A DNA stretch of 64,000 bases from Candidatus Eiseniibacteriota bacterium (GTDB lineage Bacteria > Eisenbacteria > RBG-16-71-46 > CAIMUX01 > VGJL01). The DNA lies in NCBI GenBank assembly GCA_041946735.1, contig JBHGAY010000024.1, positions 14,715 to 78,714 of the forward strand, in the 5' to 3' direction. Below, piece after piece: positions 1 to 64,000 of the stretch (position 1 is its first letter; each line of letters starts with the position of its first letter). The translations under genes were made by a program, and so were the position numbers. Below the pieces are notes generated by a model. It searched no databases, was not told the origin of the DNA, and was given only the letters and a program-made list of their open reading frames with translations.

Positions 1-608
1 TCGACGATGATCGCCGCCAGCCGCCCCGGATTGTCGGCGACGATCCGCTCGACCGAGGCGAGGTCGTTGTAGCGGGCGACCGCCGTATCCCGCGCCATGC
101 CCGCCGTCACACCGGGACTGCTCGGATAGCCGAGCGTCGCTGCGCCCGAGCCGGCCTGGATCAGGAAGGAATCGGCGTGGCCGTGATACCCGCCGTCGAA
201 CTTGATCAGGAGATCCTTGCCGGTCACGCCGCGCGCCAGGCGCAGCGCGCTCATCGTCGCCTCGGTGCCGGAACTGACCAGCCGCACGCTCTCGATCGAG
301 GGCACCGCCTCGACGATCGTCTCGGCCATCTCGATCTCCGTGACGGTCGACGCTCCGAAGCTCGTGCCGTCGCGGGCCGCCCGCGTGATCGCCTCCACGA
401 CCGGCTCGGGCGCGTGGCCGAGGATCAACGGCCCCCACGATCCCACGAGGTCCAAGTACTCCCGCCCCTCCTCGTCCCAGACATGCGATCCGGCGCCGCG
501 CCGCAGGAACGGCGGCCCGCCACCGACCGCGCGGAACGCTCGTACCGGCGAGTTGACCCCTCCCGGGATCACCCGCAAGGCGCGCTCGAAGAGCGACGCG
601 TTGCTCAC
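1..608 (-). CDS. hemL: glutamate-1-semialdehyde 2,1-aminomutase, 5' part (runs off left edge)
   Basis: Manual minus-strand translation [29 protein letters not shown]...[15 protein letters not shown]...SGTEATMSA...[14 protein letters not shown] start overlaps the hemB stop (alternative ATG at 617). Confidence 0.93.
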
Positions 609-1576
609 CGCAGCCATCGGGCCGCCTCCTTCGCGAAGTAGGTGAGGATCAGATCCGCTCCGGCGCGGCGGATCGCGGTCAGCGTCTCGAGCGCCGCCGC
701 GCGCCGGTCGATCCAGCCCCGCTCGGCGGCCGCGCACAGCATCGCGTACTCGCCCGATACGTTGTAGGCGGCCACCGGCAGGTCGAACTCGCTGCGCACG
801 CGCAGGATCACGTCGAGATAGGCAAGCGCCGGCTTCACCATCACGATGTCGGCCCCTTCCTCGACGTCGAGCGCGACCTCGCGCAGCGCCTCGCGCGCGT
901 TCGCCGGATCCATCTGGTATCCCTTCCGGTCGCCCGAACGCGGCGTCGATTCGGCCGCTTCCCGAAACGGACCGTAATAGGCGCTCGCATACTTGGCGGC
1001 GTAGGAGCAGATCGCCGTCTGCTCGAAACCCGCCTCGTCGAGCGCGGAGCGGATCGCGCCGACCCGTCCGTCCATCATGTCGGACGGAGCGACCACGTCG
1101 GCGCCGGCGCGCGCATACGCGAGGGCCGCGCGCGCGAGCAGGTCGAGCGTCGCGTCGTTGTCGACCGTCCCGTCGCGCAAGACGCCGCAATGTCCGTGGT
1201 CGGTGTACTCGCAGAGGCAGACGTCCGCCCAGATCGAAAGCCCCGGCAGCGACTCGCGCAGCGCGCGGATCGCCCGCGGCACGATCCCCTCGTCGTCGTA
1301 GCCCTCCGTGCCGGTGGCATCCTTGCGCTCCGGAATCCCGAAGAGGATGACCGCCGGGACGCCGGCGGCCTGCGCCTCGCTGCACTCCTCGACGAGACGG
1401 TCGATCGAGAGCCGCTCGACCCCCGGCATCGAGGAGACCGGCTCGCGGAGCCCGCTCCCATGCCTCACGAACAACGGCAGGATCAGATCGTCGACCGAGA
1501 GACGCGTCTCGCGGACCATTCGCCGTATCGTCTCGTTGCGCCGCAAGCGCCGGGGGCGCTCGGCCGGAAAGCTCAT
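605..1576 (-). CDS. hemB: porphobilinogen synthase (ALA dehydratase)
   Basis: [20 protein letters not shown]n motif, [20 protein letters not shown]. Confidence 0.97.
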
Positions 1577-3165
1577 CGCAAACCTCCCTCGATCCGGTCC
1601 CTCGTGATCGGACGGCCGGCACCGGCGGGGGCGGCGCCGCTACCGCCGCCGCCATCGCCGATTGCCTCCCCGGTCGCCTCCCTGCCGCTCGCCGGCTGCG
1701 CGTGACCGAGCAGCGCACGCTCGACCGCCTCCGCCATCCCTTCGTTCGAAGCCTCCCGCGCCTCCGCGTCCGGAGCCATGCCGAGCGAGCGCATCGCGGC
1801 CGCCGTCGTCGGACCGATCGCCACGACGCGGGGCCGCGGAGCGGGCGCTTCCCGCCACGCGCGGCCGAGCAGCGCCTCGAACGCGCGCGCCCCCGACGGG
1901 CTCGTCAGGCAGATCGCGTCGATCCTGCCCGCGAGGAGATCCGCCTCGATCGCTTCGAACGCGACGCCGCCGGAGAGCTCCGTGCGGTACGCGACGACCT
2001 CCGTCACCTCGACGCCGGCCGCGCGCAACCGCGCCGGCAACTCGGGCTGCGCCTGCTCGGCCCGCGGCAGGAGCGCGCGGAGTCCCGCAGGCCGATCGAC
2101 TCGCGCGAGCAGCGCGCCGGCGAGCGCGCCCCCGGTGGCGGTGGCCGCCACGAGATCGCACCGGCCGAAACGGTCACGCGCGCGGGCCGCCGTCGCCTCG
2201 CCCACCGCGCCGATCGCGGGACGATTCCCGGACAGCGGCCGGCCGGCCCCAGCCGGCGCCGCGCCGCCTTCCGTCGCGTCGGCGAACGCATCGACCCCGC
2301 GCGCGCTCGTGAAGAGGACCCAGTCGTACGAGGCCGCCCGGGCCGCAGCCTCCTCGAGCGGACGTCGATCCCGCGGGGGCTGCGTCACGAGCAGGGGCAG
2401 GTGGAGCGCAACTCCCCCGCGCCGCTCGATCGCAGCCGCCAGGCCGTCCCCCTCCTCGCGCGTCACGAGAATCCGCGCTCCCCGCAGCGTTCCGGCGATC
2501 CCGCTCCCCGCCGCGGCGCCTCCTGCCCCGAGGCCGCGCCACACGAAGTCGAAGAGCTGCTCGGGCTCCGCGTTGCCGCGTTGCGCGGCCTTCCCCTCGG
2601 CGAGACACCGCAGCGCCGCTCCCTCCAGCGCGCCGAGCACCAGATCGGTCGCCATCTCGACCGGCATCGCGCGCACGCTTCCTTCCGCAAGCCCTCGCTG
2701 CAGCTCTTCGCGCAGCAGGGAGCGGAGCCGGTCCCATCGGGGCGCCGCGCCGCCCTCCACCGCGCTGCCGATCGGGCAGGCCTCCTCCTTGCGCATCATG
2801 CGGAAGAAGTTCGGGTAGCGGAGCAGGAACAGGAGGACGTGGACGAGGATCTTCCTCAAGCGGAGCTTCGAGCTCTCCTCCCCCTCGAACGCCGCGCGCA
2901 ATCCCTCCATCAGGTGATCCATGCGCGAGTCGAGGATCGAGAGGTAGAGGTTCTCCTTCGAGGGGAAGTACAGGTAGAGCGTCCCCTTCGCCACCCCGGC
3001 GCGTTCCGCGAGCTCTTCCATCCGGACCTGGGAAAGCTCGCGCCCGGCGAAGAGCCCCGCCGCCGCTTCGAGGATCTCCTCGCGCCGGCTCCGGCCTCCG
3101 CCGCCGGCAGCGCCGTTGCCGTTCGCGCTCCTCGCGCGCCCGCCTCCCGCCTCCGCCGCCATCAC
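1573..3165 (-). CDS. hemD: fusion: N-terminal TetR/AcrR regulator + C-terminal uroporphyrinogen-III synthase (HemD)
   Basis: Tet[13 protein letters not shown]...[25 protein letters not shown]; HemD motifs [42 protein letters not shown]; sits between hemC and hemB. Confidence 0.9.
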
Positions 3166-4202
3166 GGCTCCCCCGGCTGCGCCGCTCCGCGCGCCCGCGC
3201 CTCCGCGAGAAGCTCCTTCGCCCCGGAGGCGAGAAGCTCGGCGGCCAGCGCGACGCCGGTCGCCTCGGCCTCCGCGATCGTCCCCTCGCGCGCGCCTCGA
3301 AGCAGCTTCCGCCCGTCGGGATCGGAGACCATCGCCTCCAGCCGCAGCCGCGGCCCTTGCCCCTGCCCCTTCCCCTGCCCCTGCCCCTGCGGATCTTGCG
3401 GGACGATCCGCGCCAGCGCCCCCACCGGAACCTGGCAGCCTCCCCCCAGCGCGTGCAGGAAGGCTCGCTCCGCCGTCACCGTCGCCCGCGTCACGGGATC
3501 CTCCAGGCGCGCGAGAAGCGTCGCCGCCCAGCCGTCCGCCTCGCGGATCTCGACGCCCAGCGCCCCCTGCGCCGGCGCCGGCAGCAGCAGGGAGGCCGGC
3601 AGGACTTCCGTCACGTGACGAAGCAGGCCGAGCCGCGCAAGACCGGCGTGCGCGAGGACCACCGCGTCCAGCTCGCCCCCGAGCGCCTTCTCGAGTCGCG
3701 TGGGGACGTTGCCGCGCAGCGGCAGGATCTGCAGATCGCCGCGCGCGTGCAGCAGCTGCGCCCGCCGCCGCAGGCTCGAGGTCCCGACCCGCGCCCCCTG
3801 CCGCAGGTCCGCGAAGCTCGACGCCCCGCTCGCGACGAGGACGTCGGCCGGCTCTTCCCGCGACAGGATCCCGCCGAGCGCGAGCCCGCCGGGCAGCTCG
3901 GTCGGAAGGTCCTTCAGGCTGTGCACGGCCAGGTCGATCGAGCCGGCGAGCAGAGCGCGCTCGATCTCCTCCGTGAACAGTCCCTTGCCACCGATCTCGG
4001 CGATTGGCTGGTTGAGGGCTCGATCCCCGCGGGTCGAGAGGATCTCGATCCTCACCTGGAGATCCGGCTCCAGCTCGCGCAGTCGCGCCGCGACGTGCTC
4101 CGCCTGCCAGCGCGCGAGCGCGGATCCGCGCGAGCCGATCGTGAGCTGCCGGCCGGCGCCGGGAGCAGGACCGCGCGCGCCCGCGTCAGCCGGCGTTTCC
4201 AT
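3162..4202 (-). CDS. hemC: porphobilinogen deaminase
   Basis: IGSRGSALARWQA, GGKGLFTEEIE, VHSLKDLP, GTSSLRR, RGNVPTRL, GGGCQVP. Confidence 0.97.
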   Translation of the reverse strand: METPADAGARGPAPGAGRQLTIGSRGSALARWQAEHVAARLRELEPDLQVRIEILSTRGDRALNQPIAEIGGKGLFTEEIERALLAGSIDLAVHSLKDLPTELPGGLALGGILSREEPADVLVASGASSFADLRQGARVGTSSLRRRAQLLHARGDLQILPLRGNVPTRLEKALGGELDAVVLAHAGLARLGLLRHVTEVLPASLLLPAPAQGALGVEIREADGWAATLLARLEDPVTRATVTAERAFLHALGGGCQVPVGALARIVPQDPQGQGQGKGQGQGPRLRLEAMVSDPDGRKLLRGAREGTIAEAEATGVALAAELLASGAKELLAEARARGAAQPGEP

Positions 4203-5466
4203 CGTGCCCTCCCAGTCCGAAGAGATGGCGGATCGTTTCGAGCGGCGCGAATCCGTCCGGACCGAGCCGCTGATATCCCCGGATCCGCACGCTCGGCTCG
4301 TGCAAGAGCTTGTTGACGATTCCGCGCGTGAGCGCGTCGAGCTGCTCGCGATCCTTCTCGCAGAACTTCCTGCCGAACCGTTCGACCTCCTGCGCCCGCA
4401 CCTCCTCGAAACGATCGCGAAGCGCCTTCAAGATCGGCGCCGCCCCGAGCGACTCGTACCAGCGCAGATACTGCTCGGTCTCATGGCGGATGATGCTCTC
4501 GACCTTCGGGATCTCCTTCGCGCGCCGCTCCAGGTTCTTCTGCACGAGGTCCTGCAGCGAGTCGACGTCGTAGAGAAACACGTTCGGCAGATCGCGCACG
4601 GCCGGCTCGACGTCGCGCGGCACGGCGATGTCGAGGATCAAGAGCGGTCGATTGCCGCGGGCGGCGAGCGCGCGCTTCACCGTCTCGTAGCGGACGATCG
4701 GGACGGGAGAAGCGGTGGCGCTGACGACGATGCTCGCGATCGTGAGCGCCCCCTCCAGCTCGGCGAAGGGAATCGCCCGGCCGCCCAGCATCCCGGCGAG
4801 CGAGGCCGCATGCTCCGGCGTGCGATTGGTCACGAGAAGCTCGCCGATCCCCTGGTCGCACAGGTGCCGGGCGGCAAGCGCCCCGGTCTCTCCCGAGCCG
4901 ATCAGCAGCGCCGTCTGCTGGCCCATGTCGGAGAAGATCCGCGAGGCGAGGGCGACGGCGGCGAAGCTCACCGACACCGCCCCGGACCCGATCTCCGTCT
5001 CGGTCCGCACCCGCTTGCCGACCCGGAAGGCGGCCTCGAGGAGGCGATGGAACAGCGGCCCGGCCGTCCCCGCGCGCCGCGCGATCTCGAACGCCTCGTG
5101 GACCTGTCCCAGGATCTGCACCTCTCCGACGACCATCGAGTCGATCGACGACGCCACCCGGAAGAGATGGCCGACCATCGACTCCCCGCAATAGCGGTAG
5201 AGGCTGTCCGCGTGCGCCGCGAGGTCCACGCCGCGCTTCTGCTGGACGAGCGCGCGGAAGTGCCGCTCGAGCGGCTCGCTCCCCTCGGCCAACGCGTACA
5301 TCTCGGTTCGGTTGCAGGTGGAGAGGAGCATCCGCTCGAAGATCGGCTCTCGATCGCCGAGCGGAACGCGCAGCGTCTCCTCCGCCTCGGCCGGAGTGAA
5401 GGCGACACGCTCCCGCAGCTCGATCCCGGCGGTGCGATGGTTCAGGCCGACGACGATGAGCTCCAT
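4186..5466 (-). CDS. hemA: glutamyl-tRNA reductase
   Basis: Start MELIVVGLNHRTA; LSTCNRTE, VVGEVQILGQV, DIAVPRDV. Confidence 0.96.
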   Translation of the reverse strand: MELIVVGLNHRTAGIELRERVAFTPAEAEETLRVPLGDREPIFERMLLSTCNRTEMYALAEGSEPLERHFRALVQQKRGVDLAAHADSLYRYCGESMVGHLFRVASSIDSMVVGEVQILGQVHEAFEIARRAGTAGPLFHRLLEAAFRVGKRVRTETEIGSGAVSVSFAAVALASRIFSDMGQQTALLIGSGETGALAARHLCDQGIGELLVTNRTPEHAASLAGMLGGRAIPFAELEGALTIASIVVSATASPVPIVRYETVKRALAARGNRPLLILDIAVPRDVEPAVRDLPNVFLYDVDSLQDLVQKNLERRAKEIPKVESIIRHETEQYLRWYESLGAAPILKALRDRFEEVRAQEVERFGRKFCEKDREQLDALTRGIVNKLLHEPSVRIRGYQRLGPDGFAPLETIRHLFGLGGHDGNAG

Positions 5467-6293
5467 GCCGGTCCCGCGAAGTGGTGGAAGCTGTGAAGGA
5501 ATGCCCCGACGAGGAGAAGCGCGATCCCCATCAGGAGGAATCCGGAGATCGACAGGTAGATCGCGCGCTTCCCTCGCCATCCCAGCCGGTAGTACGCCAG
5601 CACGCATGCCAGATAGATGCACCAGACGGTGACGGTGAGCAGGAACATCGGATCGCGCGTGAAGCCGTGCACCAGGCGACTCGCCCAGAAGATCCCCGCC
5701 ACGATCGCGACGGTCAGCGACGCGAGGCCGAGCACCGCCGCGCGGATGTTCATCCGCCCGAGGACGTCGAGCGGCGGGAGCCTCCGGTAGACGAGGCCGA
5801 AGCGCGAGGCCTTCAGCTCGTGATAGAGCAGGAGGAACAGGAAGCCGTAGATCGCCGAGACGGCGAACGCCGCATAGCCGAGGATCGCGAAGCCGGTATG
5901 CAGTCCGAACCACGGCAGCCGCAGCAGCTCCGGCACCTCCGCATCGAGCGCGATCCGCCCCGAGGAGGCGAACTGCAACAGGGTCGAGAACGCGAGCAGG
6001 AAGAAGCCGGTCGAGAGGTTCTTCGTGCGCGTCTCCACGTAGAAGTATGCGACCGCCGTAGCGAAGGCGATCACCGAGAGGAACTCCGGCGCGTTGGCGA
6101 GCGGCATGCGCCGGTGCGCGAGCACGAACGAGACGAGATAGAGGAGGTGGACCGAGAGCGTTGCCATCAGCGCAGGACGCGCCATGCGCCCGATACGGTC
6201 CCCCCGGCCGAAGAAGACGTATCCATAAAGGAGGAAGGTCGCCACGTAGAGCGTGGGGACCGCGCAGCGAAGGACGGCGAGCAGAGTGCTCAT
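5442..6293 (-). CDS. ccsA: cytochrome c biogenesis CcsA / HemX-like membrane protein
   Basis: About 8 hydrophobic segments, conserved His (LHTGF), GIFWA...RDP and GWRGKRA motifs; typical position upstream of hemA. Confidence 0.85.
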   Translation of the reverse strand: MSTLLAVLRCAVPTLYVATFLLYGYVFFGRGDRIGRMARPALMATLSVHLLYLVSFVLAHRRMPLANAPEFLSVIAFATAVAYFYVETRTKNLSTGFFLLAFSTLLQFASSGRIALDAEVPELLRLPWFGLHTGFAILGYAAFAVSAIYGFLFLLLYHELKASRFGLVYRRLPPLDVLGRMNIRAAVLGLASLTVAIVAGIFWASRLVHGFTRDPMFLLTVTVWCIYLACVLAYYRLGWRGKRAIYLSISGFLLMGIALLLVGAFLHSFHHFAGPAWSSSSSA

Positions 6294-6376
6294 TGGGGGA
6301 CCGAGCGCGTCACGGCGGCAACCTCCTGGTTCGGCGCCCCGCAGCCTCCCGCGGCTGCCGAACGCGCGGCGCGGCC

Positions 6377-6396
6377 TGCACTGACCGGTCAGTTCA
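6377..6396. promoter_or_regulatory. palindromic operator, probably TetR-type, at the start of the hem operon
   Basis: TGCACTGACCGGTCAGTTCA with a perfect 14-bp core ACTGACCGGTCAGT, immediately downstream of the predicted -10. Confidence 0.65.
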
Positions 6397-6402
6397 TCGC
6401 GA

Positions 6403-6432
6403 ATCGTAACGAGACCGTTCTGCGGGGGTCAA
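6403..6432 (-). promoter_or_regulatory. sigma70-like promoter of the ccsA-hem operon
   Basis: Minus strand TTGACC-18 bp-TACGAT in an AT-richer patch about 110 bp upstream of ccsA. Confidence 0.6.
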
Positions 6433-6603
6433 TGACCATTGGGTAATCGTTCTAACGTTGCGAGAAAGAGAATCTGGTGGGTTGGCCCGGCGGCCGGGAG
6501 GGTACGACCTCCCGTGAGCCCGCGCCTGCGCGGCGCGGCCCCTCGCGGGATCTGGCTCGACTTTCGCGATTTGCGGACCTGCGATCCGGATGTTCCGGAG
6601 GAC

Positions 6604-7353
6604 CTAGAAGGGCCTCTCCTCCTTGTCGAGGAACGCCTTCACCAGCTCGCTGAAGTCCTCGGCACCGCTGCTGCCGGGGGCGGTCACCTGGATCGGCGCA
6701 TGGAATCCGCCCGCCTCGGCGAGCCGCGCGTTCTCACGGATCGGCGGCAAGACGGAGGCGCCGTACACCTCGCGGAGCGTCGCCTCTACCTTCCCGCTGA
6801 GCCGTGTGCGCACCGTCCGGTTAGGGACGATTCCGGCAATCCGCAGGCGAGGATTGCGGTGCCTCTGCACCTGCTCCACGACCTCGATCAGAAGCCCGAG
6901 GATCTGGAGGTCCAGTTCGCGGGTCGTGACCGGCACGATGACGCCGTCGACCGACGAAAGGCTGGCGACGAGGAGCGATCCCCAGGTCGGCGGCGTGTCG
7001 ATCAGGACGTAGTCGATCTCGGGGTCGACCTGCCCCACGAGATTCGCAAGCCGCTCCCGCGTCGGATGCGCGCCGTTGTCGAACGGGGCGAGCATCCGGT
7101 TCCCCGGGGCGATCGTGAGGCCGGTGACCAGGGTGCTGGTCAGAACGTCGGCCAGCCGCTTCTCGCCGGCGAGGCTGTCCGCCAGGTTGCCGTTACAGGA
7201 CCGGGGAAGCAGATGGAAGCTGCTCGATCCCTGCGGATCGAGGTCGAAGAGCACGACGTTGCGTCCAGCCAGGGCCAGCCCGGCCGCGAGATTGACGGCG
7301 ATCGTGGTCTTGCCCGATCCGCCCTTGATGTTGGCGATCGCGTACGATCTCAT
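6604..7353 (-). CDS. parA: ParA/Soj family ATPase
   Basis: NIKGGSGKTT deviant Walker A, DLDPQG, IDTPP. Confidence 0.9.
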   Translation of the reverse strand: MRSYAIANIKGGSGKTTIAVNLAAGLALAGRNVVLFDLDPQGSSSFHLLPRSCNGNLADSLAGEKRLADVLTSTLVTGLTIAPGNRMLAPFDNGAHPTRERLANLVGQVDPEIDYVLIDTPPTWGSLLVASLSSVDGVIVPVTTRELDLQILGLLIEVVEQVQRHRNPRLRIAGIVPNRTVRTRLSGKVEATLREVYGASVLPPIRENARLAEAGGFHAPIQVTAPGSSGAEDFSELVKAFLDKEERPF

Positions 7354-7552
7354 CGCCCCTCCTTCTTTCGTAAGGTCGACGTCGCCAAAATGTCAGCCGC
7401 GAGGATAACAGCGAATTCATGCTGGGTCTAGCGGAAAGCGCGAGCGACGCGACGAAATGTCCGGCGGGACGGGCGTGCGGCAAAAGGATCACTCAAATGG
7501 AGCGGGACGATCCGGCCGGCGGGCGTGCCTGACGCCCGTGGTTCCTGAGGCT

Positions 7553-8083
7553 TCAGGCGCTCCGCGGCACCCAACCGGAGGGGTATCGGCGGGCGAGGTC
7601 GACGTACGTCTCCTTGAATCGGGTCCACTCCGCCTTGTACGCCTCGTCCACCTCACGATCGAGGACGCGCGCAGGGATACCGACCGCGATCCGCCCCGGC
7701 GGGATCTCCTGGCGCTGCTTGACCACCGCCCCCTCCCCGATCGCGGCCCACCGCCCGACCTTCGCCCAGTCGGAGACGATGGCGCCCATGCCGACGACCG
7801 CCCAGTCGTCGATCCGCGCCGCGTTGTGGATGATCGCTCCATGGCCGATCGTCACCCAGTCGCCGATCGTGCAGATCTCTCCCGGGCGGGCATGGATCAC
7901 GCAGTTGTCCTCGACGCTCGACGCCTCGCCGATCCGAATCGCGCCGTAGTCGCCGCGAAGCCGCGCGCCCGGACCGATCCAGCAGCGCGCGCCGATCACC
8001 ACGTCGCCGAAGACGTCCGCCGACGGATGGACCCACGCCCCTTCGCCGATTCTCGGATGCTTCCCTTCGAAGCTCGCGATCAC
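7553..8083 (-). CDS. gamma carbonic anhydrase family (hexapeptide repeat) protein
   Basis: P.IGEGAWVHPSA.V.GDV.IG, LRGD, VEDNCVIH, TIGHGAIIH. Confidence 0.9.
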   Translation of the reverse strand: MIASFEGKHPRIGEGAWVHPSADVFGDVVIGARCWIGPGARLRGDYGAIRIGEASSVEDNCVIHARPGEICTIGDWVTIGHGAIIHNAARIDDWAVVGMGAIVSDWAKVGRWAAIGEGAVVKQRQEIPPGRIAVGIPARVLDREVDEAYKAEWTRFKETYVDLARRYPSGWVPRSA

Positions 8084-8958
8084 CGCGTTTCCTCCGGGAC
8101 TTCGGCAGCTCCGTAGACCGCGTCCGGCCCCAGCCTCTCCGGAAACCGCCCTCGAAGCTCCCTGCGCGCGAGGAAGCAGAGATGGCAAGCATCCGCGAAG
8201 CGGCCGCGCAGGGGCAGACCGTGCTCCTCGACGAGGGCTGCCGGACCGCCCCGCGCGAGAGGCCCGAGGACCGGATCGGAGTCCGGGTCATAGCCGTGCA
8301 CGAGGTCGGCAAGGCTGTTCCACCAGAGGCTGCCGATCAGGACGCCATGGCAGAGGTGGACGTTGCCGAATGGGTCGACCCAGACCGCACGGGGATCGCG
8401 CACGCGCCCGTGCGCGCACGAGGTCCAGGCGCTCCAAGGGCGCGTGCCGGGAAGCGTCTTGCCCCCGAGCGCAAGTCCCAGCGCGAGCGCGGCGCGGCCG
8501 TTGTGCTCGAGCGCCTCGCTCGCCGGCTCCGCCTCGATCCCGATGTTCGCGGCGACGGCCAGCGCGCGGTCGGCGCGCGAATGATCCCCGCGGAAGATGT
8601 GGAACCGATCCCGGCTGACGACGAGCCGGTCGAGGCGAGCCTCGCGCAGCGGGTCGAGCCAGGCGACGGCCGCAGCCTCGTCGCTCGCCCAGTCTCCGTT
8701 GGTGTGGGCCGTGACACGGAAGCCGAGCGCCTTCGCCTCGCGAACCCCTTCGAGCAGCACCGGGAAGTAGAGGAACGGCTCCCCGCCGTCGAAGTGCACC
8801 TCCTCGACCGTCCCCAGCTCCGCCGCGTCGGCGAGGATGCGGCGCACCTCCGCGCAGCCCATCGCCCCCTGCTGCTCGGGAGAGCCGAAGACGTAGCAGT
8901 GCTCACAACGGTAGACACAGCGGTACGTGAGCAGGAGACCGAGAGATTGGAGACGCAT
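8080..8958 (-). CDS. radical SAM protein with C-terminal Cys-containing (SPASM-like) region
   Basis: CVYRCEHC (CxxxCxxC), GGEPF, HTNG, VDPFGNVHLC, DACHLC. Confidence 0.88.
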   Translation of the reverse strand: MRLQSLGLLLTYRCVYRCEHCYVFGSPEQQGAMGCAEVRRILADAAELGTVEEVHFDGGEPFLYFPVLLEGVREAKALGFRVTAHTNGDWASDEAAAVAWLDPLREARLDRLVVSRDRFHIFRGDHSRADRALAVAANIGIEAEPASEALEHNGRAALALGLALGGKTLPGTRPWSAWTSCAHGRVRDPRAVWVDPFGNVHLCHGVLIGSLWWNSLADLVHGYDPDSDPVLGPLARGGPAALVEEHGLPLRGRFADACHLCFLARRELRGRFPERLGPDAVYGAAEVPEETR

Positions 8959-9204
8959 CGTCTCGCTCCTTCCATCGGCAAGCAGAACGAGGGCCGGCCG
9001 TCGCAGTTTAGTCGAGCGCGCGCGCGTCGCGCAAGGACCGCGCCGGCGCTGCCGAACCCCGCGGGAGCCCGGCGGGAGCGCCGCGGGGGCAGCGCGGGAG
9101 GCCTGGTTGCGCGACGTCCGTCCGGGGCCGAGAATCGGCGGCGACCGCTCCACGCCGGCGGCGTGCCGGCGCCACGTATCCGACTCGCGCCGAGGGAGGT
9201 TTCC

Positions 9205-10257
9205 GTGAGATCTCTCCGCTTCCACGGAGTCGTTCGGGCCGCTGCCCTTTTCGCCTTCGCCGCGTCGATCGCCGCCGCTCCCGTTCGGGCGGCCGATCCG
9301 GTGAGCACCTTCTCCTGCGTCGGCTACGACCCGGAGACCGGCGACCTGGGCGTCATCGTCCAGTCGAAGTTCTTCGCGGTCGGGGCCGTCGTTCCGTGGG
9401 CGCGAGCGGGGGTCGGCGCGATCGCGACCCAGGCGTTCGCGAACACGACCTTCGGACCCCGGGGCCTCGACCTGCTCGCGGAAGGCAAGAGCCCCCAGGA
9501 GGCGATCGAAGCGCTCACGCGGCCCGACTCGCTACGCGATCGGAGGCAGGTCGGCATCGTGGACGCGACCGGCCGCAGCGCGACCTACACGGGTCCCGAA
9601 TGCCAAACCTGGGCCGGCGGGACGGCCGGCGCCGGCTTCGCCGCGCAGGGGAACATCCTCGCGGGCGAGGAGGTCGTGCGACGGATGGCGGCGGCGTTCC
9701 AGTCGACCGCCGGCATGCTGGGCGACCGCCTGCTCGCCGCGCTGGAGGCGGGACAGTCCGCGGGCGGGGATTCGCGCGGCATGCAGTCCGCCGCGCTGCT
9801 GATCGTCCGCAAGAACGGCGGCTACGGGGGCTACGACGACCGCTATTGCGACCTCCGCGTGGACGACGCGGCCGATCCGATCGCCGAGCTGCGGCGCCTC
9901 TATCAGATGTGGAAGCCCAACGCCCTGGTGACCGAGGGCTACCGGCTCGTCGAGGAGCGGCAGTTCGCGCGCGCGTACGACCTCGGCCAGGAGGCCGTGG
10001 CGCTCCAGCCGGAAGCGGGCGAGTACCGCTACCATCTCGCCTGCTACTACTCGCGTGGCGGGGAGCGCGAAAAGGCGATCGAGACTCTCGGCGAGGCGCT
10101 TCGCCGGGACTCCTCGCTGGCGCAGAACGCGGTCCGCGATCCGGACCTCGCCCCCTTGAAGGACGATCCGCGATTCGGCCGGATGCTGGAGGCGGCGACG
10201 AAGGCCCGCTCAGGAGACGCGAAGGGATCGAAGGAGCCCGAGCAAGGTGGGAACTGA
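9205..10257 (+). CDS. secreted DUF1028 (Ntn-hydrolase-like) protein with C-terminal TPR
   Basis: Signal peptide, then STFS...GDLGVIVQSKFFAVG, GAIATQA, AQGNIL, GGDSRG.QSAAL, DLRVDD; TPR-like YHLACYYS. Confidence 0.85.
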   Translation: MRSLRFHGVVRAAALFAFAASIAAAPVRAADPVSTFSCVGYDPETGDLGVIVQSKFFAVGAVVPWARAGVGAIATQAFANTTFGPRGLDLLAEGKSPQEAIEALTRPDSLRDRRQVGIVDATGRSATYTGPECQTWAGGTAGAGFAAQGNILAGEEVVRRMAAAFQSTAGMLGDRLLAALEAGQSAGGDSRGMQSAALLIVRKNGGYGGYDDRYCDLRVDDAADPIAELRRLYQMWKPNALVTEGYRLVEERQFARAYDLGQEAVALQPEAGEYRYHLACYYSRGGEREKAIETLGEALRRDSSLAQNAVRDPDLAPLKDDPRFGRMLEAATKARSGDAKGSKEPEQGGN

Positions 10258-10386
10258 TGCGCGGCCCCTCGGGCCGCGGTCTCCCGCGTGCGGGAGTTGC
10301 CGCGAGACGAAGCTGCAGCTTACGCGCGCCGGAGCTGCCGCGCGCCGGAGCTGCCGCGCGGCGGCGGCGCCGCCGCCATCTCTATA

Positions 10387-11808
10387 TCACATCTGCTCGA
10401 GCAGCTCGCGAAGCGCCGGGCCGATGCTCACCTTATATACGTGCGGGTGGAGAAGGCGCCGGGACGTCGGGTGGAGCCGCTCGAGCTGCTCGCGCAGGAC
10501 GCCCCGGATCTCCTGCAGCCCGGGCAGCGCGGTCACCAGACTTCCACGGCGCAGCACCGGCCGGAGCAAAGGCTCGACCCTCGCGACCGGCTCGTAGCGC
10601 TTCTCGAGCTGCGCCAGGATCGGATGACGTCCCACGATCCCGCCGGAAGGATCGGGCGGCGCCGACTCCAGCTCGACCAGATCGCCCATCATGTACCCGT
10701 CGGCGCCGTGCAGGCGGTAGACCTGCTTGATCCCCGGAAGGTTCGACTTCTCGGGCGCGTCGGTCCGTTTGCGCTTCGGAAGCCATGCTCCGGTCTCGTC
10801 CTGGATGGCGGCGAGCTTGTACACGCCGGTCAGCGCGCCGTCCCCTTTGCCGGTCACGATGCTGGTCCCGATTCCCCAGGAGTCGATCGCCGCCCCCTGC
10901 GCCCGCAGATCGTGCACGATCCACTCGTCGATCTCGTTGGAGGCGAGGATCCGCGCGTCCGTGAGGCCGGCGGCGTCGAGCATCCGTCGCGCCTCGCTGG
11001 ACAGGTAGGCGAGGTCGCCGCTGTCGAGCCGGATCCCGAGGAGGCGCTCCCCGCGCTCGCGCATCTCGAGCCCGACACGGATCGCGTTCGGGACTCCGCT
11101 CGCGAGCGTGTCGTAGGTGTCGACGAGCAGGACCGCGTCGTCCGGATAGATCGCCGCGTAGGCGCGGAAGGCGGCGATCTCGTCGTCGAATGCCGTGACC
11201 CAGGAATGCGACATCGTTCCCCGCACGGGAATGCCGAACATCCTTCCCGCCTCGACGTTCGACGTCGCCGCGCAACCGCCTGCGAACGCGGCGCGCGTCG
11301 CCCGGAACCCTCCGTCGGGACCGTGGGCGCGACGCAAGCCGAACTCGACGACGCTCTCCCATCCCGCCTCGCCGCAGACCCGGGCCGCCTTCGTCGCAAC
11401 GAGCGTTTCGAAGTTGACGAGGTTCAAGAGCGCGGTCTCGACGAGCTGTGCCTCGCCGATCGGCGCGGTCACGCGCAGGATCGGGGCCCAGGGGAAGACG
11501 AGAGTTCCCTCCGGCACCGCATCGAGGTCGCCATGAAAGCGAAACTCCGAGAGCCTCCGCAGGAACGGCTCTCGGAACAGGCCCAGGCCGCGGAGGTAGG
11601 CGATCTCCTCGGGGAGGAAGCGCAAGCCGGTCAGGAAGCGGACGACGTCCTCGAGACCGGCCGCTACTGCGTAGCCCCCCTCGTACGGGAGGCGGCGCAG
11701 GAAGAGATCGAAGACGGCCAGGCGGTCGGGAATGCCCGACAGCTCGTAGCCCTGCATCATCGTCAGCTGGTAGAGGTCGGTGAAGAGAGCGGACGGCTCG
11801 CGCGTCAT
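10387..11808 (-). CDS. pncB: nicotinate phosphoribosyltransferase
   Basis: LFTDLYQLTM, EFGLRRAHG, GTMSHSWV, LVDTYDT, IRLDSGDL, GVYKL. Confidence 0.95.
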   Translation of the reverse strand: MTREPSALFTDLYQLTMMQGYELSGIPDRLAVFDLFLRRLPYEGGYAVAAGLEDVVRFLTGLRFLPEEIAYLRGLGLFREPFLRRLSEFRFHGDLDAVPEGTLVFPWAPILRVTAPIGEAQLVETALLNLVNFETLVATKAARVCGEAGWESVVEFGLRRAHGPDGGFRATRAAFAGGCAATSNVEAGRMFGIPVRGTMSHSWVTAFDDEIAAFRAYAAIYPDDAVLLVDTYDTLASGVPNAIRVGLEMRERGERLLGIRLDSGDLAYLSSEARRMLDAAGLTDARILASNEIDEWIVHDLRAQGAAIDSWGIGTSIVTGKGDGALTGVYKLAAIQDETGAWLPKRKRTDAPEKSNLPGIKQVYRLHGADGYMMGDLVELESAPPDPSGGIVGRHPILAQLEKRYEPVARVEPLLRPVLRRGSLVTALPGLQEIRGVLREQLERLHPTSRRLLHPHVYKVSIGPALRELLEQM

Positions 11809-11812
11809 CGTG

Positions 11813-12484
11813 TCAGCGACGCGCGCCGCGCTCGATCGCCCGCTCGAGCGATCCCGAACGCACCCGGGCGACCCCGGCGTCGTCCATCTCGCGCCAGGCC
11901 GCCTGCAAACTGCCATCGAGATCGATCGCCCCGCAAGCATCTTCAACGACGACGGCTTCGAGGCCGAGGCGCCGCGCGTCGATCGACGAGTACAGGACGC
12001 AGAAGTCGGTCGCCAATCCGGCGAGGAACAGCCGCCGGATCCCCCGCTCCCGCAACGCCCCGCCGAGCCCGGTCGGCGTCTTGCGGTCGTTCTCGAAGAA
12101 GGTGGAGTAGGAGTCGATCTCGCGGCGGTATCCCTTGCGCACGATCATCTCTGCGCGGGTCGCTTCGAGCATCGGATGGAACTCGGCCCCCGGAGTCCCC
12201 TGCACGCAATGGTCCGGCCACAGGACCTGCTCGCCGTACGGGAGCCGGATCGTCTCATACGGGTCGCGGCCGTGCTGCGAGGCGAAGGAAACGTGGTCGC
12301 GCGTGTGCCAGTCCTGGGTGAGGATGACATGCGGGAAGATCGCGATCAGCCGGTTGACGACCGGAACGATCGCGTCCCCTTCGGGAACGGCGAGGGCGCC
12401 ACCCGGACAGAAGTCGTTCTGCACGTCGACGACGAGAAGCAGGTCGCCGTCCTCGATCCTCGAGGTGTCGGATCGCACGCTCAT
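11813..12484 (-). CDS. pncA: nicotinamidase/pyrazinamidase
   Basis: VDVQNDFCPGGAL, QDWH, WPDHCVQG, DSYSTF, GLATDFCV. Confidence 0.95.
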   Translation of the reverse strand: MSVRSDTSRIEDGDLLLVVDVQNDFCPGGALAVPEGDAIVPVVNRLIAIFPHVILTQDWHTRDHVSFASQHGRDPYETIRLPYGEQVLWPDHCVQGTPGAEFHPMLEATRAEMIVRKGYRREIDSYSTFFENDRKTPTGLGGALRERGIRRLFLAGLATDFCVLYSSIDARRLGLEAVVVEDACGAIDLDGSLQAAWREMDDAGVARVRSGSLERAIERGARR

Positions 12485-12635
12485 GACCCGATCCTAACGT
12501 TTCCGCTCCGGCAGGGGGGACACTGCTCCGGCATCCGGGAGGACACCGGACGTCCTGCCGTATCCGTGGTGACGGCAGCGGGCGCGCGGTCCGGCCGCAC
12601 GCGGGCACCCGCGATCCTCGCCCGCCGGCGCGCGG

Positions 12636-13088
12636 CTACAGAGCGGCGAGCACCTGGTCGACGTGCCCGTCGACCTTCACCTTCCGGAACGCCTTCTGGA
12701 TCTTCCCCGTCTCGTCGATGACGAAGGTCGATCGCTCGATCCCCATCGATTTCTTCCCGTAGAGCGTCTTCTCTACCCACACGCCGTACGCCTTTGCGAT
12801 CTCGTGATCCGGATCGGAGAGCAGGGGGAAGGAGAGGTCGAACTTCTCCGCGAACTTCGCGTGCGAGGCGGCGCTGTCGGGGCTCACGCCCAGAACGACC
12901 GCCCCCTTGCGCTTGACGCGGGCGAGGTTGTCGCGGAAAGCGCACGCCTCTCGGGTGCACCCCGGCGTGTTGTCCCTCGGATAGAAGTACAGGACGACCT
13001 TCTTGCCGCGGAAATCGCGCAGCGACACGCTCTCCCCCGATCCGGTGGCGGCGGTGAAGTCGGGCGCCTTGTCCCCCTCGCTCGGCAT
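12636..13088 (-). CDS. bcp: thioredoxin-dependent peroxiredoxin BCP
   Basis: VLYFYPRDNTPGCTREAC, ERSTFVID. Confidence 0.95.
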   Translation of the reverse strand: MPSEGDKAPDFTAATGSGESVSLRDFRGKKVVLYFYPRDNTPGCTREACAFRDNLARVKRKGAVVLGVSPDSAASHAKFAEKFDLSFPLLSDPDHEIAKAYGVWVEKTLYGKKSMGIERSTFVIDETGKIQKAFRKVKVDGHVDQVLAAL

Positions 13089-13307
13089 CGTCTTGCCTCC
13101 TTCCTGCTTGCCGCGCGTCCGGACTCCCCTCGCCGGCCGGCGAGCGCCCCGGGCGCAAGGGACGAAGGTGCGGGCGAGGGGGCGGCTCTGTCAATCCCGC
13201 GCCGCGCCCTTTCCCGGCACGACCGGCCAAGGTAGACTCGGGCGGTGTTTTCGGAGCGCAGGCGGCGCGGGCGCCTGCAGGCGTCGGAGCAGCGAGGAGG
13301 GAGTCCG

Positions 13308-16100
13308 ATGACCGAGGGATCGAGGAGCGGCGGGAGCAGCGGGAGCGGCCGAAGCGGCGAAGAGAGGATGGTCTGCGGGCACCGGCGTTTCGCCGCCGGA
13401 AAGTGGACGCTGCGCGAGGAGACGCCGAAGTACGCGCCCGATCGCACGTGCGACGTCGAGCATCTGCGCCTCGAGGCGACGGTCGATCTGCCGGGGCGGC
13501 ATCTCGACTGCGTCTGCAAGCAGCGCCTCCGCGCCGCCTACGGCCCGTTCGACTCGATCACCCTCGACGCCGTCGACCTGAAGATCCGTTCCGTCCGCGA
13601 CGGTTCCGGGCGCGATCTCTCCTACAGCTACCTCGACCGCAAGCTGACCGTCCGCTTCCCGGAAAAAGTGGCGGAGAGCGCGGAGCTCGAGATCTCCTAC
13701 GAGGTGGACCATCCGGTCCTCGGGCTCTACTTCTTCGGGCCGACCGAGGACGAGCCGGAGGCGACCTTCCAGCTCTGGAGCCAGGGGGAGGACGAGGAGA
13801 CGCGCTTCTGGATCCCCTGCCATGACGCGCCCCACGAGCGGATGACGACCGAGATGGTGATCACCGTCGAGCCCCGCTACACCGTCCTCTCCAACGGCGC
13901 CTTGCAGGAGGTCACGGAGAACGTCGGGCGCAAGACATTCCACTGGCTCGAGTCGGTCCCGCATCCCTCCTACCTGATCACGCTCGTCGTGGGCGAGTTC
14001 GTGCGGGTCGTCGACGAGTGGAACGGCGTCCCGGTCGACTACTACGTCGAGCCGGGCCGCGAGGAGGAGGCCCGCCGCTCCTTCGGCAAAACTCCGCGGA
14101 TGATCGACTTCTACTCGCGCAAGTTCGGAGTTCCGTACCCGTACGAGAAGTACAGCCAGGTGGCCATCCGCCACTTCCACTTCGGCGGGATGGAGAACAC
14201 CTCCGCGACGAGCCAGACGGACGGCACCCTCCACGACGAGCGGGCGGCGCTCGACTTCACGAGCGACGAGCTGGTGTCGCACGAGCTGGTCCACCAGTGG
14301 TTCGGAGACCTCTTGACCTGCAAGTCGTGGGCGCATGCGTGGCTCAACGAAGGGTTCGCGACCTACTTCGAGGCGGTCTGGAAGGAGGAGGATCTCGGGC
14401 GCGAGGAGTTCGACTACGAGATGCTGGCAAACGCCGCCTCGTACATGAGCGAGCCGTACCGCCGTCCGATCGTGACGAATCGCTACGCCTATCCGCACGA
14501 CCTCTTCGACATGCACCTCTATCCCAAGGGCGGATGGGTCCTCCATATGCTGCGCCGGCGCATCGGCGACGAGACGTTCTGGAAGGCGATCTCGCTCTAC
14601 ACGAACCGTCACGCGCGCTCCGGCGTCGAGACGATCGACCTGATCCGCGCCTTCGAGGACGCCTCGGGGAAGAACCTCGCGGGTTTCTTCGACCAGTGGG
14701 TGATGAGCCCGGGCCACGCGGAAGTCGAGGGCTCCGCCGAGTGGGACGCCGAAGGCAAGCGCGTCAAGGTGGCGCTCAAGCAGACGCAGAAGACCGACGA
14801 CGGCACGCCCGTCTTTCACATTCCGGTCCGCATCGAGTGCCGCACGAAGTCGGGCGGGACGGTGGGCCAAACATTCGAGATGGATCGCGCCGAGCAGACC
14901 TTCTATCTCCCGAGCGACAGCGAGCCGGTCTCCTTCGTCATCGATCCGGAGCTGGCGGTCCTCGCCACGTGGAAGGTGACGCGGCCGGTGGAATGGATCG
15001 AGGGAACGCTGCTCGGGGACGCGCGCGATCCGCGCGTCGCCGCCCGCGTCGAGACGGTGCGCCAGCTTGCGGAGAAGCCAACCTACAAGGGGGAGGAGAT
15101 TCTCGGACGCGTTCTGCGCGAGGACCCATTCTGGGGCGTGCAGGCGCAGGCGGCACGTGCGCTCGCCCGCACCCGCACCCCGCATGCCCGGCAGATCCTG
15201 CTCGAGGCCACCGGCCTTCCGCATCCCAAGGCGCGGCGGGCCGTGGTCGAGGGGCTCGGCGCCTTCCAGTCGGCCGACGTCGCCCGCTCGCTCACCCGGA
15301 TCATCGAAGAGGGAGACCGGAGCTACTTCGTCGAATCCGCCGCCGCCTCCGCTCTGGGCGCGACCCGGCAGCCGGGGGCCGTCGAGACGCTTCGCCGCGC
15401 CCTGGGCAAGCGCACCTGGCACGACCTCCTCACCTTGGGAGCGGTGGAGGGGCTCGCGGCGACACGGGACGAGTCGGTCGTCGAGAACCTGCTCGCGGTC
15501 GCGAACGACCGCCGGCGCTACTGGAGCTGCCGCCTCGCCGCGATGCGAGGACTCGCGAATCTCGGCGCCGCCCGGCCGCAGCTCGCGCCGCGCATCGCCG
15601 AGGAGCTGATCCGCTTCCTCGAGGATCCCGAGCGGCTGATCCTCGAGCGCGTCCGCGGCCCGATCGTTCAGCTCGGACACGAATCGGGCGTCGCGGCGCT
15701 GCACCGCGCCGCATCGGCGACTCCCGATCCCCGCATGGCGAACGAGTACCTGATGGCCGCCGAGGAGCTGGCCGGCGGACGCAAGCGCGGCGAGGACATC
15801 GACCGGCTGCGCGACGAGCTGCAGAAGGTGCGCGACGAAGCGAAGGAGATGCGCGAGCTGCTCCACGCCCTGCAGCAGAAGGTGGACGGCCAGACGCCGG
15901 AAGGAACCGGCGGCGGCAACGGAGCGCGCCCGCGCGCGGCCGCCAAAGAGGCCACCAAAGAGGAGAAGCGTCGCCGTCCGGAAACCGCGCCGGCGAAGAC
16001 CAGCAAGAAGAAGACCGCGGCGAAGGGGACGAAGGCAGCGCCGAAGCTACCCGCGACCCCGCGCCGTGGCGACGTTCCGAAGGAGCGCAAGCGGCGCTGA
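13308..16100 (+). CDS. M1 family aminopeptidase with HEAT repeats and a basic tail
   Basis: GGMEN, HELVHQWFG...WLNEGFA (HExxH-x18-E), YPKGG; GAGGAGG RBS before ATG 13308. Confidence 0.92.
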   Translation: MTEGSRSGGSSGSGRSGEERMVCGHRRFAAGKWTLREETPKYAPDRTCDVEHLRLEATVDLPGRHLDCVCKQRLRAAYGPFDSITLDAVDLKIRSVRDGSGRDLSYSYLDRKLTVRFPEKVAESAELEISYEVDHPVLGLYFFGPTEDEPEATFQLWSQGEDEETRFWIPCHDAPHERMTTEMVITVEPRYTVLSNGALQEVTENVGRKTFHWLESVPHPSYLITLVVGEFVRVVDEWNGVPVDYYVEPGREEEARRSFGKTPRMIDFYSRKFGVPYPYEKYSQVAIRHFHFGGMENTSATSQTDGTLHDERAALDFTSDELVSHELVHQWFGDLLTCKSWAHAWLNEGFATYFEAVWKEEDLGREEFDYEMLANAASYMSEPYRRPIVTNRYAYPHDLFDMHLYPKGGWVLHMLRRRIGDETFWKAISLYTNRHARSGVETIDLIRAFEDASGKNLAGFFDQWVMSPGHAEVEGSAEWDAEGKRVKVALKQTQKTDDGTPVFHIPVRIECRTKSGGTVGQTFEMDRAEQTFYLPSDSEPVSFVIDPELAVLATWKVTRPVEWIEGTLLGDARDPRVAARVETVRQLAEKPTYKGEEILGRVLREDPFWGVQAQAARALARTRTPHARQILLEATGLPHPKARRAVVEGLGAFQSADVARSLTRIIEEGDRSYFVESAAASALGATRQPGAVETLRRALGKRTWHDLLTLGAVEGLAATRDESVVENLLAVANDRRRYWSCRLAAMRGLANLGAARPQLAPRIAEELIRFLEDPERLILERVRGPIVQLGHESGVAALHRAASATPDPRMANEYLMAAEELAGGRKRGEDIDRLRDELQKVRDEAKEMRELLHALQQKVDGQTPEGTGGGNGARPRAAAKEATKEEKRRRPETAPAKTSKKKTAAKGTKAAPKLPATPRRGDVPKERKRR

Positions 16101-16122
16101 GATCCGCCGCTCCGGCGGTCTC

Positions 16123-17379
16123 CTACTTCGTGAGGCTCGGCGTCCGCAGGACGTAGCCGTGCGCGTCGCGCGGTAGCTTCTCGATCAGATCGAGGCTCGG
16201 GCCGCCCAGGACCGACGCGAAGCCGAAGCGGTCGCGTACGCGATCGAGGCCCGCCTCGAGATCGGCTTGGCGCGTCGCCGCGCCGGCGTCGAGCAGGTCG
16301 AGCTGCTCCCCCGCCGCCGGTCCGAAGTGCGAAAGCTCGACCCCGACATTGCGGACGGCGGCCCGCCTCGTGAACAGCTCCTCGAGCAGCCGCATCGCGC
16401 GCGCGTAGAGCTGCGCATCGACCGCCGTCGGCGACGGGAACGAGGAGGCGCGCGCGCACGCCTCCCCATCGTTGTAGCGGAGATGGACGCGGACCGTCCG
16501 GCACGCGAGCCCGAGCCGCCGCGTCTCTCGCCCCGCCCGGCTGGTCAGGTAGTGGAGCATCGCGGCCAGCTCGCGTCTCTCGATCGTCGGATGATGGAAG
16601 GTCGTCTCCCGCCGCACCGAGCCCGGGATTTCCCGCGCCGAGACGACCCGAGTGTCCCTCCCCCACGCCCGCTCCCACAGCGCGTGCCCGAGCGAGCGGC
16701 CGAACAGGCCGTGCAACGCCTGCTCCGGAAGCTCGCGAAGCTGCGCGACGGTGCGGACGTTCAGCCGCTCGAGCACCGGCCCGACGGCATGCCCGATCCC
16801 CGGCAGATCGCCGATCGGGCGCGAGAGGACGAACTCCTCCTCCGCCCCGGGCGGCAGCAGCCCCAGCCCATCCGGCTTCACCGTCTTCGTCACCATCTTC
16901 GCGATCATGCGGTTGGAGCCGATGCCGATCGAGACCGGCAGGCCGGTCTCCTCACGGATGGCCACCCGCAGCGCGGCTCCGGCGCCGCCGAAGCTGCCGT
17001 GCAGCCTCTCCGTCCCGCTCAGATCGAGGTACGCCTCGTCGAGGAACGTCTCCATGGAAGGCGCGAAGCGCGCGGCGATCTCGAAGATCCTCTCCGCGAA
17101 GCAGCGGTAGATCTGCGCGTGGCCGTCGAGGAAGACCGCTTCGGGGCAGAGGCGGCGCGCCTGCGCGAGTGGCATCCCCGCCTTGCAGCCGCGCCGGCGC
17201 GCCTCGTAGGAGCAGGAGGCGATGACGCCGGCGCCCACGATGACAGCGCGCCCGCGCAGCCTCGGGTTACGGAGCTGCTCGACCGACGCGAAGAAGGCAT
17301 CGATGTCGACGTGCAGGATGGCGGGGTGGTCGCCCCAGGCGGCGGGGGACGGCTCGACGGTCCGCGGCGCGCTCTGCAT
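16123..17379 (-). CDS. dinB: DNA polymerase IV (Y family)
   Basis: ILHVDIDAFFASVEQ, SYEARRRG, LDEAYLDL, LPGIG, C-terminal QLDLL clamp-binding-like motif. Confidence 0.95.
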   Translation of the reverse strand: MQSAPRTVEPSPAAWGDHPAILHVDIDAFFASVEQLRNPRLRGRAVIVGAGVIASCSYEARRRGCKAGMPLAQARRLCPEAVFLDGHAQIYRCFAERIFEIAARFAPSMETFLDEAYLDLSGTERLHGSFGGAGAALRVAIREETGLPVSIGIGSNRMIAKMVTKTVKPDGLGLLPPGAEEEFVLSRPIGDLPGIGHAVGPVLERLNVRTVAQLRELPEQALHGLFGRSLGHALWERAWGRDTRVVSAREIPGSVRRETTFHHPTIERRELAAMLHYLTSRAGRETRRLGLACRTVRVHLRYNDGEACARASSFPSPTAVDAQLYARAMRLLEELFTRRAAVRNVGVELSHFGPAAGEQLDLLDAGAATRQADLEAGLDRVRDRFGFASVLGGPSLDLIEKLPRDAHGYVLRTPSLTK

Positions 17380-17425
17380 GACGCTCTCCTCTCGTGTGCC
17401 GGCCGGATCGCGGCTCCACGGGAGG

Positions 17426-17455
17426 AAGGTACCGAACTGTCGTTCGTGTCGTCAA
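17426..17455 (-). promoter_or_regulatory. dinB promoter containing a LexA (SOS) box
   Basis: TTGACG-18 bp-TACCTT on minus strand; the spacer holds CGAAC-TGTC-GTTCG (17433-17446). Confidence 0.72.
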
Positions 17456-17459
17456 GGGG

Positions 17460-18560
17460 TCACGCGCGGATCGTCCTTCCGGCACGGGCGACGGCCGAGG
17501 GGCTCGCCGGCAGGGCCGCGGCCGCCGCCTCGAGTGCCCGCCCGACCGTGACCGAATCGGGCGCCGCGAGAAGCAGCATCTCGCGATTCCGCAGGTGGGA
17601 GACCTCGCCCACCCGCTCCCCCTTCGGGTTGTAGATGCCGATCCGGGCGCCGACGTAGCGGCGGTAGTCGACCTCCAGGCACCCGACCGTTCCCCACCGC
17701 GCGAGCCTCCTCGCCACCTCCCCCGCGTCGAGGTACCCCTCGTCGTTGCAGGAGAAGAGAACGGTCCGGGCGCGCAGCCCGTCGAGGAGGTCGTCGAGCG
17801 CGGGGGCGAAGCCCCTACGCGAGTTGTAGGCGCTCTTGTTCTCACGGCAGTCGACGCGCTTGCAGGCGACGCCGTAGACGGCGGGACGGTCGTTGCGGAC
17901 GAGTGTCTCCCAGACGTGGTAGTTGCCGAAGAAGGAGTGCTGGTTGTAAGGCGGATCGAGATAGGCGAGGTCCTGCTCGGGCAGATCGCGGACGAGCGCG
18001 TTGGCGTCGCGCCGGCTCACCGTGCCGGTCCCCGGCAGCAGCCGCGGCATCCGAAGCTCGAGATCGGCGAGCGCCCGCGGCGCCCACCGCTTGAGGTACG
18101 CCATCTGCAGACCGGTCGTCGAATCGACCCGGTCGGCCGCCTCGAGGAGGCTCGTCAGCGCGATCGCCCGCAGATCGCCGGCGAGCCGGAGGGCCTCGAT
18201 CTCCTCGCGGATCGCGTCGATCCTCGCCCCGTTCTTCGGATGGAAGTAGCGCGACCGCACGCAGAACGTCTCGGTGAAGTAGCCGGCCCGCGGCGGCAGC
18301 GAGGAGAGATGCGCGAGCAGCTCCTGCGCCTCGGCGACGGGAATCGACCGCGCGTCGGCCCGGACGTAGCACTCCGCCAGCACTTCGCTATAGCTCGCCG
18401 TGTCGTTCGCATGGACGGTGAGGCCGCATTGCTTGAGCGCCTGCGACACGCGCGTCGTTCCGCAGAACGGATCGACGGCCGTGGCGGCGCCGGGCAGGGA
18501 ACGAGCCACCGCGGCGATGGCCGGGACGAGCAGCCGCTTCGACCCGATGTACTTGATCAT
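17460..18560 (-). CDS. DNA adenine methyltransferase (D12/alpha-like), orphan
   Basis: MIKYIGSK, DPFCGT (motif I), YLDPPYNQH (motif IV). Confidence 0.88.
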   Translation of the reverse strand: MIKYIGSKRLLVPAIAAVARSLPGAATAVDPFCGTTRVSQALKQCGLTVHANDTASYSEVLAECYVRADARSIPVAEAQELLAHLSSLPPRAGYFTETFCVRSRYFHPKNGARIDAIREEIEALRLAGDLRAIALTSLLEAADRVDSTTGLQMAYLKRWAPRALADLELRMPRLLPGTGTVSRRDANALVRDLPEQDLAYLDPPYNQHSFFGNYHVWETLVRNDRPAVYGVACKRVDCRENKSAYNSRRGFAPALDDLLDGLRARTVLFSCNDEGYLDAGEVARRLARWGTVGCLEVDYRRYVGARIGIYNPKGERVGEVSHLRNREMLLLAAPDSVTVGRALEAAAAALPASPSAVARAGRTIRA

Positions 18561-18886
18561 CGGCCTTGCCGTCCCGGCTCGAGGGCGGCGGCGAGACGGA
18601 GCCGCAACGCCTCGGGCGCCAGCCCCTCGATCTGTGCCGCCTTGTCCCGGGAGGTCTCCCCCGCCGCGATCGTCACAGCGGCGGCCGGAAGGCCGAGCGC
18701 CCCGGCGAGAAGCGCGCAGATCGCCCGGTTCGCGCGTCCCTTCTCCGGCGCCTCTCTCACCTGCAGCTTCAGCGCATCTCCGTGGACTCCGAGGAGCGCA
18801 TCGGTCGCCGCCTTCGTCTTCACGCGGAGGCGCAGCCGCGCGCCTCCCTCCACGGGGTGGATCGACAGGCAGGAGAGATCGATCAT
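18557..18886 (-). CDS. DUF167 (YggU-like) protein
   Basis: LKLQVREAPEKGRANRA...GETSRDK. Confidence 0.88.
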   Translation of the reverse strand: MIDLSCLSIHPVEGGARLRLRVKTKAATDALLGVHGDALKLQVREAPEKGRANRAICALLAGALGLPAAAVTIAAGETSRDKAAQIEGLAPEALRLRLAAALEPGRQGR

Positions 18887-18990
18887 CGGCTGCAGTCTAG
18901 CGGCGCGCTTGCCGCCCCGCCACCGCTCTCCGGCCGCTCCGGCGCAGCCGTTCGCCGATGACGCCGCCGCCCCGTGTCAGGAGCCGCTCT

Positions 18991-19440
18991 CTAGTTCCCG
19001 CCCTTCGGGATGATGGAGATCCCGCCGTTGCTCTCGAGCACCGCCCAGCGGATCTGGTCGAGCCTCTCCAGCCCTTGCAGCTTCCGCGCCGCCGCAAGGA
19101 TGTCGGTCTCGTCGACGCGCGCCTTCCGCATCCGGTCCTCGAGAAGCCTGCCATCGTCGACCAGGATCGTCGGCACCCCTTCGAGCACCTTCTGCACGCC
19201 GCGCCAGCGCCGCTTCGCGCCGGAGAGGAGCACGTCGGTCCCGACGAGCGTGAGGATCACGATCATGGCGTTCGTCATGGAGAAGTCCCGGCCGATCATC
19301 GCCTGCTGCGTCGCCTCGGCGATGATCAGGATCAGCACGAAGTCGAAGCTCGTCATCTCCGAGAGCGTCCGCCGGCCCGCCAGTCGGAAGACGACCATCA
19401 GGAAGACGTAGATCCCGAGCGGCCGCAGCAACGACATCAT
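18991..19440 (-). CDS. DUF421/YetF-domain membrane protein
   Basis: GRRTLSEMTSFDF, LEGVPTILV.DG, AVLESNGGISI. Confidence 0.88.
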   Translation of the reverse strand: MMSLLRPLGIYVFLMVVFRLAGRRTLSEMTSFDFVLILIIAEATQQAMIGRDFSMTNAMIVILTLVGTDVLLSGAKRRWRGVQKVLEGVPTILVDDGRLLEDRMRKARVDETDILAAARKLQGLERLDQIRWAVLESNGGISIIPKGGN

Positions 19441-19550
19441 CGCCTGCCTCCCCCTCGTTTTTCGCCGGCGCTATCGCCCGCGCTATCGCCCGCGTGCGCT
19501 CGCGGCTTCCGGCTCGCCGCTTCCCCCTCGGACGGCTCGCAGCTCGCATC

Positions 19551-20069
19551 TCACGGGAGGATCCACAGCCGGATCGTCACCTCGTCGCCGGCGCCGTCCC
19601 AGGCCGGGACATCGAACCGGCCGGTGCGCCGCACAAGCGCGTCGACGGTCACCGTCAGGGGCTGCTCGGCGTCGCCCAGCGAAAACGCGTAGACCATCCC
19701 TCGTCCCGAAAGCTCCGTGCGGACAGGCTCGGGCGTGATGCGATCGATCTGGAACAGTTCCGAAAAGCGTTCCCCGATCACGATCTCCGGCTCCTCGTCG
19801 ACGGCCGCGTCGGGACTCAGATGGAACCGGAATGTGGCGGGAGCGGAGGCGCGCAGGACCTTCTCGTGCTCGACCCACAGTCCGCTCTCGCGGGAGCCCG
19901 CCACCGCATGGCTGATCGGACCGTTCCCGAAAAGTCCCGCCAGGGCGGCGAGCAGGGCAAGAGCGCCGATCGCCCAGGCGATCCGCTCCGCGCGCCAGGT
20001 CTTCTTCTGGAACGAGAGGTCTTCGTCGATCGAGAGAGACTCGATCTGCTTTGCGCCGCCGTCCGACAT
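19551..20069 (-). CDS. hypothetical membrane-anchored protein
   Basis: EDLSFQKKTWRAERIAW then TM helix and GLFGNGP; co-oriented with the DUF421 gene. Confidence 0.7.
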   Translation of the reverse strand: MSDGGAKQIESLSIDEDLSFQKKTWRAERIAWAIGALALLAALAGLFGNGPISHAVAGSRESGLWVEHEKVLRASAPATFRFHLSPDAAVDEEPEIVIGERFSELFQIDRITPEPVRTELSGRGMVYAFSLGDAEQPLTVTVDALVRRTGRFDVPAWDGAGDEVTIRLWILP

Positions 20070-20427
20070 GCCGCTCCGCTTCCCGGCCGCTTGCACATTT
20101 CGCGCTCTCCGGTTGGTACTTGCACCGTAGGGACGGCGGCGCCGCTCCGTCAACCGGCCCCCGACGTCAAAAGCGTCACTTGGAACGTGTCGGGACCCGC
20201 TACGATGGATCCAACGGCGCTCGCCGCGGCGCCGCCATTGGAGTCGCGGCCATCCGTCCGGCGGCGTCCGCCACGACGGGGTGCCGCGCGCCGGTTCGCT
20301 CCGCCGCAAACGATCCGACGTTCGACACGGCCGGCCGATCGCAAGGGAACCTCGCAGGCGCCGCAGGCGTCGAGAGGACCAGGTCGAGAGGACCGGGGCG
20401 AGAGAACTGGAAGGAGACGAGCGAAGG

Positions 20428-23250
20428 TTGGCTCTGGAGACGTATCGCAAGAAGAGGGACTTCCGCCGGACGCCCGAGCCTCGCGGCACCGTCCGTCGCC
20501 CGCGCGGTTCGCTCCTCTTCGTCATCCAGAAGCACGCGGCCCGCCGGCTCCACTACGATTTCCGTCTCGAGATGCACGGAGTGCTGAAGAGCTGGGCCGT
20601 TCCCAAGGGACCGAGCTACGACCCGAACGAGAAGCGCCTCGCTGTCCACGTCGAGGACCACCCGATCGAGTACGGCGACTTCGAGGGGATCATCCCGAAG
20701 GGGGAGTACGGAGGCGGCACCGTCCTCCTCTGGGACCGAGGAACGTGGACGCCGCTGGGCGACCCCGAGGAAGGCTACCGCGCGGGGAAGTTCGCCTTCA
20801 CGTTGCACGGCGAGAAGCTGCAGGGCGACTGGGCCCTCGTCCGCATGAAGGGCCGCGACGACGAGCCGGGCAAGGAGAACTGGCTCCTCATCAAGGAGAA
20901 GGACGACCGGGTGATCCCGCAGTCCGAGTGGGACGTCACCGCAGAGCGCCCCGAAAGCGTTGCGACCGGACGCAGCATGGAGCAGATCGCGGCGGACGCC
21001 GACCGCGTGTGGGACAGCCAGACCGGCGAGCGCGAGCCGGAGCCTGCCGGCAAGCGGCGCGCCGCGGCGCCGCCAAAGACCCCCGCGCGCGCCACGGCCG
21101 GGCGAGATGCCGCCGCTCGCGCCGCGGCCAAGCCGCGCGCCGCGAAACAGGCCGAGCGCAAGACGGTGCACGCGAAGGGCGACTTTCGCCTCCCCGTCCC
21201 CGAGCCGACGGCGATCCCCGGCGCGCGACGCGCCGCGCTCCCCGCCTTCGTCGAACCGGCGCTCGCGACCCTCGCGAAGGAGGCCCCGCAGGGATCGGAC
21301 TGGCTCCACGAGATCAAGTTCGACGGCTACCGGATCCTCTGCCGCATCGACGGCGGGCAGGTCCGCCTGTTCTCGCGCAACCGTCACGACTGGACTTCGC
21401 GCCTCCCGTCCGTCGTCCGGGCGGCGGCGGATCTGCCGGCGCGCAGCGCGATCCTCGACGGAGAGGTGGTGATCCTGCGTCCCGACGGCACGACCTCCTT
21501 CCAGGACTTGCAGAACGCGATCGCCGAGGGAGGCCGCGGCGCGTCGATCCTTTACTACGCGTTCGACCTGATCCACCTGGACGGCTACGACCTGCGCGCG
21601 GTCCCCCTGGTCGAGCGCAAGGAGGCGCTCGCCGGCCTCGTCAGCCGCCGCGAGGGCGGCCAGGGGACGATCCGCTTCAGCGACCACATCCAGGGACGGA
21701 GCGAGGAGTTCTTCCGCCACGCCTGCCGCTATTCGCTCGAAGGGATCGTCTCGAAGCGGGCTGACTCCCCCTATCGATCCGGGCGCAGCAAAGACTGGCT
21801 GAAGATCAAGTGCGTCCAACGGCAGGAGTTCGTCATCGCCGGCTACACCCGTCCCGAGGGAAGCCGCGAGGGGTTCGGCGCGCTGCTGCTCGGCGTCCAC
21901 GACCGGCAGGGACGCCTCCACTATGCGGGGCGCGTCGGCACCGGCTTCACCGACGCGACGCTCAGCGACCTGATGCGCCGCATGCGCCCGCTCGTGACCG
22001 CTTCCCCCGCCTTCGTCGACCCGCCTCGGGGGGCCGCCGCGCGTGGCTCCACCTGGCTCCGCCCGTCGCTCGTCGGCGAGGTCGAGTTCACCGAGTGGAC
22101 GAGGGACGGACAGCTCCGCCATCCCTCCTTCAAGGGATTGCGCGAGGATCGCGACCCGAAGGAGGTCGTCCGCGAGGAGATCGGCCTCCCGGTCGAGGTC
22201 GGAGGCGACGAAGCGGAGCCGGAGGAGCCGGCGCAGCCGGGCCATAAGGCGAAGGCGCCCGCAGCCGCGCGCGCGCGTGCCGGTGCCCGCCGCGCTCGCG
22301 TTCCCGCTCCCGCGAAGGCTCCCGCCGCTTCCGGCGCAACAACCCCTCCGTCCGACCCGGTCGTCGCCGGCGTCCGCATCACGCATCCGGATCGCATCCT
22401 CTGGCCGGAGCAGGGAATCGAGAAGATCACGCTCGCGCGCTACTACGAGACGGTCGCCGGCTGGATGCTTCCCCACCTCGCCAACCGGCCGATCATGCTG
22501 CGCCGCTGTCCCGAGGGCCGTCACCGCGCCTGCTTCTACCAGAAGCACGCGACCGACGGCACGCCCGAGGCGATCGGCCGCGTCGAGATCCGGGAGCAGG
22601 ACGGCGTCGACACCTCGCTCTACATCGACGATGCCGCCGGCCTGCTCTCCGCGATCCAGCTCGGCTCCCTCGAGATCCACCATTGGACCGCGCGCATCGA
22701 CAAGATCGAGCAGCCGGACCAGATGATCCTCGACCTCGATCCGGACCCGAGCGTCGTATGGCCCCGCGTCGTCGAGGCGGCGCACCTGCTGCGCGTCCGC
22801 CTCGAGGACCTCGGCCTCCGCTCCTTCCCGAAGACGACGGGCGGCAAGGGCCTGCACGTCGTCGTCCCGCTGGCCCGCCGTCACGGTTGGGACGAAGTGA
22901 AGTCGTTCTCGCGCGCCGTGGCCCAGTCGATCGTCGCGCTCGATCCCACCCGCTTCACCGCCACGGTCTCGAAGCGCGCGCGGGGCGGGAAGATCTACAT
23001 CGACTACCTCCGCAACGCGCGCGGGGCGACGGCGATCGCCCCCTACTCGACACGGGTCCACCCGGCGGCGCCGGTCGCCACGCCGCTCGCGTGGGACGAG
23101 GTCCGAGAGGAGATCCGCTCCGACACGTTCCACATCGGCAACGTCCCCGACCGGCTTCGCCGCCTCCGGAAGGATCCCTGGGAGGACATCGGCAAGCTCC
23201 GCCAGTCGATCACCGCGCCGATGCAGCGCAAGCTCCTCGGGCGAGGCTGA
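20428..23250 (+). CDS. ligD: DNA ligase D (phosphoesterase-ligase-polymerase, NHEJ)
   Basis: YRKKRDF.RTPEP, FVIQKHAARRLHYDFRLE (PE); EIKFDGYR, EGIVSK, WLKIK (ligase); LDLDP, KTTGGKGLHV, IDYLRN (polymerase); TTG start estimated. Confidence 0.96.
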   Translation: MALETYRKKRDFRRTPEPRGTVRRPRGSLLFVIQKHAARRLHYDFRLEMHGVLKSWAVPKGPSYDPNEKRLAVHVEDHPIEYGDFEGIIPKGEYGGGTVLLWDRGTWTPLGDPEEGYRAGKFAFTLHGEKLQGDWALVRMKGRDDEPGKENWLLIKEKDDRVIPQSEWDVTAERPESVATGRSMEQIAADADRVWDSQTGEREPEPAGKRRAAAPPKTPARATAGRDAAARAAAKPRAAKQAERKTVHAKGDFRLPVPEPTAIPGARRAALPAFVEPALATLAKEAPQGSDWLHEIKFDGYRILCRIDGGQVRLFSRNRHDWTSRLPSVVRAAADLPARSAILDGEVVILRPDGTTSFQDLQNAIAEGGRGASILYYAFDLIHLDGYDLRAVPLVERKEALAGLVSRREGGQGTIRFSDHIQGRSEEFFRHACRYSLEGIVSKRADSPYRSGRSKDWLKIKCVQRQEFVIAGYTRPEGSREGFGALLLGVHDRQGRLHYAGRVGTGFTDATLSDLMRRMRPLVTASPAFVDPPRGAAARGSTWLRPSLVGEVEFTEWTRDGQLRHPSFKGLREDRDPKEVVREEIGLPVEVGGDEAEPEEPAQPGHKAKAPAAARARAGARRARVPAPAKAPAASGATTPPSDPVVAGVRITHPDRILWPEQGIEKITLARYYETVAGWMLPHLANRPIMLRRCPEGRHRACFYQKHATDGTPEAIGRVEIREQDGVDTSLYIDDAAGLLSAIQLGSLEIHHWTARIDKIEQPDQMILDLDPDPSVVWPRVVEAAHLLRVRLEDLGLRSFPKTTGGKGLHVVVPLARRHGWDEVKSFSRAVAQSIVALDPTRFTATVSKRARGGKIYIDYLRNARGATAIAPYSTRVHPAAPVATPLAWDEVREEIRSDTFHIGNVPDRLRRLRKDPWEDIGKLRQSITAPMQRKLLGRG

Positions 23251-23604
23251 TCCTCCCGAAGGCAGGCGGAATCCGCTGCCTCTCGTGCGCGCAGGGCCGG
23301 CGGCTCACCGCCGCCTCGCTGATCCTCTGGAGAAGCGGAAGTTCTGCTACGCGCGTGCGGCCCTCCTCGGGGGACGGACGGCCGCACGATCCTGCTTCCC
23401 CTCGCCTGCGCCAGCCCCTACTCTTCGATGCGAATCGGCAACTCCCCGAGCGCCGGTGACGAATGGGACGCCGCAGGCGGCCGACCGGCCGAATCGCCGC
23501 CCGCAGGGCCGACGGTCCATCCGAGAAGCGAAGGCGAACGGGGCAGAGAGGTGGGAACCGGCCGCGCAGACCGCGCCGCCGGTGAAGATGGGAGGACGTC
23601 AAAG

Positions 23605-24129
23605 ATGAAGATCGTGAGGTCGCTGGCCCTGATCGGCGCGCTCGCGCTCCTGGCGCTCGCCGTCGCGGTCGTGCAGAACGGGCAGGCCCAGCAGCAGGCG
23701 GACGCGCACAAGTTCATCGGCACCGAGCAGTGCAAGATGTGCCACAAGAACATCTACGACACCTGGCTCACAACGGACCACGCGAAGGCATTCGACATCC
23801 TCCCGAAGGAGTCGCAGGCGAACATGACCTGCCTCGGCTGCCACGCGACCGGCGCGGGCAAGGCGGGCGGCTACGATCCGAAGGCCGAGAAGAACCTCGG
23901 CCTGACCGGGGTGGGCTGCGAGGTCTGCCACGGCGCCGCGAGCGACTACAAGATGGTCCACATGAAGGACAAGGCGAAGGCGGCCACGCTCGGGATGGTC
24001 GTCCAGCCGACGGCCGACAACTGCAAGCTGTGCCATGCCGGCAAGGTGCCGGAGGGACACAAGCCGCTCCCGCCGTTCGACTTCACGAAGGCTTGGCTGA
24101 AGATCGAGCACCATCTGCCGAAGAAGTAG
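23605..24129 (+). CDS. periplasmic tetraheme cytochrome c (c554-like)
   Basis: Signal peptide; four CxxCH motifs: CKMCH, CLGCH, CEVCH, CKLCH; GGAGG RBS. Confidence 0.9.
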   Translation: MKIVRSLALIGALALLALAVAVVQNGQAQQQADAHKFIGTEQCKMCHKNIYDTWLTTDHAKAFDILPKESQANMTCLGCHATGAGKAGGYDPKAEKNLGLTGVGCEVCHGAASDYKMVHMKDKAKAATLGMVVQPTADNCKLCHAGKVPEGHKPLPPFDFTKAWLKIEHHLPKK

Positions 24130-24156
24130 AGCCGGAGAGCGCGATCCGATTCGAGG

Positions 24157-24190
24157 AACGGGAGGCGAGTTCTCGCCTCCCGTTTCGCTT
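24157..24190. terminator. intrinsic terminator-like hairpin between convergent genes
   Basis: AACGGGAGGCGAG-TT-CTCGCCTCCCGTT followed by TCGCTT. Confidence 0.65.
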
Positions 24191-24205
24191 GCCCGCGCGT
24201 TCGCC

Positions 24206-24345
24206 CCGCGATCCGCTCGCGACGTCCGCAATCCGCTCGAGACGCCTGCGATCTGCTCCCCGGCGCCCCGCGATCCGCTCGCGGCGCCTCCCTCGCTCCG
24301 CTGAGCCCGCGATCAGCTCGCGGCCCCTCCCCCGCTCCGCGGCGC
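24206..24345. repeat. five degenerate ~20-bp direct repeats
   Basis: CCGCGATCCGCTCGCGRCG-like units; the last two share an extended CCTCCC.CGCTCCGC tail. Confidence 0.65.
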
Positions 24346-24843
24346 GGTGGCCCGGCGCGCCATCTTTCCGATCTCCTTGTCGACCAGGAACAGCCCGCGT
24401 CCCTCGAGCCCGGCCACGCGCATCATGTCGAGGATCGACTGGAACAGCTTCTCCTCCTCGTGCTGCTCAGCGACGTACCACTGGAGGAAATGGAAGGTCG
24501 AGTAGTCCTTCTCGCCCAAGCAGAGGTCGACGACGCGATTGATCTGCGCCGTCACCTTCCTCTCGTGCTCGAGGGTGCGCTCGAAGACATCCTGGAGCGA
24601 CTCGAACTTCGCCGGCGGCTCGGCGACAGCCGCGACCCGCCCGTGTCCGCCGGCGTCGTTCACGTAGTGGAGCAGCCGCATCATGTGCTCGCGCTCCTCC
24701 TCCGCGTGCGCGAAGAGGAAGGAGGCGGAGCCGGGAAGCCCGCCGTTCGCGCACCAGGAGGCGAGGGCGAGGTAGTAGTGAGCGGCGTAGTCCTCGTCCC
24801 GGATCTGATCGTTCAACGCCTTCTCGATCTTCGCGCTGAGCAT
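24313..24843 (-). CDS. ftnA: non-heme ferritin
   Basis: ALNDQI..E..A...YL, HAEEEREHM, EHERKVT, FLQWYVAEQHEEE ferroxidase residues. Confidence 0.92.
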   Translation of the reverse strand: MLSAKIEKALNDQIRDEDYAAHYYLALASWCANGGLPGSASFLFAHAEEEREHMMRLLHYVNDAGGHGRVAAVAEPPAKFESLQDVFERTLEHERKVTAQINRVVDLCLGEKDYSTFHFLQWYVAEQHEEEKLFQSILDMMRVAGLEGRGLFLVDKEIGKMARRATAPRSGGGAAS

Positions 24844-25085
24844 CGGTCTCTCCTTCTGTCGTGCGGCCGGTCCCGCCGGCGGTCGCGGCCCCGCCCCCGG
24901 GGCGCACGCTCGGCGCCGCCGAGCATAGCCGGTCGGCTCGCTTCCGGCTATGGAGCAGCCCCGGGTTCGTCGCCCGGCATCGCCCGCCGCGCGACACGGC
25001 CCGCCCGCCGCCCGACACCGCCCGCCCGCCGCGCCAGCGCCACCCGCCCCTGCCCGCGCCGCGCACGTCGCGCCGCGCCCCGCGT

Positions 25086-26288
25086 CTACTCCGCCGCCAA
25101 GGCCTCCACCGGATCGAGGGAGGCCGCCCGGCGCGCCGGCAGGATCCCGCTCGCCAGCCCGACCACGAAGCTCACGCCGAGCGCGAGGAGCACGTAGAGG
25201 AGGGGCGTCCGCACGGGAAGCGCGGGAATCGCCGCGTGGATCAGCCGCGCGAGCCCGATGCCGGCGGCGAGCCCCAGAATCCCGCCGCCCGTCGAGAGGA
25301 CGAGCGCCTCGGCGAGGAAGAGCGCGAGGATCTGCCCCGGGGTGGCGCCGAGCGCCTTCTCGAGGCCGATCTCGGCGGTCCTCTCGTTGACCGAGATCCA
25401 CATCATCGTGAGGATGCCGATCGCGCCGACGAGCAGCGAGATCGCGCCGATTCCGACGACGGCGAGGCTCACGATCCGCAGGATGCGGTCGAGCGTCTCC
25501 AGCATCCCGGTCTGGGTCGTGATCGAGAAGTCCTCTTCCCCGTCGTGACGCTCCGCGAGCACCGCCTCGATCCGCGCCGAGACCGAGTCGACGACGGAGA
25601 GGTTCGAGAAGACGACGTCGATCTCGGTCAGTTCGTCCTTGTTGAAGAGCGGCATCGCGAGGGTCACCGGAATGTACGCAGCGTCGTCGATGTCGAAGCC
25701 GAGGAACTGCCCCTTCGGCTCCATCACTCCGATCACGCGGAATCTCTGCCCGCCGATCCGCACGTGCTCGCCGAGCGCGTTCTTCTCGCCGAACAGCTCG
25801 CGCTTGAGGGTCGGGCCGAGCACCGCCTCGGCGGATCCGCCGTACGCGCCGGCGTTGGGCAGGAAGCGGCCGACACGCACCGACATCCCCCATGCGGCCG
25901 CGGCGTCCCTCGTCGCGCCGTAGACGAAGACGCTGCGCGAACGCCCCGCGTACTCGACCGGCGCCGTCCCGACCGACGCCGGCACGACCGTCTGCACTCC
26001 CCGAACGCGGGTCACGGCTTCGGCGTCGCCGATCGTCAGGGGATGGACCGTCCCGCCGATCGCGGCCGGCACCCCCGTCGTCTCCGTCCTCCCCGGGTGG
26101 ATGGCGGCGAGATTCGTCCCGAACTGCGTGAACTCCGACAGGATGTAGAGGCGCGTGCCCTCCCCGATCGACGTGAGCAGGATCACCGAGGCGATGCCGA
26201 TGAGGATTCCGAGCATCGTCAGGGCGGACCGTTGGCGGTGGCCGCGCACGGCGCGCAACGCCGAGCCGACGACGTCCTCGAAGATCAT
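25086..26288 (-). CDS. MacB/FtsX-type ABC permease
   Basis: RSALTMLGILIG, SVNERTAEIG, PARRAASLDPVEAL. Confidence 0.92.
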   Translation of the reverse strand: MIFEDVVGSALRAVRGHRQRSALTMLGILIGIASVILLTSIGEGTRLYILSEFTQFGTNLAAIHPGRTETTGVPAAIGGTVHPLTIGDAEAVTRVRGVQTVVPASVGTAPVEYAGRSRSVFVYGATRDAAAAWGMSVRVGRFLPNAGAYGGSAEAVLGPTLKRELFGEKNALGEHVRIGGQRFRVIGVMEPKGQFLGFDIDDAAYIPVTLAMPLFNKDELTEIDVVFSNLSVVDSVSARIEAVLAERHDGEEDFSITTQTGMLETLDRILRIVSLAVVGIGAISLLVGAIGILTMMWISVNERTAEIGLEKALGATPGQILALFLAEALVLSTGGGILGLAAGIGLARLIHAAIPALPVRTPLLYVLLALGVSFVVGLASGILPARRAASLDPVEALAAE

Positions 26289-27490
26289 CCCCGCCTCCGC
26301 ATCAGGGCCTGGATCGGATCGAGACGCGCTGCGCGCCGGGCCGGCAGGATCCCGAACGCGAGCCCGACCGAAGTCGAGACGGCGAGCGCGGCGACGACCG
26401 CCCAGACGGGGGGACGCGCCGGAAAGTCCGGGAAGAAGCCCTGGAAGATCCGGCCCCCGAGGATGCCGATCGCGAGGCCGAGGATCCCGCCCGCGGTCGA
26501 GAGGATCGACGCCTCGAGCAGGAACACGGCGACGATCTGGCGGGAGCCGACGCCGACCGCCTTCAGCAGTCCGATCTCGCGGGTGCGCTCGGAGACCGAG
26601 ACGAGCATCACGTTCATGATCCCGATTCCCGCCACCGAGAGCGAGATCGCGGCGATCCCGGCGAGAGCGGCGGTGAGCATCCCGAGGATCTTCTGGAACG
26701 TCGAGAGGACCGCATCCTGCGTGAGCGTCGTGAAGTCCTCCTCGCCGTCGTGGCGCTGCTTCAGGATCTCGATCGCACGCTCCCGCGCCGGCTCGATCGC
26801 CGGCGCGCTTCGCAGCTCGATCAGCACACGGAAGAGGCTCCGGGCGTTGAGCAGACGCATGCCGGTCTCGATCGGGATGTGGACGGTCTCGTCCACGTCC
26901 ATGCCGATCGAGGTGCCTCGCGGCGCGAGCACGCCGATGACGCGGAAGTTCGTGTCGCCGATCCGCACCTTCTCGCCCAGCGGATTGCGATGGCCGAACA
27001 GCTCCTGCTGCACCTTGGCTCCCAGGACGGCGAACGGCGCGTCGCGCGTGCCCGGCGGGAAGTAGCGACCGATCCGCACCGACAGCTTGCGCACCTCGCG
27101 CATGTCGTCGGTCGTCCCAAGCACCATGATGTCTCGGCTCCGGTCGCCGACGCTCGCCGCGGCGCTGCCGACGACGAGCGGAGCGGCGCGCACGATCTCC
27201 GGCATCTGGCGCTCGAGCGCGCCGACGTCCTCGAGGGTCAGGTCGTGCGGCGCGGTGTTGACGACCGGCGCTCCGCCCTGCGTCTCCGTCTTGCCGGGCA
27301 GGAGAATCAGGAGGTTCGAGCCGAGCGACGCGAACTCACCGGTCACGTAGAGCCGCGCCCCTTCTCCGAGGCTCGTCAGGAGGACCACCGAGCCGACGCC
27401 GATCGCCACGCCGAGCAGCGAGAGGAAGCTCCGGAGGCGATGCCCGCGCAGCGCGCGCAGCGCGTAGCGCGCGAGATCGCGCGCCCTCAC
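26285..27490 (-). CDS. MacB/FtsX-type ABC permease
   Basis: [44 protein letters not shown]. Confidence 0.92.
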
Positions 27491-28263
27491 GGCCGCTCCG
27501 TACCGGGCGCCGGAGACGCCGGCGGCGCCGGGAATGACGCCGGCGCCTGCTCCGGCGCCGGCGCCACCGCTCCGCTCCGCTGCCGTTCGTCGGCAACGAT
27601 CGCCCCGTCGCGCAGCCGGACGCCCCGAGCCGCCCGCGCTCCGATCGCCGGATCGTGCGTGACGATCACGAGCGTGAGCCCCGCCCGGTTGCGCTCCTCC
27701 AGGAGCCCGATGATCTCGCTCCCCGAGACGCTGTCGAGGTTGCCGGTCGGCTCGTCGGCCAGCAGGATCGCCGGCTCCATCACGACGGCGCGCGCGATCG
27801 CCACGCGTTGGCGCTCCCCACCGGAAAGCTGGTCCGGCCGGTGCTCCGCTCGCGGCGCGAGACCGACCGACTCGAGCGCCCGCGCCACGCGCCGCCGCCG
27901 ATCGGCCGGCTCGACGCCGGCGAACATCATCGGCAGCTCGACGTTCTCCGCGGCCGTCAGGCGGGGCACCAGATGGAAGAACTGGAAGACGAAGCCGATC
28001 TTCTCGCGGCGCACGAGCGACAGCTCGCGATCCGAAAGCTTCGACGTCTCCTGCCCGTCGAGACGGTAGGAGCCGGACGTCGGACGATCGAGGCATCCGA
28101 TGAGGTTCAGCAGCGTGGACTTTCCCGACCCGGAAGGTCCCATGATCGAGACGTACTCGCCGGCGCCGATCGAAAGGTCGACGCCGCGCAGCGCGAGCAC
28201 CGGGCGTCCGCCGACCTCGAAGGTCCGCGAGATTCCCGACAGCAGGATCATCGGCTCCGCCAT
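27487..28263 (-). CDS. ABC transporter ATP-binding protein (LolD/MacB-like)
   Basis: [31 protein letters not shown]. Confidence 0.95.
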
Positions 28264-28305
28264 CGCCCGCGCGCTCCGCTCGCTCACCTGACCCGCCGCC
28301 ACCGC

Positions 28306-29460
28306 CTAGCGGCGGGCCGTCCGCTCCGCCACGGTGGCCCGCACTCCTGCCTTCACCTCCGGACGGTCCAGCGAGACGACGACCTCCTCCCCCTCGCGCA
28401 GCCCTCCCGTGATCTCGGCGTACTCCCAGTTGCGCAGTCCGATCCGGACGGGACGGCTCACCAGCCTGCCCTTCTCGACCACGAGCACGCGATCCCCCTC
28501 GAGGAGCGCGTAGGTCGGGATCCGCACGACGTCCTCCTGCGCCTCGAGAATCACTTCGACGTCGGCGGAGAGCCCCGGCACGAGATTCCGTGGAAGATCC
28601 TGCTGCGTGAACGTCGCCTCGACGGTCAGCGTGCGGTTCTGCTCCTGGCGCGTCTCGACGAACGAGGAGATGTAGGTCAGCACACCGGGGAACTCCTGCC
28701 CGCGAAAGGCGTCCATCGTGATCCGCACCGGCAGTCCCAGATGGACCTTCGCCACATCGGCCTCATCCAGCGGCGCGCTCACGTAGAGCGAATCGGGATC
28801 AATCAGATCGACGACGGGCGGGATCATCACCCCGGGCGGCGAGGGGGTGATCCATTCGCCGACCTCGGTCGTCACGTCGAGGACGACCCCGTCGAAGGGG
28901 GCGCGAATCACCGTCTTGTCGAGGGCCGCCTGCGCCGCTTCGACCGACGCCTGCGCCTGGCGCGTCTGCTCCCGCGCCGCCTCGCACCCCGCCGTCGCGA
29001 CTTCCGCGTTCGTCCGCGCCTCCTCGAGGCGCTGGTCCGCGATCAACCCCTGCGTCGCGAGCTGCTCGGCCCGCTCGCCGTCACGCCGCGCCTGATCCGC
29101 CGACGCGCACGCCTGTTCCGCCGCAGCGCGCGCCGCCGCGCGCGATCGGTCCGCCTGCGCGAACTGCGCGCGATACTCGGTGTCGTCGATGCGAAGCAGC
29201 ACGTCCCCCGCCCGCACCCGTTGCCCTTTGCGCACCGGGATCGCGGCGACCAGCCCAGACACGCCCGGACTCATCTGCGAGCGCCGGCGGGACTCGACGG
29301 TCCCCGCTCTCGTGTTCACCACCGTCGACTCGACGCGGCCGCGCTCAACCGTCGCCACCGTGACGGGCACCGGCTCCGGACGAAAGACCGTCCACCGGAG
29401 GATGAGGACGACGAGGACGATTCCACCGAGAATCAGAAGCCTGCGTGTCCAACGGCTCAC
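28306..29460 (-). CDS. periplasmic adaptor (MacA/HlyD-like)
   Basis: N-terminal anchor, V.KGQ.V..GD.L lipoyl half, IRAPFDGVV, PGLSADV. Confidence 0.9.
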   Translation of the reverse strand: MSRWTRRLLILGGIVLVVLILRWTVFRPEPVPVTVATVERGRVESTVVNTRAGTVESRRRSQMSPGVSGLVAAIPVRKGQRVRAGDVLLRIDDTEYRAQFAQADRSRAAARAAAEQACASADQARRDGERAEQLATQGLIADQRLEEARTNAEVATAGCEAAREQTRQAQASVEAAQAALDKTVIRAPFDGVVLDVTTEVGEWITPSPPGVMIPPVVDLIDPDSLYVSAPLDEADVAKVHLGLPVRITMDAFRGQEFPGVLTYISSFVETRQEQNRTLTVEATFTQQDLPRNLVPGLSADVEVILEAQEDVVRIPTYALLEGDRVLVVEKGRLVSRPVRIGLRNWEYAEITGGLREGEEVVVSLDRPEVKAGVRATVAERTARR

Positions 29461-29620
29461 GGGAACCTCGCGTTCGATTGGGTCCTTCGGGGATCCTAAC
29501 AGGGGGGCGCAGGGCCGCAAGGCGTGGCGCGGTCGCATGCCGGGGCGCTCGCACCGCCGCCCGAGCTATCGCCCGAGCCGCCGCCCGAGCCGCCACCATA
29601 TGCGCCGCGGCACGCGCGCT

Positions 29621-30400
29621 TCAGGGCAGAACCAGGGCCGCCGGTGGAGAGACGCGCAGGAGATCCCCGCCGGAGAGCGCCGCCACCCGGCAGAAGACGG
29701 TGGCGCCGGAGACGCCCAGACGCGCGAGACGCGCCGGGTCGAGAACCAGGCTCGTGTCCGCCGTCGTCGCCGGCCACGCGGTCTCGGCGAGCGAGTCGCC
29801 ATAGAAGAGGATCCGGTAGGAGTCCGCTCCGCGTACGCTTCGCCAGGCAACGCGCACCGATCCACCGGCAATCCGCTCGAACGAAGGGGCCGGCGTGCTC
29901 GAATCGCCCGGCTCGCCGCGCAAGGCAGGCGTCGCCGGCGGGGCCGGAGAGCGCGGCTGTAGCAGCGAGCCGCCTCCCAGTTCGAGGAAGATCCCGATCA
30001 CGAGAAGCGCCGCGCCCGCGGCGAGCGCCGGCCGGAACGCGGGAACGAGAAGGCGGGCGAGCCGGCCGAGCGGCCCCGGCGGCCCCGGCGGCTCGGGCGG
30101 GCCGGACCGCCCCCGCCGGCCTGCTTCGCGCCCTTGCTCTGCGTCGCCGTCCGTCCATCCGCGCAGCGACTCCGTCACCGGCAGTCCCGCCTCCCGCCGG
30201 ATCGCGCGGGACAAGCGCTCGGCCGCCTCGCGCGGCTCCGCCCCTTCCGGCACGGCCGCCGCGGGATCCAGGAAGAGCTGCAGGGAACGCCAGCGCGCCC
30301 GGCATCGCGGGCAGCCTTCGAAGTGCGCACGCGCCGGATCGGAAGCGGGAAGCCGATCGATCCGCTCGAGCGATTCGACCGGCGGGCAGATCTCGGTCAC
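29621..30400 (-). CDS. zinc-binding transmembrane anti-sigma factor
   Basis: HFEGCPRC (HxxxCxxC ZAS motif), a single TM helix, extracytoplasmic beta-rich domain; start overlaps the sigma stop. Confidence 0.8.
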   Translation of the reverse strand: MTEICPPVESLERIDRLPASDPARAHFEGCPRCRARWRSLQLFLDPAAAVPEGAEPREAAERLSRAIRREAGLPVTESLRGWTDGDAEQGREAGRRGRSGPPEPPGPPGPLGRLARLLVPAFRPALAAGAALLVIGIFLELGGGSLLQPRSPAPPATPALRGEPGDSSTPAPSFERIAGGSVRVAWRSVRGADSYRILFYGDSLAETAWPATTADTSLVLDPARLARLGVSGATVFCRVAALSGGDLLRVSPPAALVLP

Positions 30401-31092
30401 GTTGCGCCTCCTCTTCCTTCGCCTCGCGCGCGATCGTCCGCGACACGGCGTCCGATCGGCGCCGCCGCGCCGCCGGCGTTCACGCGCCGGCCGAGCGCCG
30501 CGGCCTCGTGCTTCGCCCCGTCTTCGAGCGCCGCGCGGAGTTTCCGGCGCGCTCGCTGCAAGATCCCTCGCGCTCCCGACGCGGTGTCGATCGCGAGCAA
30601 TCGGGTGATCTCCTCGACCGGCAGCCCCTCGTAGCACCGCAGCCAGATCGCCTCGCGTTCGAGCGGATCGAGGTGCCGCCGAACGAGCGCCAGCACCGAC
30701 TCCTCGTCGAGCCTCTTCTCGAGCGTTTCGCTCGGATCGGGCGCCGGATCGGCCACGCGCTCGATCCCTTCTTCGTCCTCGTCGAACAGCGGCGAGGGCC
30801 GCCGCACGACGCTCAGGCAATGGTTGCGCGCGATCACGAAGAGCCAGGTCGCGAAGCAGCTGCGCCCTTCGTAGCCGGCGATCCCGCGGTACGCCTTCAA
30901 CAGCGAGTCCTGAGCCAGGTCGAGCGCCTGCTCGTGGTCCCGCACGATCCGGTAGCACCAGAGGTAGACACGCTCCCGGTAGCGCTCGAGGAGGACCGAG
31001 GCGGCCCGCCTCGCCTCCTCGCCCGCACGATCCTCGCGAGCGATGCAGACCAGCTCGGAGTCGTCGAGCAGCGCCAGATCTCGTTCGGTCAC
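30397..31092 (-). CDS. ECF RNA polymerase sigma factor
   Basis: C-terminal part of track ORF 30397..34218: DLAQDSLLKAY, FATWLFVIARNHC (region 2), LDPLEREAIWLR..EGL.VEEI (region 4). Confidence 0.9.
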   Translation of the reverse strand: MTERDLALLDDSELVCIAREDRAGEEARRAASVLLERYRERVYLWCYRIVRDHEQALDLAQDSLLKAYRGIAGYEGRSCFATWLFVIARNHCLSVVRRPSPLFDEDEEGIERVADPAPDPSETLEKRLDEESVLALVRRHLDPLEREAIWLRCYEGLPVEEITRLLAIDTASGARGILQRARRKLRAALEDGAKHEAAALGRRVNAGGAAAPIGRRVADDRARGEGRGGAT

Positions 31093-34043
31093 CCCATGGG
31101 ACGCTCGCTTTCTGAATCCGTCACGCGAACCGTTGCCTCCGGTCCAGGCGGCAGCGTCCGGCCCGCCGCCTCCGGCCGCTCCCCCGCCGCCGAGAATGAG
31201 CGCAACACGATGCCCAGCAGCACGAAGGCGGCGCCGCCGGCGAGGGCGAGCCGGCCCCAGGGCACAGGCCGGGCCGGTTGGATCGGGATCCGAAGGGAGC
31301 CGTCCCCCAGCACGACGAAGCCCGCCCAGAAGAACGGGTGGCGGGTGCGCGGGTCCTCGCGGATCGCCTCGCGCGCGCGCATCAGCGCGCCCGAAACCGT
31401 CGCCCCGCCGGCGAGCTCGTCGTAGAAGCATGCGGCGAAGCGTTGCGCCGCTTCGTCCTCGACCGGCCACAGGGTGGCGGCGACCGAGGAGGCGCCCGAG
31501 CAGAGGAGCGCAGTCGACAACCCCTGCATCCCCTCGCCCGAGACGATCGCCCCTCGCGCCGTGCGGCAGCACGACAGGACGGCCAGGCGTGCCGGAATGC
31601 GGGACGCGGCGATCGCCTTCGCGTGCAGCGGCCGCGCGCCGAGCGCGATCTCCGAGAGCCACGGGCGCCCGTCCTGTCCAAGCGCGTGCGCGGCGAAGTG
31701 GACGACGAGGCGCGGGGCGGCGAGATCGGCGAGGCCGAGCGTGTCGCGCGGCCCGAGGACTCGCAGATCGACCCCGCGATAGGCGCGCGCGATCCGCTTC
31801 GCCTCGCGCGCTGCGCCGGGCAGGCCGATCGTCCCTGCTTGGGGCGCGGCGACCGCCAGGATCGGTCTCGCGAGGAGCGCTTCCGCGCTGGCCGCGCTCG
31901 CGTCCGCGCCGGCCGCGCCCGCTTCCGCCGCCCGGGCTCCGGCCAGGATCGCGGGCGAGGCGATCCTCGTCCACTCGCGGTCCCGGCCGTCCCCTGCGGC
32001 ATCGAACGACTCGAACGGGGCGAGGTGGGCGACGCCGTCTGCGGCGACGAGGATCCGATCGCTCTTCGCCACCCAGTCCCCCAGATCGGGGAGGAGCGCG
32101 CGGCAGAGCGCGGCGGCCGCCATCCGGCATTCGCGCACCCCGGCGCCTCGCGCGGAGTCCGGGCTCGCGAAGAGGTCGAGGACGAGCCGCACGCCCGGCT
32201 CGATCTCCCCTTCGGGAGGAAGCGAGCGGACGCAGCAGGAATCGCGCGTGAACGCGAAGAGCCAGCTCGCCCGGCCGCCGAGATGGTAGTCGAGGAGCAG
32301 CTCGCCGGGCTCGAGCGGCGGCAGGAGCGCCGACGCGGCCGCGCTGCGCGGCAACGCCGTCGCCGGCCCCGCGATCCGCTCGAGGAGCGTTCGCGCCTTG
32401 AAGACGGCGACCCGCTCGTACGCGGCGCGCACCGCGCTCGGTCCCGCCGCCTTCTCCGGATCGGCGCCGAGGAGAAGACCGGCCAGGCTCGTCGCGATGC
32501 TCCGTCCCGCGGCGCTGCGCTGTTCGCGCCACTCGGGATCGAGCGGCAGCCCGCGCTGCGCCTCCCAGACGCGAGCCGCGGCTTCGAGCGACGCGCGCGC
32601 GCTGTCCGGCCGCCCGAGATCGACGAACGCGCGCGCCAGCGCGAGGAGCGTCTCGAGCCGGACCGCATCGAGGCCCGGTCTGGCCGAGAGCCCAGCAGCG
32701 AGGCGCAGGGGCGCCAGCGCCTCCGCGGGCCGTCCCTCCTCGACACGCAGCTCGCCGAGCCGCGCTGCGAGCCTTCCTCTCTCCTCGGGACCGTCGATCT
32801 CCGCGCGCGCGAGCGCCCCTTCGAGGATTGCGATCGCCTCGGCCCTCTCCTGCGCGCTCTCGCACGTGCGGGCGAAGGCGGCGAGCGCCGCCGCCCGCGT
32901 CGCCGCCGGGGCCGGCGGATCCGCCGCGAGAATCTGACGGAAGATGCGGCGCGCCTCGCGCGTCCGGCCCTGCGACGCCCGTGTCTGCCCGAGCTGCCGT
33001 AACAGCTTCGCCCGCAGATCGCCGTATCCCTCCCGCTCGCAGATCGCGAGCATCGCCTCGAGCGAATCGCATGCCTGCTCCGGATCCCCGAGCTCCGCGG
33101 CGCAGAGGGCGAGATTCATCCCTGGGACGATCGACTCCCGCATCTCTCCGTAATCCCGATAGCTCGCCAGAGCCTCGTCGAACGCGGTCGCCGCTTTCGC
33201 CGGATCTCCGAGCCGGTACTCGAGAGTGCCGAGATTGTTGCGGGCGAGGCACGTCACCATCGGATACCGGCAGGAATCGGCGAGGACCGCCGCTCGCGCG
33301 AACTCCTCGCGCGACCGCTCGTAGGCGCCCGTTCTCCCGAGAGCCACGCCGCGCGAGTTCCGAGCCCACGCCTCGCCGCGCCGCTCCCCTCCTGCCCGGA
33401 AGAGCGCGATCGCGCGATCGAGCGTCGACGCCGCCTCCACCGCGCTGCCTCGCACGACCTGGTCCCACCCGATGCCGACGAGCGCCCAACCTTCCTGGAC
33501 GCGATCCCCGCGAAGGCGCGCGAGGACAGCAAGCGAGTCGTAGAGCGCGCGCGCCTCCTCGGTCCGTCCCTGATTGGCGACGGCGACCGAGAGCCAGCGG
33601 ATCGCGACGCAGGCGGAGGCGGAATCGCCGCGTGCGCGCGCGATCGCGAGGCAACGACGGAGGATCGTCTCGCCTTCGCGCGCCGCGCCGATCGATGCGC
33701 GCAGCTCCCCCTCGCGGAGCCCGAGCCACAGCATCCGTCCCGAGTCGCCCTGCGCTTCGGCCTGCTCGCGCAGGCGCTCGATCGCGGGGAGCGCGGAGTC
33801 GGGCCGTCCGGCGAGACGGAGGCGCTCGACCCTCGCGAGATCCGGCGCGAGAGGGGTCGCAGGAGGGAGGAGCGGGCGCGGGCGCGACAACGCGCGCGAA
33901 GCCAGCGACGGCGCAGGCACCGCGGCGCAGGCGGCCCCGAAGGCGCCCGCGCAGGCGGCGGCGAACACGAGCGCGAGCGCGCAGGCGCCGCGGCGCAGCC
34001 GCAACGCTCGCTCGCCCTTCGCGATCGACCGCAGGGATCGCAT
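31089..34043 (-). CDS. TPR + CHAT (caspase-like) protease with N-terminal signal/anchor and C-terminal TM helix
   Basis: TPR-like helices (ARNNLG...), VHFAAHA (His), VLSCCRT (Cys), VAATLWPVED, HPFFWAGFVVLG; hydrophobic termini. Confidence 0.88.
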   Translation of the reverse strand: MRSLRSIAKGERALRLRRGACALALVFAAACAGAFGAACAAVPAPSLASRALSRPRPLLPPATPLAPDLARVERLRLAGRPDSALPAIERLREQAEAQGDSGRMLWLGLREGELRASIGAAREGETILRRCLAIARARGDSASACVAIRWLSVAVANQGRTEEARALYDSLAVLARLRGDRVQEGWALVGIGWDQVVRGSAVEAASTLDRAIALFRAGGERRGEAWARNSRGVALGRTGAYERSREEFARAAVLADSCRYPMVTCLARNNLGTLEYRLGDPAKAATAFDEALASYRDYGEMRESIVPGMNLALCAAELGDPEQACDSLEAMLAICEREGYGDLRAKLLRQLGQTRASQGRTREARRIFRQILAADPPAPAATRAAALAAFARTCESAQERAEAIAILEGALARAEIDGPEERGRLAARLGELRVEEGRPAEALAPLRLAAGLSARPGLDAVRLETLLALARAFVDLGRPDSARASLEAAARVWEAQRGLPLDPEWREQRSAAGRSIATSLAGLLLGADPEKAAGPSAVRAAYERVAVFKARTLLERIAGPATALPRSAAASALLPPLEPGELLLDYHLGGRASWLFAFTRDSCCVRSLPPEGEIEPGVRLVLDLFASPDSARGAGVRECRMAAAALCRALLPDLGDWVAKSDRILVAADGVAHLAPFESFDAAGDGRDREWTRIASPAILAGARAAEAGAAGADASAASAEALLARPILAVAAPQAGTIGLPGAAREAKRIARAYRGVDLRVLGPRDTLGLADLAAPRLVVHFAAHALGQDGRPWLSEIALGARPLHAKAIAASRIPARLAVLSCCRTARGAIVSGEGMQGLSTALLCSGASSVAATLWPVEDEAAQRFAACFYDELAGGATVSGALMRAREAIREDPRTRHPFFWAGFVVLGDGSLRIPIQPARPVPWGRLALAGGAAFVLLGIVLRSFSAAGERPEAAGRTLPPGPEATVRVTDSESERPMG

Positions 34044-34228
34044 GGCCGGTCGGCCGTCCAACGCCAAAGGCCCCTCCGCGGCACGAGTGAAAACCGCGTG
34101 AACCAGTGTACGCCGGTCGGATGATTGCGCCAGCCCTCTTCCCCCGCGTCGAACTGCCTCGCCGCCGCGCCGCTGTTCCCCGGCCGCCCCGCGTCTGGTA
34201 GCTTGTCCGGTCCCCCAAGGAGGAACCG

Positions 34229-36022
34229 ATGCACGAACGGCCTGTCCTGATGGTCGTCGACGACGACAGCGAGAGTCTGCACCGCCTCTACGAGGCGCTC
34301 GACCGGCGGCTCCACGCCGACTACCGGGTCTCCGCCCACACCTCCGCAGCCGAAGCGGTCGCCGAGCTGCGCCGCATCAAGGAGCTTGGACATGCGGTCG
34401 CGCTCGTGATCGCCGATCAGTGGATGCCGGAGATGACCGGAATCGACCTGCTCGGCGAAGCGCATCTGCTCCATCCTTCGGCGCAGCGGGCGCTGCTCGT
34501 CGATTGGGGGGATCGCACCGCGTCGCCGACCATCCTGCAGGGATGCGCGCTGGGCAAGCTGGAGAACTACATCACGAAGCCCTGGTCGCCCCCCGAGGTG
34601 CACCTCTATCCGCTCGTGGACCAGTTCCTCGCCGACTGGACGCGCGCACACCGCCCACAGATGGAGCTGGTCCGGATCGTCACCGGCCATCCCTCTCCAC
34701 GCGGCCACGAAATTCGCGACCTTCTCGTGCGAAGCGGGATCCCGCACGGCTACCACCTCGTTGACTCGGAGACCGGCCATCGACTTCTCGAGCAGACCGG
34801 GCAGGACGGCTCGCGCCTCCCGCTCGTGATCCTGCTCGACGGCCACACGCTGGTCGATCCGACGAACGAGGAGATCTACGACGCGCTGGGCGCCTCGAAC
34901 ATGGAGGATCGCTTCTGCGACCTGCTCGTGATCGGCGGCGGCCCGGCCGGACTCGCCGCGGCCGTTTACGGAGCGTCCGAGGGCTTGTCGACCCTCGTGG
35001 TCGAGCGCGAGGCGATCGGAGGGCAGGCGTCGACGGCCGCGCTCATCCGCAACTACCTCGGCTTCCCCGCCGGAATCAGCGGCGCCGATCTCGCGCAGCG
35101 CGCCTACAACCAGGCGTGGCTCTTCGGCGCGAAGTTCGTCTTCGCGAGAGGCGCCGTCTCGCTTCACGCGAAGGGGACGAAGAGGATCGTGACGCTTTCC
35201 GACGGCACGGAGATCACCGCCCGCGCGGTCCTGATCGCGACCGGCGCCTCCTATCGCCGGCTGAACATTCCGAGCGTCGACCGGTTCTCGGGCGCCGGCG
35301 TCTTCTACATCATCCCCTCCCGGGTCTCGCTCTTCCGCGGGCAGAACATCTACATCGCCGGCGGTGGCAACTCGGCCGGCCAGGCGGTCGTGCATCTCGC
35401 CAAGCAGGCGGACCACGTGACCTTGCTCGTGCGGGGAGACTCGCTCGAGAAGGGGATGTCCGACTATCTCGTCCAGCAGATCCGGCAGACGCCGAACGTC
35501 ACGGTGCGGCTGCGGACGGAAGTGATCGGCGGCGAGGGGAACGAGACGCTCGAGCGGATCGTCCTGAGGGACCATGCGGCCGGAAAGGACGAGACGCTCG
35601 GGCTCGACGTCCTCTACGTGCTGATCGGCGCTCTCCCTCACACCGACTGGCTCGGCGCGGCGGTGCAACGCGACCGCAATGGCTTCGTCCGTACGGGCCG
35701 CGAGGTCGACACAGGCCGCGCGGCCGGCTGGCCGGCGGGGACCTGGCCGTCGAGGTTCGCCACGAGCCTTCCGGGCGTCTACGCGGTCGGCGACGTCCGG
35801 CTCGGTTCGGTCAAGCGAGTGGCTTCCGCGGTGGGCGAGGGGTCGGTCGCCGTCCAGTACATCCACGACTACCTGGACGATCCCATTTCCCTGGAGGATG
35901 CCGGTTCGATCCTTGCCGGCGATACGGCGCGGATCGAGGGTCTCCCGACTCCGGAGCGCGTCTCGGTGGAGGCTGCAACGGCGGCGGCGAAGATGGAGGA
36001 ACTGCCCCCCGGCCGGGTGTAG
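34229..36022 (+). CDS. receiver domain fused to a thioredoxin-reductase-like FAD oxidoreductase
   Basis: VVDDD...IADQWMP (REC); IGGGPAG, IRNYLGFP, GGGNSAGQA, AVGDVR...KRVASAVGEG. Confidence 0.9.
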   Translation: MHERPVLMVVDDDSESLHRLYEALDRRLHADYRVSAHTSAAEAVAELRRIKELGHAVALVIADQWMPEMTGIDLLGEAHLLHPSAQRALLVDWGDRTASPTILQGCALGKLENYITKPWSPPEVHLYPLVDQFLADWTRAHRPQMELVRIVTGHPSPRGHEIRDLLVRSGIPHGYHLVDSETGHRLLEQTGQDGSRLPLVILLDGHTLVDPTNEEIYDALGASNMEDRFCDLLVIGGGPAGLAAAVYGASEGLSTLVVEREAIGGQASTAALIRNYLGFPAGISGADLAQRAYNQAWLFGAKFVFARGAVSLHAKGTKRIVTLSDGTEITARAVLIATGASYRRLNIPSVDRFSGAGVFYIIPSRVSLFRGQNIYIAGGGNSAGQAVVHLAKQADHVTLLVRGDSLEKGMSDYLVQQIRQTPNVTVRLRTEVIGGEGNETLERIVLRDHAAGKDETLGLDVLYVLIGALPHTDWLGAAVQRDRNGFVRTGREVDTGRAAGWPAGTWPSRFATSLPGVYAVGDVRLGSVKRVASAVGEGSVAVQYIHDYLDDPISLEDAGSILAGDTARIEGLPTPERVSVEAATAAAKMEELPPGRV

Positions 36023-36033
36023 ACTGGGCGCCA

Positions 36034-36666
36034 ATGAGCGCCCCGCTGCGACCGGAGAGTTGCCCGTGCGTGCCCACGCGCGAAAAGGGTACTCGACACA
36101 CCCTACACGCTTTCGCGCTTCTCGGGTTCGTCGTTGTGCTCGTGCTCGCGGGCACGCCGGGCTGCTACACGCAGATCGCTCCGTCCCTGACGATTCCCCC
36201 GCCGGTCGCGGAGTCCCCTCCGGATCGGATCACCGAGGAGCAGGAGGCGGACGGAGACGGTATCGTCACCCGCTCGATCGGTCCGCTCGGCTTCACGCTT
36301 TCCGTGCAGCCGACGCGCTTCCGCGCCGGCGACCCCGTCGTCATCGAGATCACGCTCGACAACTCGAGCCCGACCTTCCCCTATGAGCGCACCTTCCCGA
36401 GCGGCTGCAACGTGGCGTTCGAGGTGCGCGACGAGGGAGGGAGGCTGATCGGGCCGTACCGTGTCTGCGACAACTACGGGAGCGAGATCGTCCTCGCCCC
36501 CGCCGAGCGCCGGATCTACCGCTACGAATACTATGGCGGCGAGCAGGGATACTTCGGCGGCGAGGGCGAGCTCGAGCCGGGCCGCTACTGGGTCACGGCC
36601 GGCTTCGTCAGCGGGTCGAGCCTGATGCCCACCGTTCCGCCCGTCGCAATCGAACTGCTGCCCTAG
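36034..36666 (+). CDS. putative lipoprotein, BsuPI-like Ig domain
   Basis: Hydrophobic stretch ending TPGC; TFPSGC..AFEVRD..G and LEPGRY.V pattern; start uncertain. Confidence 0.6.
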   Translation: MSAPLRPESCPCVPTREKGTRHTLHAFALLGFVVVLVLAGTPGCYTQIAPSLTIPPPVAESPPDRITEEQEADGDGIVTRSIGPLGFTLSVQPTRFRAGDPVVIEITLDNSSPTFPYERTFPSGCNVAFEVRDEGGRLIGPYRVCDNYGSEIVLAPAERRIYRYEYYGGEQGYFGGEGELEPGRYWVTAGFVSGSSLMPTVPPVAIELLP

Positions 36667-36716
36667 CTTCCGGCCCTAGCTTCCGCTCGGGCAGATTGCC
36701 CGGCTGTCCCGCCTGA

Positions 36717-37151
36717 TCAGGACGAACGATCCCGCCCGACCGCGCCAGCCCGTAGCAGCCCGATCCCGAGCAGCAGCACGGACGCCGCAAGCACGACGCC
36801 GCCCGCGTACGTGAAGCCGATCATCCCGCTCGGCGACGTCGCGTCCGGCGTGAGAACGGAGAGGAAGAATCCGAGCGGCATCAGGATCGCCGCGATCGGG
36901 ATACCGTGACGTGCTACCCAGAGCCACGGGCGGCCGAGCCGCGCATGATCCACATAGCGAAGCGCGACCAGGCTCAGAACGAGTAGCACGCCGGCGTGCG
37001 CGTGCCCGGCGCGCCAGAGGTCCTGGCGAAGCGGGTTGGCCTGGTACGCCGGATCACGAATCAGAAGCGTCAGAAGGCTCGCGCCGCCGAACATGACGGT
37101 CGGCAGCACGACCAGGAGGATTCCCGCAAGGCGCCTCGACTCCCAGCTCAT
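36717..37151 (-). CDS. hypothetical membrane protein
   Basis: Four TM helices, WRAGHAHAGVLLVLSL motif. Confidence 0.75.
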   Translation of the reverse strand: MSWESRRLAGILLVVLPTVMFGGASLLTLLIRDPAYQANPLRQDLWRAGHAHAGVLLVLSLVALRYVDHARLGRPWLWVARHGIPIAAILMPLGFFLSVLTPDATSPSGMIGFTYAGGVVLAASVLLLGIGLLRAGAVGRDRSS

Positions 37152-37262
37152 CGACGGCCCTCGCTCCGCGGCCGGCGGCGTAACGGGCGGTCGTCGTCCC
37201 ATCGTCGTCGTCCTCCATCACGGCCAATCCGGATCCCGTGGTCTCCGCTGCTCGCGCACCGC

Positions 37263-38120
37263 TCAGCCGGTCGGCAGCGAGCGCGGCTTCTTCCCGCGCG
37301 GAAACGCGCGATCGATCTCCGCGATCTCCTCGGGCGACAGAACGAGATCTCCGGCGGTTGCGTTCTCCTCGACGTGCGCGGCGTTCGCCGACATCGGGAT
37401 CGTGAAGAGCGGCTCCTCACGGACGAGGAAAGCCAGCGCGACCGCCGCCGGCGTCACGCCGTGCGCCTCGCCGATCCGTCGCAGCACCCCGGCCGAAGCG
37501 CCGTCCTTCTCACCCTTCGCGCCCAGGGCGTGCCGCGCGCCGAGCGGCGTGTACCCGACGACGGCGATCCCGAGCGCGCGGCAGGCCGGGAGCAGTTCGT
37601 GCTCGATCCCGCGCTGCTCGAGATTGTACAAAACCTGATTGCACGCGATCCTGCCCGGCCCGGCGATCGCCACCGCCTCCTGCACGTCCCGCGCATCGAA
37701 GTTCGACACGCCGTAGGAGAGGATCTTCCCCTCGTTCCGCAGCTCCTCGAAGGCGCCGAGCGTCTCGCGCAGCGGGACAGAGCTGGGCCAGTGCAGCAGG
37801 TAGCAGTCGAGCCGGTCGGTCCGCAGACGCCGCAGCGAGGCCTCGCACGCGCGGCGCACGCCGTCGCGCGTGGCATTCGACGGCAAGACCTTGCTCACCA
37901 GGAACACCTCGTCGCGCCGCCCCGGAATCGCCTCGGCGATCACCTCCTCGGCGCGGCCCGATCCGTACATCTCCGCGGTGTCGAGATGCGTCATGCCCAG
38001 GTCCAGGGCGCGACGGATCGCGCGGACCGCTTCTCCACGGTCCGCCTGCTCGATCCGCCAGGTTCCCTCCCCGATCAAGGGGACGGGGACGCCGGTCGGC
38101 CCGAAGGGTCGCTTGCGCAT
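37263..38120 (-). CDS. aldo/keto reductase
   Basis: IGEGTW, LDTAEMYG, YLLHWP, GVSNF, NQVLYNL. Confidence 0.93.
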   Translation of the reverse strand: MRKRPFGPTGVPVPLIGEGTWRIEQADRGEAVRAIRRALDLGMTHLDTAEMYGSGRAEEVIAEAIPGRRDEVFLVSKVLPSNATRDGVRRACEASLRRLRTDRLDCYLLHWPSSVPLRETLGAFEELRNEGKILSYGVSNFDARDVQEAVAIAGPGRIACNQVLYNLEQRGIEHELLPACRALGIAVVGYTPLGARHALGAKGEKDGASAGVLRRIGEAHGVTPAAVALAFLVREEPLFTIPMSANAAHVEENATAGDLVLSPEEIAEIDRAFPRGKKPRSLPTG

Positions 38121-38318
38121 GCCCCGCCAGTCTACGAGGATCGGGCGGCCCGGCGTCAGCGTGCGAGCGTCGGGAGGTGGGCGGGCGAGGCGGCCGAAAG
38201 CCCGGGAACATTCGCTTGGCGGCCGCGCGCCCGACGGCGATACTGGCCCGTCGGCAATCCGCGCATTCGCGCGCTCCGGTCGAGCGAGCGCCGCTTCGCC
38301 GGAGAAAGGAGACGCGAC

Positions 38319-38912
38319 GTGACGAAACGGATCCTCCTCGCCGGCCTGGCCGGCGGCATCGTTCTCTTCGTCTGGAGCAGCTTCTCGCACATGGCCCTGC
38401 CCATCGGCGAGATGGGGCTGTCGACGCTCGGCCACGAGCAGCCGGTCCTCGATGCGCTGCGCGCGAACGTGGACGCCGACGGGCTCTACTTCTATCCGCA
38501 GATGCCGCCCGGCATGGCAGGACGGAAAGCGCAGGAGCAATGGGCGCAGAAGATCCGCTCGGGACCGTCGGGACTCCTGCTGATCCACGTCGCCGGGAGC
38601 GAGCCGATGACCCCCTGGCAGATCGTGATCGAGCTGCTGACGAATCTGATCGCCTGCATCCTCGTCGCGGCCCTCCTCTGGTGGCTGCACATTCGCCCGC
38701 TCTCGGCCGGGTTCGTCGGCGCATTGCTCGGCTTCCTCGGATGGCTGAACATCAGCGCGTCGTACTGGAACTGGTACGGCTTCCCGGCCGCCTTCGTGAT
38801 CGGCGAAGGAATCGACCAGATCATCGGGTGGTTCCTCGCGGGGCTCGTGATCTCCGCCGTGCTTTGGACCGGCGCCCGCCGCTTCGCGCGCCGGGCGACC
38901 GTGGCCGCGTGA
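38319..38912 (+). CDS. hypothetical membrane protein
   Basis: AAAGGAG RBS; several TM helices; GLYFYP and YWNWYGFP motifs. Confidence 0.75.
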   Translation: MTKRILLAGLAGGIVLFVWSSFSHMALPIGEMGLSTLGHEQPVLDALRANVDADGLYFYPQMPPGMAGRKAQEQWAQKIRSGPSGLLLIHVAGSEPMTPWQIVIELLTNLIACILVAALLWWLHIRPLSAGFVGALLGFLGWLNISASYWNWYGFPAAFVIGEGIDQIIGWFLAGLVISAVLWTGARRFARRATVAA

Positions 38913-39280
38913 GCCGGCCGGCCTCGCGGCGCGCGGCCTGAGCCGCCGCCGGTCGCTCGAGCCGGGACAATCAGCGCGGCGACACCGGCGAGATCCTCGC
39001 CGGCGCCGGACCCGCTCCGGCCGCGCCGCTCGGGCCGTGCCACCCGGGCCCCCGTCCCCCGCCGCCTGATTCCCGCCGCCTGATCCCCGCCTGCCCCGGC
39101 GCTCCCCCGCCTTTCGAGAGCCCGACCGTCCCCGCGTCGACCCGGCCGTCGTCCCTGCGTCGACCCGACCGCGCCGATCGGTGTACCATCGCCGCCCGAG
39201 GCGCCGGGCGTGGCCGCCTCCCCCGTTTCGCCCGGCATCGAAGGGCGGACGGCGGGCGGGAGGCGGCAGGAAGGGAAGGG

Positions 39281-40570
39281 ATGCGAAGACGAGGCCTCTG
39301 GATTCTCCTCGGCACGGTGCTGCTCGCTGCCGCGGTCGTTCTGCTCTCCGGATTCCCGCTGACCGGCAAGGTCAAGATCCCCACGGCGAAGGTGCGGAAG
39401 GGCGATTTCCTGATCTCCCTGAAGGCGACCGGCGAGGTCCAGGCCAAGCGGGCCTACACCGTCGTCGCCCCGCGCATCCGGAACATCCAGATCACCTGGA
39501 TGGCCCCGGAGGGGAGCATGGTCAAGGCCGGCGACGCGGTCATCCGCTTCGACTCCAGCCAGCAGCAGGCCGATCTGGCGGAGAACCAGTCGTCCCTCCA
39601 GATCAGCCAGACCGCGCTCCAGCGGCAGAAGACGGAGTACGAGATCCAACAGAAGGAGCTTTCGCTCGAGCTGCGTCGCGCCCAGCGAGCCTACGACGAG
39701 CAGAAGCACGAAGCGCCGAAGGTCGCCGAGGAGGCGCGGCTCGCGCTCGAGCTCGCCGAGCTGAACGCGAAGGCGAAGCTCGACCAGATCGAGGCCGACA
39801 TCCGCAAGGCGGAGCTCGAGGTGCAGCGCGCCGAGGACAAGGTCGACCTCGCCCAGAAGGAGCTCGACCAGATGACGCTGACCGCCCCGATCCCGGGGAT
39901 GGTCGTCTATCTCGAGATCTGGAAGGGAAGCACCATGGGGAAGGTCCAGGAGGGCGACTCTCCCTGGCCGGGACAGGGATTGATCAACCTGCCCGACCTG
40001 GGCGAGATGATCGTCAACGCGACGGTCTCCGAGGTGGACGCGAGCCGCGTCGACGCCGGCCAGGAGGCTCTCGTCACGCTCGACGCCTTCCCTGACGTCC
40101 GCTTCCAGGGGAAGGTGACCCGCAAGGGAACGCTCGCGCGCCGCAAGGAGCCCGACTCGAAGATCAACGTCTTCGACGTCGAGATCGCGATCGACGACGT
40201 CGACGAGCGCCTGAAGCCCGGAATGTCCGCTTCCGCTCAGATCGTCGTCGACAAGATCCCCGACGTCGTCTCGGTCCCGCTCGAGGCGGTGTTCGAGTCG
40301 GCCGGCTCGCCGGTCGTCTACCTCGAGAATCGCAAGCCGCACACCGTCGCGGTCGGCCGCCGCAATGACATGGAGATCGAGATCACCTCGGGACTCGCCG
40401 GCGACGAGACGATCTGCCTCGTCGACCCGAAGATCGCGCGCCACGGCCTCCCCGGGGATCGCGCCACCGAGCCGGAGCTGAACCGCGGTCGGACCGCCCC
40501 GTCTCCCGCTCCCACAACGTCCGAGCCGGCCGCGGCCCCCGCGCGACGCGGCCGGGCGAAGTCCGGATGA
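39281..40570 (+). CDS. periplasmic adaptor (MacA/HlyD-like)
   Basis: N-terminal TM, EGSMVKAGD, long coiled coil, TAPIPGMV, LKPGMSA. Confidence 0.9.
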   Translation: MRRRGLWILLGTVLLAAAVVLLSGFPLTGKVKIPTAKVRKGDFLISLKATGEVQAKRAYTVVAPRIRNIQITWMAPEGSMVKAGDAVIRFDSSQQQADLAENQSSLQISQTALQRQKTEYEIQQKELSLELRRAQRAYDEQKHEAPKVAEEARLALELAELNAKAKLDQIEADIRKAELEVQRAEDKVDLAQKELDQMTLTAPIPGMVVYLEIWKGSTMGKVQEGDSPWPGQGLINLPDLGEMIVNATVSEVDASRVDAGQEALVTLDAFPDVRFQGKVTRKGTLARRKEPDSKINVFDVEIAIDDVDERLKPGMSASAQIVVDKIPDVVSVPLEAVFESAGSPVVYLENRKPHTVAVGRRNDMEIEITSGLAGDETICLVDPKIARHGLPGDRATEPELNRGRTAPSPAPTTSEPAAAPARRGRAKSG

Positions 40571-41874
40571 TCGACACCGGCCTGGTCTTCCGGCTCGCCA
40601 TCGAGTCGCTTGCGGTCCACAAGCTCCGCACCGCTCTCACCATGCTCGGTGTGATCTTCGGCGTCGCCGCCGTCGTCTCGATGCTCTCGATCGGCGAGGG
40701 GGCGAAGCGCGAGGCGATGCAGCAGATCTCGATCCTCGGAATCGACAACATCATCGTCGAGGCGCGCGTCCCGATCTCCGAGAAAGGGACAGACGAGACA
40801 TTCCAGCGTTCCCCCGGCCTCGGGCTCGCGGACGCCGAGAACCTCCGCCTCTACGACGATCTGATCTCCAACGTCGTGCCGCAGCGATTCGAGACGCCTG
40901 CGACGATCCGAAGCGGGTCGATCGAGGCGCCGGTGCGGGTCGTCGCCACCACACCGAACTTCACCATCTCCTCCTCGATCGAGGTCGAGGGCGGCCGCTT
41001 CCTGACCGATGGCGACATGGCGGAGTTCGCGCAGGTCTGCGTCCTCGGCGCGAAGGCGCGTCGCGCGCTCTTCGCCTTCGACGATCCGCTCGGACGGATC
41101 GTGCGCATCGCCGATCTCGACTTCACCGTGGTCGGCGTGATGGCGGACAAGTACATCGGCCGCGGGAAGGTCGAAGGGCTCGAGCTTAAAAACCTGAACG
41201 AGGACGTCTACATCCCGTTCTCGACGGCGGTCAAGAAGCTCGAGCGCGCGGGAATGACGACGCGATCCGACCCGCGCCACTACTTCGGCGACCGCTCGAA
41301 CGAGCCGCAGCGCAACTACAACATTCCCGAGATCGACCAGCTCACGATCACCGTGAGCGACCTCGATTTCGTTCCCGCGGTGACGCTCCTCGTGCGGCGC
41401 GTCCTCGAGCGGCGCCACGGCGGAATTGCCGACTACGACGTGATCGTCCCGGAGTCGCTGCTCCGGCAGTCGCAGAAGACGCAGCAGATCTTCAACATCG
41501 TCATGGGCGCGATCGCCGGCCTCTCGCTCCTGGTCGGCGGCATCGGAATCATGAACATCATGCTCGCGACGGTCCTCGAGCGGACGCGCGAGATCGGGAC
41601 GCGCCGGGCGGTCGGAGCGACGCGCGGCGACATCCTCCGTCAGTTCCTGCTCGAAGCGGTGGTGATCTGTCTCGTCGGCTGCCTGGTCGGCCTCGTCGTC
41701 GGGCTCTCCCTCTCGAAGGGGATCAGCCTCTACGCCGGATGGCCGACGATCGTCTCGCCGTTCGCGATCCTGCTCGCGATCGGCGTCTCGACGGCGGTCG
41801 GGCTCATCTTCGGCGTCTATCCCGCTCGCAAGGCGGCCCGGTTGCACGTGATCGAGGCGCTCCGCTACGAGTGA
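40567..41874 (+). CDS. MacB-type ABC permease
   Basis: RTALTMLGVIFG, GGIGIMNIMLATVLERTREIG, YPARKAA. Confidence 0.93.
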   Translation: MIDTGLVFRLAIESLAVHKLRTALTMLGVIFGVAAVVSMLSIGEGAKREAMQQISILGIDNIIVEARVPISEKGTDETFQRSPGLGLADAENLRLYDDLISNVVPQRFETPATIRSGSIEAPVRVVATTPNFTISSSIEVEGGRFLTDGDMAEFAQVCVLGAKARRALFAFDDPLGRIVRIADLDFTVVGVMADKYIGRGKVEGLELKNLNEDVYIPFSTAVKKLERAGMTTRSDPRHYFGDRSNEPQRNYNIPEIDQLTITVSDLDFVPAVTLLVRRVLERRHGGIADYDVIVPESLLRQSQKTQQIFNIVMGAIAGLSLLVGGIGIMNIMLATVLERTREIGTRRAVGATRGDILRQFLLEAVVICLVGCLVGLVVGLSLSKGISLYAGWPTIVSPFAILLAIGVSTAVGLIFGVYPARKAARLHVIEALRYE

Positions 41875-41980
41875 CGCGTTCGAGTCGGCCGGTCGCCGCG
41901 GTGATCCGCGACGCCGTGTCGCTGTCCTTTGGGGTCTCTGTCTCTTGGGGTCTCTGTCTCTCCTCGCGAGGTTGCACGCC

Positions 41981-43486
41981 ATGTTCGAAGCGAATTCCCT
42001 CCGCTGCCGTTTGCTCATGCTCTGCACCGTCGCCGTGGTCGCGGCCGCGGCCGCCGTCGGCTTCTCTCCCGGGCTCGGACGCGCGCAGCCGATGACGCTC
42101 GACGAGGCAATCGACCAGGCGATCCATCACTCCTCCCGCGGGGCGATCCTCGAGGAGACGGAGCGGATCGCGGAGTCGAGCTACCGGGCGAAGAAAATCA
42201 ACTTCTACGTTCCGTTGATCACGATCAACGGCGCGCTCCCCTCCTACGACGTCGACCAGTCCTACAAGTTCTTCGGCGGCTCGACGCGCAAGCAGCTGTA
42301 CAAGACGAGCGATTTCCGGATGAACAGCTTCATCAAGCTCGAGCAGAGCCTGCTGACCGGTGGAAGCCTCGCGATGTCGGCGAACCTGAACCGGTCGCAG
42401 AGCCGCTACCCCGACACGAACCCGGAGGTGCCGAGCGGCAGCTTCCTCGACGAGAACGGACGGCAGGGGTACTTCGAGTTCCGGCTCACGCAGCCGATCT
42501 TCAAGCCCTCGACGCTGAAGAACGAGCTGCTCGACCGGACGGAGAACCTCGAGCTGGCGCGGATCGGACGGCGCGAGGAGGAGGCGGCGCTGCGCAAGGA
42601 GGTGGCCGAGGCGTTCCTCGGCTTGATCGAGGCGGAGGTGCAGGACTCCATGCAGGCGCTCACGCTCGATGCCGCGAGCCTCAAGGCGGAGATCGATTCG
42701 GTCAAATGGCAGGACGGTGTGATCGCGGAGGAGGCGCGGCTCGAAGCCGCCTCCGCGAAGCTCGACGCCGAGCTGGCGCGCCGGGAGGCGACCGACAAGC
42801 TGCAGGAGCAGCAGCGGGCGCTGGCGCTGCTGCTCGACAGGCCGGTCGAGGGGACGTTGCAGTTGGTGGAGCCGGAGGCGGGTGAGGCGCTGTCGGCGGA
42901 GCAGTTGTTGAAGATGAAGTCCGGCTGGGAGAAGTCGCTGCCGGTGCGGCGGGCGCTCGAGAACCGCTCGCGCTCGAAGCGGATGGCATCCTACACCGCC
43001 AAGGGAAAGAGCCTGACCGGCGACTTGACCGCCAGCTACGCCGCCGGCCGCGGCAAGGTCAGCCTCGAGGACCGTCCCGACGAGGACATCAACACGAACG
43101 GCTGGGGCGTCTCGCTGAACCTCTCCTACCCGATCTGGGACGGTGGATCGGGGAGCGCCGCCACGCAGGCGGCCCGCGCCGAGGCGAACCGGGCCGAGCT
43201 GGAGCTGGTGCAGGCGAAGCAGGCGGCGCAGGCGGAGATTGCACGCCTCGTGCAGCAGGTGGACGTCGGGTACCGGAGGCTGGGGATTCAGCAGAGCCGG
43301 GTGAAGCTCGCTGACGACAAGCTCGCGATCGCGAGGGAGCGCTTCGCCGACGGACGGATCTCGACGCTGCAGCTCCGCGAGGCGGAGATCGACCGGCTGG
43401 AAGCACGGGCTGGGTACCTGGCGGAGCTGAAGACGTACCTCGGGAACAAGATCACGCTGGAGGGCAGCTTCGCCGGTCAGGAGTAG
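41981..43486 (+). CDS. TolC-family outer membrane efflux protein
   Basis: Signal peptide, MTLDEAI, helical repeats, LSYPIWDGG, RFADGRIS. Confidence 0.85.
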   Translation: MFEANSLRCRLLMLCTVAVVAAAAAVGFSPGLGRAQPMTLDEAIDQAIHHSSRGAILEETERIAESSYRAKKINFYVPLITINGALPSYDVDQSYKFFGGSTRKQLYKTSDFRMNSFIKLEQSLLTGGSLAMSANLNRSQSRYPDTNPEVPSGSFLDENGRQGYFEFRLTQPIFKPSTLKNELLDRTENLELARIGRREEEAALRKEVAEAFLGLIEAEVQDSMQALTLDAASLKAEIDSVKWQDGVIAEEARLEAASAKLDAELARREATDKLQEQQRALALLLDRPVEGTLQLVEPEAGEALSAEQLLKMKSGWEKSLPVRRALENRSRSKRMASYTAKGKSLTGDLTASYAAGRGKVSLEDRPDEDINTNGWGVSLNLSYPIWDGGSGSAATQAARAEANRAELELVQAKQAAQAEIARLVQQVDVGYRRLGIQQSRVKLADDKLAIARERFADGRISTLQLREAEIDRLEARAGYLAELKTYLGNKITLEGSFAGQE

Positions 43487-43520
43487 GTGGTTGCCGGCCG
43501 GCTCCTGGTTGATCGAGCAA

Positions 43521-43588
43521 GCAGGCAGGTAGGTAGGTAGGTAGGCAGGTAGGTAGGTAGGCAGGTAGGTAGGTAGGTAGGTAGGTAG
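43521..43588. repeat. tetranucleotide microsatellite (GYAG)x17
   Basis: GCAG GCAG GTAG GTAG... 17 contiguous units. Confidence 0.95.
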
Positions 43589-43659
43589 GCGGGAACGCGA
43601 GCAGGCGAGCGAGGCAGGATTCGAGTGAAAGGGCAGTGCCGGCAGGCACGGCGCTCCTC

Positions 43660-43838
43660 GGCGGGATCGCGCCGGCGGCCTCGCCCGAGGGATCGGCGCT
43701 CGCTGGGAGAAGACGGACGGCCGTCGCTCGCGCCTCTAGTTCGCCGCGCGAGTGACTCCCTACCGGCTGCAAGGGTGGCAGCCCACGCGCGTCGAACGCG
43801 TCCCTCGGGCCGAGGCCTCACCGGGCGCTCCCCGCCGC
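43660..43838. repeat. ~180-bp element with imperfect terminal inverted repeats, copy 1
   Basis: Near-identical to the reverse complement of 44096-44275. Confidence 0.9.
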
Positions 43839-44095
43839 AGATCGATCCGCTGAGCACATCTCCCCCCCACACACACTATTTGGGCCGCGCGCCGTCCGAG
43901 TGACGGAAGACCGAGCGGCGCGCGCCCTCGCTCGCGCGAACAATCACCACGCAAACCGGTCGGCCTTGCCCGCGCGGCTCGACAGCCGCCGGAATCTCAC
44001 GAATGCCTCGATGAAGGTGGCACACACACGGGAGAGGGCACGGGATGCCACTACACCAGACCGCTGTCGAGTGGAAGGCGCGGCACTGCCCTATG

Positions 44096-44275
44096 GCGGC
44101 GGGGAGCGCCCGGTGAGGCCTCGCCACGAGGGACGCGTTCGCCGCGCGGTAGCCGCCACCCTGCAGCCGGTAGGGAGTCACTCGCGCGGCGAACCAGAGG
44201 CGCGAGCGACGACCGTCCGTCTTCTCCCCGCGAGCGCCGATCCCTCGGGCGAGGCCGCGGGCGCGATCCCGCCGC
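44096..44275. repeat. ~180-bp element, copy 2 (inverted relative to copy 1)
   Basis: e.g. CAGCCGGTAGGGAGTCACTCGCGCGGCGAAC is the reverse complement of the copy-1 core. Confidence 0.9.
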
Positions 44276-44347
44276 AGATCGATCCTCGGAAGACATCCCT
44301 TCCCACATGCGCTATTCGCCCGCGCGGCTCGACCGCCGCCGGACGCG

Positions 44348-45361
44348 TCACAGCCGCGCGCGCACCAAGGCGATCGCGTCGGCGGCGTCGGGCGGGACCG
44401 CCACGTCGGGCGCGATCCCCTCGGCGTCGACGGAGAAGCCGGGGAGCCAGCGGGCGCGGCTCATCGGGACGACGAGGATCGCGGCGCCGGACGGCAGCCG
44501 CACCCGGCGCAAGTTGGAGTAGTCGAGGGAGCCGCGGGTGTTCTCGCCGAAGAGGCGGACCTTCCCGCTCTGGCGCGCGAGGAGCGCGAACGCTTCCGCG
44601 GCGCTCGCGCAGCGCCGGTCCATCAGGATCCCGATCCGCTCGGGCAACGGGTGCAGCTCGTCGAAGGTATCGATGCGGTCCGGTGGACCGTCGACGAACG
44701 TCCCGGGCGCGGCCTCCATGCGAGCGGCGAGGTCGCATAGATACGTCACGTATTCCGCCGGCATCCCCGGTTGCGCGGCATAGCTGCGGATGCACGCGGC
44801 GTTCGCCGGCGTCGCCCAGTAGTCGCAGCCGGTCACGCGGATCGGACCGGTCGCGATCCAAGGCAGCAGCGACTCGAACGTCGCGTCGCTGCCGCCCCCG
44901 TTGCCCCGGATGTCGATCAGGAGGACTGGCGTGCGCGAGAGCTCCTCGCGGGCGGCGGCGAGCAGCGCATCGAGCCGCTCCCGCACCGGCGCCCCAAAGG
45001 TTGGGATCGTGAGAAGCAGCGCCTCGTCGTCGAGGCGGGCGAGCGTCGGATCGAGACGCCCTGCCGCGACGTCCCGCTCGAAGCGCTCCTGACCCGTCGC
45101 CGACGAGAGGCCGAGGTGGCGGTCGCGGAAGAAGACCAGCCAGGAGCGGAGGATCTCGATCCGCTCGTCTGGTGATCCGCGTGAGGAGAGGATCGAAGCT
45201 CGGACCGACTCCGTGAGAACGCCAAGCTCCGCCTCGCGGCCGCGCACCTTGTCGCGGTAGCCGGCGTAGTTCCTCGACACCTCGTCGAGCACGCAGGCGA
45301 AGTCGGGAGGATCGCCGTCGCGGGCGAGACGATCCTCCGACCGGTGTCCGGCTTCGCTCAC
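44348..45361 (-). CDS. S41 family peptidase
   Basis: NYAGYRDK, LIDIRGNGGGSD, CASAAEAF, FGENTRG.LDY. Confidence 0.85.
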   Translation of the reverse strand: MSEAGHRSEDRLARDGDPPDFACVLDEVSRNYAGYRDKVRGREAELGVLTESVRASILSSRGSPDERIEILRSWLVFFRDRHLGLSSATGQERFERDVAAGRLDPTLARLDDEALLLTIPTFGAPVRERLDALLAAAREELSRTPVLLIDIRGNGGGSDATFESLLPWIATGPIRVTGCDYWATPANAACIRSYAAQPGMPAEYVTYLCDLAARMEAAPGTFVDGPPDRIDTFDELHPLPERIGILMDRRCASAAEAFALLARQSGKVRLFGENTRGSLDYSNLRRVRLPSGAAILVVPMSRARWLPGFSVDAEGIAPDVAVPPDAADAIALVRARL

Positions 45362-48132
45362 CGGAGCAGGGTCACCTTGCGGATCGCCTCCGTAGAGGCG
45401 GAGCGGATCCGAAGGAAGTAGATCCCGGGCGCGGCGGCGCGGCCCGTCGCCGTGCGGCCGTCCCACGCGGGGACGCCGCCGCTCTGCGGCCCGTCGATCG
45501 TGCGCCGCGCGACGAACCGTCCCGCCGGATCGACCACGTCGATCGTCGCCGACGCGCCGCGCGGAAGCTCCATCTCGAGATCGAACGCGCCGCGGCCCGG
45601 ATTGGGAAGCGCGCGCCCGATGCGCAGCGCGAGCGCATCCGCCGGATCCTCGGGGAACGTGTAATCCCAGTCCTCATCGAGCAGCGGGATCGAGTCGTCG
45701 GCGATCCGAATCCGGTTGCCGGCGTAGGCGAGGAGGACGAACCCGCTCGTGTCTGCCGCAGCGGGGCAGGTGGACTGCGCCATCTCACTGATCGTGAAGC
45801 CGTCGCCGTCGATGACGACGCCGTCCCTCGCGATTCGATTCCCGAAGATCCCGCGTTCGGGATAGGCGCGGGACCAGGTTACGAAGTACTGGTTGCCGTC
45901 CCAGATGCCGTCGACGGCGCCGGGAGTCCCGGGCATCCGGCTCACCTCGATGCCGCCGGGATCCAGCAGGGCCCCGTTCTCGTCGAAGCGCGCCGCGTAG
46001 ACGTCGTGCTCTCCCCCGCCGCCCGCTCGTTCCACCGAGAAGAGGGCGAGGCTCTGCCGGTCGCCGCGGAGCAGCCACAGGCTGCTATGCGAGAGGCCGA
46101 GCTCGGGAAACAGCGACGTGCCGGTGATCTCCTCGCCCGGCGCCGCCGGATCGACGATGGCGGCGTAAACGCGGTTGCCGGAATCGGTCGCGTGCAATCC
46201 CAAGAGGAGCAGACGGCCTCCCGTGAGCGGGGCGAGTGTCGCCGCCTGGGTCGTCGTGTCCGGCATCACCGTCCATCGACGCAGGCGCTCTCCTGCCGGA
46301 TCGATCAGGTCGACCCGGATTCCCGGGCTCTGCGTGTTGCGGTCCGGCGTGTAGTCGTACGCGAAGAAGATCGAGTCAGGTCGCTCCACGAAGTCGCAGC
46401 GACCGACGGCCGGGATGGCGCCGTATCCGCCTTGGTGCGCAACGACGGTCGAGACGAATCGCTCCCGCAGACCATCCAGGCCGATGCGATCGATGGCCAC
46501 GATGAAGTCGTTGCTGTATTCCCCGAGTTGGCCGGACCAACCCTCGCTTCGCACGTATCCGATCGAAACCCCGGTTCGGTCCGCTCGCGACCGGAGCGAG
46601 GAGGTGCGCGCCCAATCGCAGTTGTCCATCCAGTCGCAGTCGGAATGCTCCGACGGGCCGCTCCATCGGTCGGGCGTGTCGGTGAGCTGGCCCTCCGCAT
46701 CGAAAGCGAAACGGTGGTAGAAGCCTCCCTCCCGGTTCAACAGATGCGGCTCGCCGCTCCCCCAGAGCGGAATCGCATACAAAGGATGCGTCCCTACGTT
46801 GAGGCGCAAGGGCTCCGGCTCGATTGGCAGCCCTTCCAGGGGCACCCATTGCAGGAGAACCGGGTTCTCCGGGGGCCAGGGCATCGCCGGCTGGCCCGCC
46901 GGCTCCTTGCTCACCGGCAGCTCCATGGTCGTGGACCAGATCACGGCGAAACGTTCCCCGGTCCACCGGCACGCGACGTTCCGCGGATCCTCCGGCTGCG
47001 CGCAGGGAGATTCGGTCACCAGCTCGACCGGCTCGGGATCGAGGCTCTCCTGATCGAGGCCGATCCGCGTCACGAGGATCCGGCCGTCCCAGTCACGCGT
47101 GGTTCGCCACGCGAGCAGCGCGACGCTGTCGGCGGCGCAGACGTCCAGGCCCATGTCGGCGGTCGAGTCGATCGTGAGAGGACCGGGCGCGATCGGCGCG
47201 CCGGTCGCGTCGAGGAGAGCGACCTCGATCCCATCCCCGGTGGTCCACGCGGCGACCCAGCGATCCGCGAATCGCGCGACCGCTACCTCGGGAGGTCCCC
47301 ACGTCCCCGTCGCTTCCCCGAGGGCAACCGGCGATCCCGCCGGCAGACCGTCCTGTCCCAGAGGTTGCGCGTGAGTTTCGCGGCCGTCTCCGACGTAGAG
47401 GACCATCCCTCCCGCATCGGACATCGCGAGGTCGAGCGCCATTTCGGGCAGATCGCTTGCGAGGACGTGCGGCGACGGATCGATCGCCTCGAGTCCGGGC
47501 GTGACGCGCGTGAGGAGCAGGCGATAGGGAGAGCGTTCGCCCTCCAGCCACGCGATCACGTGCGCCCCTTCCTCGTCGACCGCATTCGGAGCGAAGGCGA
47601 TCGACGGCATCCGGACTTCGGCGACGCCGGGCGGCACGACGTCGACCGTCGCCGTCGCCTCGAGGGTCGCGGGATCGAAGGCACGCACGCGAAGGCCGGG
47701 GAGGTCGATGTCGTACGACGGGGAGAATGCGAAAGCCATCTTCCATCCCGAGCCATCGGGATCGGAGAAGTCGATCCCGTCGATCCACCCGTCCTCCTCT
47801 CCGCGGAGAGGCTGGTGGGCGTTGTCGATCTCCTCACCGGCCGGGCTCTTGCGGTAGCCGTAAGCAGCGTCGGCGCCCTGTTCGATGAAGGCCAACAGGA
47901 CCTCGGACGGCGAAACGCCGATCGCGCACGCCGTCGGATAGTAGACGGTTTCGCCGTACCGGAAGCCATGATCGAGGACGATCTCCTCCGTCATACTCGG
48001 CGGGCTGGCGAAGGCGGCCGGCGCGAGCAGGAGCGGGAGCGCCAGTGCCACCACAAGAACGGCGAGAACGGTGAGAGCGGACGAAACGACGAAGGTCGGT
48101 ACGGCGACGAAGAAAACTGCGGCCGGGCGCAT
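45358..48132 (-). CDS. large secreted protein with C-terminal FlgD-Ig / sorting-type domain
   Basis: Signal peptide; repeated W.G..F.V.W / LDP.G units; C-terminal PNP...DPAGR.V...WDGR...G..AAPGIYF.R. Confidence 0.8.
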   Translation of the reverse strand: MRPAAVFFVAVPTFVVSSALTVLAVLVVALALPLLLAPAAFASPPSMTEEIVLDHGFRYGETVYYPTACAIGVSPSEVLLAFIEQGADAAYGYRKSPAGEEIDNAHQPLRGEEDGWIDGIDFSDPDGSGWKMAFAFSPSYDIDLPGLRVRAFDPATLEATATVDVVPPGVAEVRMPSIAFAPNAVDEEGAHVIAWLEGERSPYRLLLTRVTPGLEAIDPSPHVLASDLPEMALDLAMSDAGGMVLYVGDGRETHAQPLGQDGLPAGSPVALGEATGTWGPPEVAVARFADRWVAAWTTGDGIEVALLDATGAPIAPGPLTIDSTADMGLDVCAADSVALLAWRTTRDWDGRILVTRIGLDQESLDPEPVELVTESPCAQPEDPRNVACRWTGERFAVIWSTTMELPVSKEPAGQPAMPWPPENPVLLQWVPLEGLPIEPEPLRLNVGTHPLYAIPLWGSGEPHLLNREGGFYHRFAFDAEGQLTDTPDRWSGPSEHSDCDWMDNCDWARTSSLRSRADRTGVSIGYVRSEGWSGQLGEYSNDFIVAIDRIGLDGLRERFVSTVVAHQGGYGAIPAVGRCDFVERPDSIFFAYDYTPDRNTQSPGIRVDLIDPAGERLRRWTVMPDTTTQAATLAPLTGGRLLLLGLHATDSGNRVYAAIVDPAAPGEEITGTSLFPELGLSHSSLWLLRGDRQSLALFSVERAGGGGEHDVYAARFDENGALLDPGGIEVSRMPGTPGAVDGIWDGNQYFVTWSRAYPERGIFGNRIARDGVVIDGDGFTISEMAQSTCPAAADTSGFVLLAYAGNRIRIADDSIPLLDEDWDYTFPEDPADALALRIGRALPNPGRGAFDLEMELPRGASATIDVVDPAGRFVARRTIDGPQSGGVPAWDGRTATGRAAAPGIYFLRIRSASTEAIRKVTLLR

Positions 48133-48320
48133 CGGAAACCTCCACTCGAAATGCACAGGAGCGACCCCGTGCGATTCACCCCTCGTGATGCGAACGGGCC
48201 CAATTGTCGCCCCGCCGGAGGCATGTGTCAAACGAAGGCTGCCGGGCACCGGAGCTGACGCGCGGTCCGCTGGCGTGGCGAGTGTCTTCTCGCGCGACTA
48301 CGCCCGGGACCCCCGTTGCG

Positions 48321-49928
48321 TCAGAAGATGAAGTCGGTCGTCAGGAAGGACGACATCCTGCCCGTGACGATCGTGGTCACCAGCTCCTTGTCAGCCTCCG
48401 TGCTGGCGATCGAGGCGACGTTACGGATCGAGAAGCAGCGCAGCGCGTCGCTGACCGACAGCGTCCCTTCAGCCGAGTCTTTGCGGCCGGTGAACGGGAA
48501 GGTGTCCGGGCCGCGCCGGCATTGCGTGTTGAGGTTCACGCGACACACCTGATTGGCGAGCGCGTCGACGAGATACGCGACGCGCTTCGGATCGCGCCCG
48601 AAGATCGAGACCTGCTGTCCATACGGGCTCGAGCGCATGAACTCGTCGATCTCCCGCTCGTCCTCGTAGGTCGCGACCGGGACGACGGGGCCGAACTGCT
48701 CCGTCCCGTAGAGGCTCATGTCCGGGCGGACCGGGTAGACGACCGCCGGTCGATAGAAGGTGCCGGTCGCGTCGCCTCCGTCGTTGACGACGCGCGCGCC
48801 CTTGGAGACTGCGTCCTGCACGAGACCGGCCAGATACTCCGGCTTACCGTCCTCCGGCAGAGGGGTGATCTGCACCCCCGACTCCCACGGCATTCCCGCC
48901 CCGAGCGCATCGACCGCCTGCGCGAGCTTCGCCACGAAGCGCTCGGCGATCGAGGCGTGCGCGAAGAAGAGCTTGAGCGCAGTGCACCGCTGGCCGTTGT
49001 AGGACAGCGCGCCCGAGACGCCCTCCTTCACTGCGACGTCGAGGTCCGCGTCCGGGAGAATCACTGCGGGGTTCTTCGACTCGAGACCGAGGATGCAGCG
49101 CAGCCGGTTGGGGCGCGGATGCTGCTTCTGTAGCGTGTTCGCGACCTTGCTCGTCCCGATGAAGGCCAGGACGTCGATGTCGCCCGAGCTCATGATCGGC
49201 CCGATGACGGTGGGACCGTCGCCCTGGATCACGTTGACGACGCCCGGCGGGAACGCCTCCTTCATCGCCTCGAGCAAGGGGAGGTGCAGCAGCGCCCCGT
49301 ACCTGGGGAGCTTCGAGACGACGGTGTTCCCCATGATGAGCGCCGGGATGAGCGTCGTATAGGTCTCGTTGAGCGGGTAGTTGAACGGTCCCATGCAGAG
49401 CACGACGCCCAAGGGAGAGCGACGGATCTGCGCGATGAATCCCTGCTCCATGACGAAGCGGCTGCAGTCGCGGTCGAGCTGCTTGACCGCCTCGACCGTG
49501 TCGCGGATGTACTGCACCGTCCGGTCGAACTCGGCCTCCGCGTCCTTGCGCGACTTGCCGATCTCCCACATGAGCAGCCGGACGACCGGCTCCCGGACCT
49601 TCGGCATCAGCTCGGCGAAATGCTCGACGCAGCCGATGCGGCGCGCGACGCGCATCGTCGGCCAGGCGCCCCGGCCGTCGTCCCAAGCCTGACGCGCTGC
49701 TCGCACGGCCTCGACCGCCTCGGCCGCCGAAAGCATTGGCACCTTGCCCAGGCGCACCCGCTCGAGCGAGCTGTCCGCGTTCTGCACGCACACGGGCGAC
49801 AACACCTCGGCGCCTTCGGGCCACGTGCGAATCTCTCCGGCCACGAGGTACCGGCGCTCCCAGGCGGTGACGTCGACCTTCGCGGAATCGGGGATCTCCG
49901 TTGCGGAAGGGAAATGGAAGGACTCCAT
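48321..49928 (-). CDS. gapN: NADP-dependent non-phosphorylating glyceraldehyde-3-phosphate dehydrogenase (ALDH family)
   Basis: MGPFNYPLNE, FIGTS, LGLESKN, GQRCTA, EQFGPV, FTGRKDSAEGTLSV. Confidence 0.88.
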   Translation of the reverse strand: MESFHFPSATEIPDSAKVDVTAWERRYLVAGEIRTWPEGAEVLSPVCVQNADSSLERVRLGKVPMLSAAEAVEAVRAARQAWDDGRGAWPTMRVARRIGCVEHFAELMPKVREPVVRLLMWEIGKSRKDAEAEFDRTVQYIRDTVEAVKQLDRDCSRFVMEQGFIAQIRRSPLGVVLCMGPFNYPLNETYTTLIPALIMGNTVVSKLPRYGALLHLPLLEAMKEAFPPGVVNVIQGDGPTVIGPIMSSGDIDVLAFIGTSKVANTLQKQHPRPNRLRCILGLESKNPAVILPDADLDVAVKEGVSGALSYNGQRCTALKLFFAHASIAERFVAKLAQAVDALGAGMPWESGVQITPLPEDGKPEYLAGLVQDAVSKGARVVNDGGDATGTFYRPAVVYPVRPDMSLYGTEQFGPVVPVATYEDEREIDEFMRSSPYGQQVSIFGRDPKRVAYLVDALANQVCRVNLNTQCRRGPDTFPFTGRKDSAEGTLSVSDALRCFSIRNVASIASTEADKELVTTIVTGRMSSFLTTDFIF

Positions 49929-50135
49929 CGCGATCCTCCAAGAGCGAAACGACCCTGAGCGAACGACCCGACGCTGAGCGAGCCATCGCAGCGTAGCGAA
50001 GGGAGGGCGAGTCCGGAAAGCCCCTGGCTGCCGATGGTTCTCCTCGCCTATAATTGGCGCGGATCCATACCGGCCCTGTCGGGGCGCTCGCATCGGCGGC
50101 GCGCATCGGGGTGGCCCGCCGCGAGGAGACGTGGA

Positions 50136-51080
50136 ATGTCCAGAACGATTCTGTTGGCCGTAGTCGTTCTGCTGTGCGCGGCATCCCGTGGCGCTGACGC
50201 GGGACGGAACAACAACGGCGCCCTCATCGTCCACACGAACGACGCCGCTGTCTACAGCGCGGACGACGACTATTGCGGGACGGTTTTCGACGAGCACGCG
50301 CCCGCGGACTGCGCCGCGGCGATCACGCGGACCGACAAAGGCGAGGAAGAGATCGCCGTGATCTGGTTCCTCGCCGCCTTCACGGAGCATCATCACCCGC
50401 AGATCAACGCGATTCAGTTCGGCGTCGATCACAACCTGCCGGCCGACGCCGGCCAGGTGAGCGCGTGGGGAGCGTGCGGCCCGACGCCGCAGGAAATCCC
50501 GGAGGAAGGCTGGCCCGCCGTCCCGAGCGGCAACATCGTCGGCTTCGGCGAGCCCATCACCGACCGGCTCTTCCCGTTCTACTGGTTCGCCGTGCGCGGC
50601 GCCGGGGCGGGGAGCCATTTCGGCACCGGGGCCGATCCGGTCAGGGGGAAGGCGGTCTTCGCGGACGATTCGCGCCCGCCGGTCGAAGACGATGTCACGA
50701 GGTTCGGCCGCGTCGACTGGTTCGGCCCGGGCTCCAACGCCTGCCCCGAGCCTCCGCTCCTGGGCGGCTGCTGCTTCCAGAGCGACGCGCGCTGCGAGAT
50801 CGTCGACTACTCCTTCTGCGCCGATTCGGCGGGCGTCTATCTGGGCGACGGAAGCGGCTGCGACCAGTGCAGCCGATGCTGCTACGCGGAGGGGGAGTTT
50901 CTGCATCGCTGCATCCTGACGACCGAGACGGAATGCTTCTCGCGCAGCCAGGACGGGTACACAGCCGTCTGGCGAGAGGATTGCCAGATCTGCGACTCGT
51001 GGCCTTGCGAAGCCTTCTACGATTGTGCGGTCCCGGCGCGCTCCCGGACGTGGGGCGAGGTGAAAGCGCTGTTCCGCTGA
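50136..51080 (+). CDS. secreted Cys-rich protein with terminal TWGxxKxxFR motif
   Basis: GAGGAG RBS, signal peptide, GGCC...C...C...YLGDGSGC repeats, ends SRTWGEVKALFR. Confidence 0.8.
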   Translation: MSRTILLAVVVLLCAASRGADAGRNNNGALIVHTNDAAVYSADDDYCGTVFDEHAPADCAAAITRTDKGEEEIAVIWFLAAFTEHHHPQINAIQFGVDHNLPADAGQVSAWGACGPTPQEIPEEGWPAVPSGNIVGFGEPITDRLFPFYWFAVRGAGAGSHFGTGADPVRGKAVFADDSRPPVEDDVTRFGRVDWFGPGSNACPEPPLLGGCCFQSDARCEIVDYSFCADSAGVYLGDGSGCDQCSRCCYAEGEFLHRCILTTETECFSRSQDGYTAVWREDCQICDSWPCEAFYDCAVPARSRTWGEVKALFR

Positions 51081-51209
51081 CGTCACCCCCGCGCGCACGC
51101 CACGGCGGGCGGGACCGAGGTGAGAGCCGCCAAGCCCGGAAGAGCTTCGCGCGGCCAAGCGTTTCACTTCGCTCCTTTGTTTGAGCGGCTTTGGCAGAAT
51201 CAACCGTGC

Positions 51210-51247
51210 TTGACGCGGTCGCTACTGTGCTTTACTATATACACAGT
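51210..51247 (+). promoter_or_regulatory. sigma70 promoter with overlapping YtrA-type operator
   Basis: TTGACG-17 bp-TACTAT; inverted repeat ACTGTG-N12-CACAGT (51224-51247) spans the -10. Confidence 0.78.
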
Positions 51248-51334
51248 GGCGGCAGAGCGTAAGCCGTGCCTGGGCGTCGCGTCCCCGACCTAGGCGTTTC
51301 TCGACCGGCCAGCGATCTGCCCGCGGAGGGTGAC

Positions 51335-51745
51335 GTGCCGCTGACGCTGACGGTGAAACTGAGCCAGGCTTCCGGGGTCCCGTACTACCGGCAGATCGTG
51401 GATCAGATCGGTCAGATGATCCGCTCCGGCCAGCTCCCCCCGCGAACACAACTCCCCTCCGTGCGAGAGCTTGCCGCGCAGCTTCTCGTCTCCCTCATCA
51501 CCGTCCGCCGAGCCTATGAGGACCTCGAGGCGGCAAAGCTGATCGTCCTGCGTCAGGGGCAGGGGAGCTTCGTCACGGATACGGTGGCGAAGGGAACGAA
51601 GCGGCAGGCGATCGCGGAAGCGCGAGCCGTTCTCGCGGAGGCGGTCGAGCACTGCAGTCGCCTGGGGCTTGACGGGGCCGCCATCCGGGCGACGTTCGAC
51701 GAAGCGATGCAGAAGGAGGAGGAGAGCCGCAATGCTGCCGACTGA
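51335..51745 (+). CDS. GntR family regulator, YtrA subfamily
   Basis: PYYRQI, LPSVRELA, TVRRAYEDLE, GQGSFV; short C-terminus; followed by ABC genes. Confidence 0.92.
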   Translation: MPLTLTVKLSQASGVPYYRQIVDQIGQMIRSGQLPPRTQLPSVRELAAQLLVSLITVRRAYEDLEAAKLIVLRQGQGSFVTDTVAKGTKRQAIAEARAVLAEAVEHCSRLGLDGAAIRATFDEAMQKEEESRNAAD

Positions 51746-52499
51746 GAGCCACGGAGACTCTTGGAGCGAGGGGGATGGGCACGATGTCGAGCCGGGAGGA
51801 ACGCTCATCGCGGTCGACGATCTCCGGGTGCGACGCGGGCGCTTCGAGCTGTCGATCCCGCGCTGGTCGCTGGAGCCTGGGATCGTCGTCGGCCTCGTCG
51901 GGCCCAACGGGGCCGGAAAGACGACGCTGTTGGAGACGATCGCGGGATTGCGGCCTGCGACTCACGGCCGTGTCTCGGTCTTCGGCCACGATCCTTGGCG
52001 CGATCCGGTCCTCGTTCGCTCCGCCCTCGGTTTCATGAGCGACGACCTTCCTGTCTTCGACATGCGCGTCCGATCGCTCGTGCAGATGGTCTCCGCCTAC
52101 TACAGTAGCTGGGACGTGGGCCTCGCTGAGTCCCTCATCGACCGCTTCCACCTCGACCCGAAGGCGCGGGCCGGAGCTCTCTCGAAGGGACAGGGGACGC
52201 GGCTCCGTCTCGTCCTCGCCATGGCGTTCCGCCCCCGAGTGCTGCTGCTCGACGAACCTTCCTCCGGGCTCGATCTCGACGGCCGGCGCGGGCTGCTCGA
52301 GAGCGTGCTCGACGTCGTGCGCGATCCGAAGAGGAGCGTCGTGATCAGCTCCCACATGCTGCTCGACGTGCAACGGGTTTCCGACCGCCTGGTCGTGCTT
52401 CAAGCGGGGAAGATCCTGCGGGATGGTCCGACCGACCAGCTAGTCGGCGAGGGGCGGACGCTGGAAGAGGCGATCGTCGCCTGGGGGGCGGCAAGATGA
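51732..52499 (+). CDS. ABC transporter ATP-binding protein
   Basis: GPNGAGKTT, LSKGQ, LDEPSSGLD, SSH. Confidence 0.93.
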   Translation: MLPTESHGDSWSEGDGHDVEPGGTLIAVDDLRVRRGRFELSIPRWSLEPGIVVGLVGPNGAGKTTLLETIAGLRPATHGRVSVFGHDPWRDPVLVRSALGFMSDDLPVFDMRVRSLVQMVSAYYSSWDVGLAESLIDRFHLDPKARAGALSKGQGTRLRLVLAMAFRPRVLLLDEPSSGLDLDGRRGLLESVLDVVRDPKRSVVISSHMLLDVQRVSDRLVVLQAGKILRDGPTDQLVGEGRTLEEAIVAWGAAR

Positions 52500-53926
52500 G
52501 AGCGATGCTCCTTCACATGCGAATCCGGTTCTCGTGGATTCTCCGAGCGCCGCTGCCGGCGGCTGGTGTGATCGTCCTCGGACTTCTTGCGTGGGTGGCG
52601 TGGCCGGCGGCGCTCCGGCCCGACGGCTGGTTCTCGGATGCTCGCGGGCCGCGACCGCACTCCTGGAACTCCTTCGTCCAGATCCAGATGATCCTCATCG
52701 TGGGATACGCCTCGCGCTTGGTCGGTGGTCGGGCGACGGGCCGGAGCATCGTCGCCTGGAGAACCGTGCAACCCCTGCCCACACTTCCGATCGGAATCCA
52801 CGGGCGGATGATCGCCGAGGCCCTGCTCGCTCTCGTGTTGCTCCTCGTCCTCCGTCTCGCCGGACTCGCGATTGCCGGTTCGGGGGTTGGACACTTTCTG
52901 CTTCGTCATGCGGTCAGGCCGGATGGCGGTCTCGCAGCAATCTATCTCGGGATGACCGGGGTCGGGGCATGGCTCCTCTTCCCGATGCTGCTCGCCTGGG
53001 CCGTTCCCGCTGTGCAACCGGAGAGGGCGCTTGCCACTTCCGTGGCGGTCATGGCGGGGACTTTCGTCTTGATGAAACTGAACGCGCTTGCGACGCCTGC
53101 CGGATGCATCGCGTCGGGCGCCCTGCTTTCGGCGGCGGTCCTCGTTTCCACGGGCAGGAAGTTGCCGTTCCGCTTGCCGAAGTGGCCCGCCCTACTGCCG
53201 AGGGACAGGCGAACGGATTCCCGATCGACGATGATGGCCGTCCCGGCGAAATCGCGCGCCCCCCGCGCGCAGTGGAGGCACGACATCTTCCTGCGTCCCT
53301 TCCGCCTGGCCTGGATCGGGCTTCCGTTTCTCGCCCTCGGGCTCGTTCTCGATCGCACGGTCCTTTCCGGCTGGCGACTGGGAGGCGAAGAAGGGTTCAG
53401 CCCATTCGCGCTGGCCGGTGGCGGTGCTGTGATGCTCTTCGGCACGTTCCTGCTACGCGCCCCGCTCGCGATATGGGCTCCGATGCCTTCCGGCGCTCTT
53501 CTCCGTGCGGCGTCGGTCCTGCCGCTGGAACGGCGCGGGATCGTTCGGAGCCTCTACGCCTGGTTCTTCGCTGCCGGCATGCTGACCTGGCTGTTCCTCG
53601 TGGCGCTGATCCTGCTGTCCTCCTGGATGCACGGGGGACGCTCCTCGCTCGGAGCGATCGACGGGGAATCGGCCGCGCCGACTTTGCTCGGCCTGCTCGC
53701 GCTCGTCCCGGCCGCTGCCGCAGGCTCTCTGGCTCAGGCGGTCGGCGCCCGCACCGCGACCGCGATCGCCGGCGGACTCATGATCCTCGGCCTCGCAGCC
53801 ATGATGGTCCTGTCGAGCGCGAGCGTCGCACCGGAGATCCTCGGCGCGGTCATGGCCGGCCTGGCACTGGCGGGCCTCGTCCTGGCGGTTCCCGTGCTGC
53901 GTCGTTCGCGAATGCCCCGTGACTGA
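52496..53926 (+). CDS. polytopic membrane protein (probable ABC permease)
   Basis: About 12 hydrophobic segments; ATGA overlap with the ATPase gene. Confidence 0.75.
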   Translation: MRAMLLHMRIRFSWILRAPLPAAGVIVLGLLAWVAWPAALRPDGWFSDARGPRPHSWNSFVQIQMILIVGYASRLVGGRATGRSIVAWRTVQPLPTLPIGIHGRMIAEALLALVLLLVLRLAGLAIAGSGVGHFLLRHAVRPDGGLAAIYLGMTGVGAWLLFPMLLAWAVPAVQPERALATSVAVMAGTFVLMKLNALATPAGCIASGALLSAAVLVSTGRKLPFRLPKWPALLPRDRRTDSRSTMMAVPAKSRAPRAQWRHDIFLRPFRLAWIGLPFLALGLVLDRTVLSGWRLGGEEGFSPFALAGGGAVMLFGTFLLRAPLAIWAPMPSGALLRAASVLPLERRGIVRSLYAWFFAAGMLTWLFLVALILLSSWMHGGRSSLGAIDGESAAPTLLGLLALVPAAAAGSLAQAVGARTATAIAGGLMILGLAAMMVLSSASVAPEILGAVMAGLALAGLVLAVPVLRRSRMPRD

Positions 53927-54085
53927 AGCGGTGAACGTGGGAAGTTGATCGCGGAGCGGGAAGGATTGCTGCATCCTTGGACGAGCCGTGTCGGGGCGTG
54001 TGACGGCAAGAATCAGGCTGGGATCAGCTCCGCTCCTGCGTTTGAATCTCACGCAACCGTCCACCGAGCGGAGACAGCTCCGTCG

Positions 54086-54178
54086 TCAATCCTGATCAAG
54101 ACCAGCGATGACTCGTTCGATCCGCCCGATCCTCTCCAACATGTCGGCGATCAGGAGATGCGCGGACCTACGCGACAT
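54086..54178 (-). pseudogene. truncated HepT/DUF86 (HEPN) ribonuclease fragment
   Basis: MSRRSAHLLIADMLERIGRIERVIAGLDQD-stop resembles the DUF86 N-terminus; overlaps the MNT stop; no RxxxxH part seen. Confidence 0.65.
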
Positions 54179-54461
54179 CGAGCAGTTCCTCCTGGATTTC
54201 CGATAGGTGGCGCTCCGGAATCGCCCGAAGCGAGACAACGTCCGCTCGCACGCCCAGCAGCGCTTCGATTCGGTCGGCGAGGTCCACGAACCGAAGACCG
54301 ATGGCAGGGTCCACGTCGACCAGAACGTCGACGTCGCTGCTTTCTGTCTGTTCCCCTCGGGCGTAGGAGCCAAACAGCGCAATTCTACGGATGGGAAAGC
54401 CCCGCTTCAGCTCAGGCAGGGCGGTACCGAGGATCGCCAGTATCTCACCGGTGGATTTCAC
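54168..54461 (-). CDS. minimal nucleotidyltransferase (MntA-like antitoxin)
   Basis: IALFGSYARGEQTESSDVDVLV (GS-x10-DxD), 97 aa. Confidence 0.9.
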   Translation of the reverse strand: MKSTGEILAILGTALPELKRGFPIRRIALFGSYARGEQTESSDVDVLVDVDPAIGLRFVDLADRIEALLGVRADVVSLRAIPERHLSEIQEELLDVA

Positions 54462-54600
54462 GATGGAGCCTCCCTGCCTTGACAACGACTGTCCGCCGAC
54501 GTGGAGCCGAGGGAGCGGACGACCCTGCTTAGGTGAGAGGCGATCGCCGCAGGCGTCCGGTGCTGCGGCCATCGCCCCCACCCCAGCGGGAAGCTGAGCG

Positions 54601-56061
54601 TCAAGTCGAGCAAGGCTGAAAGAGTCCCAAACCGTAATGGGAGCCATAGCCGAGCGTGAGGGGCCCGGCCACCGCATCGGGGAACTCGAGCACGAAACCA
54701 AACCCCATGGCGACGGGCGGCCCCTCCACCTTGGTACGCCAACGGCGGAATTCGAGCCAGCGCGTCTTGTGTCCACGTTCCTCGAGCCAGGGCAGCGGCT
54801 CGATGCTCCGAGGATCCGGCAAAGCGCGCCGTCGCAGTTCGAGGAGGAGCTGGTCCGCCGGGCTCTCCTTTCCATTCCGCTTCGGGTGACGGGGAAGGAC
54901 GAATGGCGTAACGGACCTCCAGTGCCTCGCGGGTCCGGTCAGCTCCCCTTGATCCACCCCTTGGTCACCCAGCCCCGCAAGGACCACCCGAATGGGATAC
55001 GCCCAATCGCTCCTTTTCAGGACGCTCAGGCTTTGCAGCGCTTCGACCTCGCCTGGGCCGAAGCCGGCGGGCGCATAGATCAGCAGGGCATCGAGCCGTC
55101 CGTCGCCGTCTTGATCGTGCGGAAGATAGTGCGCATGATCGTGGCTCTTGAACGGCGTCCCATCGTCCTGCTTGCCGGAAAACACCGCCGACGATCGCCC
55201 GTCCTCAGTCCGCCCGAAGATCGCCTGCAGGGAAGCTCGCGCGAGCTCTGCAACGAGGACGGAGTCGACCACCCGCGGCAGGACACTTCCGGTAAGCGCA
55301 TACTTCGCCATGCATGGGCGCACGCGAACTGCAATAGAGCCGGTGCTCCTTGCCCGCTGCGCTTCCACCGTCCTGCAGGCGTATGTGATCCAAGCGGCAC
55401 CGGGCGGACAGCGCGGATCCATCTTCTTCCTCCGCAGCTCTCCGATATCGGCATGCAACGGGTGCTGCCAATCGAGCAGGGACCGCTCGGGCTGGAACTG
55501 CTTCGCGCAAAGCACCCGCACCGGCTCTGCGTCCTCCGGAAGGATCTCGCCTTCTCCGAGGGGCCATGCCGTCCATTCGAGCCCGTCCGAACATTCCGAT
55601 TCGTCGAGGAGGCTTGCCTCGCACCATGATTCGGCGCGTCCCAGATAGGTGAGGTTCGACAGCAATCGGCGGAGACGGTCCTTCTCGGCTGCCGAGAGCT
55701 GGACGTCGGGCCAACCCACGCGCACAGTCTCGTGCGGTTCGAACGCCAAGAACCCGTCGAACACGATCGTCCGATCCTCGGGTCCCTTCTTCATCCACGG
55801 CATGAAATGCCGCGTGTGGCCCTGAGTGTACGGCGGTAGCAAAAAGCACGGCGGATCGGCCAGCCGCGTCAAGACGGCACGCATCGCGGGCTCGTCCTGC
55901 GCGATGTCCGAACGGCAGGAAACACCGAGCCAGACCGACGTGAGAGCGCGGAGCAGGCGCCATGGCGACGGCGGCCACTCGAGAGCCATCTCGTTGACGT
56001 GAGTTCCCCAAGGAGTCGCGTGGTAGCGACCGGCCGGGAATCTCAGCTCGATCGCGATCAC
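54601..56061 (-). CDS. csb2: type I-G CRISPR protein Csb2 (Cas5/Cas6 fusion)
   Basis: GRYHATPWG, EWPPSPWRLLRAL, YLGRAESW, H.HAHYLP, GPLTLGYGSHYGLGLF. Confidence 0.92.
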   Translation of the reverse strand: MIAIELRFPAGRYHATPWGTHVNEMALEWPPSPWRLLRALTSVWLGVSCRSDIAQDEPAMRAVLTRLADPPCFLLPPYTQGHTRHFMPWMKKGPEDRTIVFDGFLAFEPHETVRVGWPDVQLSAAEKDRLRRLLSNLTYLGRAESWCEASLLDESECSDGLEWTAWPLGEGEILPEDAEPVRVLCAKQFQPERSLLDWQHPLHADIGELRRKKMDPRCPPGAAWITYACRTVEAQRARSTGSIAVRVRPCMAKYALTGSVLPRVVDSVLVAELARASLQAIFGRTEDGRSSAVFSGKQDDGTPFKSHDHAHYLPHDQDGDGRLDALLIYAPAGFGPGEVEALQSLSVLKRSDWAYPIRVVLAGLGDQGVDQGELTGPARHWRSVTPFVLPRHPKRNGKESPADQLLLELRRRALPDPRSIEPLPWLEERGHKTRWLEFRRWRTKVEGPPVAMGFGFVLEFPDAVAGPLTLGYGSHYGLGLFQPCST

Positions 56062-57059
56062 GACTCGTCCCCTTCGTCGTTCTCTTCCTTGCCCCGGTCC
56101 TTCTCCTTCTTCGCCTTCCCGGGCTTCCAGACGACCTTCGAGACCGGCGGCTTGGCGAACAGATCGGCACACTCCTTCATGCTGGAGGCGAGCGCTTTGC
56201 TGATCTCCGTCATCTCGGGGATCCGGTATCCCTCAGGGCGGGTGACTCGCCAGTCGAAACACTCGAGGTCGCAGGCGGTGCGGAAGCGCATCGGCTGACT
56301 CAGGAAGCGAAGGATCTTCCACATTCCGATGGTCATAAGGAAGCTCTCCGCCGCCTCGGGAAGACCGTAGGAACGCAGCGTGGCGAGATCGAGGCTGAAG
56401 TAGGCGCGGATCTCTTCGGCTACGAATTCGGTGCGATGGAATGGGACGTTGCCGAAGCCTTCCTTCGTGGAGCCGGACGGATTGACGCGGTCGTTCTTGA
56501 CTCCCCCGCTTTCCACCATCTTTACGCCGCGAGCCTCGACGAATCCCGAGAGAATGCGAGCCAGTCGGAATCGTCCGCCCGCCAGCTCCCTCTTGGCGAG
56601 GAAGACTCCGTGGAGGATCGCGTTGGGATCGATCTCGAACACCGTGCGCGCCAGCAGACGCCGGTCGGTCGCCCTCTCGTTGGCGGCGTTCAGGGCTTCG
56701 GCGAGCCGGTTGAAGAACGTCCGATCCGCGCTTTCGAGAATGTAAGGAGAGTTCAGGCGGTGCGCCTCGAGAACCGAGGTCGTCACTACCTCCCCCTTCT
56801 CATCGACCACCTGTACGTAGGGCATACCCCTGAGCTCCGGAACCAGGTCGTTGCGCTCTTCTTCCCAACAGACCGCCTCGAGGCGGTTTGCGGTCGATTG
56901 AGCAGATTCGACGAGCAGCATCTCGGTCCCGTCCGGCAGCGAGTAGGTCGCGGGTCCGAGATCCGGGAATCCCGTCGACTGGAACCGTTCACCCTGGACA
57001 GGCCGGAGCCGAGCTTCGACTAGGAGCCGCGAAGCGTCCTTCAGGCCATCACGATTCAT
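56058..57059 (-). CDS. cas7: type I-G CRISPR backbone protein Cas7 (Csb1)
   Basis: RFQSTGFPDLG, LLVESAQS.ANRLE, EAHRLNSPY, SGGVKND, GFGNVP, FRTACDL. Confidence 0.92.
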   Translation of the reverse strand: MNRDGLKDASRLLVEARLRPVQGERFQSTGFPDLGPATYSLPDGTEMLLVESAQSTANRLEAVCWEEERNDLVPELRGMPYVQVVDEKGEVVTTSVLEAHRLNSPYILESADRTFFNRLAEALNAANERATDRRLLARTVFEIDPNAILHGVFLAKRELAGGRFRLARILSGFVEARGVKMVESGGVKNDRVNPSGSTKEGFGNVPFHRTEFVAEEIRAYFSLDLATLRSYGLPEAAESFLMTIGMWKILRFLSQPMRFRTACDLECFDWRVTRPEGYRIPEMTEISKALASSMKECADLFAKPPVSKVVWKPGKAKKEKDRGKEENDEGDES

Positions 57060-59205
57060 GGATCATCTCCCTTTGCGGGTTTGGGGGTTCGAGGATCAGG
57101 TCGGCCAATCGTCGGCCTTCACCGATCGGGATCATCAACGCGCCGGATACGCGTGTCCGCTCGCGAGCACTCAATGACAACCGTGTGACCGAGACATCGT
57201 CGAGCAGCGGCGGCAGGCCGGAGGCTCTCAGTACCCGTACGGCGGAGACCAGAGCGCTCGACAGCCTTCCGGACCGCAACTGAGCCCTCATAGCCGGCGT
57301 GATTCTCGGCCGCACCGCGTCGGTCATCGCTTGCCCGGCGAGCGCCCAGCCGCCGCTGTCCGATGGCACGAGGACGTTGTCGAGCGCGAGCATCTTCAGG
57401 AGAGCGTAGGCACGTAGGGTTTCAACGACCGAGCCACGCGGGCGGGTCGGCGGAACATGCACCCAGTCGACACAGAGGAAAGCCGACAGAAAGTCTTCGA
57501 TCCTCGCGTCATCGGTACGCCCCTGGACGAACGCGGAAACATCGGTGACCATCGCGCGATGCCTGCCCGCTTCATACGGATCGATTCCTTCGAGGTCCAG
57601 TCGATCAGCGAGCGTCGCGAGTCGCTCCGGCAAGGACCGCCCAATGTTCGATCCAATCGATCGGTCTGTGGCCCACTCGTAGCGGCCCTTGCGCGGGTCG
57701 AGCGACACCGGCTCGAGCAAACACCGAATGCGAGGATCGAGGGAGAATCGGGAAGCGAGTGCTTTCGCGATCCGGAACTCGCAGGATCCATCATCCGACG
57801 CCGCCACCCAGGGCGCTGAGAGCCTCTGTAGCGGCGGCACTTCCGCTCCCACGATCTTCCTCTCGCACCGGCCCAGTTCGCAGACGACTGAGCTGAAAGG
57901 CCTCGAGCGCGGCGCGAGACCGTATTCGTAGAGCGACCGTTTCAATTGCAGGAGCGCCGTGAGAAACCGCTGGGGCGCACTTTTCGAGGCCGTGAACCTC
58001 TCGAGCGCATCAATCCACGGATCGATCTCTTCGAGGAGACCCAGGTGCGGAGTCAGTTCACGGGAAGTGACAACCCGCTCCAGCGGCGTCGCGACGAAAG
58101 TCGCTCCTCCTATCCTCTTCAGAAACGCGAAACGCTGGAATGCGTCGATACCTCGGTCCACTCCTAGGGATCGAATCGCTCTCACGAAATCGATCCCGTT
58201 CTTCGCACGCCGGCGCCCGACCTGCGCGCGGCCTTCCGCGAACAGCTTCCGCACCTCTCGAAGAGTCGCCGGACGGGACCAGAGGGGCAGCCAGATCTCC
58301 GCTCGAGCCTGGTCCGTCGTCTCCTCCACGCGACCCATTCCTCCGTTGCCGCAGCCGCTTGGCTCGACCGCGAACGGAAACGACACCTGGATGGAGCCTT
58401 GGGTACCAAGCCTCCGAGTCGCGGAACCAGCGAGAAGCAGGACGCCCTCGAGCGCCAGGACGAAGTCCCAAGGATTGACGATCGATCCGCCTTCGAAGCC
58501 CGTCGTCGCGTTGGCCCCGCCGACGCCGGCTGGATGGAACTGTCCGACGGCGGCGCCTGACAGGGGCACCTCGCCGCCTCCCATCAGTGCGGACACGAGA
58601 AGTTCCTTCGATCCTGAACGAGCAGCTCCGGTCTTCGGATCGATGAGATCGAGGAGCCTCTGCATCCGGTTGGATGCGAAGTCGAGCTTCCCGTCGTTCC
58701 ACCCGGTACCGAGGATCGCTCCATACCGGACACGATCCTCTGTCAGCACCAAAGCAGCATCGATCGCATCAAGGGCTTCCTCGGGCAGCTCGGCGCGGCA
58801 ACGCTGCACGAGCATCAGCTTTTGATCAGCGTCCCCCGGCCCATCTTTCAGGCCCAGATCTTCGATCAGCCATCGAACCGACGCGATCGCCGTTCTGTGC
58901 GCCAGGAATCTTGGAGAGAGGGAAGCTTCGATCGTTGCCAAGGACCGCCCTGCGGCGTCGCCGGCCTTCCAGAAGCCCGATCCCATGTTCCACGGGTCCA
59001 GCACGGGGCTCGGCTGGAACTCCTCCGCCAGGAACGTCACCACCTGATCGGCTGTCAGCGACGTGACCAACATTAGGCGATCGTGGGGCCATGCCGCCCG
59101 CGCCGATGGATCCGCCTGCATGGCGATCGCGCGCAGAAGCCCGAGGCCCTTGAGATAATCGAGAAGTGGTCGCGAGCAACAGCCGTCGAATCGAATCTCA
59201 TGCAT
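57049..59205 (-). CDS. csx17: type I-G large subunit Cas8g (Csx17)
   Basis: YLKGLGLLR, PWNMGSGF, GTGWNDGKLDF, NPWDFVLALEG, EIWLPLW, F.EGRA, LGVDRGI..F.R. Confidence 0.9.
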   Translation of the reverse strand: MHEIRFDGCCSRPLLDYLKGLGLLRAIAMQADPSARAAWPHDRLMLVTSLTADQVVTFLAEEFQPSPVLDPWNMGSGFWKAGDAAGRSLATIEASLSPRFLAHRTAIASVRWLIEDLGLKDGPGDADQKLMLVQRCRAELPEEALDAIDAALVLTEDRVRYGAILGTGWNDGKLDFASNRMQRLLDLIDPKTGAARSGSKELLVSALMGGGEVPLSGAAVGQFHPAGVGGANATTGFEGGSIVNPWDFVLALEGVLLLAGSATRRLGTQGSIQVSFPFAVEPSGCGNGGMGRVEETTDQARAEIWLPLWSRPATLREVRKLFAEGRAQVGRRRAKNGIDFVRAIRSLGVDRGIDAFQRFAFLKRIGGATFVATPLERVVTSRELTPHLGLLEEIDPWIDALERFTASKSAPQRFLTALLQLKRSLYEYGLAPRSRPFSSVVCELGRCERKIVGAEVPPLQRLSAPWVAASDDGSCEFRIAKALASRFSLDPRIRCLLEPVSLDPRKGRYEWATDRSIGSNIGRSLPERLATLADRLDLEGIDPYEAGRHRAMVTDVSAFVQGRTDDARIEDFLSAFLCVDWVHVPPTRPRGSVVETLRAYALLKMLALDNVLVPSDSGGWALAGQAMTDAVRPRITPAMRAQLRSGRLSSALVSAVRVLRASGLPPLLDDVSVTRLSLSARERTRVSGALMIPIGEGRRLADLILEPPNPQREMIHES

Positions 59206-61564
59206 TTCGGTCCATCTCCCCGGCGCGACTGCCCCGCGCGTCGGCTGCACGCAGCAGTGCCTCCAGATATGCGAGTCCAAACGGGCCGACCTGCTCCATC
59301 ACTTGCGCTACGCGGTCGCTCCAAGACCGCTCGGAACCGTTCTCGCCGAGGTCCATCACGCTCAAGTCGAGCTCACTCTCGGCGACCTGGGTCTGCCCGC
59401 CGAGATCGAACGCAGGGATCCGGTCGCCCTCCCAGACGCCGAGCGCGTATCGGCCCCCGTTCGGATGCGGAAGTTCTCCGGAAAGGGAGCGGAGCGAAAG
59501 TCGGACCTTGCCATGATGGGACGCTGCTAGATAGGCGACGAGATCCCCCGGGGATCCCTTGCTGTGCGCCAGGATGAGCAGAGCGCTGACGAGCTCGTGG
59601 CGGAAGTGAGGGCGCAGGTGACGAGAGGTCCGCGTCGGCGACTTCGCGTAGAGCCGGTCCGGGTATGGCGGCACCGCTCCGCCACGACGGAGAAACTCCT
59701 GGAAGGCCGGATGGGCCTTTCCCGCATCATGCCATCGAGCCGCCATCACCAGGGCTTCGCCGTAGGGCCCGGCGAGGCCCGCCAGGCGCTTCGCTTCCTT
59801 CATCACACGATCGGTATGGTCCGTCAGATCGACCCATTCCATTGCCTGCGTCTCGTAGTCGCTGCCGACGGACGCCGGTGGCTTGCGGCCAGAAGAGCCG
59901 GACGAGGGATCGACGACACTCACCGGATCGAAACTGTTCGGATCGAAACCGGTCTGCGGGTCGTATCCGCCTTTCGATGAATCGAGCAGGAACGTCTGAC
60001 CCGGGCGGATGTCGTAGGGAGACGTCTTGCGCCACCTTTCCTCCAGATGGTCGTAGAACCACGCCCCTCTGCCGGAGTCCGCCTGCAAGTACTCGCGCAA
60101 CTGAGAGATGGGAATCGAGCAGATCTCGGCACGATCGGCTTCGGGAACCTCGTTTCCGGTCTGCGGACTACCTTCCCTCCAGAACACGTGGACGTCTCGC
60201 TCGTCGCCATCCCGAACGAATCGCGTCACGTCGACGTCGAGGCCGGAGATGTCCGGCATCGTGTCGAAGAGGTCGAGCAGGTCTCGTCTGCGCAAAACGT
60301 GGCGTGGTGCCGCGACGGGTTCGAGAGGGTACTTCTCGAGAGCCGCGGGCGATACATCCGCTCCCTCTCCCATTTCAGCAAGACGTTCTTCCGAGAACGC
60401 GATCGCCTCCGGGGCGTAGGGAGGCGCGAGCTTCGCAGGCGTCTTGAGCCAGTATGCGGTCGCTTGGTCGTATTCGCCGGCGCGATTGCATCTTCCCAGG
60501 CGCTGAACGATGGAGGACCAGGGTGCCGTCTGAAAGAAGAGCGTCTGGGCATCCACGTCGATTCCTGCCTCGACCACTTGCGTCGAAACGGCGATCAGGT
60601 CCTCGTTCGGCCCCCGATCGAGCAGTCGATGGAGCGCCTGCATCCTCTCCCTCAGGCGGAATCGAGAGTGAATCAGGACGACCGACGCCCCCGCTTTCTC
60701 CAGAGCCCGAGACAAGTCGACAGCCAGCTCGACGCGATTCAACACGACGAGCGAAAGCGTCTTCGGGACGTGCTTCTTGAGGACGAAGTCGGCGACCCGC
60801 TTCGGCGCGCCTCCGAAATCGACCGGAGATCTTCGTAGAAGCTTCTTGGCATGGAGGCGGGCCGCGAGGGCGCCACAGCGTCGATCCTGAGAACCGACGC
60901 TGAGAGTCTTCAAATCGGCCACTGGATGATCGACGGTACGCAGCCAAACAGGGTCGATCGTGGCCGACACGAATACGGTTCCGGAAGGGGCAAGTAGTGA
61001 CGCTCCCTGCCGAAATGCTTGAAGCTGCGCCGCAGTGGACCGACCGACACCCATGAGCTGTACCTCGTCGCAAACCCAGAGCGCATCGGTATGGAGCAGC
61101 CCGAACATCCGGGGCCAGCGGAAGCGACTCGCGGCGTAGCCGCGATTGAGCGCTCGCGAGAGCAGCATGTCCTGAGTGCCGATCAGAATCGCGTCCCGGT
61201 CCGGGTCATCGACCCAGCCATCGTCCGCACTTCCCCCGAGCAGGATGTGGTAATGGAGATCCCGGACTCCGAGGCGTTGCAGATAGGTGTGGGCACAGCC
61301 GGCCGTCTGCTCGACCAGGACACGCATCGGAAGACAGTAGACGAGCCTCCGAGGAGTCGCCTTCCGCACAACCGGGTCCGCGTGGAACCGGCGTCGCCAA
61401 AGCCAGCCGAGCAGGAGCGCCGCAGTTTTCCCCGATCCCGTGGGGGCAGCGAGGGCGTCGGGAAGCACCCGTGCGTCGGCAAGGGATGCCTGGTACGGAT
61501 AGGGTTGTTGACCCGTTGCCTTCTCGAAAAAGGCTCGGAAATCAGCGAAGACTTCGGAAGACAC
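59198..61564 (-). CDS. cas3: type I-G Cas3 (N-terminal helicase, C-terminal HD nuclease)
   Basis: APTGSGKT, DEVQ, SAT, QRLGRCNR; C-terminal WHDAGK, RHEL, SHHGK, AAD; GAGGAGG RBS. Confidence 0.95.
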   Translation of the reverse strand: MSSEVFADFRAFFEKATGQQPYPYQASLADARVLPDALAAPTGSGKTAALLLGWLWRRRFHADPVVRKATPRRLVYCLPMRVLVEQTAGCAHTYLQRLGVRDLHYHILLGGSADDGWVDDPDRDAILIGTQDMLLSRALNRGYAASRFRWPRMFGLLHTDALWVCDEVQLMGVGRSTAAQLQAFRQGASLLAPSGTVFVSATIDPVWLRTVDHPVADLKTLSVGSQDRRCGALAARLHAKKLLRRSPVDFGGAPKRVADFVLKKHVPKTLSLVVLNRVELAVDLSRALEKAGASVVLIHSRFRLRERMQALHRLLDRGPNEDLIAVSTQVVEAGIDVDAQTLFFQTAPWSSIVQRLGRCNRAGEYDQATAYWLKTPAKLAPPYAPEAIAFSEERLAEMGEGADVSPAALEKYPLEPVAAPRHVLRRRDLLDLFDTMPDISGLDVDVTRFVRDGDERDVHVFWREGSPQTGNEVPEADRAEICSIPISQLREYLQADSGRGAWFYDHLEERWRKTSPYDIRPGQTFLLDSSKGGYDPQTGFDPNSFDPVSVVDPSSGSSGRKPPASVGSDYETQAMEWVDLTDHTDRVMKEAKRLAGLAGPYGEALVMAARWHDAGKAHPAFQEFLRRGGAVPPYPDRLYAKSPTRTSRHLRPHFRHELVSALLILAHSKGSPGDLVAYLAASHHGKVRLSLRSLSGELPHPNGGRYALGVWEGDRIPAFDLGGQTQVAESELDLSVMDLGENGSERSWSDRVAQVMEQVGPFGLAYLEALLRAADARGSRAGEMDRNA

Positions 61565-61897
61565 CGTGGAACCTCCTCGTTCGATCCACAGCAAGAGCAT
61601 CGGAGACGGGGGGTGTCATGCGTTGACGCTGCCATCGAAGATTGCCAGGAATCGGCACTTCCGCTTGGCGGCTATCTGACGCAGTGCAGGCGCAGGATTG
61701 TCTTGGATTGTGGGGCGGCCCCTGCTTGGCACCGAGTGCGAGACTCCTCGCACCGCAGGCCACCGCCCGAGGAGCACGTGCGACGGGACGCAACGTGTGG
61801 TCATGGCTTCTGATACCGACTCCTCGCTAGCGTCGATCTCGCATTGCGCTGCTCGTCTATAGCACTTATCGGGGCAAGGTTCAATTGGACCGACGCG

Positions 61898-61926
61898 ACT
61901 CTACGAGTGCTCACATTCCCAGTCAA
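61898..61926 (-). promoter_or_regulatory. candidate sigma70 promoter upstream of the cas operon
   Basis: Minus strand TTGACT-17 bp-TAGAGT. Confidence 0.5.
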
Positions 61927-62103
61927 GTACGATCATTGCGATCCGATCCGGCTGCTCCCATTCCCGACGATGGTTGGAGATGGTCACCTCACGTGTCGCC
62001 GACAGGATCGATGCCGAGCAATGCCGGTCGTGGCGTCGGACGTGACGGCGACTCCCCCAGCCGCGATTGCAGAGCCCAACGCAACGAGCGCATGCCAGGC
62101 GGT

Positions 62104-64000
62104 GCTTCAATGTGGCCGCGGCTATCGCGCCGCGGATGGTTGCGCGCGCGTTGCATCTGCTCCAGCGGGTCCAGGTGGCTTCAATGTGGCCGCGGCTCTC
62201 GCGCCGCGGATGGGAGGGCTCGGCGATGGATCTGGAGCGGCTGATCCGCACGCTTCAATGTGGCCGCGGCTCTCGCGCCGCGGATGGGGGCGCGCAGTCC
62301 GAAGGGGTCGCGCAGGTTCATACGCTTCAATGTGGCCGCGGCTCTCGCGCCGCGGATGGAGTTGAGAATGTCGGTGGCCGAGTTGACCTCGGCGGAGCTT
62401 CAATGTGGCCGCGGCTCTCGCGCCGCGGATGGGGGAAGGTATGGGCACCGCTGAAGCCGCAGTACACGCGGCTTCAATGTGGCCGCGGCTCTCGCGCCGC
62501 GGATGGGGGGCGCGCCATTCGCTCGTGCGCCGCGCGACCTCATTGCTTCAATGTGGCCGCGGCTCTCGCGCCGCGGATGGCCACCGTGTAATCGTAAATC
62601 GTGACCGCATCCCCTTCGGGCTTCAATGTGGCCGCGGCTCTCGCGCCGCGGATGGAAGAGAGAATCGAAGCGTACGAAGCAAGGCGAGCGGCGCTTCAAT
62701 GTGGCCGCGGCTCTCGCGCCGCGGATGGGCGGGCTTCCAGCACGCGTTCACGCAGGGCGACACGCTGCTTCAATGTGGCCGCGGCTCTCGCGCCGCGGAT
62801 GGATCCTGCCCGTGCTCTACGGCGCGCAGATCATCGACTCGCTTCAATGTGGCCGCGGCTCTCGCGCCGCGGATGGATGGTCCGGCGCCGGCGAAGATCG
62901 AAGACGCGAAGATCGCTTCAATGTGGCCGCGGCTCTCGCGCCGCGGATGGATTGAATTCGCGGCCGAGATGGGGCCGATGCGCTGCGCTTCAATGTGGCC
63001 GCGGCTCTCGCGCCGCGGATGGCTGGCAACGGTCGGTGGTGGCAGCGGCGTCGTCGCCCTGCTTCAATGTGGCCGCGGCTCTCGCGCCGCGGATGGTCGG
63101 AGCGCAGCGCAAGACGTGGGTCGCCGTCTATAGCTTCAATGTGGCCGCGGCTCTCGCGCCGCGGATGGCTATGCGTAAGGAGGCTTTGTGGTCCAGTTCT
63201 GGACGCTTCAATGTGGCCGCGGCTCTCGCGCCGCGGATGGCTGGGCGACCTGTACGTGCGGGAGATCGGCAAGGCGCTGCTTCAATGTGGCCGCGGCTCT
63301 CGCGCCGCGGATGGGAGCGCAACTCCGTCATCAGGTCATCGGGATCGACGGTGCTTCAATGTGGCCGCGGCTCTCGCGCCGCGGATGGCGGCCGGATCCA
63401 GGCCGACCAGTCGACGTCGGCCGAGCGGCTTCAATGTGGCCGCGGCTCTCGCGCCGCGGATGGCCGCAAGACCCCGGCCTCGGGGTCCTCGGGCTGGTGG
63501 CTTCAATGTGGCCGCGGCTCTCGCGCCGCGGATGGGAAGGTCCCGGGGTGAGCCGGGGTCCTCGTGGGCTCGGCTTCAATGTGGCCGCGGCTCTCGCGCC
63601 GCGGATGGCGCATGGGCGGGGATCCGCGCAGCGTTCGGACGCGACGCTTCAATGTGGCCGCGGCTCTCGCGCCGCGGATGGGCATCCAATGTGTAACCGT
63701 CGTCGTGGCCCACAGCGGGCTTCAATGTGGCCGCGGCTCTCGCGCCGCGGATGGGTTCGTTCGCGGGCGCCGCTCGAGAGGGGTTTTCGCGACGCTTCAA
63801 TGTGGCCGCGGCTCTCGCGCCGCGGATGGGATCCCGTCCCGGTCCGGGTCGGCGTTCTTCGTCCCGGCGCTTCAATGTGGCCGCGGCTCTCGCGCCGCGG
63901 ATGGCCGAGAGTGCTTGATCTGTACGCAGGACTAGGAGGCCGGCTTCAATGTGGCCGCGGCTCTCGCGCCGCGGATGGTTGGTCTTGCTGGTACCGATCG
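62104..64000 (-). CRISPR. CRISPR array, 26 repeats visible (36 bp), spacers 36-39 bp, continues past the right edge
   Basis: Repeat GCTTCAATGTGGCCGCGGCTCTCGCGCCGCGGATGG (+); minus strand ends ATTGAAGC and contains a CCGCGGC/GCCGCGG hairpin; leftmost copy has one substitution (trailer end). Confidence 0.99.

Follow-up and report, generated by a model that had tools for sequence, protein, structure and literature searches.

Known regulator-enzymes, HemD fusions and haem-linked regulators

The closest described parallels to the gene analyzed here are the DNA-binding trigger enzymes, namely the biotin ligase and repressor BirA, NadR, PutA, and the archaeal riboflavin kinase and regulator RbkR (PMC5397151, in the part consulted). 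As in these proteins, a DNA-binding module and an enzyme of the controlled pathway are joined in one polypeptide, a cofactor pathway is concerned, and the gene's own operon is among the targets, the control being a prediction in our case. The difference is in the architecture. In the consulted part of PMC5397151, these four carry a bare HTH, wHTH or RHH domain and the enzyme serves as the sensor, whereas in our protein the regulator is a whole one-component TetR that brings a ligand-type core of its own. HemD (uroporphyrinogen-III synthase) and the haem pathway are not among the trigger-enzyme cases listed there.

A second precedent is NnaR, the regulator of nitrate and nitrite assimilation in actinobacteria, which combines a HemD-like domain with an OmpR-type DNA-binding domain and, like our protein, unites a HEM4-type domain with a DNA-binding one in a single chain; NnaR is a transcription factor (PMC6277429, in the part consulted). 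There, the HemD-like domain is N-terminal and is followed by an OmpR-type winged helix, whereas in our protein the TetR module comes first, the HemD domain second, and the DNA-binding family is a different one. The same part of that paper reports the HemD domain of NnaR to be inactive next to a separate HemD paralogue, and gives nitrogen-assimilation genes, not a hem operon, as the targets. Our fusion, in contrast, is the only HEM4 match of its genome and sits in the hem operon itself.

TetR proteins are tied to haem in yet another way. HrtR (Lactococcus), FhtR (Enterococcus) and HatR (C. difficile) are stand-alone haem-sensing TetRs that control haem efflux or detoxification, and that haem releases from DNA. 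They share with our locus the TetR family, the link to haem, and a palindromic operator (here a predicted one) at the regulated promoter. On the other hand, they have efflux systems as neighbours and as targets, and they have conserved haem-ligating residues, whereas here the neighbours are biosynthetic, the predicted target is a biosynthetic operon, and the TetR core has no invariant His or Cys. How bacteria control haem synthesis at the level of transcription is known for only a few model groups, and the control usually runs through iron, oxygen or peroxide regulators and not through the pathway itself.

HemD itself readily joins its operon neighbours, as in the fusions CobA-HemD, HemC-HemD and HemD-HemX (PMC4921024, in the part consulted). 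In those cases HemD is joined to a membrane protein or to an enzyme that acts at a neighbouring step; here the partner is a transcription factor. The gene set around it, with its HemX-like membrane protein of the CcsA family, and its co-directional arrangement are those of the Bacillus subtilis-type hemAXCDBL operon, from which our cluster differs in the order X-A-C-D-B-L, in the TetR on the D gene, and in an extension into hemE, hemN, hemH and hemY. Our literature searches found no paper on a TetR-HemD fusion, and the combination of a TetR with this enzyme appears to be unstudied so far. The original prediction, made from the DNA alone, knew of no characterized example either; this stands, but it had missed the partial precedent of NnaR (PMC6277429).

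The fusion gene and its haem cluster

The window, by which we mean the whole 64,000-nt stretch of DNA that was analyzed, contains a single minus-strand ORF at 1573..3165 that encodes 530 aa from a GTG start, or 529 aa from an ATG one codon later. Pfam finds TetR_N and a near-complete HEM4 domain in this one frame, both significant, and the assignment as a tetR::hemD fusion is backed by homologue alignment and by an AlphaFold2 (AF2) model. Between the two modules there is a Gly/Ala-rich linker (2482..2520, minus strand, residues ~216-228; pLDDT <50 at 215-223), across which the frame reads unbroken and stop-free. The protein ends in a low-complexity tail of ~44 aa (1576..1707, minus strand; pLDDT <50 at 492-529), which is not conserved and is missing in most homologues of a 34-row alignment. 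The AF2 model has a mean pLDDT of 84 with both domains confident, and a pTM of 0.60 by which the mutual orientation of the TetR and HemD domains is not fixed. A complex prediction that paired residues 23-222 (TetR half) with residues 226-490 (HemD half), using alignment A2 for both, scored 0.00 where the mark is 0.32, and it counts neither way.

All the genes around the fusion are on the same strand. The first gene of the operon (5442..6293) encodes a CcsA/HemX-like membrane protein (Cytochrom_C_asm, Pfam E-value 4e-21) that is syntenic at all fusion loci. It is followed by hemA for glutamyl-tRNA reductase (4186..5466; GlutR_N, Shikimate_DH and GlutR_dimer, with a probable ATG at 5466), by hemC for porphobilinogen deaminase (3162..4202; Porphobil_deam and Porphobil_deamC), and, after the fusion, by hemB for ALA dehydratase (605..1576; ALAD, E-value 5e-152) and the 5′ part of hemL (1..602). 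Past the window edge the cluster goes on with hemE, a HemN-like radical-SAM gene, ferrochelatase and a HemY-like oxidase, which makes a co-directional ten-gene haem cluster, ccsA-like-hemA-hemC-tetR::hemD-hemB-hemL-hemE-hemN-hemH-hemY.

The fusion occupies the hemD slot between hemC and hemB, and stop and start codons overlap on both sides. The junction with hemB, CGATGAGC, is an ATGA with a 4-bp overlap. The junction with hemC reads CCG TGA TGG, so that the GTG start gives a 4-bp overlap with the TGA, and the ATG start an overlap of 1 nt. Thus, the predicted slot with 4-bp overlaps on both sides is borne out, exactly at hemB and depending on the start codon at hemC, as is the reading of one ORF that holds a complete TetR, an in-frame Gly/Ala linker and a full HemD domain, for which we give the domain evidence below.

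The two halves of the protein

The N-terminal half is a complete TetR module (2521..3090, minus strand, residues ~26-215), with an HTH and a helical ligand/dimerization core. TetR_N (PF00440) matches residues 31-76 with an E-value of 3.2e-15 and 56 bits (cut-off 24), and TetR_C_41 matches 146-193 below threshold. The AF2 model has nine helices (26-40, 48-55, 59-65, 69-91, 98-115, 117-128, 140-160, 168-188 and 198-211), mostly at pLDDT >90, and retains the full ligand-type core of helices 4-9. Foldseek places the module at target-normalized TM-scores of 0.80 to 3vpr and 0.79 to FasR (6o6p). The HTH motif KGT.Y..F.SK is invariant in 34/34 fusions. As for what the core might bind, the closest PDB sequences (E-value 1e-30) are TetRs of the FadR/YsiA type, which bind acyl-CoA and are not haem sensors, and no His or Cys in the TetR core is invariant among the 34 aligned fusions. 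We considered a Cys-Pro dipeptide in the loop between helices 6 and 7, which resembles a haem-regulatory motif, and we rejected it as a general haem-sensing feature, since it is restricted to P0001-P0005.

The C-terminal half is a HemD domain (1708..2481, minus strand, residues ~229-486). HEM4 (PF02602) matches residues 242-478 over profile positions 3-230 of 231, with an E-value of 2.3e-49 and 168 bits (cut-off 27.5). The domain has the two-lobe fold, with target-normalized TM-scores of 0.72-0.75 to 3re1, 1jr2 and 4es6, and its AYRT and GPTT segments align with VYQT and GPTT of 1jr2. Across all 34 fusions, alignment A2 has an invariant Tyr opposite human Tyr168 and an invariant Thr opposite human Thr228. 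These two human residues were reportedly found by Mathews and co-workers in 2001 to be important in uroporphyrinogen-III synthase, and we take the corresponding columns of the fusions to be catalytically relevant positions of the cleft.

Is the enzyme half active? A profile search finds the fusion to be the sole HEM4 match in each of the 6 fusion genomes, including that of the window (G000), which argues for activity. Moreover, the remaining haem pathway is encoded in the same cluster, and therefore uroporphyrinogen III is needed. From the single HEM4 match together with the location in a ten-gene haem cluster, the fusion is probably the working uroporphyrinogen-III synthase of the cell.

Distribution and origin of the fusion

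A search for the domain architecture across genomes, proposed with the original prediction, finds the fusion in 6/41 related genomes, always in the slot X of ccsA-like-hemA-hemC-X-hemB-hemL; in the 5 other than the window's own, the architecture is the same, uninterrupted, and the match is stop-free. The fusion also occurs in MAGs labelled Ignavibacteria, in 14 genome_contigs loci and in many metagenome contigs. We aligned 34 full-length homologues at 23-50% identity (alignment A2), and among the top 150 representatives after clustering at 50% identity, no fewer than 22 cover both domains. A stand-alone HemD lies between hemC and hemB in all 9 of the non-fusion relatives for which we fetched the hemD region, and 4 of those 9 keep the full order from the ccsA-like gene to hemL. 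The linker varies in length about tenfold among the homologues, from ~5 residues in fusions of G2 and of the Ignavibacteria type up to ~70 in some members of the window's clade.

There is also a split form. Locus L139 has a stand-alone TetR of 194 aa between hemC and cobA-hemD, with an ATGA overlap at each junction, and this TetR is of the same subfamily (190.6 bits against an HMM of the fusion TetRs). The split form thus indicates a TetR lineage that is tied to hem operons independently of the fusion. Beside 65 stand-alone TetR loci from genome_contigs (L039-L103), we find no hem genes other than one weak aminotransferase match; these TetRs are more distant, and they tell nothing about the seven stand-alone TetRs that fall within the clade.

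The two domains give different answers as to the origin. In the TetR tree, all 34 fusions fall inside one set of 42 of the 98 rows with an SH-aLRT support of 99, and this is compatible with a single origin. The HemD-domain trees, on the other hand, do not unite the fusions, and a single clade is rejected (AU p 0.00014, for a group that had already been seen on an earlier tree, and with AT-rich rows that deviate in composition). From the HemD trees, either the fusion arose more than once or base composition distorts the tree.

A predicted operator at the haem promoter

Upstream of the ccsA-like gene, there is a perfect 14-bp palindrome, ACTGACCGGTCAGT (6381..6394, not assigned to a strand), that occurs once in the 4.9-Mb genome. 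When up to 2 mismatches are allowed, 5 further sites appear, vs. 4 for a reversed control. Next to it, on the minus strand at 6403..6432, there is a sigma-70-like promoter (TTGACC, 18 nt, TACGAT) with 9/12 matches, where a scan finds 1 site and shuffled sequence is expected to give 0.0. The palindrome follows 9 nt after the end of the -10 box.

The palindrome is conserved in 7/7 GC-rich fusion loci, with diverged flanks, and in each the best -35/-10 pair stops 9-11 nt short of it, some of these promoter predictions being weak (6-7/12 matches). The extended consensus among relatives is TGAACTGACCGGTCAGTTCA (~6378-6397). The 13-mer CTGACYRGTCAGT is present in 6/6 fusion genomes, each time solely upstream of the hem operon; it is present in 9/35 non-fusion genomes, never close to hemD. 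The sole full palindrome among the non-fusion genomes (G008) is within a coding ORF, and the hem promoters that we scanned in 4 non-fusion relatives do not have it.

For the more divergent loci we built a weight matrix from the 7 sites. In 6/11 Ignavibacteria-type fusion loci, the top match of the whole 9-13-kb locus is at most 250 nt upstream of the operon, and in the other 5/11 the upstream site ranks 2-8. The Ignavibacteria motif is degenerate (2-19 bits). The upstream scores are negative in 4/4 non-fusion relatives. A second operator in the gap between hemC and the fusion was also considered for the Ignavibacteria loci and rejected, with just 2/11 showing a moderate match there.

Comparative sequence data thus predict an operator at the promoter of the fusion's own haem cluster and at no other place in the genome. 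An enzyme-regulator of its own operon had been proposed, with 6377-6396 as the region to which it would bind, and it gains comparative support from this palindrome, which is unique, is kept at all seven GC-rich fusion loci, and was not found in the four non-fusion relatives scanned.

What the fusion may do

The explanation that we favor, with a probability of about 0.7, is a bifunctional trigger enzyme, in which one protein serves as HemD and also, in the manner of a TetR autorepressor, turns down the haem operon that encodes it. The C-terminal half would make the cell's uroporphyrinogen III. The N-terminal half, as a complete TetR-family repressor, would presumably dimerize and bind the palindrome that closely follows the -10 box of the haem-cluster promoter, and binding there would block the initiation of transcription or its early elongation. 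The protein would in this way repress its own synthesis together with that of the haem pathway. DNA binding would be modulated by an effector, for which a tetrapyrrole (haem, or a porphyrin or porphyrinogen intermediate) is the most plausible candidate and which would act via the TetR ligand core or via the attached HemD domain. What the analysis shows is the architecture with its conservation, the single copy per genome, and an operator-like site with its geometry; catalysis, DNA binding and repression are what we infer here, as well as which effector acts and in which direction.

Several points go against this explanation. Enzymes are normally far more abundant than repressors of a single operator; a repressor at the level of an enzyme is expected to repress permanently, unless its affinity is low or an effector intervenes. 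In the usual TetR logic the ligand releases the protein from DNA, which with an end-product ligand would give positive feedback on a biosynthetic operon; a co-repressor or a substrate-induced mode must therefore be assumed. The tenfold variation in linker length argues against a rigid coupling of HemD to TetR. The TetR core has no invariant His or Cys, and its nearest solved relatives are FadR-type proteins, not haem sensors. The weaker promoter predictions, the degenerate Ignavibacteria motif and the HemD trees that do not unite the fusions count on this side as well.

Other explanations differ in what they take the HemD domain, or the linkage, to be for. One possibility, which we hold to be a minority one, is that the HemD domain is a flux sensor: hydroxymethylbilane or uroporphyrinogen III in the cleft would shift the two lobes on the TetR dimer and so control DNA binding, with the TetR core there mainly for dimerization and with the logic of BirA, NadR, PutA and RbkR. 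In trigger enzymes known to bind DNA, sensing falls to the enzyme domain (PMC5397151, in the part consulted). The very short linkers of some fusions (G2 and the Ignavibacteria type) also speak for this possibility, and so does the fusion's apparent repeated formation, or its retention, in at least 3 lineages, which suggests that physical linkage is useful beyond co-expression. However, the TetR module retains its full ligand-type core, some linkers in the window's clade are far longer, and the AF2 model, confident in both domains, leaves their orientation unfixed. The HemD step is the most error-prone of the pathway, where unprocessed hydroxymethylbilane cyclizes to the useless isomer I. A bolder version, somewhat more doubtful still, has TetR-HemD as a direct sensor of porphyrinogen flux, where the TetR dimer on its single operator is gated by the HemD active site according to its occupancy or turnover state with hydroxymethylbilane or uroporphyrinogen III, so that the whole pathway is tuned to the flux through this step; a hem-operon TetR gene immediately upstream of hemD would have been captured into the fusion independently in several phyla. 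We give about as little weight to a functionally neutral fusion, in which translationally coupled neighbours were joined by the loss of a stop codon, TetR acts as if it were separate and responds to an effector unrelated to HemD, and only a 1:1 stoichiometry is gained. The ATGA overlap of tetR and cobA-hemD in the split form speaks for this reading, and variable linkers suit two independent modules, but persistence at 23-50% identity over at least 3 deep groups, with several formations or retentions by the HemD trees, goes beyond what one usually sees from a neutral accident. The neutral fusion and the trigger enzyme that we favor part ways solely on whether the linkage matters.

Two further explanations question the enzyme and the gene themselves. 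The HemD domain could be a catalytically dead sensor, with uroporphyrinogen III coming from an unrecognized enzyme or forming non-enzymatically. NnaR is the model for this, as its HemD domain is reported to be without HemD activity in Streptomyces, where a separate paralogue catalyzes (PMC6277429, in the part consulted). We find it improbable here, because a second HEM4 match is found in 0/6 fusion genomes, the gene sits between hemC and hemB, where the 9 fetched non-fusion relatives carry a stand-alone hemD, the HEM4 match is full length, and the Tyr and Thr of the cleft are invariant. Finally, the fusion could be an artefact of assembly or gene calling, where a missed stop or a frameshift merges two genes. 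Chance long ORFs do occur in every frame of this DNA of 70-80% GC, and the read-level check that had been suggested for the junction gave a mixed outcome. One contig from run X1, itself possibly the window's own source, covers 1400-3335 with 0 differences, but the fragments of the independent run X2, identical to the window, do not reach across the domain junction at 2482-2523, those of run X3 also miss it, and the raw reads of X7 (90-99% identity) each fit only in part. The junction is confirmed through homologues, and not through independent reads. Two significant domain matches in one frame and 34 aligned full-length homologues put the ORF beyond chance, and the recurrence of the same stop-free architecture in the 5 other genomes, the 14 genome_contigs loci and many metagenome contigs in effect refutes the artefact, whose chances we consider negligible.

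Implications

Database entries for these proteins read either "TetR family regulator" or "uroporphyrinogen-III synthase", and the first of these labels makes genomes seem to be without hemD, an annotation that the present analysis corrects. In phyla that are poorly studied, with lineages labelled Candidatus Eisenbacteria and Ignavibacteria, the fusion offers a compact and testable system, in which a single protein, acting at a single 14-bp site and promoter, might control all of a complete haem cluster of ten genes. Should a tetrapyrrole be the effector, the protein and its site would be a tetrapyrrole-responsive repressor/operator pair, of possible use in biosensors. And if the protein does both jobs, it would add a cofactor pathway, and a new architecture made of a whole TetR and an enzyme, to the few DNA-binding trigger enzymes.

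A TetR regulator and a complete HemD in one gene

The tetR::hemD fusion (1573..3165, minus strand) is listed as an ORF of 530 amino acids with a GTG start. As the original prediction had it, a TetR regulator and a full HemD share a single ORF: Pfam places TetR_N at residues 31-76 (E 3.2e-15) and HEM4 at residues 242-478 (E 2.3e-49; profile positions 3-230 of 231, thus full-length), both well over the curated cut-offs, and on the DNA the Gly/Ala linker reads in frame without interruption. The HemD and TetR equivalogs of NCBIfam match the protein below threshold only, and the fusion therefore falls outside every named equivalog. Since the window DNA is 70-80% GC and long ORFs are present in every frame, the reality of the gene rests on the two domain matches in one frame and on its homologs. 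The overlaps proposed for the flanking genes can be read at both junctions, as cGTGATGg for the hemC stop and fusion start, and as cgATGAgc for the fusion stop and hemB start. Confirmation of the domain junction at the level of reads was partial: a single contig from sequencing run X1 covers 1400-3335 with 0 differences, X1 being possibly the source of the window itself, and fragments from independent runs are identical to the window, yet none of them reaches the junction.

A domain-architecture search, the check suggested for this claim, returned 17 clusters (90% identity) with both PF00440 and PF02602, 31-51% identical to the query in a word-indexed search. In an exhaustive HMMER search of 1.84 billion representatives, at least 22 of the 150 best proteins match residues about 25-485 as a single stretch. 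Our alignment of 34 full-length fusions comprises the window's clade, whose members are 44-50% identical to the window protein, a GC-rich group (31-38%), and an AT-rich group (23-26%). The helix-turn-helix motif KGT.Y..F.SK is invariant across all 34, as are G321, T324, Y392, S421, G450 and T453 of the HemD domain (numbered on protein P0001); the linker is as short as about 5 residues in some homologs and reaches about 70 in others. An uninterrupted full-length fusion is found in 6 of 41 genomes, the window's own included (G000, G001, G003, G004, G023, G027), and at 14 more loci in genome_contigs, whose titles name 12 Ignavibacteria-type MAGs, 1 Bacteroidetes and 1 uncultured bacterium. Database entries for these proteins exist already, under partial names.

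One relative, P0017 (607 aa), shares 47% identity across the TetR core and HemD and has the order Response_reg, TetR_C_24, HEM4. Here one or more response-regulator receiver domains replace the TetR HTH. Its only source is one cluster, on one contig of 5.7 kb, and it may be a genuine domain swap or a chimera.

Genomic context

The fusion sits in the slot expected for hemD, between hemC and hemB, both in the window and in 5/5 related fusion genomes, all with the order ccsA-like, hemA, hemC, fusion, hemB, hemL. In genome_contigs hemC precedes the fusion at 13 of the 14 loci, and the ccsA-like gene and hemA precede hemC in 12 of those; many metagenome contigs have the same arrangement. In all 9 non-fusion relatives that we fetched, the gene between hemC and hemB encodes HemD alone and matches residues about 215-485 only; 4 of these relatives keep the complete ccsA-like-to-hemL order. 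Because hemE and the genes for a HemN-like radical-SAM protein, a ferrochelatase and a HemY-like amine oxidase follow hemL on the window's contig, this is a complete co-directional cluster of ten heme genes. The sole TP_methylase match in the window's genome lies away from it; that family also matches in 14/14 control genomes.

Other features of these loci are worth recording. At its upstream end the longest hemA ORF (4186-5913, minus) reaches 150 codons into the ccsA-like gene (5442-6293, minus); translation of hemA probably begins at the ATG at 5466, which overlaps the ccsA-like stop by 25 nt. The hemC gene (3162-4202, minus) carries a low-complexity QGQGQGKGQGQG insertion inside or just ahead of its C-terminal domain. 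The next gene upstream of the hem promoter encodes a ParA/MinD-type ATPase (6604-7353, minus) and is syntenic in 3/5 related fusion genomes (G001, G003, G004); its transcription may end at GC-rich hairpins at 6497-6545. In contrast to the compact GC-rich operon, most Ignavibacteria-type loci (L025-L037) have about 600-850 nt between hemC and the fusion, with hemB several kb on (at 5-6 kb in 2 loci) or beyond the fetched stretch.

A predicted operator at the heme promoter

Upstream of the ccsA-like gene there is a predicted sigma-70-like promoter at 6432-6403 (TTGACC, 18 nt, TACGAT; 1 site vs. 0.0 expected), and nine nt past its -10 box a predicted operator, the perfect palindrome ACTGACCGGTCAGT at 6381-6394. 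This is the single exact copy in the 4.9 Mb genome, where allowing up to 2 mismatches finds 5 other sites, vs. 4 for a reversed control. The fusion loci share kinship and their counts for palindrome, promoter and weight matrix are not independent trials; read in that way, the palindrome (once with C·A changes) occurs upstream of the operon in 5/5 related fusion genomes and in the fusion locus L031 while the surrounding sequence has diverged, the best -35/-10 pair stops 9-11 nt short of it in 7/7 loci (promoter scores 6-9 of 12), and a weight matrix built from the 7 GC-rich sites has its locus-wide top match no more than 250 nt ahead of the ccsA-like gene in 6 of 11 Ignavibacteria-type loci, and rank 2-8 in the other 5. 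The Ignavibacteria-type form of the motif is TGAACTCAcaaGTCAg. Matrix scores upstream of the operon are negative in 4 non-fusion relatives.

Across the 41 genomes, the 13-mer CTGACYRGTCAGT is present in 6/6 fusion genomes, each time solely at the operon-upstream site, and in 9/35 non-fusion genomes, never near hemD. The one non-fusion genome with the full palindrome (G008) has it within a SurA-like ORF.

The two halves of the protein

The AF2 model of the fusion has mean pLDDT 84.1 and pTM 0.60. Its TetR half folds with high confidence into nine helices (residues 26-211) and matches PfmR and FasR at a target-normalized TM of 0.79-0.80 (Foldseek); by sequence, the closest solved proteins are FadR/YsiA-type TetRs (E about 1e-30). 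HrtR, HatR and FhtR are heme-sensing TetRs that control efflux. Among the 34 aligned fusions the TetR core has no invariant His or Cys. A Cys-Pro dipeptide at residues about 129-139 (window 2740-2790, minus), in a low-confidence loop joining TetR helices 6 and 7, resembles a heme-regulatory motif, yet it is common to P0001-P0005 only and not kept across the family.

The HemD half has a two-lobe fold that matches 3re1, 1jr2 and 4es6 at a target-normalized TM of 0.70-0.75 (Foldseek). Tyr168 and Thr228 of human UroS matter for activity, and the VYQT and GPTT motifs that contain them, after a 21-residue tag offset, align to AYRT and GPTT of the fusion. HEM4 has one match in the window's genome (94.8% complete), and the other 5 fusion genomes have one match apiece, the fusion itself. 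We also observe that HEM4 has no match in 17 of the 41 genomes (40 relatives and G000), several of them 97-100% complete and two (G002 and G005) within the window's family; these may be heme auxotrophs or users of a divergent HemD.

Origin of the fusion

The TetR domains of 34/34 fusions fall within one set of 42 of the 98 tree rows (SH-aLRT 99), together with 7 stand-alone TetRs (195-222 aa) and one truncated fusion. In the HemD tree the fusions split into three groups, set apart from one another by stand-alone HemDs; a single clade of fusion HemD domains is rejected by an AU test (p 0.00014, 67 rows) in which the grouping was set after an earlier tree and the AT-rich rows are deviant in composition. 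Metagenome contig L139 (3164-4590) carries a split form, in which hemA and hemC are followed by a 194-aa stand-alone TetR of the fusion's subfamily and then by CobA (TP_methylase)(-HemD), with stop/start overlaps at both junctions of the TetR gene. Against the fusion-TetR HMM this TetR reaches 190.6 bits, inside the 154-271 of the fusions and over the median of 110 for the remaining 64 rows. The simplest reading is that a TetR gene of the hem operon, directly upstream of hemD, became joined to it, possibly more than once.

A putative trigger enzyme

The best-supported reading of these sequences is that the fusion would be a trigger enzyme, a uroporphyrinogen-III synthase whose TetR half acts as an autorepressor. 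The protein would be the cell's uroporphyrinogen-III synthase, and its TetR half would bind the predicted operator, which would cover the start of the heme-operon transcript, and repress its own operon. What the sequences themselves show is the architecture, the single HEM4 copy and the operator-like site. The original proposal of an enzyme that regulates its own operon is, effector aside, supported to the extent that the predicted operator at the hem promoter is conserved and HEM4 has its sole match in the fusion. An abundant enzyme acting on a single operator implies permanent repression, barring low affinity or an effector, and we infer that the protein would respond to one. If the end product were a classical TetR inducer the result would be positive feedback, so that one has to assume either that the ligand acts as a co-repressor or that the inducer is an intermediate of the pathway.

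The fusion would work like the DNA-binding trigger enzymes BirA, NadR, PutA and RbkR, which have a bare DNA-binding domain where it carries a whole TetR regulator (PMC5397151). NnaR, with a HemD-type domain within a transcription factor, is a partial precedent; its HemD domain is described as inactive, catalysis being by a paralog, and the genes it controls are nitrogen genes (PMC6277429). A systematic fusion survey lists CobA-HemD and HemC-HemD as the sole fusions of HemD (PMC4921024), and our full-text literature searches found no paper describing a TetR-HemD fusion. In these little-studied phyla, tetR::hemD would be a conserved and directly testable enzyme-regulator for heme synthesis.
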